This document shows, piece by piece, positions 1-64,000 of a DNA stretch of 64,000 nt. The notes below the pieces were generated by a model that had not been told where the DNA came from, made no database searches, and was given only the letters and a program-made list of their open reading frames with translations. The first letter of the stretch is position 1, and each line of letters starts with the position of its first letter. Position numbers and translations under genes: made by a program. Source of the DNA: an uncultured Phycisphaerales bacterium (GTDB taxonomy: Bacteria > Planctomycetota > Phycisphaerae > Sedimentisphaerales > Anaerobacaceae). The stretch covers positions 2,144,001 through 2,208,000 of the forward strand of contig OY970359.1 of assembly GCA_963718665.1 (NCBI GenBank), in the 5' to 3' direction.

Positions 1-348
1 CTCAACGAGGATTTTACCGTTGCATACGTCTTCGGGAGTGATAATGGTGCCTTCCGGAACGATATTGATGATGGTTGCCCGGCCTTCGACTTCGGATTTG
101 AGGTCGATAGTTTTTTGTGCCTTAATACTGCCGCTTTCGGTGACGGTAACAGTAAGGTTGTCTCGGCGAGCGACGAAAGTGCTGAGAGTTTTGGACTGTG
201 CAGACGTGGAGGTTTTGCTTGCGGCCAGAGTCATAATCAGCATCGCTATAATAACGATGACTAAACCGGCGGCGATAAACCATTTGCTCCGCCACCATGC
301 CGGCTTAGAGGTTGTTTTCGGAAGATTGTTTGCCTTGTTCTCGTTCAT
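1..348 (-). CDS. Efflux periplasmic adaptor (HlyD/MFP family), 3'-partial (runs off window start)
   Basis: Not in ORF track; manual translation from ATG at 348: MNENKANNLP...WFIAAGLVIVIIAMLIMTLAA...TFVARRDNLTVTVTESGSIKAQKTIDLKSEVEG...IVPEGTIITPEDV. Clearly similar to the N-terminus of the protein at 33399; overlaps the end of the TolC gene. Confidence 0.85.
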   Translation of the reverse strand, partial: MNENKANNLPKTTSKPAWWRSKWFIAAGLVIVIIAMLIMTLAASKTSTSAQSKTLSTFVARRDNLTVTVTESGSIKAQKTIDLKSEVEGRATIINIVPEGTIITPEDVCNGKILVE

Positions 349-1984
349 TTACCTGTTCCTTGGATACTATGGATTGCGTCCACATTCCGTCTGGTTTGAC
401 CTGCAATATGCCGACATCGCTGTAGAAAGTTAGTTTGGCGATTGTGTGGCCCACCAGCGCTGAAGTAAGGTCGTTTTGTGCCAGCAGCAGCGCGTCCTGA
501 GCATCAAGCAGGTCTGTGGTTTTTGCTCTGCCTGACTTCAGCAACAATGGCATATTTTTAACTCTTTCCTCGGCTAATGCCAAGCTTTTTTCCTGGGTAA
601 TGAACTCTTCTGCCGTTGCCATTAATTGACGGTAATCCTGGCGGACGCTCTGCACAACTGAGTCAACGCTCTGGCTGTATGCCCGCTGCTGTTGTTCTAA
701 TGTTATCAACGCCTGCCTGTAGGTGTTTCGCTGGTTTTTCCTGTCAAAGGGCAAATCGGCGGAGAGCCCCCAATTGTAAGTTCCCTTGTGAAATTGGAAG
801 TTGTCTATATGTGCGTTGCCCTGTGAGTTGACATTTGCGCTGCCGGTAAGGTCGAGCTGTGGGCCAAGCCCTTCGGCGGCGAGCTTGACGGTACGTTGAG
901 CGTCATCGACAGCATCCGCGGAATTGGCTAAATCCAGTCGGCATCTAAGCGCAGTTTCGATTGCGTCATCAATCGAGAATGGAGGTTTGGTTGTGCCGTA
1001 GTTTTGCAGCGCTTTAAGTTCATTCTGGTCCAGCTCAAGCGGATTATTGACCGGCAATGACAACATGATTTTAAATGAATCAAGAGATTGTTCGTATAGT
1101 TGAATGGTTATTATATAGTTATCATAAGCGGTTAGTTCTCGCTGCCTGGCCTGGTCAACTTCGTAAGGAGCTGTTCGCCCGGTTTTGGCCTCCATTTCCG
1201 CCTGTTTTCGGTATTCGACGCTGCTGTTCCAGTTGTTCTTCGCGTTGGTTACGCCGTCCTTATTTTGCAGGACGCCGTAATAAGCGTTGATGGTATTAAC
1301 TACAAAGGTCTGGCGATATCGGTTGAACGTGCGTATCTGGTATAAAACATTCCGCTCCGCTTGTGTTAGTTCCTCCCATGCTGCTTTACCGCCGCCGTTG
1401 CCAAGCAAGGGTATGTCCAGTGTGCCGCTCAAAACGCCGCTCAACGTAGTGCGCGGGTCGCCTGTTAAAAATCTTGCCCAGTCAAATACCAAACTGGTGT
1501 TTAACAAGATTCCATCTGGCGTCAGGAATGTTTTTGAAGTACCGACCTCCGATTTGATAGTTCTGTCCTCAGGCGAACTGCCGTTTTTCGTGTATTCGTA
1601 ATCGATAGTTCCAAACCACTTCAAGGCATATTTGTAACGCTCCCCTGTTAGTGCTAAAGCTTGCAAATAAAGGTTTTCTTTTTGGAACTGATAGTCCCGA
1701 TTGTATTTTGTGGCTATGGCGACTGCCTGTGCCAGTGTGAGGGGCTCTTCAAAAACCGGGGTTTTGGCAACATTCACGTCGTTGGGGGTGGATATGGTGT
1801 TTGCGTCGGAAATGACATAGTTGACTTTTTGGCCGAAATTATTCTGCCACTTGGCATCGATGATTTTGTAAACTTCCTTGTCGGCGTCGGCTTTGTGAAA
1901 ATCAGGGCTGCACCCCGTGACCATTGCCAAGACAATGGTCATTAGAGCACAAACCGCAAAGACCGACTGAAATTTGCTCATCAC
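305..1984 (-). CDS. TolC-family outer membrane efflux lipoprotein
   Basis: Lipobox-like 'MVTGC', helical OEP repeats, 'DLLDAQDALLLAQNDLTSAL'; upstream of HlyD-family gene. Confidence 0.85.
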   Translation of the reverse strand: MMSKFQSVFAVCALMTIVLAMVTGCSPDFHKADADKEVYKIIDAKWQNNFGQKVNYVISDANTISTPNDVNVAKTPVFEEPLTLAQAVAIATKYNRDYQFQKENLYLQALALTGERYKYALKWFGTIDYEYTKNGSSPEDRTIKSEVGTSKTFLTPDGILLNTSLVFDWARFLTGDPRTTLSGVLSGTLDIPLLGNGGGKAAWEELTQAERNVLYQIRTFNRYRQTFVVNTINAYYGVLQNKDGVTNAKNNWNSSVEYRKQAEMEAKTGRTAPYEVDQARQRELTAYDNYIITIQLYEQSLDSFKIMLSLPVNNPLELDQNELKALQNYGTTKPPFSIDDAIETALRCRLDLANSADAVDDAQRTVKLAAEGLGPQLDLTGSANVNSQGNAHIDNFQFHKGTYNWGLSADLPFDRKNQRNTYRQALITLEQQQRAYSQSVDSVVQSVRQDYRQLMATAEEFITQEKSLALAEERVKNMPLLLKSGRAKTTDLLDAQDALLLAQNDLTSALVGHTIAKLTFYSDVGILQVKPDGMWTQSIVSKEQVNEREQGKQSSENNL

Positions 1985-2326
1985 CTATACCTCGCTCAAT
2001 TGGCCTTCCATGACCCAAAGTGTGTATTTGCAATTATACCAAAAATAGATGCCTGATTAAAGCCCTATAATCACTACATTTGCCTGTTAAGAGGCAGAAA
2101 CTATACAGATTTTGCTGGTTGTATGCCCTGTATCGATTGGTTTTATTGGGTCGTCAAAGGAAAACAACCTGCCCGATTAGTTGGTTACGGCGTTTCTCAA
2201 GCGAGGTATGTTTCGGAAAATTGCCGATATTACCGGGGTCATTCTTAATTTACGGCAAGTTTCTTAAGATAGAGGAGATAGTCTCGATAATGATGTGTTG
2301 AGGGCTGTGGTAATTCACCCAAACAG

Positions 2327-2412
2327 ATGGCACAGAGTTTGTCCCGCAGCGAGAGGACAGTGGAATTTCACCGTAACCGGCTTATGCGAAAGATGGGCGC
2401 GCATAATGCGGC
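2327..2412 (+). pseudogene. LuxR/NarL-type HTH fragment
   Basis: 'QMAQSLSRSERTVEFHRNRLMRKMGAHNAA' matches the LuxR recognition helix pattern (IA..L..S..TVE.HR..LM.KL); no intact upstream domain. Confidence 0.55.
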
Positions 2413-2466
2413 GAAGCAGGGCCTGCCCTTCGTAGTTTTAACGAAAAAGGGTGTAACCTGGGGAAC

Positions 2467-2571
2467 TTACACCAGACCTGCCCTCTTGGCTCTTTTTGCG
2501 GCGCGTTTTTCTTCTAATGTTCTTTGAGGTTTCTTTTTGACGCTCTTTTTTACATCATGACCTTTAGACAT
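2467..2571 (-). CDS. Small basic 34-aa protein MSKGHDVKKSVKKKPQRTLEEKRAAKRAKRAGLV
   Basis: Below ORF-track cutoff; ATG preceded by AAGGAAAGGA SD-like sequence; K/R-rich. Confidence 0.65.
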   Translation of the reverse strand: MSKGHDVKKSVKKKPQRTLEEKRAAKRAKRAGLV

Positions 2572-2722
2572 AAAATATCCTTTCCTTTATTACGCCGCAT
2601 TATATTATGCGGGCGATTTTGCCGTTTAATATTACGGCTTTCGCGGTGACAAGACAAGTCCAAAACGTAGTAAATATAACGACCGATTGACTGTCCTTGG
2701 CTAATCGACTAAAGTAACCGTT

Positions 2723-3789
2723 ATGGCTGTCAAACCTGATAAAACGCAGGGCGCATTGCGCGGAAAGCGGGACGCAAAGCCCCGCCTTATCGCCTTTGAA
2801 ATAACCAGGCGATGCCGGTATAACTGCAAACACTGCCGGGCGAGCACGGGCCTGCGGGCGGTTCGGAGCTTACAACCAAACAGTGCAAAAAAATAATCGC
2901 CTCAATCGCCGAGTTCGCCAAACCAATCCTGATATTGACGGGCGGCGAGCCGATGGAACGCCCGGATTTGTATGAGATTATCGAATACGCCAAAGAAAAA
3001 GGCCTTCGCGTTGTGATGGCGACCTGCGGCTATCTTCTCGATGATGATTCGATGATCAAACTCAAAAAAGCCGGCGTTTCGGCACTGTCCTTCAGTATTG
3101 ACGGCGCCAATGCCGAAACCCACGACCATTTCCGCGATACTACCGGGGCGTTTGATACGGTGATGCGTGCCGCTGAAATGGCCCGCAATGCGAAGATGCC
3201 TTTCCAGATAAATACGACGATACACAAGCAAAACGCCGGCGAAATCATCGGGATTGCCGAGCTTGCCAAACGTCTCGGTGCTATATGCTTCAACACCTTT
3301 ATGCTTGTCCCTACCGGCCGAGCTACGGAAATGGACGACGCCGTCCTTGACCCCATCCAGTACGAATATATCCTCAACGAGCTTCTGCGTATAAAATTAA
3401 AAAAAGAAATTGATGTCCGTGTTACCTGCGGCCCCGCGTTTGCCAGGATTTGCGAACAGGCAAAGGCGCGAGGGCTTGTCGCTGAAAGCGCGGGATGTAT
3501 GGGAGGCAAAGGGTTCGGCTTCATAAGCTTCAAAGGTGACGTCCAGACCTGCGGCTTCCTCGATATCCCGGCGGGCAATCTCGTTGATAACAGCTATAAC
3601 TTCACAAAAATCTGGCGCGAATCGAAATTTCTCAACGAAATACGCGACACCGCCAGGTTTGAAGGCAAATGCGGCGAGTGCGAATACGTCGAGGTTTGCG
3701 GCGGCTGCAAAGCCAGGGCAATGGCTATGATGGGTAATTACCTGGCCGGTGACCCCATCTGCGGATATGTGCCTAAACGGAGGCGCTGA
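2723..3789 (+). CDS. ahbD: Radical SAM/SPASM protein, AhbD (heme b synthase)-like; apparent 1-nt frameshift near 2848-2850
   Basis: Frame from ATG 2723 carries LIAFEITRRCRYNCKHCRA (CX3CX2C); the other frame carries ELTTKQC...LTGGEP and SPASM cysteines (CMGG...QTCG...CGECEY..VCGGC...C); adjacent to ahbAB. Confidence 0.7.
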
Positions 3790-3791
3790 CA

Positions 3792-4751
3792 ATGAGCAAC
3801 CTTTCAGCGTTTGATAAGTGGCTGTGTAATGAGCTGCAAATGGGGTTGCCGATAGCCGAAAGACCATTCGCGATAATCGCCAGGATTCTCAAAAGTAACG
3901 AAGCAAAAGTCCTCAAACGCACCCGGGTGCTCGTTAAACTCGGCGTAATCAGACGCCTCGGCGTGTCGATAAACTGGCGTGTGATTGGCAAGGCAAGCAC
4001 ACTTGTTGCGGCTCATATCGAGCAGGAAGATTTGAAAAAGGTTATCTTTGCTGTTAATAAGTTTAAAGGCGTATCGCATAATTACCTCCGCGAACATCAT
4101 TACAATCTCTGGTTTACCCTGCGGGCCGATTCGCAAAAGGATATTAAAACTATTTTGGAAAAGTTGTCGAAGCGGTTTGGAATTACATTCAATAGTTTGC
4201 CCGTTGAAAGAATTTTCAAATTGGATGCGCGTTTCGATGCGGCAAGTGAAGGAAAGCGATTGTTGCCGGAAAGCAGAAGACAGAGGACAGAAGACAGAGG
4301 ACGGAGAACGATAAGCAAGATTGATGAGCGGATATTAGAGGGATTGCAGGGGGGATTGAAAGTAGTTAAACGACCGTTCAATTTTCTCGGTAAAGATGCG
4401 TTTGAAAATTACGATAGTTTGCTGCATATCGCAGAAATGATTGACGAGGGGATAATCAATCGTCTTGGGGCGATGGTAAATCATAATAAACTGGGCTTTA
4501 CCGCCAACGCTATGTTTGCTTGCGAAGCAAAAAAATCGCGGGCGATTGAAATCGGCGAAAAATTAGCTGCCCTGAGGATTGTAAGTCATTGCTACGAGCG
4601 GAAGAAGTTTAAGGACTGGCCTTATAATATCTTCGCGATGATGCACGGCAGTAATATGGGGGATATTCGAAAAGTGGTAGATAGATTTGTGAAAAAAGAG
4701 GGGATAGATTCATGTTCGGTTTTGCCGACAGCGGAAAAGCTGAAGAAGTAG
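3792..4751 (+). CDS. ahbAB: Siroheme decarboxylase, fused AhbA-AhbB (NirDL-like, two Lrp/AsnC-like halves)
   Basis: LQ.GLP...RPF and VSHNYLR...YNLWFT in first half; LQGGL....RPF and VSHCYER...WPYNIFAMMH in second half. Confidence 0.85.
   Translation: MSNLSAFDKWLCNELQMGLPIAERPFAIIARILKSNEAKVLKRTRVLVKLGVIRRLGVSINWRVIGKASTLVAAHIEQEDLKKVIFAVNKFKGVSHNYLREHHYNLWFTLRADSQKDIKTILEKLSKRFGITFNSLPVERIFKLDARFDAASEGKRLLPESRRQRTEDRGRRTISKIDERILEGLQGGLKVVKRPFNFLGKDAFENYDSLLHIAEMIDEGIINRLGAMVNHNKLGFTANAMFACEAKKSRAIEIGEKLAALRIVSHCYERKKFKDWPYNIFAMMHGSNMGDIRKVVDRFVKKEGIDSCSVLPTAEKLKK
4274..4308 (+). repeat. Heptamer tandem repeat (CAGAAGA/CAGAGGA x5) inside ahbAB linker
   Basis: cagaaga cagagga cagaaga cagagga cggagaa. 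Confidence 0.8.
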
Positions 4752-4803
4752 AAGACAGATGACCGCGGGCAGGAAATGGGGTTAAACGATGCGGGAGAAT
4801 GGT

Positions 4804-4831
4804 TTGACCTGTCGGCAAGGGGGGATATAAT
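4804..4831 (+). promoter_or_regulatory. Putative sigma70 promoter of coaD
   Basis: TTGACC-N16-TATAAT. Confidence 0.55.
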
Positions 4832-4856
4832 ACCAAATTTGAGTTAGGATAAGATT

Positions 4857-5348
4857 ATGGGCGGTAAAATTGTGCGGGCGATTTTTCCGGGGTCTTTTGA
4901 CCCCATTACCAACGGGCATTTGGACGTAATAAACCGGGGTATGAAGCTTTTTGATGAGCTGATAGTAGCTGTCGGCAAAAGCCCCCTGAAAGACCAGCTT
5001 TTCACTCCTGAGCAGCGCGTTGAAATGATAACGGAGCTTATAAAGGATATGCCCGGCGTGTCCGTGGAGGGTTTCGACGGGCTGACGGTGGAATATGCCC
5101 GGCAGAAAAAGGCCAACGTGATTTTACGTGGTCTGCGAAGCTTGACGGACGTGAATTATGAGTTCGAGCTTGCGATGACAAACCGGTCTGTTACGGGTAT
5201 AGAGACGATATTTGTAATGACGACCGAGCAATACGGCTTTATCAGCTCGACGCTGGTTCGTCAGGTGGCGTCGCTTGGGGGCGATATATCGAATCTCGTG
5301 CCCGAAAATGTGTATCGCCGGCTGAGAGAACGATTCAAGAAACAATAG
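4857..5348 (+). CDS. coaD: Phosphopantetheine adenylyltransferase
   Basis: FPGSFDPITNGHLD, RGLR, ISST motifs. Confidence 0.97.
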   Translation: MGGKIVRAIFPGSFDPITNGHLDVINRGMKLFDELIVAVGKSPLKDQLFTPEQRVEMITELIKDMPGVSVEGFDGLTVEYARQKKANVILRGLRSLTDVNYEFELAMTNRSVTGIETIFVMTTEQYGFISSTLVRQVASLGGDISNLVPENVYRRLRERFKKQ

Positions 5349-5439
5349 CAAAAGTGGCGAAAATGATTAGGTACGACGGTTGAGGCGTAATATCGCCTCG
5401 AAATACCATTTTTTTGCGGTTTTGAGTGGAGGTATAGCT

Positions 5440-5808
5440 TTGTTTACGGTTGGTATCGAGACACAATTCAAGGCCTGGCACAGCATTCCTTTGCCGGACG
5501 GAACCAAAGAGCCCGAACATGAGCATTTCTGGGCGGTTGAGGTTGAGGTCCGCGGTGATGCGCCCAGTAAAGGCGGTATGGTGATAAATTTCGCGCAGCT
5601 CAAGAGCCGGCTTTTGGATGTTACCGCAAAACTAAACGAAACCGTGTTAAATGAGTCGGATTATTTCAAGGACAAATGCCCATCGGCGGAAAACGTCGCG
5701 GTGTATATTTTTGACCGCCTTGAATCAACTCTGCCGGATAATGTTCGGCTTAAGAGCATCAGAGTAAGCGAACAAGTGGGCTGCTGGGCGATTTACAGCA
5801 AAGAATAG
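5440..5808 (+). CDS. 6-pyruvoyl/6-carboxy-tetrahydropterin synthase family (QueD/PTPS-like)
   Basis: F.A.H...HEH.W.VEV, 'LNE', 'PSAENVA..IF', 'VSE'; TTG start at 5440 after GGAGG. Confidence 0.85.
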   Translation: MFTVGIETQFKAWHSIPLPDGTKEPEHEHFWAVEVEVRGDAPSKGGMVINFAQLKSRLLDVTAKLNETVLNESDYFKDKCPSAENVAVYIFDRLESTLPDNVRLKSIRVSEQVGCWAIYSKE

Positions 5809-5910
5809 CGGGCAAGGCAGATAGTCAGGATGCATATTACGGAGGGCGGGGAAATTGACGATTATATCTGTGTCAGTATGGTATAATAATCAGGTTAAAT
5901 CGAGGTATTT

Positions 5911-6405
5911 ATGCAGTGTGAGGTTTGCCAGAGTAAGGAAGCGACGATACACCTGACGGAAATAGCCGACGGCGTCAGGACGGAGATGCATCTTTGCGAG
6001 CAGTGTGCGCAGGAGCAAGGGGTCGGAACGAAAAGCTATATCCCGCTCAACGAGCTTTTGAGCAACCTGCTTTCGGTAGGTTCCAAGGGTGAAGAGCCGG
6101 CCCAGCCCAGCGCCGATGAGCAGGTATGCCCTAACTGCGGCTACACGCTGGATAAATTCCAGGAGAAGGCGGTCCTCGGCTGCCCGAATGATTACGAGGT
6201 TTTCGAGAAACAGCTTTCGCCGCTGATAAAAAAGGCACACGACGGCGCTACGTGCCACTGCGGCAAAGTTCCGGCGAATGCGCCCTCCGACTCGAAAAAA
6301 CAGCTTGAGATTGCGCAGTTGCGCCAGCAATTGGATGAGGCGGTGCGAAAAGAAGATTACGAGCTTGCCGCGAAATTGCGGGACAAGCTTGCTGAGTTTA
6401 AATAA
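5911..6405 (+). CDS. mcsA: Protein-arginine kinase activator McsA
   Basis: CxxC motifs plus C-terminal UVR motif (EDYELAAKLRD); upstream of mcsB. Confidence 0.92.
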   Translation: MQCEVCQSKEATIHLTEIADGVRTEMHLCEQCAQEQGVGTKSYIPLNELLSNLLSVGSKGEEPAQPSADEQVCPNCGYTLDKFQEKAVLGCPNDYEVFEKQLSPLIKKAHDGATCHCGKVPANAPSDSKKQLEIAQLRQQLDEAVRKEDYELAAKLRDKLAEFK

Positions 6406-6419
6406 CGTGTTTTATCGCA

Positions 6420-7544
6420 ATGAAACTTACTGAAATAAGCGGGAATATCAACGAGTGGTTTAGCGGGGAAGGGCCTCTCTCGGACGTGGTGATTTCCTCA
6501 CGAGTTCGCCTGGCGCGAAACCTCGCGGGGCACAGGTTCCTGGCCACGTGCCCGGCGACCGAAAAAGCGGAGATATTAAGAAAACTCAAAGACGTTTTAA
6601 TGGGAATCGACCTCGGCGACGAGGTGTTTTACATCGGCGTTGACAAAGTACCCGCGCTGGAAAAACGGTTCCTCGTCGAACGGCATCTCATCAGCCAGAA
6701 TCACGCCTTCGGCAAAGGTCCCCGCGGTGCGGTGATTGCAAGGCGTGAGTTTTTCACCGCGATGATTAACGAGGAAGACCACCTGCGCCTGCAGGTGCTA
6801 AAGGCCGGATGCCAGTTGCCCGCCTGCCTTGAACAGATTAATCGCATCGATGATATGATCGAGCAGAAGGTCGAATATGCCTTTAGTCCAAAATACGGTT
6901 ATCTTACCGCCTGCCCGACCAATATCGGGACGGGAATCAGGGTATCGGTTATGCTGCATCTGCCCGCGCTGAAAATGACGGGCCAGATAGAAAAATTTCT
7001 CAACGCCACAAAATCGCTTGGGTTGGCGGTTCGCGGACTTTTCGGCGAAGGCACCGAGGCGGCGGGCGATTTTTATCAGCTCTCCAACCAGACAACTCTG
7101 GGCGTTCGCGAGAAAGATATTGTTACCCAGTTCGAAAAAACGATTATCCCGGAAATTGTCGAATATGAGCACGCGGCCCGCAGCCAGCTGCTCTCGCACG
7201 AGTCCAGTTTGCTCGACGACAAAATATCGCGTGCGCTTGCCTTGTTGAAAAACGCCAATTTGATTAGCTCACAAGAGGCGTTGTTTTTGCTCAGTCACAT
7301 TCGGCTTGGGCTTAATATGCATAAGCATCAGGGGGCATCGACGCCCGCAATCGACCGGCTTTGCTCGCTGGGAAACGATATTGGCAGCGCAGGCACAAGC
7401 GACCGGCTGTCGATTGCCACGGTAAATCGCCTGTTTTTGCTGACGCTTCCCGCCCATCTGCAGCTCAACTACGGCAAAGAGCTTGATTCCACCCACCGCG
7501 ACGCCCTCCGCGCCCAGATTATTCGTTCAGCCCTCAACGGTTAA
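6420..7544 (+). CDS. mcsB: Protein arginine kinase McsB
   Basis: SSRVRLARNL, NEEDHLR, GYLTACPTNIGTG, QLSNQ motifs. Confidence 0.95.
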   Translation: MKLTEISGNINEWFSGEGPLSDVVISSRVRLARNLAGHRFLATCPATEKAEILRKLKDVLMGIDLGDEVFYIGVDKVPALEKRFLVERHLISQNHAFGKGPRGAVIARREFFTAMINEEDHLRLQVLKAGCQLPACLEQINRIDDMIEQKVEYAFSPKYGYLTACPTNIGTGIRVSVMLHLPALKMTGQIEKFLNATKSLGLAVRGLFGEGTEAAGDFYQLSNQTTLGVREKDIVTQFEKTIIPEIVEYEHAARSQLLSHESSLLDDKISRALALLKNANLISSQEALFLLSHIRLGLNMHKHQGASTPAIDRLCSLGNDIGSAGTSDRLSIATVNRLFLLTLPAHLQLNYGKELDSTHRDALRAQIIRSALNG

Positions 7545-7670
7545 GCGGTGTCCCTGACTGCCGTTAGCGTCTGCCAAAATGGCAAAAGCACATACGCCCC
7601 TCATTTGTTCGATAACCGTAACTCCTTTGTTTTAATGCCGTTATGATATATTGGCCTTCGGCTGGGCCTT

Positions 7671-7686
7671 TGGCACGGCGTTTGCA
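7671..7686 (+). promoter_or_regulatory. sigma54 (-24/-12) promoter upstream of dnaK
   Basis: TGGCAC-GGCGT-TTGCA, matches TGGCAC-N5-TTGCW. Confidence 0.7.
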
Positions 7687-7744
7687 CTTTTAAGTTAGAA
7701 GCAATTATGTTACCAATACGCGATAAATAGAAAGGGAGTTAAAT

Positions 7745-9700
7745 ATGGCTACGAACAAAATAATAGGAATTGATTTGGGGACGACAAACTCGGTGGTTGC
7801 CGTAATGGAAGGCAATTCGCCGAAGGTACTGATTAACTCATCCGGCTCACGACTGACGCCCTCGGTTGTCGGTTTTACCGACAAGGGTGAACGATTAGTC
7901 GGCCAGATTGCAAAACACCAGCAGGTAACCAATCCTGAACACACGGTTTTCTCAATCAAACGGTTTATGGGCAGACGCCACAACGAGGTCGGGTCCGAGG
8001 AAAAGATAGTGCCTTATAAAATTGTAGGTGGCGCCGATGAGCTGGTAAAGGTCAACGTCCGCGGCAAGGAATACACGCCGCCTGAGATATCGGCGATGAT
8101 TTTGCAGGATTTGAAAAAGACGGCGGAAGATTACCTCGGCGAGAGCGTTGAGCGGGCGGTCATTACCGTGCCGGCGTATTTCAATGACGCGCAAAGACAG
8201 GCGACCAAAGACGCGGGGGCAATCGCTGGCCTGAAGGTCGAGCGGATTATCAATGAGCCGACTGCAGCAGCCCTTGCTTACGGCGTTGAGAAAAAGCGAA
8301 ATGAAAAAGTCGCCGTGTTCGATTTCGGCGGCGGCACATTCGATATTTCAATCCTCGATATAGGCGACAACGTCTTCGAGGTGCTGAGCACCAACGGCGA
8401 TACGCACTTAGGCGGGGACGACCTCGACGCAGTCCTTATCAATTACATCGCCGAGGAGTTCAGGAAGAAAGAAGGCATCGACCTTCGCAAAGACCCGATG
8501 TCGCATCAACGGCTCAAAGAAGCGGCGGAAAAGGCCAAGTGTGAATTGAGCAGCCAGGTGGAATCGACGGTGAACCTGCCGTTTATTACGGCGGACGCAT
8601 CGGGGCCCAAACATTTGCAGATGACGATTACACGCAGCAAGTTCGAGGCCCTTTGCGAGCCGGTATTCGACCGGCTGAAAAACCCCTGCCTCAAGGCGAT
8701 ACAGGACGCAAAACTTGCGACAAAGGACATCGCGGAAGTGCTGCTCGTCGGCGGCTCGACAAGAATCCCGATAGTCCAGCAGATTGCACGCGAGCTTTTC
8801 AAGAAAGAACCAAACAGGAGCTTGAATCCTGATGAGGTCGTCGCGATGGGTGCGGCTGTCCAGGGCGCGGTATTAGCGGGCGACACGGGCGTTAAAGATA
8901 TTCTTCTTCTGGATGTAACGCCTCTTTCACTGGGTGTTGAGACATTGGGCGGCGTTATGACAAAACTGATTGAACGCAACACAACGATACCGACGAGCAA
9001 GACCGAAATATTCTCAACCGCCGCGGATAATCAGACGACTGTTGATATTCACGTTTTGCAGGGTGAGCGCGAGTTTGCGCACGACAACCGTTCGCTGGGC
9101 AGGTTCCAGCTTGCAGGTTTGCCATCGTCGCCGAGAGGCATACCGCAGATTGAGGTTGCTTTCAACATCGACGCAAATGGCATTTTGAATGTATCTGCCA
9201 AGGACCTGGCGACAAACAAGCAGCAGTCGATTGAGATTAAATCCAGCTCAGGCATAAGCGACCAGGATATCGACCGGATGAAAAAGGACGCCGAATCACA
9301 TGCCGAGGACGACAAGAGGAAACGTGAGGTCGTGGATTTGAAGAACCAGGCAGACCAGCTTGTTTACGTTACCGAAAAAACGCTCAAAGAGCATGGCAGC
9401 AAGGTTTCAGGCGATACTCGCGGCAAAATCGAGAGTGCGGTCAATAATCTAAAGGAAGTCGTCAAGGGCGACAATGCCGACGCGATAAGAAAGGCGCTCG
9501 ATAACCTCAATAGCGCAAGTCAGGAATTAGGCAAAACGCTGTATGAGGAAGCCGCGAAGAAGACCGCGGGCGGCAAAGGCGCAGCAGGCCCGGCTCAACA
9601 GGATGCCCCGCCTCCTCCGCCTGCCGAAGGTGAAGTCCGCAGAAAAGGCGGCGACGATGACGTAATAGACGCGGAGTTCGAAGCAAAAGATAAAAAGTAA
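7745..9700 (+). CDS. dnaK: Chaperone DnaK (Hsp70)
   Basis: [27 protein letters not shown]-terminal VIDAEFE. Confidence 0.99.
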
Positions 9701-9725
9701 AAAGGTAAAAGTAAAAAGTATGAAT

Positions 9726-9763
9726 GAGCGCAGGTTTTTCGAAACTTGCGCTCTTTTTATTTT
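9726..9763 (+). terminator. Intrinsic terminator after dnaK
   Basis: GAGCGCAGGTTT-TTCG-AAACTTGCGCTC hairpin followed by T-tract. Confidence 0.8.
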
Positions 9764-10227
9764 ATTTGGGATTTTAATTTTTCGATGGCAAAGCGGGCGA
9801 TGATGTTGTGGTCGAAGGCCATATTCGGGGGCAGGTTGTCGATATCGAACCATTGTGCCATAGCGGCATCATCGCCGGCTTTTACGCGGTCGAGTCCTTC
9901 TTTGATTATGCCCATATAAACTACGGTGATTTGTCTGCCTCGTGGGTCCCGGCCACAGGTGCCGACGGTGTGCATTTGTTCGAGGGCGATTCCTGTGAGG
10001 CCTGTTTCTTCCTGTAATTCTCTTGCGACGGCATCTTCCAATTCTTCATCCATTCCGATGAAGCCGCCTGGAATGGCCCATTGGCCTTTGAATGGTTCGT
10101 TGCCTCGTTTGATGAGCAGGAGCTTAGTTGCGTCGGCAATAACGGCGAAAACTACCGCATCGACCGTAACCATAGGCCTGGGCCAGTCGTAAACGTATTT
10201 TCCTTTCTCGTTCATTTCGGACAGCAT
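9757..10227 (-). CDS. NUDIX hydrolase (ADP-ribose pyrophosphatase-like)
   Basis: Nudix box GG.....EELEDAVARELQEETGL, RDPR, MAFDH; start trimmed to ATG 10227 (or 10215). Confidence 0.9.
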   Translation of the reverse strand: MLSEMNEKGKYVYDWPRPMVTVDAVVFAVIADATKLLLIKRGNEPFKGQWAIPGGFIGMDEELEDAVARELQEETGLTGIALEQMHTVGTCGRDPRGRQITVVYMGIIKEGLDRVKAGDDAAMAQWFDIDNLPPNMAFDHNIIARFAIEKLKSQIK

Positions 10228-10286
10228 AATAAATATTGGGAATTTAAGCAATTGCCGAAAGGGAGGTAAACGCATAAAATAGGGGT

Positions 10287-11171
10287 ATGCACGACGTTGA
10301 AACAGTAATGAGGAATTTAATCGAGATATCGGATGTTGCGCTCGTTGACGGGTGGCGCGGATGGGTTGCGGTTCGCGCCGCGGGCAAAGACCAGTTTTCA
10401 AAGGCAGGATGGGAGAAGCTGCTGGCTAAGCCGGAGAAGCTGCTTGAGGGTGCGCAGCAGACGCTGAAAATCGAAGGGTTGAATACCGTTACGGTTAAGT
10501 ATCTGGATATCGGGGGCAGGGGCGTCAAAGCGGTGATAAAGCGGAGGCAAGCCGGCGGGGGAATTCGTGGATTTTTCAGGTCGATGGGAGCGGCCCACGC
10601 GATACGGAATTTTATCGCGGCGGTCAAAATCAGGCAATATGGTCTGCCCGTCGCGGCGCCTCTGGCGGCGGTATATCACAAGAGATTTTTATTTTGCGAC
10701 CAGAGCATATATATCAGCGAATATATTGAGGGGACAAACCTGTACGAGTTTTTAAAGGATATGCAGGCACAGGGCGAGGAGCGGTACTGGATAATGCGGG
10801 AGCTTTCGGCGCGGATGGCGGAGATATTCGCGGAGCTTCACAAAAATAATCTGTGGCACAGGGACGCCAAGGCGACGAATTTTGTCGTCAGTCGTGACAA
10901 CGACGGGGAGTATCGCGTTACGATTACCGACGTGGACGGGATTAAGCAGTATTTTTCCGCCAGCGAAGACAGGCAGATGCAGGGGCTGTGGCAATTGGCG
11001 GCATCGGTTATGGAACTGCCGGGTATTACGCGGACGGATTATCTGCGGGCCTTTGAGATATACTGCGATGAGGTGAGGGTGCCGGCGGAGCAGCGAAGGG
11101 ACATATTCAGGCGACTTGTGCAGAAGGCGCAGGCGAAGTATCGTCTCAAGCAAGCCAGACAGGGACGTTAA
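10287..11171 (+). CDS. Lipopolysaccharide kinase (Kdo/WaaP/InaA family)
   Basis: HRDAKATN catalytic loop, TDVDG; adjacent to heptosyltransferase. Confidence 0.8.
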   Translation: MHDVETVMRNLIEISDVALVDGWRGWVAVRAAGKDQFSKAGWEKLLAKPEKLLEGAQQTLKIEGLNTVTVKYLDIGGRGVKAVIKRRQAGGGIRGFFRSMGAAHAIRNFIAAVKIRQYGLPVAAPLAAVYHKRFLFCDQSIYISEYIEGTNLYEFLKDMQAQGEERYWIMRELSARMAEIFAELHKNNLWHRDAKATNFVVSRDNDGEYRVTITDVDGIKQYFSASEDRQMQGLWQLAASVMELPGITRTDYLRAFEIYCDEVRVPAEQRRDIFRRLVQKAQAKYRLKQARQGR

Positions 11172-12203
11172 ATGATGGGCGACGAGCCGAGACGCATTTT
11201 GATTATAAAGCCGAGCGCTTTGGGGGATATAATCTTAGCGCTGCCCGCGTTGTCGGCGCTGAGGAGGAGTTTTCCGGGGGCGAAAATATCGTGGTTTGTC
11301 AGGCCTGAGTTTGCGCCGCTGATAACAGGGCATCCGTACATATCTGATATTATCCTGTTCGACCGCAGAAAACTGGCCAAATGGTGGTGCAGTCCGGGCA
11401 GTTTTAATGCGTTAAGTTCGCTTGTTAAGCAGCTCAGGGCGGGTAAATTCGATTTGGTATTCGATTTTCAGGGACTTTTCAGGACGGGATTTTTCAGTTG
11501 GGTAAGTGGGTGCAAGAGGCGATTCGGGATGGCTGGGGCGAGAGAGCTGGCACACCTGTTTTATACGGATAAAATTTCGCAGGATGCTTCGAGCATTCAC
11601 TTAGTTGATTATTATTTGAAAATTGTTGCCGCTGCTGGTGCAAAACAGGGAGAAGCGGAATTTAAATTGCCGGAGGACGCGGGGGCAGCGGAACAAATCG
11701 ACAAACTTTTGAAATCGCAGGGTGTAAACGCCAAATATGCTGTGATTGTTCCCGGGGCGGCACAGCCGGATAAGCGTTGGCCGATTGAGCGATTCGCGGA
11801 ATTAGCTGATAAAATCGGTTCACGATTCGGCATGCAGATTGTGGCGACGGGTTCACAGGGGGAGCGAGAATATATTGAGGCGATTGGCAGACGAGTTGTC
11901 AATCTTGCAGGGAAAACAGCGGTGCGTGAGTTAATACCGTTAATGAGAAAGGCGTCACTGGTCGTGAGCAATGATACCGGGCCGGGGCATATCGCGGCTG
12001 CGCTCAGTGTGCCGATAGTGATGATATTCGGGCCTACGAACCCGGCGAGGGTGTGCCCTTATAAACGGCCCCAATGCGTCGTGGCGGCTGAGCCGAACGA
12101 ACGTGGAATGAATGCGGACAGCTACGCCCCAAGGCACGCTATTACCCATATAGCCGTCGAGCGGGTTTTTGAGACGGCCTGTCAGCAAATCAAGCAGCAG
12201 TAA
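11172..12203 (+). CDS. LPS heptosyltransferase (GT9, WaaC/WaaF-like)
   Basis: IIKPSALGDII, DFQGL, NDTGPGHIAAAL, FGPT motifs. Confidence 0.92.
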   Translation: MMGDEPRRILIIKPSALGDIILALPALSALRRSFPGAKISWFVRPEFAPLITGHPYISDIILFDRRKLAKWWCSPGSFNALSSLVKQLRAGKFDLVFDFQGLFRTGFFSWVSGCKRRFGMAGARELAHLFYTDKISQDASSIHLVDYYLKIVAAAGAKQGEAEFKLPEDAGAAEQIDKLLKSQGVNAKYAVIVPGAAQPDKRWPIERFAELADKIGSRFGMQIVATGSQGEREYIEAIGRRVVNLAGKTAVRELIPLMRKASLVVSNDTGPGHIAAALSVPIVMIFGPTNPARVCPYKRPQCVVAAEPNERGMNADSYAPRHAITHIAVERVFETACQQIKQQ

Positions 12204-12216
12204 TTTAATGGCCCAA

Positions 12217-15057
12217 TTACTTTAATGTAACGGCGCAGCGTTCGCAGACATCGGGGTGTTGCGGGTTGCTGCCTACGCTTGACCAGTAGTTCCAGCAACG
12301 TTGGCATTTTTGATGTGTACTCTTTTGGGCAATTATCTGTCTTTCGCCATTGGTTTTTTCAAGCTTAATCTCACTAACAATGCAAAGGGCGGCGAAGGAT
12401 TTCAAGCCAAACTGCTCAATCGCGGCTGCATCTTCACTGCCGCAGCGGATAGTTACGCTGGATTCCTGATTGCTGCCGATAATCTTGTTTTGTCGCAATG
12501 GTTCAAGTGCTTTAAGGACCTCGTCTCTAAGAAACATAAGCTTTTGCCATTTCGGGTCTTCGACTTTGGGACTGGCTTTAGGCATCATCGCCAGATGAAT
12601 ACTATCAACATTTTGTGATTTGTGCTGGATTGCAGCCCAGGTTTCCTCAGCGGTGTGTACGAGAATCGGGGCGAACAATAGCGTGAGCGAATCGAGGATT
12701 TTGTAAAGCGCGGTCTGGCAGCTTCGGCGGGATGAGCTGTCTGCGGGGTCGCAATACAAGCGGTCCTTGAGCAGGTCCATATAGATACTGCTCATCTCGA
12801 TGCTGCAGAAATTATAGAGCAGCGAAAACGCGCGGTGATAGGCGAAATCATCGAATTCTTTGGTAACGCCGGCGATTAGCTTTTGGAGCTGCTGCATTGC
12901 CCATTTGTCGATTTCGAACATTTTGTCGTAAGCGACGGCGTTTTTAGCAGGGTCGAAATCGTAGATGTTGCCGAGGAGATAGCGCAGGGTGTTTCTGATT
13001 TTGCGGTAGGCATCCTGTGTTTTGCCGATGAGCTCATCGTTGCAGCGCATATCGTCTTGATAGTTGACGCTGGCGACCCAGAGGCGAAGGATGTCTGCGC
13101 CGTATTTGGTAACCTCGTCCTGCGCGTTGACGTAGTTGCCCAGCGACTTGGATTGCTTCATACCTTTTTCATCAACGGTGAAGCCGTGGGTGAGAACGGC
13201 CTTGAAGGGGGCTTTGCCCATAAAGCCCAGCGCGGGCAAAAGCGATAACTGGAACCAGCCGCGGTGCTGGTCGCTGCCTTCGAGATAGAGGTCAACGGGG
13301 ATGGGCCAGCCGGCTTTTGAGGCGACGGAGTACCAACTGCATCCCGATTCGAACCAGACGTCGAAGATGTTTTCTTCTTTTTTCAGTTCGTTAAATGAGA
13401 AGCCGGGAGGCAATTTGAAATCCGCGCCGAGGATTTGCTCAGGAGAATCGGTAAACCAGCTATCGGAACCTTTTGCAGCGATATGTTTTGAAACCGCCAA
13501 TACCGATTCTTTTGTCAAAAGTGTTTCGCCCTGAGGATTGACAAAGACCGGGATAGGCAGGCCCCAGCTTCGCTGTCTGCTGATGCACCAGTCGGGGCGA
13601 GATTCGAGCATACCTTCGATGCGTTTCTGACCCCAGTCGGGAATCCAGCGGACGTTTTTTGTGGATTCGAGGGAGAGGTTGCGCAGTGTTTTGCCCAGGC
13701 CGGGGATTTCCTTATCGACGCTGACGAACCATTGTTCGGTTGCGCGGAAGATGACGGGTGTTTTGCTTCGCCAGCAGTGGGGGTAGCTGTGTGTGATTTT
13801 CTGCTGTCTGACAAGCAAGCCGGTTTTAGTGAGGTGGTCGATGACTTCCTTATCGACCTTGAGGACGCTTTTGCCGCGGAGCCATTCGGGGACAGTGTTG
13901 TCGTAAGAGCCATCATCTTTCACCGGCGAATATATGGCCAGACCATACTTTTGCCCTGACATATAGTCCTCTGCGCCGTGGCCCGGGGCGGTGTGGACGA
14001 GGCCCGTGCCGTCTTCGGTTGTTACGTATTCAGCGAGTATAACCTTGTAGGCATCTTTATCAGTCGGGTTCTTTTCGATAAAGGGATGAGTATAGCGCAG
14101 GCCCTCGAGTTTGGAGCCGAGGACCTTATTTGGGTTGACTTTATATTGTCCTTCGTTTAATCCGGCAGCCGCGACGACAGCGGAGAGGCGGTCAGAAACT
14201 ACGATGGAGACGAAACGCCTGCCATTAAGCTGGTAGTCGAGAGTTACATATTCGAGACGCGGGTGCAGTGCGACAGCGAGATTTGCGGCTAACGTCCACG
14301 GTGTGGTCGTCCAAATCATAAAACAAACTTTGGCGTTCTGCGCCTGCTCTGCTGTTACCAGACCAAGTTCGGTTAATCGTGGGATGCTGTCTTTGGCAAC
14401 GGGAAAATTTACGAAGATGCTTGGTGAGTCGATATCTTTGTATTCCAGTTCCGCTTCTGCCAGTGCGGTTTCACAGCCGACGGACCAGTGAATAGGTTTC
14501 AATTGTTTTTTGACGAGACCTTTGCCTACGAGTTCAGCGAAGACCTCAAGGATACCTGCCTCGTAGGATGGCTTGAATGTGAGATACGGGTTTTCGAAGT
14601 CGCCGAATACGCCTAATTGCTGAAACTGCTGGCTCTGGAGCTTGACGTATTTGCTGGCGTATTTTTTGCAGAGCTGGCGAATTTCGGGTTTGCCCAGTTG
14701 GCGGACCTTTTCACCGAGTTCGGTAACGACCTTTGATTCGATGGGCAGGCCGTGGCAATCCCAGCCGGGGACGTAGGGGGCGTCGAAGCCGGACATTGTT
14801 TTGTAGCGGACGACGAAATCCTTGAGGACCTTGTTTATGACGTGGCCCATATGGATATCGCCGTTGGCATAAGGCGGCCCGTCGTGCAGGATGTATAACG
14901 GGGCGCTTTTTCGGGCGGCCCTGATTTTGCCGTAGATGTCGCTTTTTTGCCAGTCCTTGCGCATCTGCGGTTCTCGCTGGACGAGGTTTGCCTTCATCGC
15001 AAAACTCGTTTGCGGCAGGTTCAATGTTTGGCTGTAACTTTTCTTGTCGTCGGACAT
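12217..15057 (-). CDS. ileS: Isoleucine--tRNA ligase (type 1)
   Basis: LHDGPPYANG, HMGH, GWDCHGLPIE, WCISRQR, KQSKS, C-terminal zinc finger. Confidence 0.98.
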   Translation of the reverse strand: MSDDKKSYSQTLNLPQTSFAMKANLVQREPQMRKDWQKSDIYGKIRAARKSAPLYILHDGPPYANGDIHMGHVINKVLKDFVVRYKTMSGFDAPYVPGWDCHGLPIESKVVTELGEKVRQLGKPEIRQLCKKYASKYVKLQSQQFQQLGVFGDFENPYLTFKPSYEAGILEVFAELVGKGLVKKQLKPIHWSVGCETALAEAELEYKDIDSPSIFVNFPVAKDSIPRLTELGLVTAEQAQNAKVCFMIWTTTPWTLAANLAVALHPRLEYVTLDYQLNGRRFVSIVVSDRLSAVVAAAGLNEGQYKVNPNKVLGSKLEGLRYTHPFIEKNPTDKDAYKVILAEYVTTEDGTGLVHTAPGHGAEDYMSGQKYGLAIYSPVKDDGSYDNTVPEWLRGKSVLKVDKEVIDHLTKTGLLVRQQKITHSYPHCWRSKTPVIFRATEQWFVSVDKEIPGLGKTLRNLSLESTKNVRWIPDWGQKRIEGMLESRPDWCISRQRSWGLPIPVFVNPQGETLLTKESVLAVSKHIAAKGSDSWFTDSPEQILGADFKLPPGFSFNELKKEENIFDVWFESGCSWYSVASKAGWPIPVDLYLEGSDQHRGWFQLSLLPALGFMGKAPFKAVLTHGFTVDEKGMKQSKSLGNYVNAQDEVTKYGADILRLWVASVNYQDDMRCNDELIGKTQDAYRKIRNTLRYLLGNIYDFDPAKNAVAYDKMFEIDKWAMQQLQKLIAGVTKEFDDFAYHRAFSLLYNFCSIEMSSIYMDLLKDRLYCDPADSSSRRSCQTALYKILDSLTLLFAPILVHTAEETWAAIQHKSQNVDSIHLAMMPKASPKVEDPKWQKLMFLRDEVLKALEPLRQNKIIGSNQESSVTIRCGSEDAAAIEQFGLKSFAALCIVSEIKLEKTNGERQIIAQKSTHQKCQRCWNYWSSVGSNPQHPDVCERCAVTLK

Positions 15058-15085
15058 CGTTATACCTCAAAAAAGTAAAACCATT

Positions 15086-15114
15086 ATGCTAAATCGAACG
15101 CTTGTTAATGTCAA
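15086..15114 (-). promoter_or_regulatory. Possible proximal sigma70 promoter of ileS
   Basis: TTGACA-N17-TAGCAT on minus strand. Confidence 0.4.
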
Positions 15115-15120
15115 TGTTAG

Positions 15121-15147
15121 TAACCCCCCAATAAATTGGGGGGCTAA
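15121..15147. repeat. Short palindrome (REP-like)
   Basis: taacccccc-aataaatt-ggggggctaa inverted repeat. Confidence 0.5.
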
Positions 15148-15151
15148 ATTT

Positions 15152-15194
15152 AAACGAAAAAGGCCTTTCAGGATTGCCGCCCTGAAAGGCCTTT
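15152..15194 (-). terminator. Attenuator terminator in ileS leader
   Basis: AAAGGCCTTTCAGG-gcggcaat-CCTGAAAGGCCTTT followed by TTCGTTT on minus strand. Confidence 0.85.
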
Positions 15195-15215
15195 ATAAAT
15201 CGATATTTTACGCTT

Positions 15216-15323
15216 TCAGGACAGCTTTGTTATGTCTCCTATAATGATAATCGCAATGACAGCGGGGCACATAATGTGCTTTGCCTGTGCGATTAACCGT
15301 AATGTAGATTGTTTTAACGCCAT
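15216..15323 (-). CDS. Ile-rich leader peptide MALKQSTLRLIAQAKHIMCPAVIAIIIIGDITKLS (35 aa)
   Basis: AAGGTG SD-like site, 6 Ile in 9 codons near the end, stop codon lies in the antiterminator strand, upstream of ileS. Confidence 0.8.
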   Translation of the reverse strand: MALKQSTLRLIAQAKHIMCPAVIAIIIIGDITKLS

Positions 15324-15346
15324 AAATTCACCTTAACAACGTTACA

Positions 15347-15375
15347 AATCTACTATAGTAGTCGGTTATTGTCAA
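15347..15375 (-). promoter_or_regulatory. Putative sigma70 promoter of the ileS leader
   Basis: TTGACA-N17-TAGATT on minus strand. Confidence 0.6.
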
Positions 15376-15476
15376 TCGTAAGTTTAACGGCCATTGACAC
15401 AAGGCCGGTTCGCCTCTTATAGTATTCCCTTTATTAACCGTATTTATTTTAAGAAACGAACAACGAAAGGGCTATT

Positions 15477-16919
15477 TTGATGGATCCTACAATTTTCAAG
15501 GCGTATGACATCAGGGGTATTTACGGCGAGCAGTTTAACGAAGAAGACGCGTGGAAGATTGGTTTTGCGACGGCGCGTTTTTTACCTGCGCTTCTTCACG
15601 GTTTCGACAGGGGGCAGACCAATGCCAGGGCGATTTGCGTGGGGCGTGATATGCGGACTCACAGCGAGTCGCTTGCAAATGTGCTGATTGAGGGCATTAT
15701 TTCAGCGGGTATTGATGTTATTGATATCGGTATGGTCGATTCACCCTTTATGTATTTTGCAATTAATTATCTCAGTGCCTGCGGCGGAGTTCAGGTAACC
15801 GCCTCGCACAATCCAGCCAAATACAATGGCTTCAAGGTATCAGGCCCTGGCGCAAAACCCATCGGCGAAGATACCGGTCTAAAAGATATTCAGCATATCG
15901 CGATGTCCCTGCTGCATACCAAGGGCAAACCCACAGGCACTGTGCAAAAGGTTGATCTGACGGAGGAATATAGAAAGCACGTTTTGAAATTCCTGCTGCC
16001 CAAGCTGCGAAAGCTCAAGATAGCCATCGACGCTTCGAATGGTATGGCTGGTAAAATGGTGCCTGCCCTGTTCTCCGGGCTTGGTTTAAAAATTATCGAG
16101 TTGAATTTCAAACATGACGGCACCTTTAATCACGAACCAAACCCGTTGCTTGAGGAAAACCTTGAGGAGCTGAAGGCAGCGGTCGTTCAGGAAAAGTGTG
16201 ATTTCGGCGTTTGTTTCGACGGCGACGCAGACCGGCTGATAATGGTTGATGAGACAGGGCGAACGATTAGCTGCGACCTGATGACCGCGCTTATGGCGAG
16301 GTATTTCCTGAAAAAAGAGCCGAAGTCAACGATAGTTTACGATCTGCGTTCGAGCAGGGTGGTTGCAGAGGAAATCATCAAATACGGCGGGACGCCCCGG
16401 CGGGAGCGGGTAGGGCACGCGTTTATGAAAAAGGCACTGCGCGACTCGCACGCGATTTTCGGCGGCGAATTATCGGGGCATTTCTATTATCGCGATAATT
16501 TCTTCGCCGATTCAGGGATGATTACATTTGTTCATATGCTCAATATTATCAGTCAAAGCGATGCGCCGGTCAGCGAGCTGGCCAATCCCCTTCGCAGATA
16601 TTCCTCGAGCGGCGAGATAAACTTCCAGGTCGAGGACAAAAAGGCCAAAATGGACGAACTGGCGAAGAGATACCGTGACGGGCAGGTTGACTGGCTCGAC
16701 GGCGTTACCGTGGGATTTAAGGACTGGTGGTTTAACTGCAGGCCGAGTAATACCGAGCCGTTATTGCGGCTGACGGTCGAGGCGAAAACGCCTGAAATGC
16801 TCCAGGAAAAATTAAAAGAGATACAGTCAATACTTGGCTCGCCGGTTCGCCAAGAGAAACATAAGCCGCAGGAACAGCCTGCTAAAAAAGCGGGTAAAAA
16901 AAAGCCCGCAGATAAGTAG
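15477..16919 (+). CDS. Phosphomannomutase/phosphoglucomutase
   Basis: FKAYDIRG, TASHNP, FDGDADR, GELSGH, RPSNTEP. Confidence 0.95.
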   Translation: MMDPTIFKAYDIRGIYGEQFNEEDAWKIGFATARFLPALLHGFDRGQTNARAICVGRDMRTHSESLANVLIEGIISAGIDVIDIGMVDSPFMYFAINYLSACGGVQVTASHNPAKYNGFKVSGPGAKPIGEDTGLKDIQHIAMSLLHTKGKPTGTVQKVDLTEEYRKHVLKFLLPKLRKLKIAIDASNGMAGKMVPALFSGLGLKIIELNFKHDGTFNHEPNPLLEENLEELKAAVVQEKCDFGVCFDGDADRLIMVDETGRTISCDLMTALMARYFLKKEPKSTIVYDLRSSRVVAEEIIKYGGTPRRERVGHAFMKKALRDSHAIFGGELSGHFYYRDNFFADSGMITFVHMLNIISQSDAPVSELANPLRRYSSSGEINFQVEDKKAKMDELAKRYRDGQVDWLDGVTVGFKDWWFNCRPSNTEPLLRLTVEAKTPEMLQEKLKEIQSILGSPVRQEKHKPQEQPAKKAGKKKPADK

Positions 16920-16930
16920 AGGAATGAATT

Positions 16931-17239
16931 ATGGAAATCAACAGGAAAACATTTCAGACCCCGAAGGGCCTTGTTGAGGGCGTCCAGACGAAATGGCCCG
17001 GCTTTAATATCCTGATTGTTACCGGCTCGAAAGGATTTCTGGCCTGTCCGGCAATCGACGTTGACGCCTGCCAGAGATATGGCGTGGCTGCGGCTTTGGT
17101 CGAAAGCTCGCCGGCCAACCCGATTGGCACGCTTGACAGATTTCCCGACAGAAAGATTACAAAGGTTAATGAAAAGGCCAAATTGCTGGGCATTAAAGAA
17201 GGTATGCCCGTTGCTGATGCCTTCGCGTTGATTGTATAG
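16931..17239 (+). CDS. YunC/DUF1805-family protein
   Basis: KGFLAC...AAA.V...VNEKAKLLGIKEGM...AL pattern. Confidence 0.7.
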   Translation: MEINRKTFQTPKGLVEGVQTKWPGFNILIVTGSKGFLACPAIDVDACQRYGVAAALVESSPANPIGTLDRFPDRKITKVNEKAKLLGIKEGMPVADAFALIV

Positions 17240-17272
17240 TGTCTGACTGAAACTGTTTTTGGAGAGTATAAT

Positions 17273-18112
17273 ATGAGAATCTCACACCTTCTCACGTTTG
17301 CTGTTCTTTTTGTCATTCTTTCAAATCCTGCGTTTGCTCAACAGGAACCAATAACGTTGACGCTTCCACAAAGTCCATACATCGTTAATCCCAATCCGGC
17401 ACTGGCGGATGTCAATTGCTTTTATATAACGGTTAGATTGCGCGGTGCGTATAACGACTCCAATTCGGCACTAACTACCCAGATCGAGCAGCAAGTCGAG
17501 GCCACGTTCAGAGATTACGATATCAACGTTATAGATACCAATGTGGACGCAAACTCGCCGCTGGCAATGCTCGCAAAAAAGCGGTTAGGTTCTGTATCTA
17601 ATCTGAGATGGAGGCCCGCCAATGTTCCCGAGTTTCGCATTGAGATTGATTTGTTGAATCTTCCTGATACAAACCAGTGCATTTTTCGCCTTCAAACTTC
17701 TTTTTTGAAAAGAGCCCAGCTTGAGAACGGCCCCAAGGCCAATATGATGGCTGATGTCTGGAAAGATGAGCCGGTTATGCGTTTGGTTGCGACAAAGGAT
17801 TTGGCCGAGTCCCTCATCTCTGCGGCTATTGTTCAGGCGCGGGCGTTTATTGGATCGTGGTCTGTGACCAGGGCAGCAGACAAACAATCGGAGGTCAGTC
17901 AAACAAAGCCGCAGTTGCGCAAAGCAACTGATGAGAACGATAAACAGCAATCTGTCGAATCTAAATATGTTTCTTCTAAGAACAGCCAGATATTTCACAA
18001 GGCGAGTTGCTCGTCTGCGAAGAGAATATCTCCGAACAATCTTGTGAGCTATGCTACGAGGGACGCGGCAATCGCCGCGGGCAAAAAGCCCTGTGAACGC
18101 TGTAATCCCTGA
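17273..18112 (+). CDS. Secreted protein with C-terminal Ada-like metal-binding domain
   Basis: Signal peptide; YVSSKNSQIFHKASC...AIAAGKKPCERCNP. Confidence 0.75.
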   Translation: MRISHLLTFAVLFVILSNPAFAQQEPITLTLPQSPYIVNPNPALADVNCFYITVRLRGAYNDSNSALTTQIEQQVEATFRDYDINVIDTNVDANSPLAMLAKKRLGSVSNLRWRPANVPEFRIEIDLLNLPDTNQCIFRLQTSFLKRAQLENGPKANMMADVWKDEPVMRLVATKDLAESLISAAIVQARAFIGSWSVTRAADKQSEVSQTKPQLRKATDENDKQQSVESKYVSSKNSQIFHKASCSSAKRISPNNLVSYATRDAAIAAGKKPCERCNP

Positions 18113-18117
18113 ATAAG

Positions 18118-18891
18118 ATGATAACCATACCAAGCCGGATATCGAATTGGTTTACCGGAGCCGTTAGCGATGCGGTTGGGGGACTGGGCCAGTTACTTTG
18201 GCCTTCTAAATGCGTCAACTGCGGTGAACATAACGTTGAAACAGGCAGCGGCCTGTGTGGCGACTGCTGGGAGGGCCTCACTTCCGTATGCTCTGCTGAT
18301 TATTGCAGGCGTTGCGGCAGAGACGTAAGCCCTTACGTTGCTCGTGAAGGTGTTTGCCTGAATTGCCGTGGTGAACAGATGCGTTTTGACGGAATTGCTC
18401 GTGCCGGTATGTATGCGGAATCGCTGCGGGATATGGTGAAGGCGTTCAAGAATGACAAAACCGAACTTGATTCGCTAATGGTCTGGCTGGCGGACACTGC
18501 GTTGCAGACAAGCACATTTTTTCAGGATATCGATTTTTTTGTGCCTGTGCCTTTACACTGGCGAAGACGCTTTAATCGCGGTTACAACCAGTCGTATCTA
18601 TTGGCCAGGGGGCTGAAACATCCTTCTGCCAAAGTCAGCACCGACCTTGTCCGTATTCGTTATACGAAGCCGCAATCTGAAATGCTGAGTTTTGCTGCCC
18701 GGGTAAAAAATGTGAAGGGTGCATTTGCAGTCCGTTATCGGCATCCTTTCACGGGCCGCAAGATTTGCCTTGTAGATGACATTAAAACTACCAATGCTAC
18801 GCTGAATGAATGCGCGAATACACTCAAGGAAGCTGGGGCGTCAAAGGTTTTTGCTCTGGTGTTATCGGTGGCAGGTCAGGATGCGAGATAA
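18118..18891 (+). CDS. comF: ComF-family protein (double zinc ribbon + PRTase)
   Basis: CxxC pairs, VPVPLH, RGYNQS, LVDDIKTT. Confidence 0.9.
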   Translation: MITIPSRISNWFTGAVSDAVGGLGQLLWPSKCVNCGEHNVETGSGLCGDCWEGLTSVCSADYCRRCGRDVSPYVAREGVCLNCRGEQMRFDGIARAGMYAESLRDMVKAFKNDKTELDSLMVWLADTALQTSTFFQDIDFFVPVPLHWRRRFNRGYNQSYLLARGLKHPSAKVSTDLVRIRYTKPQSEMLSFAARVKNVKGAFAVRYRHPFTGRKICLVDDIKTTNATLNECANTLKEAGASKVFALVLSVAGQDAR

Positions 18892-18906
18892 TTTTTACGG
18901 GGGATG

Positions 18907-19761
18907 TTATTTCTGGCAGTAATCGATGAGGCGGGCGATTTCGCTGCGAAGGTCTTTGCGGTGAACAATCATATCGACGAAGCCGTGTTCGAGCATAAAC
19001 TCCGCGGTCTGGAAACCTTCCGGAAGCTCGACCTTAATTGTCTCGGCGATGGTTCGCGGGCCTGCGAAACCGATTAACGCCTTTGGCTCGGCGATGAGAC
19101 AGTCGCCCAGCATCGCGAAACTGGCGGTAACGCCGCCGGTGGTGGGGTCGGTCAGGACCGAGATAAAGAAGCCGCCTTCCCTGTCGAGTTTGGCGATGGC
19201 TGCGCTGGTTTTCGCCATTTGGCCCAGCGATACGACGCCCTCGTGCATCCTTGCGCCGCCCGATGAGCATATAGCCACAAGCGGCAGCTTTTCTTCGATA
19301 GCTTTTTCGACGGCCAAACAGAGTTTTTCGCCGACGACATAGCCCATCGAACCCATCAGAAAATTCGGCTCCATAACTGCAAGCACTACGCCTCTTCCCT
19401 TGATGAATGCCTTGCCGATTCGCATTGCTTCTTTTGAGCTGCTTTTGTGTTCGTCGGCTTTTAGCCGTTGAAGATAGGTTGTGCCTCTGAAGTTGAAATC
19501 AAGTGGGTCGTTGCTGGTAAGGTGGTCGTGCGTTTCCTCGAATGAACCCTCATCGACCAAGTAGCTGATGCGGGTGAGCGAGTCGATGCGGAAGTGATAA
19601 TCGCATTCCGGGCAGACGTTGAGGTTTTTCTCAACGGTGCTTTTGTAAAGCATGTGCTCACAGGCCGGACAACGCGTCCAAAGGCCGTCAGGCATTTCCT
19701 TTCGCTTTTTGAGCGAAAAGCCGTTCCATTTTGATTTCGCTTCTTTTGCCATAATCGGCAT
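18907..19761 (-). CDS. accD: Acetyl-CoA carboxylase carboxyltransferase beta subunit
   Basis: GLWTRCP.C zinc finger, SGGARMHEG, PTTGGVTASFA, GFAGPR. Confidence 0.96.
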   Translation of the reverse strand: MPIMAKEAKSKWNGFSLKKRKEMPDGLWTRCPACEHMLYKSTVEKNLNVCPECDYHFRIDSLTRISYLVDEGSFEETHDHLTSNDPLDFNFRGTTYLQRLKADEHKSSSKEAMRIGKAFIKGRGVVLAVMEPNFLMGSMGYVVGEKLCLAVEKAIEEKLPLVAICSSGGARMHEGVVSLGQMAKTSAAIAKLDREGGFFISVLTDPTTGGVTASFAMLGDCLIAEPKALIGFAGPRTIAETIKVELPEGFQTAEFMLEHGFVDMIVHRKDLRSEIARLIDYCQK

Positions 19762-19823
19762 TCAGACCTCATTCACAGGATTCAAAGATTCTACCAAAAA
19801 AGCGAGCGGATTTCCAGAAACAA

Positions 19824-20498
19824 TTATTTACTTGCCCGTCGAATTGCGTTTATGGCGGCGATTCTGTTTTTTTTGCCGAAGATTGCCCTGCCCGCCACAA
19901 GGGTATCGGCTCCGTAACCAACCACGATGGGCGTGGTTTTAATGTCGATACCGCCGTCAACCTCGACCCTGATTTTGGGGCCGACGATGTTGCGGACGGT
20001 GCGGATTTTTTTTGCGGCAGCGGCGATGAATTTCTGCCCGCCAAAGCCGGGATGGACCGTCATTACAAGAATCATATCGGCAAGATGAGCTATCTTTTCG
20101 ATTGCTTTAACCGGTGTTTCGGGGTTAAGGCAAATGCCTGCTGTTATGCCCATACCGTGAAGGATTTTTATCAATTCCGCCGGTTTTTTTTCGACCTCGA
20201 TGTGAAACGTTATATTGTTGACGCCCGCCTTGACGAAAGCGGGGGCGTATTTTCGCGGGTCGGTAATCATCAGGTGAGCGTCGAAAAACAGATTGCTGTG
20301 CTTGCGCAATTCAGCGACTACCGGCGGGCCGATGGTGATATTCGGGACGAAGTGCCCGTCCATAATGTCGAGGTGAACCATTTTGACGCCTGCCTTTTCA
20401 ATTACGGCAAGCTCGTCGGCCAGCCGCGCAAAATCAGCGGCCAAAATAGAGGGATTGACCTCAATGACGCCGGGTTTGGGCAATCTTCGTTTAATCAT
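19824..20498 (-). CDS. rpe: Ribulose-phosphate 3-epimerase
   Basis: PSILAADF, HLDIMDGHFVPN, MTVHPGFGGQ, VDGG. Confidence 0.97.
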   Translation of the reverse strand: MIKRRLPKPGVIEVNPSILAADFARLADELAVIEKAGVKMVHLDIMDGHFVPNITIGPPVVAELRKHSNLFFDAHLMITDPRKYAPAFVKAGVNNITFHIEVEKKPAELIKILHGMGITAGICLNPETPVKAIEKIAHLADMILVMTVHPGFGGQKFIAAAAKKIRTVRNIVGPKIRVEVDGGIDIKTTPIVVGYGADTLVAGRAIFGKKNRIAAINAIRRASK

Positions 20499-20539
20499 AA
20501 GCTTCCGTGCAGTATCTCGGTTAATTCTGTGGAAGGTTA

Positions 20540-21778
20540 TTATTTTTCGTCTAAGATTTCAAGGCAGACGAATTTTTTGCCTTCGAGAAATTCAAGCGAC
20601 GCACCGCCGCCCGTTGATATATGCGTCACTTTTTTATCAAGGCCGAGTTTTTTCAACGCACTTGCGCTGTCGCCGCCGCCGATGACGCTTTTGGCGCCTT
20701 TGCTTGTGGCGTCCGCGACCGCCTGGGCGACCGCCTTGGTACCTTCATCGAAGGGGGGCATTTCAAAAACGCCCATCGGGCCGTTCCATACGATTGTCTT
20801 TGCGTCGGCCAGCTTGTCGGCGAACAGTTTACGTGTCGCCGGGCCTATATCCATACCCTGCCAGCCGGCTTCGATATCGCCGGTAACGACTTTGTTCTCG
20901 GCTCCTGCCTTGAATTCTTTGGCGACGACGGTATCGATTGGCAGTAGTAATTCGCACTTCGCGGCTTTGGCTTTTTCCTGAAGTTCCTTGGCCTTTGCAA
21001 GAAAATCATCTTCGCAAAGGGAGTTGCCGACGGTTTTGCCGTTGGCCTTGGCGAATGTGTATGCCATAGCGCCGCCTATGATGATTTTGTTTACTTTGGC
21101 CATCAGGTTTTCGATGACGCCCAATTTGTCGGAGACCTTTGCGCCGCCCAAGATTGCGACGAATGGCCTGACCGGGTTGGTTACGGTGTCGCCTAAGAAT
21201 TTCAGCTCTTTTTCGACTAAGAAGCCGATGACGCGTGGTTTGCCCTTCATCATCGCGGGCACGGTGTACATCGAGGCGTTGTCGCGGTGAGCGGTGCCGA
21301 ATGCGTCGTTGACATATACATCCGCGAGGTCGGCCATCTGCTTTGCGAAATCGTCCTTTGCCTTACGCAGGGCGGGGTCATCCTTTGCTTTTTTGTCTTT
21401 GATTTCCTCTTCTTTGTGGAAGCGGACGTTTTCGAGGAGCAGGACATCGCCCGGCTTTAGCGCCTTGGCTTTGGCTTGGGGGTCTGCACCAACACAATCA
21501 TTGGCGAAGATGACTTCTTTGCCGAGAAGCTCCGACAGCTTTTTGGCGACGGGTTTCATCGAGGCCTTTGGGTCCGGCTTGCCGTCGGGTCTGCCGAGGT
21601 GGCTTGCGAGAATAAGCGAGCCGCCGTCTGCGAGCACCTTCTTTATTGAAGGCAGCGCGGCTACGATTCTTTTGTCGCTGGTGATATTACAGTTTTCATC
21701 GAGTGGAACGTTAAAATCCACCCGCATGAATACTTTTTTACCTTTGACGTTTATATCGGCTATCGTTTTTTTTGCCAT
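20540..21778 (-). CDS. pgk: Phosphoglycerate kinase
   Basis: RVDFNVP, SHLGRP, LLENVRF, GGAKVSDK, ISTGGGASLE; start at MAKKT. Confidence 0.98.
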   Translation of the reverse strand: MAKKTIADINVKGKKVFMRVDFNVPLDENCNITSDKRIVAALPSIKKVLADGGSLILASHLGRPDGKPDPKASMKPVAKKLSELLGKEVIFANDCVGADPQAKAKALKPGDVLLLENVRFHKEEEIKDKKAKDDPALRKAKDDFAKQMADLADVYVNDAFGTAHRDNASMYTVPAMMKGKPRVIGFLVEKELKFLGDTVTNPVRPFVAILGGAKVSDKLGVIENLMAKVNKIIIGGAMAYTFAKANGKTVGNSLCEDDFLAKAKELQEKAKAAKCELLLPIDTVVAKEFKAGAENKVVTGDIEAGWQGMDIGPATRKLFADKLADAKTIVWNGPMGVFEMPPFDEGTKAVAQAVADATSKGAKSVIGGGDSASALKKLGLDKKVTHISTGGGASLEFLEGKKFVCLEILDEK

Positions 21779-21812
21779 ATTCTCACCTGCTTTATAAAAT
21801 CGAATATATAAT

Positions 21813-21847
21813 AAAAAAATCGGGTCCCGGTAAATCCGGGACCCGAT
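21813..21847 (-). terminator. Terminator-like hairpin between gap and pgk
   Basis: ATCGGGTCCCGG-attta-CCGGGACCCGAT followed by T-tract on minus strand. Confidence 0.7.
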
Positions 21848-21854
21848 GGTTTGC

Positions 21855-22871
21855 TTAGCCGAGTTTCGCCATTTTTTCCATAATATCAACGGTGCGGTTC
21901 GAATAACCCCACTCATTGTCATACCAGCTAATCGCTTTAACGGTCTTGCCCTTTACCATGGTGAGCAGTGAATCGAAGATGCTCGAAGCGGGGTTGTTGA
22001 CAATGTCGCTGCTTACGATTGGCTCATCGCAATAAACGAGGACGCCTTTCATCGGGCCTTCCGCTGCTTTTTTCATCGCTGCGTTAACGTCGGCGACTGT
22101 TACCTCTTTTTTCACGTTGACGACGAGGTCAACCAGGCTGCCTACCGGGACTGGGACGCGGACCGCGAAGCCGTCGAGTTTACCGTCGAGTTCCGGGACA
22201 ACCTTGCCGATTGCCTTTGCTGCGCCTGTGCTTGTGGGAATAATATTTGCGGCTGCTGCTCTTGCCCTACGGAGGTCTTTGTGAATCTGGTCGGCGACTT
22301 TCTGGTCGTTGGTATATGCGTGAATGGTGGTCATTACGCCGCTCTCGATGCCAAAGGTATCATTGAGGACCTTGGCGATTGGGGCAAGACAGTTGGTCGT
22401 GCAGCTCGCGTTCGAGACGCATTTGATGTTCTTGGTGAGCTTGCCGTCGTTTACGCCCATAACGATTGTGGCCTCGATGTCATCTTTTGCCGGGACGGTT
22501 AGAACAACCTTCTTTGCGCCTGCCTTGATGTGGTCGCCGTAGCCGCCCTTTTCCGATGATGCCTTGGTGAACAGACCTGTGGATTCGACGACGATTTCGA
22601 CGCCCATATCCTTCCACGGCAGTTCCGCCGGGTTCTTCACGGCCAGGACTTTTACGGTTTTCCCGTTTATTATGATGTCTGAGCCCTTTGCCTCGACTGT
22701 TCCCTGCCATTTGCCTTCGACGGTATCGTATTTGAACAGGTGCGCCAGTGACTTGGCGTCTGACAGGTCGTTGATGGCGACCAGCTCAAGATTGGATTTG
22801 CGTGTCATCAGGATTCTTGTTACGGCTCTGCCGATTCGGCCAAAACCGTTTATTGCTACCTTTGTTGCCAT
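21855..22871 (-). CDS. gap: Glyceraldehyde-3-phosphate dehydrogenase, type I
   Basis: INGFGRIGR, SNASCTTNCLAP, WYDNEWGYS. Confidence 0.99.
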   Translation of the reverse strand: MATKVAINGFGRIGRAVTRILMTRKSNLELVAINDLSDAKSLAHLFKYDTVEGKWQGTVEAKGSDIIINGKTVKVLAVKNPAELPWKDMGVEIVVESTGLFTKASSEKGGYGDHIKAGAKKVVLTVPAKDDIEATIVMGVNDGKLTKNIKCVSNASCTTNCLAPIAKVLNDTFGIESGVMTTIHAYTNDQKVADQIHKDLRRARAAAANIIPTSTGAAKAIGKVVPELDGKLDGFAVRVPVPVGSLVDLVVNVKKEVTVADVNAAMKKAAEGPMKGVLVYCDEPIVSSDIVNNPASSIFDSLLTMVKGKTVKAISWYDNEWGYSNRTVDIMEKMAKLG

Positions 22872-22957
22872 TTCTGAATCTCCTTTTTCGACTGTGATAT
22901 TAAATAAGGTTTCTTTTGGTAATTGAGCGTTCCGACAGGCCGGAACACAAAGGGAAT

Positions 22958-22986
22958 AATGTATTTGCGCATCTTCTAATTGTCAA
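22958..22986 (-). promoter_or_regulatory. Putative sigma70 promoter of gap-pgk-rpe
   Basis: TTGACA-N17-TACATT on minus strand. Confidence 0.55.
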
Positions 22987-23216
22987 GAGGATTACAGGCA
23001 ATCTCTTTACTTTTCAGGCAGGGGGGTAAAAATCAAAAATAGGGTTAGGGAGCGCGTATGCGACGCGAAATTGATATTTTTTGGAAAAATTTTTATGCTT
23101 CTGTCCCATATTATCCGTGATGCCAAACAGGGTATCTGCGATTTCAAAAAATTTGCTTAGAGAAGGCGATTTTGTTCGGTTTTTGTTAGGGTTTTTCGAG
23201 GGTGCTGGCCGATAGA

Positions 23217-23280
23217 AACCACTGATTTCTCAGATGGCACAGAGAACTAAAAAACAGTGAAATCTGTGTAATCTGTGGTT
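23217..23280. repeat. Imperfect inverted-repeat element (CACAGA/ATCTGTG units)
   Basis: aaccactgattt...cacagag ... aatctgtgtaatctgtggtt. Confidence 0.5.
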
Positions 23281-23298
23281 AAGAATGGAGCGTGTATT

Positions 23299-23784
23299 AT
23301 GATAGAGAGAATAGGGCCGGTATGCAGGTTCGGGCCTGGCGGCGATTATGAATCAGTGTGGCCGGGCGAATGGATGGAGCAGGCGACGCAGCCGAAAAAC
23401 GCGATTGGCAGATTGCTGGATGTTATTGCGGGTATGACGGATGTGATTCGAGGCGGCGATCGCTGCGTCGAGGTAACCGGCCCGATTGATATAGAGCAGG
23501 AGAACAAGTTGTATGAGTCAGACGAAAGAGGAACAGGCGTCCGGCGAGGGGCTTACGCCGCGGCAGGTTCAGTTGCTAAGCACAATCGCGGGGTTTCGGA
23601 CCAGCAGGGGTTATTTGCCGACGATTGGAGAGCTGGCGCAGCAGTTAAGCATAAGCCGAGCAACCGCATTCGGACACATCGAACAACTGCGAAGAAAAGG
23701 ACTTGTGTCGGGTCAGCAGTGTCCTTCGACGAAGGCCAGGGCACGCTCTTTGAACTTGACTTCAAAGGCGCGAAGACGGCTTAA
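23299..23784 (+). CDS. Hypothetical protein overlapping the 5' part of lexA in another frame
   Basis: GGAG then ATG 23299; 161-codon open frame, of which 214 nt lie upstream of lexA. Confidence 0.4.
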   Translation: MIERIGPVCRFGPGGDYESVWPGEWMEQATQPKNAIGRLLDVIAGMTDVIRGGDRCVEVTGPIDIEQENKLYESDERGTGVRRGAYAAAGSVAKHNRGVSDQQGLFADDWRAGAAVKHKPSNRIRTHRTTAKKRTCVGSAVSFDEGQGTLFELDFKGAKTA

Positions 23785-24202
23785 ACAAATCCCTGATATC
23801 GAGCATCAAGCATCGAGCATCGAGCATCGAGACGAAGGGATTCCTCTTGTGGGCAGAGTCGCCGCCGGATTACCCGTTGAGGCGGTCGAGAACAAAGATT
23901 ACCTTTCCATCGAATCCTGCTTTGGCAATATAGGCGATATATTTGCCCTTGAGGTCAAAGGCGATAGTATGGTCGGCGAGAACATCCGCGAGGGGGATTA
24001 CGTTATCTGCAAACGAACAGCCACGGCCTCGAATGGCCAGTTAGTTGTCGCGATAGTCGATAACGAGGACGCGACCTTAAAAAGGTTTTACAGAGAAAAT
24101 AATCTTGTTCGTTTACAGCCGGCAAACGACGCATACGAGCCGATTTATTCAGACAATTGCCAAATCCAGGGTGTAGTCATCGGCCTTGTCCGAAAACTCT
24201 AA
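23513..24202 (+). CDS. lexA: SOS repressor LexA
   Basis: LTPRQ wHTH, GRVAAG.P cleavage site, GDSM catalytic Ser, ATLKR Lys. Confidence 0.95.
   Translation: MSQTKEEQASGEGLTPRQVQLLSTIAGFRTSRGYLPTIGELAQQLSISRATAFGHIEQLRRKGLVSGQQCPSTKARARSLNLTSKARRRLKQIPDIEHQASSIEHRDEGIPLVGRVAAGLPVEAVENKDYLSIESCFGNIGDIFALEVKGDSMVGENIREGDYVICKRTATASNGQLVVAIVDNEDATLKRFYRENNLVRLQPANDAYEPIYSDNCQIQGVVIGLVRKL
23798..23832 (+). repeat. Heptamer tandem repeat (ATCGAGC x5) in lexA linker
   Basis: atcgagc atcaagc atcgagc atcgagc atcgaga. Confidence 0.8.
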
Positions 24203-24252
24203 CTTTTCGTCAAACCCGTCACAGCGGGCAGGCGGATATTGTTACATCATTA

Positions 24253-24390
24253 CTATTCAAGCCACTCCTCCGCCAGAACAGCGAAATCTCTAAAATTCAC
24301 GATGTCATCTGGGCTGCCCTCTGGGTAGATGTATGCATCTATACCCTCGGTGAGCTACTCTTCGCTCATAACTTTCAGGTCAGCCACCGT
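24253..24390 (-). pseudogene. Relic C-terminal dockerin-like motif pair
   Basis: TVADLKVMSEE*LTEGIDAYIYPEGSPDDIVNFRDFAVLAEEWLE*; internal TAG where W is expected. Confidence 0.6.
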
Positions 24391-24423
24391 CGGGCCGTCT
24401 GGCTTTTTTTCACCACGTCGAGG

Positions 24424-26529
24424 TTAGCCACACTCCGGCGATGTGCATTCCAGCCAGTGATTAGCTATCTCAGCGAAATCGAGCATAGTTACCTCGCCAT
24501 CTTTGTTGCTGTCTGCACCATCGCACCAGTTATTTATCGCCGCGCAGCCGGTCTCAAGCCAATTGTCTACGAATACGGCAATATCTAATAGGTCCACCCA
24601 GCGGCTGTCTTCTTTTAGGTCCCAAGCCGAATAAAACTCAAACGCACCCATATCCACTATTTTTTGCCCGTTACAATTTGCGGTCCCGATGCGAGGGTTG
24701 CCTGCCAAGTCGGTGGTAACGCCGGTGGGCACAGCCGAGTTGTCGCCAGCGTCGATACAAGGGCTGCCCGCCTGCAGACGAAGGTCCCCGTAGTAGTCGC
24801 TGGAGTACGGATCGGCGTACGGATCGGGGTTACATATGAAAAGTGGGTCGGCGTCAATATTGCCGGTTCCTCCTCCTCCTCCTACCCAGCCGCCCTCGAT
24901 GTTGCTGTAGCTGATGATGGAATAACTATAGTAATCGTCATAAACCGGGTCAGGAAAATTACCCCACAGGATGCAGTTTGTCACCACTGGCCAGCTCAAG
25001 TAGTTGTACATCCCGCCGCCGCCGTACCATGCCTGGTTACCGCTGAATGAGCAGTTGGTAACGGTCGGGCTGCTCTCGTAATTGTCCATCCCGCCGCCGT
25101 AGGTGGCCGAGTTGTTGGTGAAGGCGCAGTTGGTCACAATCGAATTGCTGTTGTATTCGTTGTCCATCCCGCCGCCGCTGATGGGTGCCCAGTTTCCGCT
25201 GAAAGCGCAACTGGTTACAATCGGGCTGCTGGACTCGTTGTATATCCCACCGCCGGAGTCATCTTCGGCCGAGTTGTCGGTGAATGTGCAGTTTGTCACG
25301 GTCGGGCTGCTGTCTTCGTTGCCCATCCCGCCGCCGGATTCGTAGGCCGAGTTGCTGTTGAAGATGCAGTTGGTCACCGTCGGGCTGCTGTATTCGTTGC
25401 CCATCCCGCCGCAGTAGGTGGCCGTGTTGCTGCTGAAGGTGCAGTTAGTCACTGTCGGGTTACTGTTGTCGTTGCCCATCCCGCCGCCGTAACTCTCGGA
25501 CTCACCGTATGCTGAATTTCCAATGAAAGCACAGTTGGCAACCGTCGGGCTGCTCCCGACGTTGCGCATCCCGCCGCCAAAGTCGTTGGCATTGCCGCCG
25601 GTAATCGTAAAGCCGTCCAGTGTAGCGCCGTTTACTCCTACAACCACGTAATAGGAATTGTCCGAGTTGTCGCCCTGTGTACCTATATCTCCCGAGAGAA
25701 TTGTCTGATTTGTGACCCAGTTACGCTGGTCGCGTGTTGTCTCAGTTCCGGCAAAGCCGCCGTAAATGGCCACACCCTGTTTCATAACAAATGATATCGT
25801 CCGGCCGGCGTTGCCACCTGTATAGGCAGTAGAATAAGTGGTGCTAACCCCGTCGTCTATGTATGCTTTTACAGCCGCATTCGATTTTATCTCGATAGAA
25901 AACGTTACTTGTTTCCCGGCCAAAGCGCTGAAGTTACCAATTTGTTGGTAGACCCGAGTTCCATAGCCGTAGCCTAGACTTTTATCTACTTTCATACTGT
26001 AGCTGCCACTGACTTTATTTGATGCCCCGGACTCTCTTGACACGCTTCCTCCACTATACAGACAAGTTGCGTACCAAAAATCGGCGGTATATCCGTCATA
26101 CTGCCAGCCTGGTCCTCCAAATGTGGTCCCGCTATTCCAATCCTCAAATCCGCCATTATTCACAGTTGACGCAATCGTAACAAGAGCATCATCGAGGTAT
26201 GAAACCGATGGAAGCCCAAGCTGATCAAATCCGACCTCCACTTTTGTAGCGCTTGCACTTATACTCTTAGTAACTATAAGATTTTCAAAGGCGTTAGTCG
26301 TAGTCGTGGGCTTGTATGTCCCCGCCGCAACCCAGATTTCATCGCCGCCGGCCGCCGCCAATAGGGCGGATTGCAGGTCCGTATAAGAGTCAGCCCAGAT
26401 TGTGCCATTGTTGGCACCGGTTGCATTAGAATTGACATAGATAACTGCAGCCCCCGCAAAATCTGATCCGCAAATGCTACCGACGAGAACAATTATTGAG
26501 AAAACGATAAATGGTCTTTTCGCTGACAT
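24424..26529 (-). CDS. Secreted right-handed beta-helix (PbH1) protein with inserted CBM-like domain and C-terminal dockerin-like motifs
   Basis: Signal peptide, repeated GGGM.N..SSPTVTNC.F..N.A units, L..GSPCIDAG..DMGAFE, VDLLDIAVFVDNWL / DFAEIANHWL. Confidence 0.85.
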   Translation of the reverse strand: MSAKRPFIVFSIIVLVGSICGSDFAGAAVIYVNSNATGANNGTIWADSYTDLQSALLAAAGGDEIWVAAGTYKPTTTTNAFENLIVTKSISASATKVEVGFDQLGLPSVSYLDDALVTIASTVNNGGFEDWNSGTTFGGPGWQYDGYTADFWYATCLYSGGSVSRESGASNKVSGSYSMKVDKSLGYGYGTRVYQQIGNFSALAGKQVTFSIEIKSNAAVKAYIDDGVSTTYSTAYTGGNAGRTISFVMKQGVAIYGGFAGTETTRDQRNWVTNQTILSGDIGTQGDNSDNSYYVVVGVNGATLDGFTITGGNANDFGGGMRNVGSSPTVANCAFIGNSAYGESESYGGGMGNDNSNPTVTNCTFSSNTATYCGGMGNEYSSPTVTNCIFNSNSAYESGGGMGNEDSSPTVTNCTFTDNSAEDDSGGGIYNESSSPIVTSCAFSGNWAPISGGGMDNEYNSNSIVTNCAFTNNSATYGGGMDNYESSPTVTNCSFSGNQAWYGGGGMYNYLSWPVVTNCILWGNFPDPVYDDYYSYSIISYSNIEGGWVGGGGGTGNIDADPLFICNPDPYADPYSSDYYGDLRLQAGSPCIDAGDNSAVPTGVTTDLAGNPRIGTANCNGQKIVDMGAFEFYSAWDLKEDSRWVDLLDIAVFVDNWLETGCAAINNWCDGADSNKDGEVTMLDFAEIANHWLECTSPECG

Positions 26530-26869
26530 TTTTGCTCCTCCTTAATTAAGCGTGTTAGCGTGTTAAAAAGTGCGTTTATACATCGAAAACAGGTTCTCCT
26601 CATAAAACCGATAACGAATACAACAACATCTATAAATTTATGGCTCTGAAAGCAAGCAAAATGTTACATGTTTTTTATCAAAATTATGCAAAAGATAATT
26701 TGGGCAATTTGTCGCCTCGGTTTGCTTGCCCAAATAGGCCTGTTCGTTTAATTGCGAAAGTTGCATACGGAAGAGCATGGGGATAGGGCTTGTCAGATTA
26801 CCGTGTGGACATTAGAATGGCGTCCCTTCGAATATATCTTGAAAGATGATTAAATCGGGAAACCGGCGA

Positions 26870-28276
26870 ATGGAAATGAAATTAAGGTTTTTGGGGGCAG
26901 CACAGAACGTAACGGGTTCAAGGCATCTTCTTGAGGTTGACGGAATTCGTCTTCTCGTTGACTGCGGGCTGTATCAGGAAAGGCAGTTTCTGGAAAGAAA
27001 CTGGGCGCTGTTCGTTGTGCCTCCCGAAAGCATAAACGCGGTATTCCTCACGCACGCACATTTAGACCACTGCGGATTATTACCCAAACTTGTGCGAGAT
27101 GGCTTCAGGGGGAGGATTTACTGCACACAGGCCACGGCGGAGATAGCGAGGATAATACTTCTGGATTCCGCCCGGATTCAGGAAGAAGATGCCGAGTACA
27201 AACGCAAGAGACACGAAAAACAGGGCAGGAAAGGGCCGCATTCTGATGAGCCGCTTTATACGGTCAAGGATGCAGAGGCGTGTTTCCCTTATTTTGAGCC
27301 GGTAAAATACGGCCAGCAGATAAACATAGCTGGTGGTATAGTAGTAACCCTTTGTGACGCAGGCCATGTGCTTGGTTCGTCGATGGTAAAGGTTGATGTG
27401 AACCAGAACGGCGATAAAAGAACAGTGCTGTTTACCGGCGATTTAGGCAGACCCGGCAGGCCTATACTGCCAGACCCGAGCATTACCGAAAAGGCGGATT
27501 ATATTATTATCGAATCGACTTATGGCGACAGGGACCATTGTGAGACCTGCGACGTGAAAAAGCAGATAGCGGACGTTATCAACGCGACCAAAGAAAGGGG
27601 CGGCAACATCGTCGTTCCAAGTTTTGCCCTTGAACGCTCGCAGGAAATCCTGTTTTACTTAAAGGAGCTGCTGCTCGAAGACGCCATACCGCATTTGATT
27701 ATTTTCTTAGACAGTCCGATGGCGGCGAAGATTACCGAGATTTTCAGGAATCATCAGGAATTGTTCGACGAAGAGACGCAGGAGATGCTAAGGGAGCATC
27801 ATTCGCCCTTTGACTTGCCAGAATTGAAAGTTACGACGACAAGCGAGGAATCCAAGGCAATCAATCATATAAAAGGCACAGTGATGATTATCGCCGGCTC
27901 AGGGATGTGCACCGGCGGAAGAATCAAACATCATCTGGCCAATAACATCTCGCGGAAAGAAAGCACGATAATGTTTGTCGGGTATCAGGCGGTGGGGACA
28001 TTAGGCAGGTTAATCGTTGAAGGCGCAAAAAAAGTGCGAATCCACGGCGAGGAATACAAGGTCAAAGCCAAGATTGTGCAGATAAACGGCTTTTCAGCGC
28101 ACGCGGACCGCAATGAGATGCTTAGCTGGCTTAAAAATTTCAAATCGCCGCCTAAGCAGATTTTCTTAGTGCACGGCGAAGCCGAAAGCGCGCAGGCATT
28201 CGGCGCATTTTTAAGGGACAAAACCGGCTGGCAGGTCAGCATCCCCGCCTACGAAGACCAAGTCGTCCTCGATTAA
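26870..28276 (+). CDS. MBL-fold/beta-CASP ribonuclease-like hydrolase
   Basis: THAHLDH, AGHVLGS, ESTYG, FSAHAD, VHGE; start uncertain (26846-26876). Confidence 0.92.
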   Translation: MEMKLRFLGAAQNVTGSRHLLEVDGIRLLVDCGLYQERQFLERNWALFVVPPESINAVFLTHAHLDHCGLLPKLVRDGFRGRIYCTQATAEIARIILLDSARIQEEDAEYKRKRHEKQGRKGPHSDEPLYTVKDAEACFPYFEPVKYGQQINIAGGIVVTLCDAGHVLGSSMVKVDVNQNGDKRTVLFTGDLGRPGRPILPDPSITEKADYIIIESTYGDRDHCETCDVKKQIADVINATKERGGNIVVPSFALERSQEILFYLKELLLEDAIPHLIIFLDSPMAAKITEIFRNHQELFDEETQEMLREHHSPFDLPELKVTTTSEESKAINHIKGTVMIIAGSGMCTGGRIKHHLANNISRKESTIMFVGYQAVGTLGRLIVEGAKKVRIHGEEYKVKAKIVQINGFSAHADRNEMLSWLKNFKSPPKQIFLVHGEAESAQAFGAFLRDKTGWQVSIPAYEDQVVLD

Positions 28277-29691
28277 CGGTTGCGTAGTTTGTGGAGGATA
28301 TGCCAGTATGCGCCGCGTGAGCCGGTTTTAATTGCGTCAACGAGTTCGGTGTTATCGTTGTAATTGTGGTCAGTTAATGCTGCGTCGGCCTCATCAATCG
28401 GTTCGAAGAATCTTTTGTCGCCCGCGATAAAATCCTTTATCAACCTCGCGGGATTTGGGCCAAGCAGGTGCGATATGTAAAACGTCGGCCTGAACAAATC
28501 CACCGGGCCGGCATATTTTCGTTTGATGTTGGGGTTCGTTTCCATCGGGCCTTCCGCAGCCGCCGTAATCGCCATATCGGTTCCTGGGTAAACCCGCACG
28601 CCAAGCGGCGCTCCTGCGCAATCGGGATTGATTTGCTTGATGAAGTCGATTGATTCCCTGACGGATGCCGGTGTTTCTCCCGGGCCGCTGAAAATCAGGT
28701 CAATCATCACAGTGATTTTATTATCTTTGCACCACTGAACGGCATTGGCGAGGTCCTGTCTTTTATGTCTCTGGTTTAGCATCGCGTCACAGCCGGAATC
28801 ACCGGTAAAATCGATACCGATGCATCCGGCCTTTCGCATAATCGCCGCCAATTCCGCGTCGAAGGGCACGACTGCCATATATGTGTACCATTTCAACTGT
28901 TTGTCTAATCCTCGCCGCACGAATTCCTCGCAGAGGGCGTATGCGTGGTTGCGGGCGACGTTGAATTCGGAATCGCAGATATGCAGGACGTTGATTCCTT
29001 TGGCGAGCAGCGTTTCCGCTTCGTCCGCGACTTCCGCCGGCTTTCGCACGCGTACAAAAGTCCCTTTGCTTATCCGGTCGGCACAATAAATACAATTGTA
29101 GCCGCAGCCGCGTTTGGTCTCGATGCCGAGCTGTCCGCCTCGATTAAAATAGGTAACATTATCGACTGTGTCCCTGCTTGTGGAAAGCAACAACGGTTCA
29201 GGCCACGTCGGCTTATTTGTGCGAACTGTCTCATCTTCCCACCAGCTTAGCCCAGCGACTTTGTCAAAGCGTCTTCGTCCCTGTAATTGTTCGTACAGTT
29301 CGATTATCGCCTGTTCGCCGTCTCCGCGGATGCCGAAGTCGGCTTTTGTGTATTCAACAATTTGCTGGGCGAAAATCGAGAAGCCCACGCCGCCGAGGAC
29401 AATCGGTGCATCAGTGAGTTTGCGAATTGCTTTTATCTGTTCGGCCAGTTTCGGCACGAACCACTGACAGCTTGGCCAGAAGCAGTCATCGACGTTGCGA
29501 AACGATAACCCGACAAGCTCAGGAGTATGTTTGCTGAAATAATCTTTCAGCGTTGCGTCTTTATTATCGGCCAAGCACAAATCGACCAGGTCAACTTCGA
29601 TACCTGCCTGCTTGGCTGCACCTGCGATATAATCAATCCCGATAGGGGCAATCGCCGGCTGCATCGTATTGGTATTTATCAGAGTAAGCAT
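28273..29691 (-). CDS. Cobalamin-binding radical SAM protein
   Basis: N-terminal B12-binding domain (PIG..YIA..VGLSFRN.D..LGGVGFS), KRGCGYNCIYC. Confidence 0.85.
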   Translation of the reverse strand: MLTLINTNTMQPAIAPIGIDYIAGAAKQAGIEVDLVDLCLADNKDATLKDYFSKHTPELVGLSFRNVDDCFWPSCQWFVPKLAEQIKAIRKLTDAPIVLGGVGFSIFAQQIVEYTKADFGIRGDGEQAIIELYEQLQGRRRFDKVAGLSWWEDETVRTNKPTWPEPLLLSTSRDTVDNVTYFNRGGQLGIETKRGCGYNCIYCADRISKGTFVRVRKPAEVADEAETLLAKGINVLHICDSEFNVARNHAYALCEEFVRRGLDKQLKWYTYMAVVPFDAELAAIMRKAGCIGIDFTGDSGCDAMLNQRHKRQDLANAVQWCKDNKITVMIDLIFSGPGETPASVRESIDFIKQINPDCAGAPLGVRVYPGTDMAITAAAEGPMETNPNIKRKYAGPVDLFRPTFYISHLLGPNPARLIKDFIAGDKRFFEPIDEADAALTDHNYNDNTELVDAIKTGSRGAYWHILHKLRNR

Positions 29692-29700
29692 CTTATATTG

Positions 29701-30492
29701 TTATGCGTCTTGTTTCTTGCGTGCCTTGGCGTGTTTCTCAGCGAGCCAGCTCAGGATAATGCCTAACTCGAAAAGTAAATACATGGGGATAGCGAGCGAG
29801 AACATGGAAATCACATCCCCACTAGGTATAATTACCGAGGCAATGATTACTATAGCGAGAATGGCGTACTTTCGGCTGCGATGGAAGGCCTCAAGGGAAA
29901 TGAGACCAGTGCGATTCAGGCACAATATCACAAGGGGCGTCTGGAACGTCAGGCCGAACGTCAGCATCATAGTTGTAACAAACGACACATATTGCTGAAA
30001 TGTAAACGACGACTGAGCGGCCAAGATATTTTCGTTGAACTTTATCAGAATTTTGATAGTAAGCGGCGCCACGAAAAACATAAAGAAAAGAGCGCCGATA
30101 ATGAAAAGAGCAATGGAAAAAGGTATGGTCATATAGACGTATTTTTTTTCGTGCGGGTAAAGTCCGGCGGCCACAAACATCCAGAGATGATAGAAGACCC
30201 AGGGAGAAGCAAGGATTAGCCCTGATATCAGGCATATATTGCAGTAGCTGATAAAACCTTCTGCTGGCCCCAGAATTAAAAGCCTCGATGCCGGATTCGG
30301 ATTATTACTAACGGCTTTTAGATATGGAGCCACAATAAAGGATATTATGCACTGACCGAATATAAAACAAAGCGTCATTCCGACTAACAGACCGATGATG
30401 GCCATAATTAACCGGAAACGCAACTCTTCGAGGTGTTCCCCGAATGTCATTGTAGTATCAGGAAAACCGTCTTTCTTGTTTTTGCGGCTCAT
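29701..30492 (-). CDS. tatC: Twin-arginine translocase TatC
   Basis: HLEELR.RL, FVAAGLYPHEK, FQTP, LFE motifs; multiple TM segments. Confidence 0.95.
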   Translation of the reverse strand: MSRKNKKDGFPDTTMTFGEHLEELRFRLIMAIIGLLVGMTLCFIFGQCIISFIVAPYLKAVSNNPNPASRLLILGPAEGFISYCNICLISGLILASPWVFYHLWMFVAAGLYPHEKKYVYMTIPFSIALFIIGALFFMFFVAPLTIKILIKFNENILAAQSSFTFQQYVSFVTTMMLTFGLTFQTPLVILCLNRTGLISLEAFHRSRKYAILAIVIIASVIIPSGDVISMFSLAIPMYLLFELGIILSWLAEKHAKARKKQDA

Positions 30493-30540
30493 CTGGTGCC
30501 GAGTAATGAAAAACCTGGCGGCAATTTAGGGTATAATGTT

Positions 30541-30813
30541 TCAGTTGTTATTTTGGGTGTTTTTAGGCGGCGTGGTTTCGTGGGTTTGTTTAGCAACGTC
30601 GTCTTTCACCTTATTAAGCTCATTGGCAACATCGTCTTTAATATCATTGACTTCGCTCAACCCTTTTTTAAACTGACTAACACTTTTGCCAAGGCCACGA
30701 GCCACATCTGGTAATTTCTTGCCGAATACCAACAGGGCTACGATTAATATAACCAGCCATTCAAATCCCTCTGGCATACCCAGTGCCTGAACGTATTGCA
30801 TATATGCGCTCAT
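30541..30813 (-). CDS. tatA: Twin-arginine translocase TatA/E
   Basis: EWLVILIVALLVFGKKLPDVARGLGKSVSQFKKG. Confidence 0.93.
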   Translation of the reverse strand: MSAYMQYVQALGMPEGFEWLVILIVALLVFGKKLPDVARGLGKSVSQFKKGLSEVNDIKDDVANELNKVKDDVAKQTHETTPPKNTQNNN

Positions 30814-30944
30814 TTTAATCTCCTATACAAATCTTCGTAGTAGTTACACGATAAAAGTTTAAGTTTCTATGAATAATAAAACATCCGCCGGAAATAATCA
30901 ACAATCAATTATCAATGATAATACGCCTGCGAATCGGCTTGGTG

Positions 30945-31808
30945 CTACCGGACCGCTGTTATTGGCACAATTTTCACGTCTCTGTCGCGATCTTTAGCAG
31001 TATCTATTATATTGCCCGTTTTGTCAACCGCGATACTTTGGCCGCCATAAATCCTGCCTGACCAGGGGCCTCTGCTTATCCTGCCCACAGGATTTGTTCC
31101 CAAAACCACCGCACCTGTTCGTTTCGCGGCGTTTATAACGACATTATGAAACTCCTCGCCGTGCGCGGGCCATTTTAGCTCCTCTTCCGCGTAGCCATAA
31201 GGCGCCAAAAGCAGGTTCGGTTTCAATGCCGCCACCCGGTCGAGAAGGTCTTCGCGATGCGTGTCAGCGCATATAAGCAGGCCAATCTTGCCGAATTTGG
31301 TGTTCACCGTGGCGATGTCGGATTCGCTTCCCGCCGAATAAGGGGGGGACATCAGTTTTTGCGGGATATTTACCTGGCGGTGTTTGAGCAGAATCTGTCC
31401 CCGGTCGTCGATGAGCAGCGCGCTGTTGAACAATCTTCCTACTTCAAATTCCTCAACGCCGATACAGAGATATACCCCGTATTTTTTCGCCAGCTCGCAA
31501 AGCTGTTCCGAATCCGGCCCTGGAATTGTGCAGGCCCTGGTATGCGCATCGGAATTGAGCCAGCCAAGCATTGTCGCTTCGGGAAAGCAGATTAACTTTG
31601 CGTCTTTTGATTTGGCTTCGGCTATCGCGTTTTCAATCCGGACGAAATTGCCGCTCCTGTCGCCGTCGAGGATGAATATCTGGCACATAGCGATGCCCGG
31701 GCCTTTGCGTCGGGATATAACGCGGATGATTGTGCCTATGACGACAATCACCACGAACAGCCCGCCCCAAACCGATGCCCCGTCGCCTGTGCATAATATG
31801 CTGAACAT
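30945..31808 (-). CDS. Carbon-nitrogen hydrolase (nitrilase superfamily) with N-terminal TM anchor
   Basis: FPEA, FNSALLID, IGLLICAD, YGGQS; start uncertain. Confidence 0.85.
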   Translation of the reverse strand: MFSILCTGDGASVWGGLFVVIVVIGTIIRVISRRKGPGIAMCQIFILDGDRSGNFVRIENAIAEAKSKDAKLICFPEATMLGWLNSDAHTRACTIPGPDSEQLCELAKKYGVYLCIGVEEFEVGRLFNSALLIDDRGQILLKHRQVNIPQKLMSPPYSAGSESDIATVNTKFGKIGLLICADTHREDLLDRVAALKPNLLLAPYGYAEEELKWPAHGEEFHNVVINAAKRTGAVVLGTNPVGRISRGPWSGRIYGGQSIAVDKTGNIIDTAKDRDRDVKIVPITAVR

Positions 31809-31939
31809 TTCGCCTTGTTTCCCCAAACCGGATTGATAAATGATTACTGATTATTATGCCTTCTGCCGGCAAATAATCAATCACCATTTTCCCTATTTGG
31901 CCGTCTCTGACTGTCACCGGCTAAAGGCAAGAATTTTCA

Positions 31940-33088
31940 TCATCGCAGTTGAATTGTCGATTGTGATTGCGCTGAGCGTCTGGCGGCGCAAAGAATCTCG
32001 GTGACTATCATATTATTTTCGAGAGACGCAGTTTCCTGCGGTTTTATCCCGCCATTAACTATCGCGGCCAGATAAGTCAATGAATCACTGTAAGGAGATT
32101 CGATAGGTTTTGCGGCGATTTTCTGCTCGGGTTTTCCATCGATGCGCAAAATAGCGTTCCTGCCGTCGATAGTTTGAATTGAGCCAGCTGTACCGTAGAT
32201 TTCAATGCTGTCCTTGCCATAGGGCCAGCTCCAGGAGGCCATTATGATGACCTGCGCTTTGGGATATGTGACTATGACGGTCGCGTCGTCATCCACTTTT
32301 GTGTAAATATCCGGTTTTGTCTGCCGGGTAATAGCAGTTACGGATAACGGCTTTTGATTATTCAAGAACCATGTTGCGAGGTCGGTGCCATAGCAGCCGA
32401 AATCAAAAAGAGCACCGCCGCCGTTTAAGTTCGGGTCGGTCAGCCAATTCAGAAATTCAGGCGAACAGCCGATTTCCTTCGGGCCTGAATGGCCTTTGTA
32501 GAAGATAATTTTGCGAATCTCGCCGATTGCCTTCTGCTCGATTACTGTATCGCGGAGCAATGTATTCACGGGTTCCCAGGTTGACTGGTAATTGACGAGG
32601 ACGTGTATATTGCCTTTTTTAGCGGCTTCAGAGATAGCGGCTGCGTGCTCGATACTGACAGCCAGCGGTTTTTCCATCATTGCGTCTATATGATGCGCGG
32701 CGCAGGCCTGGACAACTTGTAAATGGTCGAAGGTGGAGGTATAGATAACCACGGCCTGTGGTTTGGTTTCGTCGAGCATTTTATCGAGGTCTGTGTAAAT
32801 TATCGATTGTGGAAGATGGTATTTCGCGGCGTAACTAGCGGCAAGTTTGGCGTTTGGTTCGGCGATGCCGACAAGGGTGATGTCCTTGCGATGGGGAAGC
32901 TCCCTCAGCAGGCCGGTAACGTGGTCGTGGGTGAGGCCGGCAATCGCGAGTCGAAATGGCGGTTTGACATTAGCGTCCGCTTGCTGGTTTGAGTCGGATG
33001 GCGAGGCGGCAATCGCATCTGTATTAACAAAACCAATTGTTGTTATTGTTGCGACAACGAGCAGGATTATTATGGTTCTTGCGGACAT
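31940..33088 (-). CDS. Gfo/Idh/MocA-family oxidoreductase with signal peptide
   Basis: MEKPLA, GGGALFDFGCYG. Confidence 0.9.
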   Translation of the reverse strand: MSARTIIILLVVATITTIGFVNTDAIAASPSDSNQQADANVKPPFRLAIAGLTHDHVTGLLRELPHRKDITLVGIAEPNAKLAASYAAKYHLPQSIIYTDLDKMLDETKPQAVVIYTSTFDHLQVVQACAAHHIDAMMEKPLAVSIEHAAAISEAAKKGNIHVLVNYQSTWEPVNTLLRDTVIEQKAIGEIRKIIFYKGHSGPKEIGCSPEFLNWLTDPNLNGGGALFDFGCYGTDLATWFLNNQKPLSVTAITRQTKPDIYTKVDDDATVIVTYPKAQVIIMASWSWPYGKDSIEIYGTAGSIQTIDGRNAILRIDGKPEQKIAAKPIESPYSDSLTYLAAIVNGGIKPQETASLENNMIVTEILCAARRSAQSQSTIQLR

Positions 33089-33398
33089 AATTTCGACTCC
33101 TAAATTTTGAAGGTTTCTAATACGGCGTTTTCCACTCAACACTTTTTGGCCTTTCAGACCCGATATGATACCACACCTTCTCCAAATCGCAACTATCTGA
33201 AGTGCCGAAAGATTGATTCCGGAACCTGTTGCTTTGTTACTTTTAGGTCTTTATGCGGTAATTACTGCCGGAAGGTGGTAAAACGCCTCCTTTTTCCTTG
33301 ACCGTCACCGGTATATAAGGGTATAATAATCATCTATTGCAGGCCAAAGCCCTATGGGATATGGGCATAATCAGGTGTGATGTCAGGAAGCTCTACAA

Positions 33399-35234
33399 AT
33401 GAGCGGGAGCGGGCCAAACATTCTTCAGACGAAAATATATCATCTGACTGCCGGACGGCGAAAGTGGCTTATCACCGGTGGTTTGGCTATTGCGCTGGTT
33501 TTGCTGGCAATGATGCTTATGGCAAATAAAAACACCGTGCCGACTCCTGAAAAAGCAGCAAACACGTTCAAGGTGTGCAAAGATAACCTCATTATCACCG
33601 TTACTGAGAACGGCAGTATCAAAGCCCGCAACGCAATTCACATCAAGTCCGACGTCGAAGGCCAGGTAAGAATAACCAGCATCGTCCCCGAAGGGAATTA
33701 CATAACCCCGGAGGACGTCAACAACAAAGTGCTGGTGGAACTCGACTCCTCAACCCTGACCGAGAATCTTTCGCAAAGACAAATCGATTTTGCCGGGGCA
33801 GAGTCGAGTTTCGCAGAGGCAAATGAGGCCTATTTTATCCAGCTCAAGCAAAATGAAAGCGATATCACGGCTGCGGAGCTAAAGGTCAAATTCGCCCTGA
33901 TGGATTTCAAAAAATACCTTGGGGATGCTGTTGCCGAAAAACTAATCTTTGCCGTGGAGAATGACCCTAACGCAAAGCGTAACCTGGAATCGTTTCTCGA
34001 TGACCCGAACAAGCTTGGCCGGTCTCAGGCCTCGCAGAAACTTACGGACCTGCAGGACCAGATAGAGATGGCCGGTTCAAAGCTCGCAAAAGCACAGTAT
34101 AAACTTGAGGGTACAAAGCAGCTTTACGATGCGAATTACGTTGCGGAAATTGAACTGCAGGGAGACGAGCTGGACAAGAGAAGCTGCGAAATACAAAACA
34201 AACAGGCGAGCATTAACCTGGACCTGTTCAAGCTTTATGATTTTCCTAAAGATTCGGAGAAGTTCCTGAGCGACTATTATGAAGCCAGACGTGAGCTGGA
34301 CAGGACTCACGCTCGCTGCCGCTCAAAACTGGCGCAGACAATAGCTCAGTTGAAAAGCGCCGAGGCCAAATTCGAGCTGGGAAAAGAACGTCTTGAAAAG
34401 CTTAAAAAGCAGATTGACGCGTGCGTAATCAAAGCGCCCGGGCCGGGCCTTGTGGTTTACGCGTCGTCAGGCTCCGGTTACTGGTATCACGACAGACCCA
34501 TAGAGGTTGGGTACACGATTCAACAGAACGAAGAAATTATGTCTCTGCCCGACACCTCTGAAATGATAGTCGAGATTACCGTTCATGAGTCCTCCATAAC
34601 CAAGATTAAGCCGGGCCAAATCGCAAAGATAACTATCGACGCTTTTCCCGACAGGACATTCACGGGCAAAGTTCTGAAAATTGCCCCTTTGCCCGACCAG
34701 CAGCGAAGCTGGTTAAATCCTGACCTTAAGGTTTATGCGACCCAGGTCACAATTGATGGTTCGTATAATTTTCTTAAGCCGGGAATGTCAGCCAAGGTTG
34801 AAACCACCGTTGAAGAGCTGAATGACGTGACAATAATTCCGATTCAGGCGGTGGCAAACAGGGGGGGCAAAAAAGTGTGCTATTATGTAAGCGCAAAGGG
34901 CCCCCAGCCGCGAGAGGTTCAAACCGGTTCCTTTAACGAAAAATTTGTCCAGATTACGGATGGATTGCAGGTTGGAGAAGATGTTCTGATGAATCCTCCG
35001 CTAATTGCTGAGCCAGCCATTGCACAAACAGACACGTCAAAACAGCAAAAAATACCGCTTGCAAACGAAACAAGTCAGAAAAAAGCCGGAACGCAACAGG
35101 CCCCGCCTTTATCCGCAAGCGACGCAAACGACCCCAACGGGCAGCAGCGAAAACTTCCAGAGGAAAAGACAAGTAAAAACAAGGGCGATTTACAGAGTGC
35201 AGACCACAATGACGGGTCTGCAAGGAATTCCTGA
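33399..35234 (+). CDS. Efflux periplasmic adaptor (HlyD/MFP family)
   Basis: N-terminal TM, long coiled coil, IKAP..G.V.Y, LKPGMSA, IP..AV, GL..GE. Confidence 0.88.
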   Translation: MSGSGPNILQTKIYHLTAGRRKWLITGGLAIALVLLAMMLMANKNTVPTPEKAANTFKVCKDNLIITVTENGSIKARNAIHIKSDVEGQVRITSIVPEGNYITPEDVNNKVLVELDSSTLTENLSQRQIDFAGAESSFAEANEAYFIQLKQNESDITAAELKVKFALMDFKKYLGDAVAEKLIFAVENDPNAKRNLESFLDDPNKLGRSQASQKLTDLQDQIEMAGSKLAKAQYKLEGTKQLYDANYVAEIELQGDELDKRSCEIQNKQASINLDLFKLYDFPKDSEKFLSDYYEARRELDRTHARCRSKLAQTIAQLKSAEAKFELGKERLEKLKKQIDACVIKAPGPGLVVYASSGSGYWYHDRPIEVGYTIQQNEEIMSLPDTSEMIVEITVHESSITKIKPGQIAKITIDAFPDRTFTGKVLKIAPLPDQQRSWLNPDLKVYATQVTIDGSYNFLKPGMSAKVETTVEELNDVTIIPIQAVANRGGKKVCYYVSAKGPQPREVQTGSFNEKFVQITDGLQVGEDVLMNPPLIAEPAIAQTDTSKQQKIPLANETSQKKAGTQQAPPLSASDANDPNGQQRKLPEEKTSKNKGDLQSADHNDGSARNS

Positions 35235-35247
35235 CTCTATTAACGTT

Positions 35248-36548
35248 ATGGTTTTGTATCGCATCAGGCGCGTTCTTAAACTGGGCATCAAGAGCTTATG
35301 GCTCCATCGTCTTCGCGCCATACTCACTGTCCTGGGCATAATCTTTGGTGTCGCATCCGTTATCGCAATGCTGGCCATCGGCGAAGGCGCCAGCAGGGCT
35401 GCTCAGGAGCAAATCGCCCGCCTCGGCTCGCTTAACATAATCATAAAAACTGCTCAGCCGCCCGAAGAACAGAAAGCCACGGGTCAGCAGCAGATTCTTC
35501 ACGAATACGGCCTGACGTACGCTGATGCCGAGCGTTTTCACAACAGCATACCGGATGTCCGGGTCATAGTGCCGGTTCGCCGTCTTTCTCAACAGGCCTG
35601 GTATCGTAATCGCAAGATACCAATCGAGATAATCGGAACTGTCCCGTGGCATCTCGAAACTTCACCTATACGTTTGATTAGAGGGCGGTTCCTCACGTCT
35701 TTTGATTTGGATTACAAGCAGGATATTTGCGTCATCGACGAATCGGCTGCCAAAGAATTGTTCATGTTTGACGACCCGATGGACCAGGACGTTAAAATAG
35801 GAAGAGATTATTACAGGATTGTCGGTATTGTCACCGCACAAGGGAGCGATTCGACAGCAAGCGTCCCTGAGGAAAAGGCCCCCTCGACAAACGGTCAGGG
35901 TGGAGCAAATGCCGGAAACATATATATTCCATTGTCGGCGGTTAAAGAGCGTTTCGGCGAAACGTCATTGCAGCTAAGCAGTGGTTCTCGCAAAATAGAA
36001 AAAGTGGAATTACAGGAAGTCATCATAAAAGTCAGCGAGATAGGCAAGGTTCAATCGTCACGCGATATCCTTATCAATCTCCTGGGCCAGTTTCATAAAA
36101 AAAACGATTATCAGGTAGTAGTGCCGCTTGAGCTTCTGCGCGAAGCCGAACGCACCAAACGCATCTTCAGTGTCGTTCTTGGTTCAATCGCAGCTATTTC
36201 TCTATTGGTTGGCGGTATTGGCATTATGAATATTATGCTCGCTACAGTCAGCGAACGAACCCGCGAAATAGGTATCCGCAGGGCTCTCGGCGCAAAAGAA
36301 AAGATATTATCTTTCAGTTCCTTTCCGAAACTCTTTTCCTTACGTTTGCAGGCGGCATACTTGGCATCTTCCTTGGTTGTATTATACCATTTTTTGTAAC
36401 TCGATTCGGAAATATGCCGACTGTAATCACCTGGATATCTCTGCTGCTTTCATTCGGCATATCTGGTATTGTTGGAATCGCCTTCGGCATGTATCCTGCC
36501 TATCGTGCCGCGAATATGGACCCAATTGAATCCCTCCGCCACGAGTAA
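35248..36548 (+). CDS. MacB/FtsX-type ABC transporter permease; apparent 1-nt frameshift at ~36294-36297
   Basis: LRAILTVLGIIFGV, GGIGIMNIMLATVSERTREIGIRRALGA; second frame continues RKDIIFQFLSE...FGMYPAYRAANMDPIESLRHE*. Confidence 0.88.
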
Positions 36549-36577
36549 ACCCTGAAACGCCCATTCCTTTTCTAAGT

Positions 36578-36606
36578 TTGACAAATGTAGAGGCGGGGGG
36601 TATAAT
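36578..36606 (+). promoter_or_regulatory. Consensus sigma70 promoter
   Basis: TTGACA-N17-TATAAT, perfect. Confidence 0.75.
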
Positions 36607-36644
36607 AACCACCTGTTTTTAGGGGCAATCCCGATAAAAGCGGG

Positions 36645-37631
36645 ATGCGGAAATTTATGCAGCTACTTTCCGGTCGTGCGAGAACATTTGAAACTGTCGT
36701 TGGCGTGCTGATTTTGCTTATTATGGTTGCCACAGCGGTCGGCATCTATTTTCTTCAGCGCGATTTTAATATGGCGAGGTTCGGTATTGCGTCGTGGCAG
36801 GAGAGCGGTGGCGATTTTCCGCCTGTCGGCAAAGCCGAGACATATAACAACGATAATCTTTACGAGAAAATCGACGGCAAGGCCCCTATGTATCAGGAAG
36901 CCGGTTTTGTCAAGCTGACCGCCCAGCGGTTCGCGGCCAAAAATGATTCCGAACTGGGATTCGAGCTTTACATTTACGATATGAACAACGCAAAGAACGC
37001 CTTTTCTGTTTACAGCAGGCAAAAAAGGGCGGATGTTACTGACCTGAACGATTTGGGGGCGTCGGCGTTTGGTTATGTGGCGGGTAACGAGATTTGCCTG
37101 TCGCTTGGTAAAAATTATATCGAGATGATTGGCTCAGCCGAATCGAACGAGCTTGTTGACGGGATGAAAGGTATAGCTAAAGACCTGTCCGCCAAATTTA
37201 AGCCGACCGACAACGACAAGATAGCCGAGCTGGGATATTTTCCGACCGAAGGCACGGTGGCAGGAAGCTGGAAATTGCAGATTGATAATGCTTTTGGCTT
37301 TGATGGTCTTACCAATGCTTACTCCGCACAATACAAATCGGGCGATAAAGCGATTACGATGTTTTTCAGCAGACGCAAAAACGCTGATGAGGCGAAGGAA
37401 GTCGCGAAGAATTATTATGATTTTCTCATAACCAACGGTGCCAAAGCAATCACGGTTGACAGCGAAATTCTCAAATCCACCGGCGCATCAGTCGTGGATT
37501 TTTACGGGAGTTTCGAGATTGTCTTCCCAGCGGGCATATTTGTCGGGGGTGTTCACGAGGCGAATGACAAACAGGCGGCGGAAAAGGCGGCGGAAGTTTT
37601 AATCGGCCGATTGAAGGAAATCAATGACTGA
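36645..37631 (+). CDS. Membrane-anchored periplasmic protein (DUF6599-like)
   Basis: N-terminal TM; NLYEKIDGKA..Y...GF, IYDM....NAFSVYS. Confidence 0.65.
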   Translation: MRKFMQLLSGRARTFETVVGVLILLIMVATAVGIYFLQRDFNMARFGIASWQESGGDFPPVGKAETYNNDNLYEKIDGKAPMYQEAGFVKLTAQRFAAKNDSELGFELYIYDMNNAKNAFSVYSRQKRADVTDLNDLGASAFGYVAGNEICLSLGKNYIEMIGSAESNELVDGMKGIAKDLSAKFKPTDNDKIAELGYFPTEGTVAGSWKLQIDNAFGFDGLTNAYSAQYKSGDKAITMFFSRRKNADEAKEVAKNYYDFLITNGAKAITVDSEILKSTGASVVDFYGSFEIVFPAGIFVGGVHEANDKQAAEKAAEVLIGRLKEIND

Positions 37632-38634
37632 ACCAAACCAGATAAATTCCGCTCGAAGGCAACTGCTTATCCGCGGGGCGAAAGCGGCGGCTTCGATTGC
37701 CGCTGCCGTTGGCGTCGCACGCTGGCTTTATGACCCTAAAGGGCCGGGGGCGAAAAACGAGGAAGTCGGATTTTTGGGGACTACCGTGAAGGGACTGCCT
37801 GATTTTTCGGTCCCGCGTAAAGACGGGCAGGTGATAAGTATCGTCAAAGGCGAGAACAGGGCAAGAACTGTAAACAAAGCGATTGAGCTTCTCGGCGGTA
37901 TCGAAAGGTTTATAAAGCCGGGCGACGTCGTCATAATAAAACCAAACGTCGGTTTCGCGACGCCGCCGATTCTCGGCGCGACTACGCATCCGGATGTCAT
38001 TGCCGCTGTTGTGAAATTATGCTATGAGAAAAAAGCGAGCAGGGTACTCGTCGCCGACAACCCGATAAATGACCCGGCGAGTTGTTTTACGATAAGCGGC
38101 ATCAGCAAAGCCGCATCAGCGGCAGGCGCACAGGTCGTGATGCCAAAGAATTCGTATTTCAGCCCGCTCACTTTGACGGGTGGGGTGCTGATTAAGGACT
38201 GGCCTGTGTATTGTGCTCCGTTTGCCAAAGCCAACAAGCTCATCGGCATAGCTCCTCTGAAAAACCATCACAGAAGCGCGGCTTCGATGACTATGAAAAA
38301 CTGGTATGGCCTTCTCGGCGGAAGGCGAAACGTGTTCCATCAGGATATCAATAACATAATCGCCGAGCTTGCCATGTTGGTAAAACCGACACTGGTCATA
38401 CTCGACGGCACGGTTACGATGATGACCAACGGGCCTACGGGCGGGTCGGTGTCGGACCTGAAAAAAACAAATACGATGATTGCAAGCTGCGATATGGTCG
38501 CGGCGGACGCCTTCGGATGTTCGCTGCTGAATCTCAAGCCGGCGGATTTGCCCTATCTGGCAATCGCCGAGAAAGCAGGCGTCGGGACAGTCGATTACGA
38601 ATCGTTAAAACCATTGAGGGCCGAAGTAACCTGA
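37624..38634 (+). CDS. DUF362 Fe-S protein with twin-arginine-like signal
   Basis: SARRQLL, IKPN, ATTHP, LKNHH...MTMKN, GPTGG, D.VAAD. Confidence 0.85.
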   Translation: MTEPNQINSARRQLLIRGAKAAASIAAAVGVARWLYDPKGPGAKNEEVGFLGTTVKGLPDFSVPRKDGQVISIVKGENRARTVNKAIELLGGIERFIKPGDVVIIKPNVGFATPPILGATTHPDVIAAVVKLCYEKKASRVLVADNPINDPASCFTISGISKAASAAGAQVVMPKNSYFSPLTLTGGVLIKDWPVYCAPFAKANKLIGIAPLKNHHRSAASMTMKNWYGLLGGRRNVFHQDINNIIAELAMLVKPTLVILDGTVTMMTNGPTGGSVSDLKKTNTMIASCDMVAADAFGCSLLNLKPADLPYLAIAEKAGVGTVDYESLKPLRAEVT

Positions 38635-38641
38635 AAATAAT

Positions 38642-40363
38642 ATGAAAATCACGACGGTTCGAAGAATAAACCAGTTGTTCTTTTTTGCCCTGTTTGTGTG
38701 GTTTTGCATCGTTACCACGGTAGGGGACAAGTTCTGGCAAATCAGGAACTGGCCTATTAACTGGATTTTGCAATTAGACCCGCTTGTCGCGCTGGGCACT
38801 ATACTCTCAACCGGCAAATTTTACTGGCATTTGCACTGTGCGCTGGGGATGGTAATCATAACAATAATCTTCGGGCGGTTTTTCTGCGGCTGGATTTGCC
38901 CGTTTGGTGCGATACATCAATTCGTTGGCTATCTGGGTAATCGAAGCAAAAAAGTCGCCGAGAAAATCCGGCTGAACATATATCGCAAAGCCCAGTGTAT
39001 AAAATACTTCGTCCTGATTTTCTTCCTCGGGATGGCAGCGTTTCCACCGCTGGCAAGCACTCTGCAAACGGGATTGCTCGACCCCATTCCTTTGGTAACC
39101 CGCTCGTTTCAGCTTGTGCTGCTTCCCATTTTTGATAGGGGCACGTATTTAACCTCGGTCAATGCGCGTTACTATGAGTTTGGCTGGCTGATATTCGCCG
39201 TATTTGCAACAGCGGTCCTGCTGAATCTTGTTATACCAAGATTTTACTGCCGGTTCATTTGTCCTACCGGCGCGTTTTTGGCAATCTTGAGCAGGTTCTC
39301 GATTTGGCGCATCGGCAAGACCAAAAGCGAATGTATCAACTGCAAGATGTGCGAAAAGGCCTGCGAGGGCGGCTGCGAGCCGAGCGGCAATATCAAAATC
39401 GCAGAGTGTGTGCTTTGCTTTAACTGCCGGGATGACTGCAAGCACGACCTCATCGCTTATCAGACCGTTCCCTCGCTTGCTGGTGAAACGCAGGTCGATG
39501 TTTCCAGAAGGGGAGTTGTGTTATCGTTAGTTAGCGGCGTATTAGCTGCGCCAGCGATTCGACTAAGCGGCAAAGTCGCTTCGAATTGGTACACCGGTGT
39601 TGTTCGCCCGCCCGGCGCTCTGGCGGAGCCGGAGTTTTTGAAACGATGCCTCAAGTGCGGCCAGTGTATGCGGGTTTGCCCGACGAATGTTATTCAGCCG
39701 GCCGGTCTGGAAGGGGGTCTCGAAGGATTATGGTCGCCAATACTGAATAACCACATTGGCTCAAGCGGCTGCCAGTTGAATTGTGTCGCCTGCGGACAGG
39801 TCTGCCCGACTTCTGCAATCAGGCCCATTACTCTCGATGAAAAAAGAGGCCTTGGCGATTTTGCCTCCGCCGGCCCAATCAAACTTGGAACGGCATTCGT
39901 TGACCGGGGCAGGTGTCTTCCCTGGGCAATGGATAAACCCTGTATTGTCTGCCAGGAGAATTGTCCCGTCAGCCCCAAGGCGATTTTCACAAAGGATGTT
40001 TTTACGACTGTCAGAGACGGCGTAGTTTTGATTAAGCAGGTAACAGAAAATGCAATCGAAATTGACGGCGGCATCCCCGCTGATAAATTCGGCACGGGCG
40101 ATTATTATGTTCTTTTTGAGGACGGCAGCCGGCGTAAAATCTCCTCAAATACCGCTACTTCAGTAGGAATTTCCGAAGGCAAATTGCCTGCCTCGGCCGG
40201 TAAAGTCAAAATCCAGGTGCGATTACAGAAGCCCTGTGTGGATATCGAAAAGTGCATCGGCTGCGGCGTATGTGAGCATGAATGCCCCGTCAGCGGCAAA
40301 AGGGCGATAAGAATTACTGCTGAAGGTGAAAGCAGAAGCACTGACCGAAGATTGCTGTTATAA
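38642..40363 (+). CDS. Membrane polyferredoxin (NapH/MauN-like fused to NapG/MauM-like)
   Basis: GRFFCGWICPFG, RFYCRFICPTG, internal SRR, RPPGA, several CX2CX2CX3CP motifs. Confidence 0.85.
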   Translation: MKITTVRRINQLFFFALFVWFCIVTTVGDKFWQIRNWPINWILQLDPLVALGTILSTGKFYWHLHCALGMVIITIIFGRFFCGWICPFGAIHQFVGYLGNRSKKVAEKIRLNIYRKAQCIKYFVLIFFLGMAAFPPLASTLQTGLLDPIPLVTRSFQLVLLPIFDRGTYLTSVNARYYEFGWLIFAVFATAVLLNLVIPRFYCRFICPTGAFLAILSRFSIWRIGKTKSECINCKMCEKACEGGCEPSGNIKIAECVLCFNCRDDCKHDLIAYQTVPSLAGETQVDVSRRGVVLSLVSGVLAAPAIRLSGKVASNWYTGVVRPPGALAEPEFLKRCLKCGQCMRVCPTNVIQPAGLEGGLEGLWSPILNNHIGSSGCQLNCVACGQVCPTSAIRPITLDEKRGLGDFASAGPIKLGTAFVDRGRCLPWAMDKPCIVCQENCPVSPKAIFTKDVFTTVRDGVVLIKQVTENAIEIDGGIPADKFGTGDYYVLFEDGSRRKISSNTATSVGISEGKLPASAGKVKIQVRLQKPCVDIEKCIGCGVCEHECPVSGKRAIRITAEGESRSTDRRLLL

Positions 40364-40465
40364 TAGCAGAACAAGGTGAACAGAATAGTGTTACCGAAAG
40401 TAGATAATAGTTGAACCTGTATTTATAACCTGAGCTAAAGAACAGTTTATTATGGAGAGTTACCG

Positions 40466-41686
40466 ATGAGCAGTGAATTTAACAGAAGGAATTTCTTGAA
40501 AACAATCGGAGTGGCGGGTTTAGGTTCTGTTTTGGTATCTAAGGTAAAGGCCGATTCGAATGAACCAAATGCCGCGGGCGAAAAACAGCAGGGCGAAACC
40601 CCACAGGTCCCCACTCGCAAGTTCGGTAAGTCGGGACCTGATGTGTCGGCGTTGTCTCTCGGAGCAATACAACTCATCGATAACCAGGTTATTCTCACAA
40701 GTTCACTGAAATGGGGCGTTACTTACTGGGATACCGCTTATGGCTATACCAACGGCAACAGCGAGCTGTGTATTGGCAAGTTACTGGCTACCAGACCTGA
40801 AATGCGAAAGAAACTGTTTATCGCTACCAAGGCCTCTCACGCCCAAGGTGCGGAGCAGGTTGAAGGCCGACTACAGGAATCGCTCAAAAGAATGAATACC
40901 GATTACGTCGATGTCTTATACGGCGTTCATGGTTTGAATGATATTTCGCAGCTTACCGAAGACCTCAAGCCCTGGGTGGAAAACGCAAAGAAAAAGGGTC
41001 TGATAAAATACTTCGGCTTCAGCACGCACACCAATATGGCGAGAAATTTGTTCGAGGCGTCAAAACTCGGCTGGGTTGATGCCATTTTGACGACGTATAA
41101 CTTCCGTCTTACTAAAGACCCAATGATGCAAAAGGCAATCGATGCCTGTCACAAAGCGGGAATAGCGCTTACTGCAATGAAGACCCAGAAGGGCGTAAAC
41201 GTCGAGACCGACGAGGACAAGAAATTGATTGAGCATTTCTCATCGAAGGGTTTCACCGAGGGCCAGGCGAAAATAAAGGCTGTTATGGAAGATGAGAGAA
41301 TTGCCGCTGTTACAGTCGGTATGAACAGCGTTGCCCTCATCAATGAAAACGTCGCGGCGATGCTCGACAAGACAAAACTGGCGCAGGACGACAAAGATGC
41401 TCTTGCCGAATACGCAAGCGCAACCTGCAGCGGTTATTGTGCCGGCTGTGCCAATATCTGCGACGCTGCCATTGCCGGCGTGTCAAATATCAATGACGTC
41501 ATGCGGTCGCTTATGTATCACAACAGTTATGGTGACACACAACTGGCGAAACAAACGTTCGCCGCTATACCAGCCGATGTGAGGTCGAGGTTGGTTACGG
41601 CCGATTATCGGCTCGCGGAACAGCGTTGCCCGCAGCGTATGCCGATTGCCCGGCTTGTCCGGCAGGCAGTCGAAAAACTTGCCTGA
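40466..41686 (+). CDS. Aldo/keto reductase with Tat signal and C-terminal Fe-S motif
   Basis: NRRNFLK, WDTAYGY, ESLKRMNTDYVD, GFSTH, CAGC..IC...CP. Confidence 0.88.
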   Translation: MSSEFNRRNFLKTIGVAGLGSVLVSKVKADSNEPNAAGEKQQGETPQVPTRKFGKSGPDVSALSLGAIQLIDNQVILTSSLKWGVTYWDTAYGYTNGNSELCIGKLLATRPEMRKKLFIATKASHAQGAEQVEGRLQESLKRMNTDYVDVLYGVHGLNDISQLTEDLKPWVENAKKKGLIKYFGFSTHTNMARNLFEASKLGWVDAILTTYNFRLTKDPMMQKAIDACHKAGIALTAMKTQKGVNVETDEDKKLIEHFSSKGFTEGQAKIKAVMEDERIAAVTVGMNSVALINENVAAMLDKTKLAQDDKDALAEYASATCSGYCAGCANICDAAIAGVSNINDVMRSLMYHNSYGDTQLAKQTFAAIPADVRSRLVTADYRLAEQRCPQRMPIARLVRQAVEKLA

Positions 41687-41712
41687 TTAGCTACTTACGC
41701 GAGGAAAATTGA

Positions 41713-41837
41713 ATGAGTGAAGTCAGCAGACGCGCGACAAAATACTCACGGTTGATTACGCCGCGGCTGAGTCGCGGTACCCGCAGCGATTACCTGTCGC
41801 TATGCTTATGAATCAGGCGGTCCGCACGCTTGCCTGA
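41713..41837 (+). pseudogene. Internally deleted tandem paralog of the aldo/keto reductase
   Basis: GAGG SD, MSEVSRR joined out of frame to RDKILTVDYAAAESRYPQRLPVAMLMNQAVRTLA*, homologous to the upstream AKR C-terminus. Confidence 0.75.
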
Positions 41838-41989
41838 TTAGTAAAAACGCTGATTTTGGGCTGTTTAGTACCCACGGGTATCTGAAAAAATCTTGCCACT
41901 CGTCAAGCCGTAACCCCCTTTTAATACAGCACTTACGACTGGTCATCCATTTTTTATTTGGTTCTGATTGTCCCTTGGGTTACAATACA

Positions 41990-42192
41990 ACAGTAGAGAG
42001 GTAGTGGTGTTAAAGTTTTGGCTTCGGCGAAGTTGGTGTGATGAGAAGGTTTTATTACAACGTATGGTATCCTTTCACGGTTAATAAGAGAAGGATACTT
42101 ATTCTTACAATCGCGACGTATATTGCTTTGTGTTAAAAAAGTTAAAACCTTTTCGGCTTTTCTCCGACCGCTCTTGTTGGGCGGTTTTTTTA
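41990..42192 (+). ncRNA. Candidate structured small RNA (~200 nt)
   Basis: TACAAT -10 just upstream, nested stems, terminator ACCGCTC-ttgtt-GGGCGGT followed by T-tract; no credible ORF. Confidence 0.3.
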
Positions 42193-42291
42193 TGTGCTCA
42201 TTTCTCCATTTCTCAAAGATTGACACTTCGCGGCTCCCGATTTAAGCTTATCTGCCTGAGAACCATTAGTTAAACTGGAAAGGGATTGCCA

Positions 42292-43269
42292 ATGATAATC
42301 GTAACCGGCGGGGCGGGCTTTATCGGTTCAGCGTTAATCGCGGCTTTGAATAAACGCGGCATCGACGACATCCTCGTTGTTGACCGGCTCGGTAGCGACC
42401 AGCGGTGGAAGAACCTCGTCAACCTGCGCTTTGCCGACTACTTGGATAAAGACGAATTCTTCGAAATGGTAACCGAGGACGTTGTCAGCTTCTCCGCGGA
42501 CGCTGTTTTTCACCTCGGCGCCTGCTCATCGACCACCGAGACAGACGCATCATTCTTTATGGAGAACAATTTCGAATACACCAAGCAACTTGCCCAGTGG
42601 ACTACCGAAGAGGGAATTCGATTCATTTACGCCTCCAGCGCCGCCACATACGGCGACGGCGAAAACGGTTTTGCCGACGACGAAGATAAAATCGAAACGC
42701 TTAAACCCCTCAACCCTTATGGCTATTCGAAGCAGTTATTTGACCTCTGGGCAAAGAGGAACGGGCTGCTTGGAAGAATCGTGGGGCTAAAATACTTCAA
42801 CGTCTTCGGGCCAAACGAATATCACAAGGCCGATATGCGTAGTTTTGTTCTAAAGGCCTTCGAGCAGATAAACGCTACCGGCAAAGTGCGTCTCTTCAAA
42901 TCTCACAGGCCCGATTACAAGGACGGCGAGCAGAAACGCGACTTCCTCTACGTCAAAGACGCGGTTGATATGACGCTTTTCTTTTATGATAACCCTGACA
43001 CATTCGGCATATACAATCTTGGCGCAGGTGTCGCTCGTTCCTGGAATGATTTGGCAAAGGCAGTGTTTGCTGCAATGGGCAAATCGCCGAATATCGAATA
43101 TATCGATATGCCCGACTCGGTCCGCAATCAGTACCAGTATTTCACAGAAGCCGACATTACAAAGCTCCGCAACATCGGCTACGAAAAAGAAATCACCTCT
43201 TTTGAAGAATCCGTTAGGGATTATGTTACACAATATCTTGCGCAGGGCGCATACCTGAGCGGGACGTAA
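42292..43269 (+). CDS. hldD: ADP-L-glycero-D-manno-heptose 6-epimerase
   Basis: IIVTGGAGFIGS, HLGACSSTTE, YASSAATYG, YGYSK, YFNVFGPNEYHK, YQYFTEAD. Confidence 0.95.
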   Translation: MIIVTGGAGFIGSALIAALNKRGIDDILVVDRLGSDQRWKNLVNLRFADYLDKDEFFEMVTEDVVSFSADAVFHLGACSSTTETDASFFMENNFEYTKQLAQWTTEEGIRFIYASSAATYGDGENGFADDEDKIETLKPLNPYGYSKQLFDLWAKRNGLLGRIVGLKYFNVFGPNEYHKADMRSFVLKAFEQINATGKVRLFKSHRPDYKDGEQKRDFLYVKDAVDMTLFFYDNPDTFGIYNLGAGVARSWNDLAKAVFAAMGKSPNIEYIDMPDSVRNQYQYFTEADITKLRNIGYEKEITSFEESVRDYVTQYLAQGAYLSGT

Positions 43270-43421
43270 ATTATATGCCGTTTACGCCGTATTATTTTTT
43301 AAGTTAGTTCGGGCATTGTGAGTCGGCTGGCGTTGTGATTTAGAACAGATTCTGGTAGAATATAAGAGATAATTGGCAGTCATATTAATATTCAAAGGCC
43401 AATAATAAATTGGAAATAGTT

Positions 43422-44414
43422 ATGGCTTTTCCCAATAACAGGATGCGTCGGCTGAGAACAATGGATTCAATGCGTCGGCTGGTTCGCGAAACAACCGTCG
43501 CCGTCGATAATCTCGTTTATCCGCTTTTTGTCCGCAAAGGCAATCGTCTCAAAGAGCCAATCGAGTCAATGGCCGATTGTTTTCACTTCTCGCCCGATAC
43601 TATTGTCAAAGAAGCCGAAGGAGTCGCCAAGCTCTGCATCCCTGCGATTTTGCTTTTCGGCTTGCCTGATAAAAAAGACAAAACCGGCTCCGAGGCCTGG
43701 TCGGAAGATGGCGCGGTGCAGTCGGCTATTCGCCAAATCAAAAAAGCCGTCCCCCAACTCGTTGTCATTACCGATGTCTGCCTGTGTGCCTACACAAACA
43801 CCGGCCATTGCGGCGTTATAAAAGATGGTAAGGTCGATAACGATTCGACAATAGAATTGCTCGCCAAAGTTGCGTTATCACATGCGCAGGCCGGAGCGGA
43901 TATGGTTGCCCCTTCGGATATGATGGATGGCCGGGTCAGGGCGATTCGCGATTGTCTCGAAAAAAACGGCTTTCCCGATGTCGCGATTATGTCTTACGCC
44001 GCAAAATTCGCCTCCGCTTTTTACGGCCCGTTCAGGGATGCCGCCGAATCCGCCCCCGATGTTTCAACAGGTCTTACTGATAGAAAGACCTACCAGATGG
44101 ACCCCGCAAATGCCCGCCAGGCCCTTGCCGAGATTGCTCTCGATATCGAAGAAGGCGCAGACATTGTTATGGTCAAGCCCGCCTTGCCGTATCTCGATAT
44201 AATTTACCGTGCCCGTCAGCGTTTCGATTGCCCAATCGCCGCCTACAACGTTTCAGGCGAATACATGATGATTCACGCCTCCGCTTCCGCCGGCCACATC
44301 GATAAAGGTGCCGCGATAATAGAATCCCTGACGAGCATCAAACGTGCCGGCGCGGACATCATTATTACCTATTTTGCCAAACAGGCCGCGAAAATTTTAT
44401 CACTCCCACACTGA
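43422..44414 (+). CDS. hemB: Porphobilinogen synthase
   Basis: [43 protein letters not shown]. Confidence 0.97.
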
Positions 44415-44422
44415 TAAATCGT

Positions 44423-46576
44423 TCAGCCCGCCTTTTTGCCCGTAACCACCTGAGAACCCCTTGGGTTCTTCAACTCTCCGGTAAGTTTCGAGCCGTCCAG
44501 TTTGCCTTCGAAGTCCATCTCGAATCTCATCCTGCCGAATTCAGGCGCAATCTTGAAAGTAACTTTATCACCTTCGAGAGTAATCTTATCGATAGACGTA
44601 ACGCCGTACATGCCGCTCATATCCGGGTTGACCTTCAGTCGTTGCTTGGAATTACCCCACGGGGCGGTGACGTCGATAATCCAGGTGCCGATAAGTTCCT
44701 CGCCGATTCGTTTACCTACAGCCGGCATTTCGTTGCCTTCCGCCTTACACACGCCCACAAGCGTATCCGTATTCGGCTCGACAGTTCCCTCAAAGCTGCA
44801 TACATTCTCGGCGTCCTGAACTTTGGTGGTGCTCTTGAAGGTCAGCTTATTTGCTTCGCATTTTACGTCCGTAATCTTACGGTCACCCTCTATTTTTTGC
44901 CATTCAGCGGATAACGAGCCGTCTTTGGCTGCGTTAATATCGAGTATCGCGGAGGTTTCACCGCCTGTTGTCTTGAACTTCATATCCCACATTCCGACTG
45001 CTAAAGGCATCATTGGCCTGCGGGCGCCTTCCATTTTGGATTTCATTCCGCCGTGGGTCAGTGTGCCCGTAAGCTTGTTGCCTTCAATTGTGCCGGTAAA
45101 ATATCCCTTGAAGGTCTCTTTGGGGAATTGGACGGTTTGTGTGAAAGTAACCGCATTGTCCTTAAATCTTACATCTTCCAGTTCGGTGAAACCTCTGGAA
45201 TTTATCCACTGCCCGATTAACTTACCTTCACTGTTTCCGGCAAAAGATATGATTGAGCTGCTGCCCATCCGGTCGCACGGGTCGGCCTTAATAAGCCAGT
45301 CGCCGTATAATTCCTTTCCGCCAATACGTGCCGATTCCGGCAGCGTAGAAGCCAATGCCTGAGCAAGTTTGGTGAGGTCTGGCGGCGTATATTTGGGCAA
45401 TTTGCCGGTAACAAGCAGTTCCTTCACATAAACGCCAAAATCCGGCGTCGGCATATAATTCCAGTCCGATATCAATGTCGGCCCCGCCGTTGTATGTAAG
45501 TCCCATGCCGTGAACGACCAGTTATGGTCTTGGACTGCCTGAAGCAGGTGGAGCAGCCAGTCATCACCCATAGCGGTCGAAGGACTTTGTCCCCACCATC
45601 CCGCTCTTCTGTTCGGGCCGCCGGAGCCGCCGAATTCGGAGATGATAACGGGGAATTTGGCGGTGGCCTCTTCCATGTTGGTTATCCAGGTAAATATGCT
45701 CTGGCTCTTGTTGTCGTAAACGTGATTGGCGTAGATAACACCGTTTCCTTTCGGGTCCTTAAGCTGTTTGCCCGCGAGGATGCCGTTGAAATCGAATGCC
45801 CAATCCAGGCCGCCCGCGACAATGACATTTTTAGCACCGGCAGCTCGTATGGTATCCAGCATTTCCTGCATTCCCACGGCTTCGTATTTTTTGGCCTGCA
45901 TTCCGGGTCTGTTAGGTCGGCTCGTAACCGTTCCGCCGTTTAGCCAGACATCCCAGGTAACATCATGCGGCTCATTGTAAAGGTCAAAAAGAACCGAAGG
46001 ATTATTCGCATAGAGGGAAGCAATATCTTTCCAGAATATTAAGCTGTTGCGGTCCGGCATCGATTGCTGGCCGATATTCTTGCCCCATTCGTTGGCGTCC
46101 GACCAGTGCAAATCCAGAAGGATATAGCAGCCCTTAGAATTGCAGAGGTCAACCGCTTCCTTGACCAGGGCACGATATGGTTTGTAGTCGTCATTCTGGT
46201 CTGGAGCTTTGCCGAACCAGCGGTCTTGCGACAACGGCAGGCGAATGATATTGACGTGCCAGTCATCGATTGCCACTCGTATTGTCTCAATGATATGGCC
46301 ATCGCCATCGCTGGTGAATTCGAGGCCGGACGTGTTTACGCCTCGAAGTGTAACGGGCTGGTCTTTGCCGTTGAGGATTTGATTTCCTTTTATCTTCAGA
46401 GGCAATGGCATTCCCGCTTTGGTCTGGGAGGATGAGGATTTGGCCTGCCCTGAGCTTGCCGAAGTGGCCTTGCTATCAGTGCTGTTTTCTTTACTTGCAC
46501 CGTCAGCGGCAGCTACAGCTAAAAACAGTACGGCCAAAGCTAACACCATTGATTTGAACACTATCCTCAATCGCAT
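44423..46576 (-). CDS. Secreted glycoside hydrolase family 5 with repeated C-terminal beta modules
   Basis: Signal peptide, LRGVN, IRLP, LDLHW, YNEP acid/base, H.Y, ISEFG nucleophile, AW. Confidence 0.85.
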   Translation of the reverse strand: MRLRIVFKSMVLALAVLFLAVAAADGASKENSTDSKATSASSGQAKSSSSQTKAGMPLPLKIKGNQILNGKDQPVTLRGVNTSGLEFTSDGDGHIIETIRVAIDDWHVNIIRLPLSQDRWFGKAPDQNDDYKPYRALVKEAVDLCNSKGCYILLDLHWSDANEWGKNIGQQSMPDRNSLIFWKDIASLYANNPSVLFDLYNEPHDVTWDVWLNGGTVTSRPNRPGMQAKKYEAVGMQEMLDTIRAAGAKNVIVAGGLDWAFDFNGILAGKQLKDPKGNGVIYANHVYDNKSQSIFTWITNMEEATAKFPVIISEFGGSGGPNRRAGWWGQSPSTAMGDDWLLHLLQAVQDHNWSFTAWDLHTTAGPTLISDWNYMPTPDFGVYVKELLVTGKLPKYTPPDLTKLAQALASTLPESARIGGKELYGDWLIKADPCDRMGSSSIISFAGNSEGKLIGQWINSRGFTELEDVRFKDNAVTFTQTVQFPKETFKGYFTGTIEGNKLTGTLTHGGMKSKMEGARRPMMPLAVGMWDMKFKTTGGETSAILDINAAKDGSLSAEWQKIEGDRKITDVKCEANKLTFKSTTKVQDAENVCSFEGTVEPNTDTLVGVCKAEGNEMPAVGKRIGEELIGTWIIDVTAPWGNSKQRLKVNPDMSGMYGVTSIDKITLEGDKVTFKIAPEFGRMRFEMDFEGKLDGSKLTGELKNPRGSQVVTGKKAG

Positions 46577-46902
46577 TTTGGGTCTCCTTATTTTAGTGTC
46601 TTTTGCCCTGCGTCTTGTGTTTTTTGTCTTATATCCTAAACTTCGACGTAATCATACCGTCTTTTATTGCGGCTGTCTCTATAATTGTAGCGTACAACAT
46701 ACAACGTGTAAGCCCTGTCTCGCGGAGGTCTGTTTCGTCCGCGAGGCGAGTGGGGGTGAGTTTGAGGAGTCAGGCGAGGAGACGCTGATTAATTTTGATA
46801 TTCTTCTGCGGCCGGTTGATAGTTGAGCAGTGGAAAGTTGACCGCCCCCGTTGCTGTCTTGCGACAGCAAGGCACGGGGGATCTGTTTTGCCAAAGGCAA
46901 AA

Positions 46903-46992
46903 CGGAGAGGCCGGGATTCGAACCCGGGGAACGGGTTTACCCCGTTCGACGGTTTAGCAAACCGTTACCTTCAGCCACTCGGTCACCTCTCC
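46903..46992 (-). tRNA. tRNA-Ser(GCT), CCA not encoded
   Basis: GGAGAGG acceptor stem, ACGGT-ttGCTaa-ACCGT anticodon arm, long variable arm, GGTTCGAATCC T-loop. Confidence 0.97.
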
Positions 46993-47414
46993 GAGACAGC
47001 AAATTAGTTTAGTGATTGAACCGATTTAATGCAAGCACATAAAAAGAACCGGCCGGCGACAAAATTGCCGGCTGTTTTGTTTGTGAGCTTGTGTATCTGG
47101 GCCGGTTGTTCTGTTAAGAACCTTGTAATGATGGATAAAACTCATTGGCAATAATCACACTTGCTGTAATTTCAAGACGGTTGCGGGCAGCCGATTTGGT
47201 GTAAACCGGGAATAGTCGTCGTACCTGTTTTTTCATCGGATCGGAAATGCAGGATACAAAAGTGTTGCTAATTCTATAAACATAAGTTATACTCATAGCG
47301 CATTATTGTAGAAAAATAGTTCAAAAACCGCTTAATAGCGTTATAAGGGGTTGTGGAAAAGCAAAAACCGGGAAAAATGTGGTATAAGAAAAGCTAATAC
47401 ACAAGAAAAGCGTT

Positions 47415-47831
47415 ATGAATAATCGAACCTTAAAAATGTATGTTTTTTATTGCTCAAACAGTATCGAGCCGGAACAAATGGCCGGGGGCATCAGCAAACT
47501 GGATGGGGTTACAGTCAAGACGATAAGTTTGCCGTGTTCCGGGAAAATTGACATCCCATATTTGGTAAAAGCGTTTGAAACCGGCGCGGATGGTGCTGTA
47601 ATCGTTACCTGCAAACAAAATGAGTGTCAGCACCTGGAAGGGAATTTACGGGCCAATAAACGAGCCGAGGCCGTCGAGTCGCTGCTGGAAGAGATTGGAA
47701 TGGGTAAAGGGCGAATGGCGGTAATTGTGTTGAAGGAAGGCGGCGTCGAACAGGCCCTTGGCGAAATCAGGGATTTTATTGACAGGGTAAGAAATTTACC
47801 TCAGCCCCAAAAGAGCGCTACGCACGTATAA
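47415..47831 (+). CDS. mvhD: MvhD/FlxD-type [2Fe-2S] subunit (copy 1, divergent)
   Basis: FYC, LPCSGK, KAFETGADG, C....C.H.EGN, LEEIG...R. Confidence 0.85.
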   Translation: MNNRTLKMYVFYCSNSIEPEQMAGGISKLDGVTVKTISLPCSGKIDIPYLVKAFETGADGAVIVTCKQNECQHLEGNLRANKRAEAVESLLEEIGMGKGRMAVIVLKEGGVEQALGEIRDFIDRVRNLPQPQKSATHV

Positions 47832-47850
47832 GAAGGAGAAGATAAGTTGT

Positions 47851-48756
47851 ATGAAAATCGACAGTAAACTCGCGAATACAATAGCGAAGGGGAATTTTAT
47901 AGTCACCGCGGAGATTTTGCCCGGTGCAGGCGGAGACGGTTCAGCAGCCGAAGCAGCATTGAAGGCGCTGGGCAAGGGGCTTGTGGCGATAAACGTGGCG
48001 GACAACTGCCATAATATAGGTATGTCTTCCATTGCGGCATCGGTCGCGGTGCTCAAATCAGGCGCCGAGCCGATTTGCCAGATTGTTACGCGAGACAGGA
48101 ATCGTATTGCGTTGCAATCCGATTTGTTAGGGGCGGCGTATTTAGGAATAAAGAACGTGCTTTGCCTGTCCGGTTATCATCAGACGCTGTCGGCGTGTCC
48201 GGAATCGGCAAACGTTTACGATATCGATTCCACCCAGTTCATAGAAATGGCGACGGATATGTCCGAGAAGGGCGTTCTTGCCGACGGCTCAAAGATTGAA
48301 GGGCAATTTTCAATGCTCATCGGGGCGGTTGCCAACCCGTTCCTGAAGCCGGTGGAATTAAATATGCTAAGGATGCAAAAGAAAGTCGAAGCCGGCGCAA
48401 GATTTATTCAGACCAGCGCCGTATTCGATATTGAGACATTTAGCCAGTGGTTAAACGCGGCGATAAGCGATGGAATCACCGCCAAGGCCGCAATTTTAGG
48501 CGGTGTTTTGCCTTTGGATTGTGCTGCTGAAGCGGAAAGATTACGGAATACATATACGGATTATTCAATTCCGGACAGTGTGATTGAGCGGCTCAAAAAA
48601 GCCGGCAACGAAGCGGCACAGAAGAAAGAAGGATTGAATATCTGCATCGAGACAATCGGGAAGCTTAAAAAAATGAAAGGCCTCAGAGGTATCCATATAT
48701 ATTGCGGCTGCAAAGGAAAAGTGTCGCCGGAAGTTGTCGCAGCGGCCTTGTCATAA
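47851..48756 (+). CDS. metF: Methylenetetrahydrofolate reductase-like flavoprotein (MetF, atypical active site)
   Basis: VTAE.LP, NVADN, RDRNRIALQSDLLGA, KKVEAGARFIQT, RGIHI. Confidence 0.85.
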   Translation: MKIDSKLANTIAKGNFIVTAEILPGAGGDGSAAEAALKALGKGLVAINVADNCHNIGMSSIAASVAVLKSGAEPICQIVTRDRNRIALQSDLLGAAYLGIKNVLCLSGYHQTLSACPESANVYDIDSTQFIEMATDMSEKGVLADGSKIEGQFSMLIGAVANPFLKPVELNMLRMQKKVEAGARFIQTSAVFDIETFSQWLNAAISDGITAKAAILGGVLPLDCAAEAERLRNTYTDYSIPDSVIERLKKAGNEAAQKKEGLNICIETIGKLKKMKGLRGIHIYCGCKGKVSPEVVAAALS

Positions 48757-48768
48757 CGGGAATCGAAT

Positions 48769-50187
48769 ATGCCTGAAAAATATCACATTAAAACACAACC
48801 TGTGCCGCCCATAAGCCCGCGAATCGGCAAATACGGAATGGTCGATTGGCGGGAAGATTGCGCACGATGTCATAACTGCGTCAAAAAGGCCTGCGTTTAC
48901 GACCGTTACAGGCAGGAAGCGGATTATATTCGCAATCTCAGTGACGTGAACGCCCTGTTCTTCGATTGTATGGGATGTTTTTCGTGCGTCCAGGACTGCA
49001 CAAAGGGCCTTTTGTGTATGTCCATCAATCCCGAATACCAGAAAATGGGAAACAGCTACTGGACTCCCGATATTATCAAAACTACCTGGCTTCAGGCGGA
49101 GACGGCGAAGATTCCGGTTTCCGGCGCGGGTTATCGCGGGCCGTTTTCGGGCAAAGGATTCGATTCGATGTGGACGGACATGTCCGAAATCGTTCGCCCC
49201 ACACGCGACGGGATACACGGACGTGAATACATCAGCACCTCGGTCGATATCGGAAGGAAACTGCCTTATCTCGCTTTCGGTTCGACAAAGCTCACCGCAG
49301 GTAACGGTAACAAGACCGGCGCAAACGCTTCGCCGTTAGTTTCGATTCCGATGCCGATGATAATAGATATGACCTCGCCTGTGCATACTTTGCCGCAGCT
49401 TAATTCGGTTATTGCTCAGACGGCTGTAAACACCGACATAATAGCGATTATTGATTTGCGTCAGTGGCAGGGAAATGACAAACAGCTCAAGAACATAGCT
49501 TTTTATCTTGCTGATGGTCAGGATATCCCGAAAGACACCCTTAAGAAAACCCGGCTGGTGGAAATAGCCGACAGCGGCAAGGTGATAGAACGCATCAAAG
49601 AAATAAAAAAGATACATCCGGGGATAGTCATTGCAATAAGAGTTGAGTTGACGGCGGCAGGAGTCGAGCGTGCGATAAAGCTCGCTGAATCCAAAGAAGT
49701 TGAAGTAATACATATCGTGGCGGACGCGAATGGCAATGAGATTGGCGCAAGCAAGCCGCGATTCATAAAGGATATGACTCGCCAGATTCACACGACCCTG
49801 ATAGAAAAAGGATGCAGGGATGAGATTACGCTTATGGCCGGGGGCGGGATAGCGCTGCCGGAGCATATGGCGAAAGAGATTATATGCGGCGCGGACCTGA
49901 TAACCATCAATCTGCCGCTTCTTATATCGCTTGAATGTCATCTGTGTAATAGCTGTAAGCCGGGGATGATATGTCCGGCCAAGCTGGAAAAAATTGATAT
50001 TAATTACGGCGTCGGCCGAATGACCAATCTTATCGCTGCCTGGCATGACCAGTTGGTAGAGGTTATGGGCGCGATGGGAATGCGTGAGGTTCGTCGTCTT
50101 AGGGGCGACGTCGGCCGCGCGATGTTCTTCGAGAATCTTGAGGAGGAAACCTTTGGCAAGTTTTTCGGTTCCAGAAAAAACAATTAA
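48769..50187 (+). CDS. Glutamate synthase FMN-subunit homolog with ferredoxin domain, degenerate
   Basis: N-terminal CxxCxxC ferredoxin, GFD, AGGGI...AKEIICGAD, CHLCNSC...CP, MG.REVRRLRG. Confidence 0.75.
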   Translation: MPEKYHIKTQPVPPISPRIGKYGMVDWREDCARCHNCVKKACVYDRYRQEADYIRNLSDVNALFFDCMGCFSCVQDCTKGLLCMSINPEYQKMGNSYWTPDIIKTTWLQAETAKIPVSGAGYRGPFSGKGFDSMWTDMSEIVRPTRDGIHGREYISTSVDIGRKLPYLAFGSTKLTAGNGNKTGANASPLVSIPMPMIIDMTSPVHTLPQLNSVIAQTAVNTDIIAIIDLRQWQGNDKQLKNIAFYLADGQDIPKDTLKKTRLVEIADSGKVIERIKEIKKIHPGIVIAIRVELTAAGVERAIKLAESKEVEVIHIVADANGNEIGASKPRFIKDMTRQIHTTLIEKGCRDEITLMAGGGIALPEHMAKEIICGADLITINLPLLISLECHLCNSCKPGMICPAKLEKIDINYGVGRMTNLIAAWHDQLVEVMGAMGMREVRRLRGDVGRAMFFENLEEETFGKFFGSRKNN

Positions 50188-51733
50188 AGATATCCTTCCT
50201 GAGAATACGCTCAAGACGCTTGTGCCGCAGGAAGAGGTGACGCGTGTCGTTAAGACGGCGCCGTCGCGCTATCGCAACGAGATTGCGAAGTTCATTGTCC
50301 ATCGCAACCTGAATTGCAAACGATGCGGTAAATGTGCCGAGGTCTGCCAGTACGGAGTTCACGTTTTAAAACCCGGCTACAAGTATTTTGCTGAGCCGAA
50401 GAACCATTTGTGTATTGGCCCATCCTGTGAAAAGACCGGCAATTTCTGCGTAGCGAAGTGTCCGCAGAAGGCATTACAACTCAAAGAAAACCCGCTGTTT
50501 AAGGCGCTGGGCGATTATCGCTGGCCCGGAGATTTAATTTTAGCGACGTGGAAAATGGCTGAAACAGGCGACGTCCCGCCTGCGGAATATGGTTACGAAT
50601 ACGAGTGCGGCAATTCAGGCGGCGGATTTGACCGACTCAGGTTCAAATTTCCCGATAAACCCCCGGTAAGAATCGACGCCGACAAGATAGACACAAGCAT
50701 ATCGCTCAATAAACGCGGCGATGGTAGGCCCGAAATCAAAATTGACGTCCCTTGGTACGGCGGCGGTATGTCATTCGGATCGGTCAGTAACGTAACCCAG
50801 TTATCAAAAGCCAGGGCCGCAAAGGCCTGGAACACCTTCACCTGCACGGGCGAAGGCGGATATATGGAGCGGATGAGGCCTTATGACGACCACGTGATTA
50901 CGCAGGTCGCAACGGGGCTTTTCGGCGTGCGTGAGGAGACGATTCAGCGTGTGCCGATAGTGGAATTCAAATATGCCCAGGGCGCAAAACCGGGTCTGGG
51001 CGGCCACCTGTTAGGCGACAAGAACACCCCGGCTGTGGCAAAGATGCGTGAGGCGGTTGTTGGTATATCGTTGTTTTCGCCTTTCCCGTTCCACAGCGTT
51101 TATTCCATCGAAGACCATCAAAAGCACCTTGACTGGATAAAGCATGTTAACAAGAGGGCTTTAATATCAACGAAGGTATCGACGCCGACGGATGTCGATA
51201 TGGTCGCGGTCGGAAGCTACTCGGCAGGGACCCATATCGTCCACATAGACGGCGGCTACGGCGGAACCGGCGCAGCGCCTGATATAGCGAAAAAGAATAT
51301 CGCGATGCCTATCGAATACGCTATCGGAAGGGTCCACAAGTTCCTGGCCGACGAGGGCGTTCGTGACAAAGTAACGCTTATCGCCAGCGGCGGAATACGC
51401 TCGGCGCACGACGTGGCCAAGGCCATTGCCCTCGGTGCTGACGGGGTCGTAATAGGGACAGTTGAATTAGTGGCTCTTGGATGTGTCCGGTGCAGCAGAT
51501 GCGAAAGCGGAAGGGGCTGTCCGCGCGGTATCGCTACAACCGACCCTGAGCTGGCGGCGAAAATGAATATCGATTGGGGTACACAGCGGATTATCAATCT
51601 CTATAACGCCTGGCGAAAAGTGCTTGTCGGAATACTTCAGCGTTTTGGTATGAAAAGCGTGACTGAATTACGCGGACGTACCGACTTGTTAATGCATCTT
51701 GATTACACCAATGATATGGGAGTCGAGAAATGA
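50153..51733 (+). CDS. Glutamate synthase FMN-binding subunit (archaeal-type/split GltB) with ferredoxin domain
   Basis: MSFGS, TGEGG, QVATGLFGV, KYAQGAKPGLGGHL, GGTGAA, SGGIR, CVRCSRC..G.CPRGIAT; TTG start after GGAGG. Confidence 0.9.
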   Translation: MASFSVPEKTIKDILPENTLKTLVPQEEVTRVVKTAPSRYRNEIAKFIVHRNLNCKRCGKCAEVCQYGVHVLKPGYKYFAEPKNHLCIGPSCEKTGNFCVAKCPQKALQLKENPLFKALGDYRWPGDLILATWKMAETGDVPPAEYGYEYECGNSGGGFDRLRFKFPDKPPVRIDADKIDTSISLNKRGDGRPEIKIDVPWYGGGMSFGSVSNVTQLSKARAAKAWNTFTCTGEGGYMERMRPYDDHVITQVATGLFGVREETIQRVPIVEFKYAQGAKPGLGGHLLGDKNTPAVAKMREAVVGISLFSPFPFHSVYSIEDHQKHLDWIKHVNKRALISTKVSTPTDVDMVAVGSYSAGTHIVHIDGGYGGTGAAPDIAKKNIAMPIEYAIGRVHKFLADEGVRDKVTLIASGGIRSAHDVAKAIALGADGVVIGTVELVALGCVRCSRCESGRGCPRGIATTDPELAAKMNIDWGTQRIINLYNAWRKVLVGILQRFGMKSVTELRGRTDLLMHLDYTNDMGVEK

Positions 51734-54390
51734 ACAATGAAATCATAAAACAACTTGCATATTCGAGAAAGCAATTAGCCAAAAAGCTTAACTACTCCTC
51801 GCAAATAAGGAAAGAAGCCGAAGAGGGCGGCTGTGGCGTCGTCGGTTTTTGCTGCAGTGAGCCGGTGCCGGGCAAGCATATTTATGAGCCATCCAGGCAG
51901 ATGCACAATCGCGGAAACGGCAAAGGCGGCGGCATTGCCGCGGTAGGATTTGTGCCGGAACAGCTTGGCGTCAGCCGGGAGGTTTTAGACAACCATTATA
52001 TGCTTCACGTCGCTTTCCTCGATGATAAGGCCCAGCCGGAAATAGAAAAACAGTTTATCATGCCTAATTTCGATATTGCAAAATCGACCCAGCTCGATAA
52101 GGTCGATGACTGGAAGACAGTGCCCGGGCTGGAAGTTAAGCCGCCTGATGTTTGCCGATATTTTGTTCGGGTAAAACCGAAGGTGCTTGATGCCTTCATC
52201 GCTAAAAATAACCTGCAAGCTCTTGACCGCAGCGAAGCGGAAGACGAATTTATCAATCAGAATAGCTTCAGCTTGAATCAGAAGTACTACGCGTCCTTAG
52301 GTGAGAAGAGGGCCTTTGTGCTCTCGCACGGCCACGATATTATGATTCTCAAGGTCGTGGGTTTCGCCGAAGCGATTGTAAAGTATTATAAAATCGAAGA
52401 CCTTTGTGCCCACGAGTGGATTGCCCATCAGCGTTTCCCCACCAAGGGCCGCGTCTGGCATCCGGGCGGGGCGCATCCTTTCGCCGCTATCGATATGGCG
52501 CTGGTGCACAACGGCGACTTTGCCAATTACCATTCCGTAACCGAATATCTCAAGCAGCGGAATATCTATCCGCAGTTCCTTACCGATACGGAGGTATCCG
52601 CGCTTTTATTCGATTTGCTCAGCAGGACGTATCACTATCCGCTCGAATATATTATTGAGGCGCTTGCCCCGACCACCGAGCTGGATTTTGACCGGCTTGA
52701 CGCAGAAAAACAAAAAATTTACCGCGACATTCAGGCGACCCATATTCACGGCTCACCTGACGGCCCGTGGTTTTTCATTATCGCACGCAACATCGCCCGC
52801 GAGAAAAAATTTCAGCTTATGGGCATAACCGATACCGCGATGCTTCGGCCTCAGGTGTTCGCGTTCTGCGACGGCGAGGTCCAGGTAGGTCTGATTTGCT
52901 CGGAAAAACAGGCCATCGACGCCACGCTGCATAGTTTGTCCAAAGACGACAAAAGGATATGCCCGGTGGCGGATAAATACTGGAATGCCCGCGGAGGCAG
53001 TTACACCGACGGCGGGTCGTTCATATTTAACCTGTCTAAAAACACCCAGGGCAAAATGCGGATAACCTGCCAGGACAAATTCGGCAGGACCGTGCCTATG
53101 CCCAAACAAACAGAAAGTTGCGATTTCTCACAGGAGCCGTCTCTTGTATCTGAGGATGAAGAAAAAATACAGACGCTCATCAGCGAGCGGTTCGTGTCCG
53201 GCAATAGTATGGCGATTTTCGAGACGATTCGAGACGTTGTGCATGAATGGACGTTCGATGAGTTTCGTTTTGCCTGCCGGCAGATTGTAAACCAGACCAA
53301 AGACCCTCATAAAGCAAATCTCGCGATTGAGGTCCTGACGCTGCTTAATGACCGCAGGTATTCAACCAGCTCGAAGAAGCGAAGCCATATCCTTCACATT
53401 GTCCGCAGCGAATTGAACGAGCTGTTCTGGAATATTCCCAATATAGGCGTGAAGGATTCTTATGATGGGAATCATCGCCTCATTGATTTTGGGACGCGAG
53501 GCAATCTCAGGGGACCACAGGCCAATGAAACAACCCTTGTAATCGATGCCGCTAATTTTGCTCCCGAAGGAGACGATTGTGACGCGGCGCTTTTAGTTGA
53601 CGCGTATATTAAGGGCTGGCGGCATTTCATCAGCTTCAATTGTATAGGTCAGCGATTCATTGGATGCGGCCTCGGCCCGGATACCGACGATGTTACGATA
53701 GATGTTTACGGAAGCAGCGGCGATTATCTTGCCTCAGGCATCGACGGGCTGACCATCAGCGTGCACGGCAATGCCCAAGACCAGGTGGGTCAAATCACAA
53801 AAAGAGGTAAACTTGTAATCCACGGCGACGTGGGCCAGACCTTTATGTATGGCGCAAAAGGCGCAAGCGTTTATGTGCTTGGTAACGCCGCTGGAAGACC
53901 ACTTATCAACTCCGTCGGCAGACCCAAGGTGGTAATAAACGGAACCTGCCTTGACTTTTTAGCCGAGTCGTTTATGGCGGGCGACCCGCATAACGGCGGC
54001 GGCTTTGTTATCTTAAACGGCGTCAAATTCGATGATGACGGCAAATTAGTAGCGCTCCAGCAGCCGTATCCAGGCAGCAACATATTCTCCCTTGCTTCGG
54101 GCGGGGCGATTTTTGTCCGCGACCCGAACAGGACACTGGTTGACCAGCAGTTAAACGGCGGCTTCTTCGCCAAAGTAACCGACGAGGACTGGGAGCTGAT
54201 ACTGCCTTACCTGAAAGAAAACGAACAGCTTTTCGGAATAACAATAGAGCAGCTTTTGACCGTGAACAACGAGCGGCGCGAGCCAACAGAGGTTTACCGC
54301 AAGGTTGTTCCCGCCAACGCCGCGAAAGTTGCCTCGGAAGATACGGATGACGTTGAAGAGGCCTCCGAAGAGGAATTAGCCGCTAAATAG
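51730..54390 (+). CDS. Glutamate synthase amidotransferase (Ntn) domain fused to GXGXG domain
   Basis: GCGVVG nucleophile after propeptide, HQRFPT, AHPF, HNGD, TDTE; C-terminal GQRFIG..GDY..GNAQD..GDVG..GNAAGR. Confidence 0.88.
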   Translation: MNNEIIKQLAYSRKQLAKKLNYSSQIRKEAEEGGCGVVGFCCSEPVPGKHIYEPSRQMHNRGNGKGGGIAAVGFVPEQLGVSREVLDNHYMLHVAFLDDKAQPEIEKQFIMPNFDIAKSTQLDKVDDWKTVPGLEVKPPDVCRYFVRVKPKVLDAFIAKNNLQALDRSEAEDEFINQNSFSLNQKYYASLGEKRAFVLSHGHDIMILKVVGFAEAIVKYYKIEDLCAHEWIAHQRFPTKGRVWHPGGAHPFAAIDMALVHNGDFANYHSVTEYLKQRNIYPQFLTDTEVSALLFDLLSRTYHYPLEYIIEALAPTTELDFDRLDAEKQKIYRDIQATHIHGSPDGPWFFIIARNIAREKKFQLMGITDTAMLRPQVFAFCDGEVQVGLICSEKQAIDATLHSLSKDDKRICPVADKYWNARGGSYTDGGSFIFNLSKNTQGKMRITCQDKFGRTVPMPKQTESCDFSQEPSLVSEDEEKIQTLISERFVSGNSMAIFETIRDVVHEWTFDEFRFACRQIVNQTKDPHKANLAIEVLTLLNDRRYSTSSKKRSHILHIVRSELNELFWNIPNIGVKDSYDGNHRLIDFGTRGNLRGPQANETTLVIDAANFAPEGDDCDAALLVDAYIKGWRHFISFNCIGQRFIGCGLGPDTDDVTIDVYGSSGDYLASGIDGLTISVHGNAQDQVGQITKRGKLVIHGDVGQTFMYGAKGASVYVLGNAAGRPLINSVGRPKVVINGTCLDFLAESFMAGDPHNGGGFVILNGVKFDDDGKLVALQQPYPGSNIFSLASGGAIFVRDPNRTLVDQQLNGGFFAKVTDEDWELILPYLKENEQLFGITIEQLLTVNNERREPTEVYRKVVPANAAKVASEDTDDVEEASEEELAAK

Positions 54391-54405
54391 CGAAAGGTAA
54401 TTACG

Positions 54406-54972
54406 GTGATAACAATCAAAAAAACCAAAGCAGGCGAAGCATTGAAAGACGCCGTCGAGAAAATTTCCGGCGTTGACCTGAGCGTTTGTCTTCAATGCAG
54501 GAAATGCTCCAGCGGATGCCCCGTCGGCAAACTTACAAAGTCCCGGCCCTCGGAGATTATGCGCCGGCTGCATTTGAACGCGGGCAACGAGCTGCTGGAA
54601 AGCGACATTCTCTGGATGTGCGTTTCCTGCGAGACGTGTTCGACCCGATGCCCGATGGGTATTGATGTCGCCGGGGTGATGGACGCTTTGCGAAAGCTGG
54701 CATTATCGAGGGGAGCATCGAAACAGGAAGGTAACGTGCCTTTGTTTAACAAGGCATTTTTGAAAACGGTCGAGGTATTCGGCCGGACTTATGAAATGGC
54801 GATGATAGCCGCTTACAAGTTAGGCAGCGGCAAATTGATGAACGATACGGAAAAGTTCCCGACGATGCTCAAAAAAGGCAAAATCTCGCTGTTGCCTTCG
54901 TTTGGCGGGGACAGGAAAACGGTGAAACGCATATTCAAAAAAACAAAGCAAAATAAAGGGGCCGGAATATGA
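54406..54972 (+). CDS. hdrC: Heterodisulfide reductase subunit C-like
   Basis: CLQCRKCSSGCP, WMCVSCETCSTRCP. Confidence 0.9.
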   Translation: MITIKKTKAGEALKDAVEKISGVDLSVCLQCRKCSSGCPVGKLTKSRPSEIMRRLHLNAGNELLESDILWMCVSCETCSTRCPMGIDVAGVMDALRKLALSRGASKQEGNVPLFNKAFLKTVEVFGRTYEMAMIAAYKLGSGKLMNDTEKFPTMLKKGKISLLPSFGGDRKTVKRIFKKTKQNKGAGI

Positions 54973-55847
54973 GATACGCCTACTACCCCGGATGTTCCGC
55001 TGAATCAACGGCCCGCGATATGCACCAGTCAACTTTGGCAGTAGCTGCAGCACTGGGAATCGAAATGATTGAGCCGAAGGGCTGGACTTGCTGCGGCGCT
55101 ACCGCCGGCCACCAGACCGACCGCATGTTGGCAGCGGCATTACCTGCCGCCAATCTGGTCAAGATTAAGGATATGGGGCTTGACTGCGTCGTGAATTGCG
55201 CGGCCTGTTATAACAGGATGAAAGTAGCGAATCACGAAATCGTGACCGAATCTAAAATCCGAAGTGACGTCAGCGACGCGATTGGCCGGGATTACGACGG
55301 CTCAGTTAAAATCAGGCATTTTATTGAGGTCCTGCTCGAAGACGTCGGCTTGGAAAAAATCAGTAGCGCAATCAAACATCCGCTCAAAGGCCTGAAGGTC
55401 GCTTGTTATTATGGGTGTTTGCTTGTTCGTCCGCCTAAGGTCGTTAATTTTGACGACCCGGAGAATCCGAAGTCACTCGATAAGCTGGTTAAAGCAGCAG
55501 GCGGCGAAGCAATCGAGTGGCCATACAAGGTCGAATGCTGCGGCGGGGGATTGTCGCTTTCGAGGACAGACGTGGTGGTTAATCTGACGGATTCGATTCT
55601 TGGAATGGCCAAGAGTTCCGGCGCGGATTGTATTGCGGTAAGCTGCCCGATGTGCCAGGTGAATCTCGATTTGCGGCAGCAGGACATTAAAAAAGAAACC
55701 GGCAGGGACTATCAAATACCTGTCGTGTATATTACGCAGCTTCTGGGGCTTGGTCTTGGCATCAGCTCAAAGAAACTCGGATTCAATAAGCTAATGGTTC
55801 CTGCTTCAAATGTTCTGGAGAAGGTGGAAGTGAGCGGCAATGGGTAA
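54969..55847 (+). CDS. hdrB: Heterodisulfide reductase subunit B-like (two CCG domains)
   Basis: YYPGC, WTCCG, CAAC, YYGC, ECCG, CPMC. Confidence 0.92.
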   Translation: MRYAYYPGCSAESTARDMHQSTLAVAAALGIEMIEPKGWTCCGATAGHQTDRMLAAALPAANLVKIKDMGLDCVVNCAACYNRMKVANHEIVTESKIRSDVSDAIGRDYDGSVKIRHFIEVLLEDVGLEKISSAIKHPLKGLKVACYYGCLLVRPPKVVNFDDPENPKSLDKLVKAAGGEAIEWPYKVECCGGGLSLSRTDVVVNLTDSILGMAKSSGADCIAVSCPMCQVNLDLRQQDIKKETGRDYQIPVVYITQLLGLGLGISSKKLGFNKLMVPASNVLEKVEVSGNG

Positions 55848-58800
55848 ATACGACGATAAAAAAATTGGCGCGGTACTTGTGCAGGGCGGCGGTATTGCCG
55901 GCGTTCAGGCGTCGCTCGATTTGGCCAACAGCGGCTTTAAGGTTTACTTAGTCGAGCGCGACGCCGCGATAGGCGGTATGATGGCCCATCTGGACAAGAC
56001 ATTCCCGACGGGCGATTGCGCGACGTGCATTGTTTCGCCAAAGCTCGTTGAATGCGCACGAAATTTGAATATCAAGATAATGACGCTCTCGGAGCTGGTT
56101 GACCTTGAAGGCGAACCGGGTAATTTCAAGGCAACCGTCAAACGCCATCCGCGATACGTTGATGAAGACAAATGCACCGGCTGCAGCGAATGCACGCAGG
56201 TTTGCCCGGTGGATGTGCCGGACGAATTTAACAGGTGTCTGGGGACAAGAAAGGGCATCGCGAAACTTTACGCACAGGCGACCCCCAATATATTCGGCAT
56301 TTTGAAAAACGGCCACTCGCCCTGCAAGATGGCGTGCCCGGCGAAGGTAAACGTCCAGGGTTACGTCCAGCTCATAAAGAAGAAAGAATACGTCAAGGCG
56401 GTCAATCTTATCCGCCAGAGAAACCCGCTTTCAGCAATATGCGGAAGGGTTTGCACGCATCCCTGTGAAGCCGAATGTACGCGAGGTAAGGCCGATGACC
56501 CAATCGCCATACGGCTGCTGAAAAGGTTCGCGTCGGATAAAGAAATGGAAATGCTCGAAGCGGGCCAGATTGCCCTACCCGAAGAAAAGAAACCTTCTGC
56601 TGACGCGAAAAAAGTCGCCATAATCGGCGCAGGTCCTGCCGGACTTACCGCTGCAAGCGACCTTGCCGACGCGGGCTTCGCGGTTACGGTATATGAATCG
56701 CAAAGCAAGGCGGGCGGTATGCTTCGATGGGGCATCCCCGAATATCGGCTGCCCAAGAAGGTGCTCGACCACGAAATAGAAATTATTCGCCGAAAGGGCG
56801 TTACTTTTGTTTATAACTGTGTTGTCGGAAAAGACATTACTATCCAGAAACTGCGCAACGATAATGAGGCGGTTTTCATCGCCGCCGGTGCACATAAGAG
56901 CCGCAAGCTCGGTATTCCGGGCGAGCAAATCAACGGCGTTATCCACGGCGTCGAATTTCTCAGGGACGCCGGCTCGGTCAATAAGCCCAAGGTGAAAAAT
57001 AAAGTCATAGTCATCGGCGGCGGCAACGTCGCGGTTGACGTCGCGCGGACCGCGCTTCGCCTCGGCGCAAAACAGGTCGAAATGGTTTGCCTTGAAGGCG
57101 CAAATGAAATGCCCGCCTACAAGGAGGAAATCGAAGCGACTCTCGCCGAGGGTATCAGAATTCGCAATGGCTGGGGACCCAAACGCATCACGGGCAACGG
57201 TTCGATTACAGGAATAGAATTCAAGCGCTGCACAAGGGTCTTCGATGACCAGAAGCGTTTCAGACCCCAATTTAACGAAAACGAACTTATAACGGTTGAC
57301 GCGGACCAGATTATTATTGCCATAGGCCAGATGACCGATGAGCAGTTTGTCGGTCACATTGGAGTGGCAAGTGAACGAGGACTTTTCAAGGTTGACCCGA
57401 TAACCGGTCAAACTTCAGTAGAAGGCGTTTTTGCCGGCGGCGATAATGCCTCAGGCCCAGCGGCTGTTATCGATGCTGTCGCGGCGGGCAAACGGGTCGC
57501 CGAATCCATCGAGCGATTCCTGACCGGCAAGGAAATGCTTGTTAATCGTTTCGAGGAAAATCTCAAACCCCTTTCCGAAGATTTGCTTCCCGACACGGAG
57601 GACGTGGAGAAAAAAGCCCGCGTTCATCCCAAAGAATTAGCGCCGGCGAAACGGCTGCTGAACTTCGAAGAGGTCGAAAAAGGTCTCACCGAGGCCCAGG
57701 CCATCGCGGAAGCCGAAAGATGCCTGAATTGCGCCCTGTGTTCCGAATGCAATCAGTGCGTCGAGGTCTGTGAGCAGCACGCTATCGACCACGCTATGAA
57801 AGAGCAGATAGTCAAACTGGAAGTCGGCTCGGTCCTGCTTACCCCCGGCTTTGAGGAGTTCGACGCGACCCGAAAAGGCGAATATGGCTACGGGCGATAT
57901 TCAAACGTCGTTACAAGCGTTCAATTCGAGCGAATGCTTTCAGCGGCAGGCCCGTTCGAGGGACATCTGATTCGTCTTTCGGACGGCAAGCCCGCCAGAC
58001 GTATCGCGTGGATTCAATGCGTCGGCTCACGCGATTCAGAATGCGGCAACGATTACTGCTCCTCAATTTGCTGTATGATGGCAACCAAACAGGCACTTGT
58101 TTCGGGTGACCACGTCGATGGTTTAGACGCGACCATCTTTTATATGGATATCCGCGCGTTCGGCAAGGATTTCGACCAGTATTACGAGCGTGCCAAAGCG
58201 CAGAAAAACATACACTACATCAAGAGCATTCCGTCGCGTGTAATTCAATTACCCGGCAGCAACGACCTTCGCTTGAATTACTACGACCAGAGCAATGATA
58301 TTCAGCACAAGGACTTTGACTTGGTTGTGCTTTCTGTGGGAATGGAGCCGCCCGCTTCTATGGCGGAATTTGCTTCCCGTCTTGATATAAAGCTCAATGA
58401 TTTTGGCTTCTGCAAGACCGACCGATTGTCCCCGTTGTCAACCTCCATACCGGGCGTCTTCGTCGGCGGGGCGTTCCAGGAACCCAAAGACATCCCGGAA
58501 ACCGTTACGCAGGCCAGTGCCGCCGCCTCTATGGCAATGGAATTGCTTGCGCCGGTGCGCAATACCCTTATTACCAAAAAGAGCTATCCCAGTGAGCACG
58601 ATGTTACCGACGAAGACCCGCGTATAGGTGTGTTTGTATGTCACTGCGGTATGAATATCGCTTCGGTGGTGGACGTAGAACAGGTTGTTAAGAATATCGA
58701 GAATATGCCCGACGTGATTTACGCTTCTCATACGATGTTTACCTGCTCCGATACGAGCTTGTCGAACATCAAGGATATGATACGCGAGCATCGGCTCAAT

Positions 58801-60336
58801 CGAATAGTGGTTGCCTCCTGCACGCCGCGAACGCACGAGCCGTTGTTCCGCGAGACGCTGCGTGAAGCGGGCCTCAATCCGTATTTGTTCGAGATGGCCA
58901 ACATTCGTGACCAGTGTTCCTGGGTACATTCGGCTGTACCTCAATCGGCTACCGAAAAAGCCACCGACCTGGTGAAAATGGCAATCAGCAGGTCGCGTTT
59001 TCTTTCGCCTCTCGAAGGCGGCACGCTGGCCGTTGACCAGACGGGCCTTGTCATTGGCGGCGGACTCAGCGGTATGACTGCCGCACTGTCGCTGGCTAAC
59101 CAGGGATTCAAGGTGCACCTGATAGAAAAGGCCGAGCGTCTTGGCGGAACACTTCAGGATATTTATCACACATTCGAGCACGATGATATCGCGGGCTTTA
59201 CCAGCGCCCTAATAAAGCAGGTTGAAAAGCATCCTAACATAAAACTTTACCTGGGCACAGAAATCACAAGTATTGCGGGTCATATTGGCAAATTCAAAAT
59301 CACTCTTGCCAAAAACGGTTCGGAATCCGAAGTCACGGGCGGCACGATAATCGTCGCCACCGGCGCACGAAAGGCCCAGACAACCGAATATATGTATGGG
59401 ACAAAAGGCGTCCTGACGCAGGTCGAATTGGAAAAACAACTGCACGATAAGGCGTATCCTGCAAAGGGCCAGAACGTCGTGATGATTCAGTGTGTCGGCT
59501 CACGCAACGAAACGCGTCCCTATTGTAGCCGAATCTGCTGCTCGATGGCAATCAAAAACGCGATTGAAATCAAAAAGCGAGACCCGAACGCGAATGTCTA
59601 TGTCCTTTACAGGGACGTCAGGACTTATGGCTTCAGGGAAACGTATTTCAAGCAGGCACGCGAAGCAGGCGTCGTATTTATCCGCTATACGCCTGAAGCG
59701 GCGCCGGTAGTAAGTCAGAACAATGGTCTTGTAGTAACTGTTAACAGTCCCGACCTGCCTGAGCCAATCAGTATCGAGGCGGATAATGTTGTGCTCAGCA
59801 CTGGTGTTGAGACCGACAGGGAAAACAACAAGCGTATCTCGGATATGCTCAAGGTGCCGCTTAACGCCGACGGGTTCTATGTCGAGGCACATATGAAACT
59901 GCGCCCCGTGGATTTCACCACCGAAGGCATCTTCCTCTGCGGGCTTGCGCATTCGCCGAAATTTATCGATGAGAATATCTCACAGGCCCGTGCTGCTGCG
60001 GCAAGGGCTGCAACGGTTCTTTCCAAAACTCTGCTCGACGTCAGCGCTCAGGTTTCGTATGTTGACCAGCAGAAGTGTATATCCTGTATGACTTGTGTTA
60101 CCGTCTGCCCGTATTCAGCTCCTTTCTGCAACAAGGACGGCAAAGGGCAAATCGAGGCCGCGAAATGTATGGGCTGCGGAATATGCGTTTCGGAATGTCC
60201 CGCCAGAGCCATACAACTGCACCATTTCGAGACAGACCAGTTCAACGTAATGATTAAGCAGTTGTTCGCCGGCGGCAACGGTGAAATATTCGCGGGAACA
60301 TCATCAAAGGCAAAAGAGTTAACGGAAAAAGTGTAA
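55840..60336 (+). CDS. hdrA: Large HdrA-family flavoprotein (HdrL-type: HdrA modules plus inserted GltD-like NAD(P)H domain)
   Basis: GGGIAG..LDKTFPT.DC; CKMACP..CGRVC.HPCE; IGAGPAG; IGGGNVAVD; two QCVGSR...CS.ICC; ASCTPR; terminal ferredoxin. Confidence 0.9.
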   Translation: MGKYDDKKIGAVLVQGGGIAGVQASLDLANSGFKVYLVERDAAIGGMMAHLDKTFPTGDCATCIVSPKLVECARNLNIKIMTLSELVDLEGEPGNFKATVKRHPRYVDEDKCTGCSECTQVCPVDVPDEFNRCLGTRKGIAKLYAQATPNIFGILKNGHSPCKMACPAKVNVQGYVQLIKKKEYVKAVNLIRQRNPLSAICGRVCTHPCEAECTRGKADDPIAIRLLKRFASDKEMEMLEAGQIALPEEKKPSADAKKVAIIGAGPAGLTAASDLADAGFAVTVYESQSKAGGMLRWGIPEYRLPKKVLDHEIEIIRRKGVTFVYNCVVGKDITIQKLRNDNEAVFIAAGAHKSRKLGIPGEQINGVIHGVEFLRDAGSVNKPKVKNKVIVIGGGNVAVDVARTALRLGAKQVEMVCLEGANEMPAYKEEIEATLAEGIRIRNGWGPKRITGNGSITGIEFKRCTRVFDDQKRFRPQFNENELITVDADQIIIAIGQMTDEQFVGHIGVASERGLFKVDPITGQTSVEGVFAGGDNASGPAAVIDAVAAGKRVAESIERFLTGKEMLVNRFEENLKPLSEDLLPDTEDVEKKARVHPKELAPAKRLLNFEEVEKGLTEAQAIAEAERCLNCALCSECNQCVEVCEQHAIDHAMKEQIVKLEVGSVLLTPGFEEFDATRKGEYGYGRYSNVVTSVQFERMLSAAGPFEGHLIRLSDGKPARRIAWIQCVGSRDSECGNDYCSSICCMMATKQALVSGDHVDGLDATIFYMDIRAFGKDFDQYYERAKAQKNIHYIKSIPSRVIQLPGSNDLRLNYYDQSNDIQHKDFDLVVLSVGMEPPASMAEFASRLDIKLNDFGFCKTDRLSPLSTSIPGVFVGGAFQEPKDIPETVTQASAAASMAMELLAPVRNTLITKKSYPSEHDVTDEDPRIGVFVCHCGMNIASVVDVEQVVKNIENMPDVIYASHTMFTCSDTSLSNIKDMIREHRLNRIVVASCTPRTHEPLFRETLREAGLNPYLFEMANIRDQCSWVHSAVPQSATEKATDLVKMAISRSRFLSPLEGGTLAVDQTGLVIGGGLSGMTAALSLANQGFKVHLIEKAERLGGTLQDIYHTFEHDDIAGFTSALIKQVEKHPNIKLYLGTEITSIAGHIGKFKITLAKNGSESEVTGGTIIVATGARKAQTTEYMYGTKGVLTQVELEKQLHDKAYPAKGQNVVMIQCVGSRNETRPYCSRICCSMAIKNAIEIKKRDPNANVYVLYRDVRTYGFRETYFKQAREAGVVFIRYTPEAAPVVSQNNGLVVTVNSPDLPEPISIEADNVVLSTGVETDRENNKRISDMLKVPLNADGFYVEAHMKLRPVDFTTEGIFLCGLAHSPKFIDENISQARAAAARAATVLSKTLLDVSAQVSYVDQQKCISCMTCVTVCPYSAPFCNKDGKGQIEAAKCMGCGICVSECPARAIQLHHFETDQFNVMIKQLFAGGNGEIFAGTSSKAKELTEKV

Positions 60337-60339
60337 CCT

Positions 60340-60801
60340 ATGAAACAGGAAAATTTTGAACCTAAAATACTCGCCTTCTGCTGCCACTATTGTGCGTATT
60401 CGTCGGCGGATTTGGCGGGGTCTATGCGTATCCAGTATCCGCCCAACGTGCGAATAATCCGCACGCCCTGCACGGGCCGGCTCGAAACCGAATACTTTAT
60501 GAAAGCCCTCGAAAACGGCGCCGACGGCGTGCTTATCGCCGGTTGTCTCGAAGGCGGCTGCCATTTCGTCGAGGGAAACCTCTACGCGAAACGCCGGGTA
60601 AATTACATAAGAGAAATGCTGGAAGAAATAGGCATCGAAAAAGAACGTCTTTGTATGGTAAACGTGTCCGCCGCGATGGGAAGACCTTTGGCGGAAAATA
60701 TTACGGATATGGTTGAAACCGTTCGCAAACTGGGTCCAAGCCCTATAAAACAATCTTCCTTCGCTAAAGCTACGGAGGATAAAATTGGTTCATCTAAATA
60801 G
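60340..60801 (+). CDS. mvhD: MvhD/FlxD-type [2Fe-2S] subunit (copy 2)
   Basis: AFCCHYCAY..ADLAG, PCTGR, GADGV..AGC..G.CHF..GN. Confidence 0.92.
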   Translation: MKQENFEPKILAFCCHYCAYSSADLAGSMRIQYPPNVRIIRTPCTGRLETEYFMKALENGADGVLIAGCLEGGCHFVEGNLYAKRRVNYIREMLEEIGIEKERLCMVNVSAAMGRPLAENITDMVETVRKLGPSPIKQSSFAKATEDKIGSSK

Positions 60802-60813
60802 GAGTGTCGCTTA

Positions 60814-61482
60814 ATGATAGTTGCTCAAAGAAAAAATATACCTGACCTGCTGGCAATCGTAAAAAGCCATAAAAAGCTCCTCGTGCTGGGCTGTGGCACC
60901 TGTGTTACCGTGTGCCTTGCCGGCGGACAGCGTGAGGTAAGCATCATCGCCTCTGCGTTACGAATGTCGGCGAAATTAAAAGGGCTTCCACTTGAAGTCG
61001 AGGAATTGACCATAGAGCGTCAGTGCGACAACGTCTTCCTCGAACAGGCGGCCGACGCCATAAAACGAAATGACGCTGTTCTTTCGCTCGGATGCGGTGC
61101 CGGCGTTCAGGCCCTCGCCGAACGTTATACCGATAAGCCCGTTTACGCGGGGCTCGATACGGCGTTCATCGGCATACTTGAGGAAAGAGGCGTCTGGACG
61201 GAAAAATGCGCTGCCTGCGGCGCATGCGTCCTTCACGAATACGGCGGCATCTGCCCCGTTACCCGCTGTGCCAAACACATGCTCAACGGCCCGTGCAGCG
61301 GCTCACGCGAAGACCGCTGTGAAGTCAATCCCGAACGCCAATGTGCCTGGCAGCTTATATACAAGCGTCTAAAGGACATCGGCCAGCTCGACCGGCTCAA
61401 AAAAATCAAGCCGCCCAAAAACTGGAACACAAGTCAATCCGGCGGTTACCGTACCATAATTCGTGAAGACCACAGAGTTTGA
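60814..61482 (+). CDS. metV: MetV (MTHFR-associated Fe-S/Zn subunit)
   Basis: GCGTCVTVC, ERQC, CGAGVQ, CAACG.C......ICP.TRC.K...NGPC.G....CE......CAW. Confidence 0.9.
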   Translation: MIVAQRKNIPDLLAIVKSHKKLLVLGCGTCVTVCLAGGQREVSIIASALRMSAKLKGLPLEVEELTIERQCDNVFLEQAADAIKRNDAVLSLGCGAGVQALAERYTDKPVYAGLDTAFIGILEERGVWTEKCAACGACVLHEYGGICPVTRCAKHMLNGPCSGSREDRCEVNPERQCAWQLIYKRLKDIGQLDRLKKIKPPKNWNTSQSGGYRTIIREDHRV

Positions 61483-61546
61483 TAATGTATGCTGCTTTCC
61501 GTAGCTGTTAGAGTCCCAGGTTGGTCCCTCGAAGTTGTAACTCGAA

Positions 61547-63445
61547 TCAGAATAGACCTGCTGTAGTAGCACCGCCCCCGGGCGCAATATAGTCCATTAG
61601 CCAGTTATCGGCGAGGACATACAGGTCTTTTTCGTCGATTACGCCGTCGCCCGGTGTCGATGAGATATCGCAATTGGCGTCCCAGTTGGTATCGCCTGAA
61701 TGGCTGCGCCAGGCCTTTGCCAGTATGGCGAAGTCCTTGAAATCGACAAACCCGTCATAATTGAGGTCTGCCCAGCCAGGCGCGCTTGTAGTAAGCTCAA
61801 TTCCATTTCCCGTGCCGAGATTGCGTGTGTACTGCTTGTCGGTTGCGTTATTCCAGTGCTCGTGAACGCCCAAACTTGCGGTCAAACCCCCGTTGTGGTT
61901 TGGGTCATAGGTAGTCCCCGACGGGGGATTGGGAATTAAAGCGGCTTCGTGCAGATAGTCATGAGCACCGGATTTGTGCGGGTATCCGTTCATATTTGGG
62001 TCGTCAGGATTTGCGGCATTCCATTCATTGTACATAAAATCATAAGCGACCGAATCGGCTGCTATCTGGTCCATAGAAAGAAAAATGCTGGATGGCCAGT
62101 TACCGTTGAACGGGGTCATATTCCATTTGATCGGGTGGGAATCCCAGCTTCGGCCGGCATATAGGCCGTCGATAAGCGCAAGCAGCGTTTTGCCGCCTAA
62201 ACGGGGATGACCCATCAAATCGACAATCGCCCTGTAGTGTCCCATCCCAGGCGTTTCTGTCGCTCTCGTCCAGTGTGTGCTGTAATAGCCGCTGTCGGTG
62301 GGGTTTCGGATCAGAGAGCCATAGTGATTTTTACCGCAGACGGTGATACCGCCGTCGTTGTGGCTTTTGAGTGTAGGAAAGTCTATAAAATAGGCCGCCT
62401 GAGAAAAGTGTGTTGGGATGTAGTCCTGATTTGTGACTCCGCTAAAGTGGGAAGAAGTTGGGTCGCTCCAGTAGAATGGAGAGTTTGTGTCGTATGCGAC
62501 ATTGGTTCTTCCGGTAAAAGAATATCCGGGCATTGTGAGGTAAACGACACCCGGGCAATTGGGGCCGACCATATTATACCAGTAGTTGGGCATTTCTTTA
62601 CCGGGGTCACCTATGCTTATATTGTTTGGACTGACTCCGGCGACATTAGTCAGTTGTTTTAAAAGGGCTATTGTGAGCTGAGGCGATTCGTCTATTTCGC
62701 TGAGGAGAGACGCTGGTTTATTCCCATCAGTAGGATTGGAATACATCAACGTAAAGTTAATTTTTATAGCGATTTTTTCGCCCTGCGTATAGCCAACATT
62801 TCCCTTGCCGATTTGCTGGTTGAAGTTTCTGAATATTGCATCCCATGCGGCAGAGTCGGTACTTTTGCCAGTCAGTGAGCGAAGCGCCTTTGAGAGCATA
62901 TCATTGACAACTTGCTGATTGGTGCAGGTATTTGAATACCAGTAAGGTGGATTATTATTGCCGTCTGAGCCGGGCCAACTTGCGGCATTGGGGTCGTAAA
63001 TCCAGGCCACCCGGCCTGGGTGAACGCCCTTGCCGACTCCAATTGGGGCATTTGCGGGGTGCGGATCGTCAGCTCCATATGATATTTTCTGATCTGTGCT
63101 GCTCATTGCGGCCCAGATGAAGCCGACGCTGGCGACGATGCAGATTGCCGCCAGGACATAGCGTGCCCGCACAAGATGACGTTTTGCCTTATGAAATGCG
63201 ATGGTTGAGGCAGCCAGACCAACAAGCCAGACGATGAAGCCCGACGCGAGCGGAAACGCTACCCGCTGACAGGGATACGCCGCCCGCGATGGCTTGGGTA
63301 TCACGCGGATTAAAAACCAGATTAATGCAGCCAGACCCGTGAACGGGAACAGCCACCACGCCCACTTTTTGTTGTGAACCGGGTTGATTATTTTACCTGT
63401 TTTGGGACAAACACGCGGCTGGGCTTCTTTTTTTAAAAACGACAT
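61547..63445 (-). CDS. Membrane-anchored/secreted DUF362 protein with C-terminal dockerin-like motifs
   Basis: N-terminal TMs (LIWFLIRVIPKPSRAAYPC), IAIKIN, LKSH...TVCGKNHYG, DQIAAD; ADLNYDGFVDFKDFAILAKAW...DL..LADNWL. Confidence 0.8.
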   Translation of the reverse strand: MSFLKKEAQPRVCPKTGKIINPVHNKKWAWWLFPFTGLAALIWFLIRVIPKPSRAAYPCQRVAFPLASGFIVWLVGLAASTIAFHKAKRHLVRARYVLAAICIVASVGFIWAAMSSTDQKISYGADDPHPANAPIGVGKGVHPGRVAWIYDPNAASWPGSDGNNNPPYWYSNTCTNQQVVNDMLSKALRSLTGKSTDSAAWDAIFRNFNQQIGKGNVGYTQGEKIAIKINFTLMYSNPTDGNKPASLLSEIDESPQLTIALLKQLTNVAGVSPNNISIGDPGKEMPNYWYNMVGPNCPGVVYLTMPGYSFTGRTNVAYDTNSPFYWSDPTSSHFSGVTNQDYIPTHFSQAAYFIDFPTLKSHNDGGITVCGKNHYGSLIRNPTDSGYYSTHWTRATETPGMGHYRAIVDLMGHPRLGGKTLLALIDGLYAGRSWDSHPIKWNMTPFNGNWPSSIFLSMDQIAADSVAYDFMYNEWNAANPDDPNMNGYPHKSGAHDYLHEAALIPNPPSGTTYDPNHNGGLTASLGVHEHWNNATDKQYTRNLGTGNGIELTTSAPGWADLNYDGFVDFKDFAILAKAWRSHSGDTNWDANCDISSTPGDGVIDEKDLYVLADNWLMDYIAPGGGATTAGLF

Positions 63446-63542
63446 CACCGACTCTCCTTTTTAGGGTGCAGATTTAAGAATGGTTGTATCAATTAGTTTA
63501 CCAAGAATAAGGGGCTGAATCAATGGATTTATGGCCTTTCTA

Positions 63543-63604
63543 TGTTGGGTGTTGGAAATTGGACATTATTCCGTCCTCTGTTCTCCGTCATCTGTTCTCT
63601 GATT
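63543..63604. repeat. Two adjacent heptamer tracts overlapping the obg stop codon
   Basis: tgttggg tgttgga aattgga; tccgtcc tctgttc tccgtca tctgttc tctgatt. Confidence 0.6.
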
Positions 63605-64000
63605 TTCTCTGTTTGGCCTTTTTCCAGAGCAGTTCGCATAAATCCTTAATTCCTTCGCCCGTTACGGCTGAAATCGGGTAAACACGGTGCTTTAGCTGTT
63701 TCCGCAGTTTCTTTACGATTTTGCCTTCTGGGTCGAGGTCAATCTTATTGGCGATGATAAGCTCCGGCTTTTTGGCGAGCGATTTACTGTATTTTTCAAG
63801 CTCTTTGCGAATCTGGCGGTAGTTTTTCGCCGGGTCCGAGCCGTCGGGCGGCATAATATCGAGGATGTGAACGATGATACGAGTCCTTTCGATATGCCTC
63901 AGGAATTCAAAGCCCAGTCCCGCTCCTTCGTGTGCGCCCCCGATAAGGCCCGGCAAATCCGCCATAACAAACCTGCGCTCATCGGTTAATTTTACTATGC
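63588..64000 (-). CDS. obgE: GTPase ObgE/CgtA, 5'-partial
   Basis: ADLPGLIGGAHEGAGLG.EFLRHIERT, NKID, ISA.TG. Confidence 0.93.
   Translation of the reverse strand, partial: IVKLTDERRFVMADLPGLIGGAHEGAGLGFEFLRHIERTRIIVHILDIMPPDGSDPAKNYRQIRKELEKYSKSLAKKPELIIANKIDLDPEGKIVKKLRKQLKHRVYPISAVTGEGIKDLCELLWKKAKQRKSENR

Follow-up and report, generated by a model that had tools for sequence, protein, structure and literature searches.

Organization of the region upstream of ileS

The window, that is, the whole 64,000-nt stretch of contig OY970359.1 analysed here, carries on its minus strand an ileS gene whose product scores 914 bits against TIGR00392 (cut-off 621). The upstream region contains, in the direction of ileS transcription, the following features.

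15359..15386, minus: candidate sigma28/WhiG-like motif TAAA-N16-ACCGACTA, overlapping the leader promoter (a regulator site is the alternative)
15347..15375, minus: distal sigma70-like promoter TTGACA-N17-TAGATT (TTGACA at 15375-15370, TAGATT at 15352-15347)
15329..15334, minus: Shine-Dalgarno-like AAGGTG, 5 nt 5' of the leader ATG
15216..15323, minus: leader ORF of 35 codons, peptide MALKQSTLRLIAQAKHIMCPAVIAIIIIGDITKLS, stop codon TGA
15240..15257, minus: putative Ile control codons I23 and I25-I28 (ATT GCG ATT ATC ATT ATA)
15217..15241, minus: weak 1:2 hairpin (-3.4 kcal/mol), predicted by folding to be too weak against the antiterminator
15213..15225, minus: 5' strand of the predicted antiterminator (region 2), across the leader stop codon
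15176..15188, minus: 3' strand of the predicted antiterminator (region 3), made of the upper 5' arm and loop of the terminator; loop-derived pairs covary
15159..15194, minus: intrinsic terminator hairpin (-23.4 kcal/mol)
15152..15161, minus: U-tract
15121..15146, minus: REP-like palindrome between the terminator and the proximal promoter, outside the conserved element
15086..15114, minus: proximal sigma70-like promoter of ileS, likely for basal expression
12217..15057, minus: ileS, 946 aa (TIGR00392)

The leader peptide contains eight Ile in 35 codons, five of them at codons 23-28. The antiterminator pairs 15225-15213 with 15188-15176 over 13 bp, including two G-U pairs, and the terminator stem has 14 bp, or 15 counting the closing G-U. 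Promoter, Shine-Dalgarno word, Ile-rich ORF, stop-spanning antiterminator, terminator and U-tract are thus all present on the minus strand where the initial annotation had placed them. The leader fold has a z-score of -3.0, with 1 of 200 shuffled sequences equally stable. A first genome-wide scan for uORFs was too loose (519 candidates) and was superseded by a scan of 94 terminators in a 5' location, among which the stop-spanning antiterminator of the ileS leader, at -24.7 kcal/mol, is the strongest; the next one reaches -12.7 kcal/mol. Pattern searches gave five promoter-like sites versus 1.8 +/- 1.3 in shuffled sequences, and two terminators versus 1.9 +/- 1.4. Such counts are weak, and the case for the element therefore rests on its conservation.

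Allowing up to 4 mismatches, the genome contains four copies of the REP-like palindrome (15146-15121), this one included, and most relatives lack it; other palindromic repeats occupy the same gap between terminator and proximal promoter at loci L009, L013, L022 and L038. Back to back with the leader promoter lies a strong divergent promoter-like site (15394-15423, plus strand) for a phosphomannomutase-like gene. Only some members of the genus share this arrangement; elsewhere among the relatives the neighbours differ.

Conservation of the isoleucine codons

A match to IleRS was obtained in 51 of 61 genomes, and 50 upstream regions were read. Eighteen of these, own included, display 5-6 Ile per 8 codons and a stop codon located 19-24 nt 5' of a terminator. 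The other 32 contain at most 2 Ile per 8 codons; in five of them (G022, G048, G057, G024 and G030) the leader is found farther upstream, past inserted genes. Among same-genus ileS loci, 10 of 22 (own included) have no leader in 700 nt, one of the ten having it farther up.

At E ≤0.05, a first model, constructed from the 18 leaders with their Ile codons included, produced matches in 88 of 151 genomes from the order. The 70 best places (first set) comprised 45 leaders linked to ileS, 16 leaders of type B (described below), 4 of type C, 2 undetermined cases and 3 plain terminators that were removed. At least 4 Ile in 8 codons were counted in 41 of the 45 ileS-linked leaders, the remaining four having 2-3 Ile, versus none of the 16 type B and none of the 4 type C leaders. 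Since this model held Ile codons, a second one was built from the RNA core alone, from the last four codons through the U-tract. The Ile-free model matched in 105 of 151 genomes of the family. The best 80 of about 140 places, none of them used in model building, were sorted by downstream gene as a blind set: 47 have ileS within 5 kb, 18 have no ileS in at least 4.5 kb and 15 are on short contigs. In this set (best 80 of about 140), at least 4 Ile in 8 codons were present in 42/47 ileS-linked leaders, 0/18 leaders without ileS and 0/15 leaders on short contigs; the core model does keep the last four codons, which differ between leader types, and the genomes are kin, so that these counts and their Fisher value overstate independence. 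Among the five ileS-linked misses, one is cut by a contig end, one is a decayed copy and three have 2-3 Ile. Fourteen genomes hold both an ileS-linked match and a non-ileS or undetermined match. The conserved Ile-rich uORFs that the initial annotation had proposed to look for upstream of ileS in related genomes therefore exist, and their contrast with the other leaders is hard to explain except by selection for Ile codons before ileS.

The decayed copy, L176, lies before ileS and has lost its Ile codons and its stop codon, the terminator being retained.

Counting back from the stop, codons -8 to -11 encode Ile in 33-39 of the 45 ileS leaders. The run draws on each of the three Ile codons (269/115/110), and its distance from the stop, be it 5, 7, 8 or 9 codons, always preserves the frame; the run is therefore not a simple (ATT)n repeat, a possibility that we ruled out. 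In 89/89 homologues, an in-frame ATG starts a reading frame that continues uninterrupted to the conserved stop (6 and 0 for the other two frames), and this ATG is preceded by a Shine-Dalgarno-like word in 45/89 (1 and 0 for the other two frames). Leader length varies from 16 to more than 50 codons, with only the Ile run and the last codons conserved. The N-terminus is conserved at the genus level. The leader peptides of L256 and L266 are nearly identical to that of the window.

The final Ile of the run is encoded by ATA in 22/42 ileS leaders, versus 33/235 for the other Ile codons. This last Ile codon belongs to an AGGAG/GAGGA word, after which a mini frame, M-K-L-P-stop, is often found in frame.

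The Ile run, its frame, both stems and the spacing are preserved across three families (f1, f5 and f7). Five ileS genes from families f2 and f3, which are of a longer, divergent type, showed no Ile leader within 400 nt. A scan of contigs with the leader pattern yielded at least 120 loci, which overlap the other sets and are not counted separately; 80 titles refer mostly to Sedimentisphaerales, Anaerohalosphaeraceae, Phycisphaerae/Phycisphaerales, 'Pirellulales' and Planctomycetota, four of the 80 being other. Nothing was found on viral contigs with an IleRS N-terminus. Outside the order, the Ile-run type was seen in L328 only. This 3.4-kb contig, titled Candidatus Aegiribacteria, carries an Ile leader, a GNAT gene and ileS, and could reflect transfer or mis-binning.

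Covariation of the two hairpins

Both hairpins were followed over 63 leader cores. The terminator is paired at 97.3%, with 92 both-side changes versus 24.8 in shuffled controls, and the antiterminator at 78.9%, with 69 both-side changes versus 29.6, slid controls being paired at 34-49%; the shuffle control ignores the relatedness of the sequences. The covarying stems expected in relatives are thus found for both hairpins. Part of the antiterminator covariation arises because region 2 repeats region 4. However, the antiterminator pairs that derive from the terminator loop also covary (column pair 9-61: GC 37, UA 12, AU 4), and such pairs are something that a plain terminator has no need of. The antiterminator is weaker toward its interior: column pair 15-55 is unpaired in 31/63 cores and column pair 18-52 in 26/63. 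Antiterminator and terminator share an arm and the loop, as had been proposed from the window, and their mutual exclusivity is kept by covariation.

The position of the duplex relative to the reading frame is also constrained. It crosses the stop codon in 45/45 ileS leaders and starts 11-21 nt past the last Ile codon in 38/41. Nine leaders have a run that ends at codon -5 rather than -8, and in these the duplex begins 3 nt later, at position -4 rather than -7.

These data bear on the idea that the leader is a stand-alone small gene, encoding a hydrophobic peptide or an sRNA, that lies beside ileS by synteny only. Such a gene would fit the complete promoter, Shine-Dalgarno, ORF and terminator unit, the hydrophobic peptide and the genus-level conservation of its N-terminus. 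We nevertheless regard it as highly improbable: the length of the ORF is free apart from the Ile run and the last codons, bases of the terminator loop covary with the stop-codon region, and the peptide has no match in Pfam or NCBIfam, their leader-peptide families included.

A model for the switch

The alternative structures were modelled by an equilibrium calculation on RNA cut where the polymerase would sit on the U-tract, with the ribosome represented as a mask of an assumed 12-15 nt cover. For the leader of the window, the model gives antitermination when the A site is no farther along than codon 30 and termination from codon 32 onward. In homologues, the antiterminator forms in 40/45 with a ribosome on the last Ile codon and the terminator in 39/45 with a ribosome at the stop. 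Folding of both states, as the initial annotation had suggested, thus predicts read-through in the stall state and termination in the stop state. When no ribosome is present, the modelled antiterminator forms in the window and in 32/45 ileS homologues, and in 3/16 type B leaders. As the 1:2 hairpin amounts to only -3.4 kcal/mol, the antiterminator is predicted to form without a ribosome, and the OFF state to need a ribosome at the stop. On full-length RNA at equilibrium, the terminator wins in every ribosome state, implying that antitermination must be kinetic. A strong pause hairpin that would couple ribosome and polymerase was not found in the leader.

The proposed mechanism is as follows. 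The leader ORF would be translated, and a ribosome reaching the last four or five codons or the stop would cover region 2, allowing the terminator to form; the transcript would then be terminated near 15155. If the ribosome were held on Ile codons 23-28, presumably by a shortage of charged Ile-tRNA, region 2 would be free to capture the upper arm and loop of the terminator, and the antiterminated polymerase would read on into ileS or, in many relatives, into intervening GNAT or methyltransferase genes. Given the weakness of the 1:2 hairpin, read-through would also be expected from any other ribosome block before the last codons.

The attenuator reading of the initial annotation agrees with the conserved Ile run, its association with ileS, the covarying stems and the modelled ribosome geometry. 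We conclude that the element is very probably a ribosome-dependent leader-peptide attenuator sensing Ile-tRNA, upstream of ileS. Among contigs from RNA runs (shares <0.1), the sole coverage of a leader comes from a relative, in a single contig of 151 nt with a depth of 4.

Promoters of the leader and of ileS

The distal promoter-like site is present in 83/89 ileS leaders. A second promoter-like site past the terminator, which the initial annotation had raised as a caveat, is a real feature: it was recovered at 47/50 ileS loci, with a leader or not (shuffled rate 0.027), and at 41/47 ileS loci of the blind set (best 80 of about 140). Given this conservation, the leader is probably a booster on a basal level and not the sole source of ileS mRNA. 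In a shortage of charged Ile-tRNA, the attenuator would thus likely add ileS transcript to that from a likely basal promoter. Since ileS also has a promoter-like site to itself and the leader is missing from many relatives, the portion under regulation may be small.

The same observations would suit a working switch of little matter to ileS, a captured cassette whose read-through brings no benefit and behind which ileS is made from the proximal promoter. Besides the proximal site itself, this reading accommodates the recurrent lack of a leader among members of the genus (10/22 within 700 nt, one of the ten having it farther up), the decayed copy L176 and the REP-like hairpin inserted 3' of the terminator in the window. 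We judge it improbable, because the Ile run, frame, stems and spacing are kept in f1, f5 and f7 even where no passenger gene is present, which needs selection on read-through into ileS.

The leader promoter contains additional conserved words. The motif TTG-N6-RCCGR was found in 72/90 ileS leaders, 0/36 type B leaders and 2/17 others, and the TAAA columns are conserved at 78-100% in these 72 promoters, though they were not a selection criterion. The WhiG/FliA consensus is given as T(A/C)AA-N16-GCCGA(TAA) in the available part of PMC12871210, and the leader words TAAA-N16-RCCGA are in register with it. Spacing and words fit the sigma28 consensus, but the second word of the window reads ACCGACTA. 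The genome encodes a sigma factor of the FliA/WhiG family above cut-off; a flagellin was not found in it. Similar candidate sigma28-like sites are present in intergenic regions of the genome. The full composite motif occurs in 29/201 genomes (reversed control, 1). Seven matches were read: two are ileS leaders, two precede an ilvB-like gene and three precede other genes. These words could equally well be a regulator site or a sigma28 promoter. The two loci with an ilvB-like gene (L443 and L444) share a conserved 200-nt leader without an Rfam match.

Relation to known attenuators

The gene ileS is a textbook T-box gene. A T-box would presumably answer the same signal, uncharged or scarce tRNA-Ile, whereas here sensing would be performed by a ribosome on an ORF. 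The initial annotation was right to set the T-box aside: no T-box sequence or Rfam match was found at the locus or genome-wide, G000 (94.6% complete) giving no match to RF00230, which a control search did detect in 5/14 genomes. A search of the window region against all Rfam families (E ≤10) gave three unrelated sub-threshold matches only, and 16 homologous loci gave only tRNAs and one piece of a group II intron. This lineage without T-boxes thus likely solves the control of ileS with the ribosome instead.

The trp/ilv/pheST layout first assigned to the locus stands in part. The following features of the broad class of leader-peptide attenuators are present: an ORF followed by a terminator, a run of cognate codons, exclusive stems and, in the model, a fitting stall geometry. 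What does not stand is the four-segment trp/his/thr/ilv type, in which a stable 1:2 hairpin gives termination without translation: here this hairpin reaches only -3.4 kcal/mol and the equilibrium model predicts read-through without a ribosome. Very probably, as far as modelling goes, the element works like the pheST and ilv attenuators, within the broad class and outside both the four-segment type and the curated families.

In E. coli, pheST is controlled by a leader-peptide attenuator of a synthetase gene. Enterobacterial leaders terminate without translation, whereas the ileS leader is predicted to be ON in that state. With the trp, his, thr, leu and ilvGMEDA leaders of enterobacteria it shares the cognate run, a region 2 repeating region 4, exclusive 2:3 and 3:4 pairings and the U-tract. 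It departs from these and from the Corynebacterium ilvB leader by its weak 1:2 hairpin, by a region 2 placed across the stop codon and by sensing, as proposed, Ile alone. Partial accounts of the leuL attenuator (PMC5314783) and of the ilvB uORF attenuator of Corynebacterium (PMC11109978) served for comparison.

Parallels also exist among synthetase genes. Leader attenuators have been predicted for leuS and trpS in Streptomyces, and translational T-boxes for ileS in Actinobacteria (PMC1262725, available part); hisS paralogues of bacilli show a switch from T-box to leader peptide (PMC2965389, available part), and in Rhodobacterales a leader uORF, uORFC-8-2, precedes cysS (PMC8632094, available part). 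Together with pheST, these attenuators resemble the ileS leader in placing a uORF with cognate codons before a synthetase gene, those of leuS and trpS also in their terminator/antiterminator switch (PMC1262725, available part); as here, they replace the T-box of other phyla. The ileS leader differs in that ileS appears only with T-boxes in the available parts of those papers, and by its occurrence in Phycisphaerae, its second promoter-like site, its passenger genes and the lack of a sequence-family match. Table S0 of PMC2965389, in its available part, counts 58 premature terminators before ileS, 40 of which are T-boxes, and the portion of the supplement covering 32 of 116 places marks none of the ileS terminators as a leader peptide. 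Full-text literature searches, mostly outside subscription papers, returned no leader-peptide attenuator of ileS and none of any gene in Phycisphaerae. The 2010 survey by Lopatovskaya, said to be the broadest for synthetase attenuators, reportedly has a gene list without ileS. The mechanism is textbook; the ileS target and the Phycisphaerae lineage are apparently undescribed for leader-peptide attenuators.

Related leaders in front of other genes

The leaders without ileS use the same scaffold. Those of type B end in E-x-x-P-stop and stand before GNAT/methyltransferase arrays that contain no ileS (L090, L092, L094, L097, L100, L103, L106-L110, L112, L113, L115, L116, L120 and many of L191-L247). 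Their peptides have N-terminal words resembling N(R/K)Q-x-H-L-T and a K-E-x-x-P-stop end, and their arrays comprise GNAT, methyltransferase, EamA and aminotransferase genes, with glnA following in few cases. The type B signal is possibly ribosome-targeting stress. Ile makes up 47% of the hydrophobic stretch that precedes the stop in ileS leaders versus 14% in the others, where Val, Met, Leu and Phe are mixed. In the blind set (best 80 of about 140), ileS lies more than 400 nt away in 16/47 cases, with a GNAT or class I (SAM) methyltransferase gene between in 15/16; no gene intervenes in the other 31/47, nor in the window. Tandem leaders were observed upstream of ileS in L224/G030 and L203/G398, with methyltransferase genes between them.

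These relatives raise the possibility that the ileS leader is itself a general sensor of ribosome stalling, answering drugs or translation stress by way of uncoupling or of a nascent peptide that is hydrophobic, with the GNAT and methyltransferase genes as intended targets. The homologous leaders that lack an Ile run, likewise hydrophobic before the stop, precede just such genes and tRNA arrays, passengers of this kind occupy 15/16 distant-ileS loci of the blind set (best 80 of about 140), the model reads through without a ribosome in 32/45 homologues, and uORF sensors of multiple drugs are known, toiL being an example (PMC12121999, available part). Plain hydrophobicity, however, would not account for 47% versus 14% Ile nor track ileS as the Ile run does (42/47 versus 0/18, best 80 of about 140), and most ileS leaders of that set, like that of the window, have no intervening gene. 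As a full account we find this unlikely; it can hold in part together with the sensing of Ile-tRNA, which we prefer.

Sensors of antibiotic or translation stress built on uORFs include toiL, vmlR, cplR and whiB7 (PMC12121999, available part), and tRNA arrays are induced by ribosome-targeting drugs as a stress response, the accessible text of PMC8421152 making no mention of attenuation. The related leaders resemble these systems by their cargo, GNAT and methyltransferase genes and tRNA arrays being typical of translation-stress responses. No sequence relation to toiL, vmlR, cplR or whiB7 was found, and the ileS copy differs from them, as described there, by its cognate codon run. The leader family offers a first handle on the regulation of translation stress in Phycisphaerae, and the ileS leader was possibly retooled from a general sensor of such stress.

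Other genes are found behind the same scaffold. It precedes a GNAT gene and argJ at three loci (L205, L213 and L232; see also L207, L222, L223 and L239). At the argJ-type loci the leader has a Phe/Trp-rich stretch ending R(K/R)ML, a codon run that does not match arginine. In two genomes (L249 and L324), aromatic runs, FYFWFYF and FYFGYWFWFYY, stand directly before the gene for ADH synthase, an entry enzyme of aromatic amino-acid synthesis. These two leaders are candidate Phe/Tyr/Trp attenuators and would form a second cognate pairing on the scaffold. None of 31 further ADH synthase loci, G000 included, has an aromatic leader, indicating that this pairing is rare. Aromatic-rich leaders on the scaffold were also seen in another order of the class (L152 and L166).

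Outside the order, the core model matched in 4/7 genomes of one family in the class, 17/151 genomes in all, and across the phylum in 13/151 genomes, where most matches are plain terminators. In L370 and L372 an E-G-x-P end is kept and 10 and 7 tRNA genes, respectively, follow (L370:82-1331 and L372:1746-3015); further loci in other Planctomycetota include L375 and L381. In two records titled Acidobacteriota (L250 and L253), the scaffold lies beside a partial tRNA-like match. The literature searched yielded no tRNA array with an attenuator. No credible further copy of the scaffold exists in G000, where two weak matches are ordinary gene-end terminators.

The wider range of type B suggests that it is older. 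A tree of 108 leader cores (100 columns, unrooted, Ile codons included) leaves the deep forks unsettled and gives no direction; it neither shows nor rejects a single origin of the ileS type and cannot confirm that type B is older. Whether attenuators arise by convergence or by transfer is a question raised in the available part of PMC2965389. Paralogous leaders in the same genomes, with a common RNA switch, differing control codons and differing cargo, make the origin and change of specificity of leader-peptide attenuators directly testable. We tentatively propose, with slightly less credence than doubt, that one scaffold serves as a kit for amino-acid attenuators. An older, more widespread general stall sensor (E-x-x-P-stop, before GNAT/methyltransferase and tRNA arrays, in Planctomycetota and Acidobacteriota) would have given rise, in this order, to a copy before ileS that gained the Ile run and a dual sigma70/sigma28-like promoter. 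This copy would have become an Ile-tRNA sensor also answering IleRS inhibitors, often with detoxification-type passengers, and another copy would have gained an aromatic run before ADH synthase. If true, this would be a natural series in which a classical attenuator arises by a few codon swaps on a fixed switch.

Other genes of branched-chain amino-acid synthesis were also inspected in G000. cimA has no Ile leader, and ilvB and leuA have only loose leader candidates. Upstream of 1094122 on the minus strand of G000:C1 (L453), a short ORF ending in LIALALILRRQGA precedes a leuA-like gene with no obvious U-tract terminator, and is a possible Leu-sensing leader of another type. Upstream of 446478 on the minus strand of G000:C1 (L451), a short frame with the Val cluster GTC GTT GCT GTG GTG GTA has its stop abutting the start of ilvB, and is a possible Val-sensing uORF.
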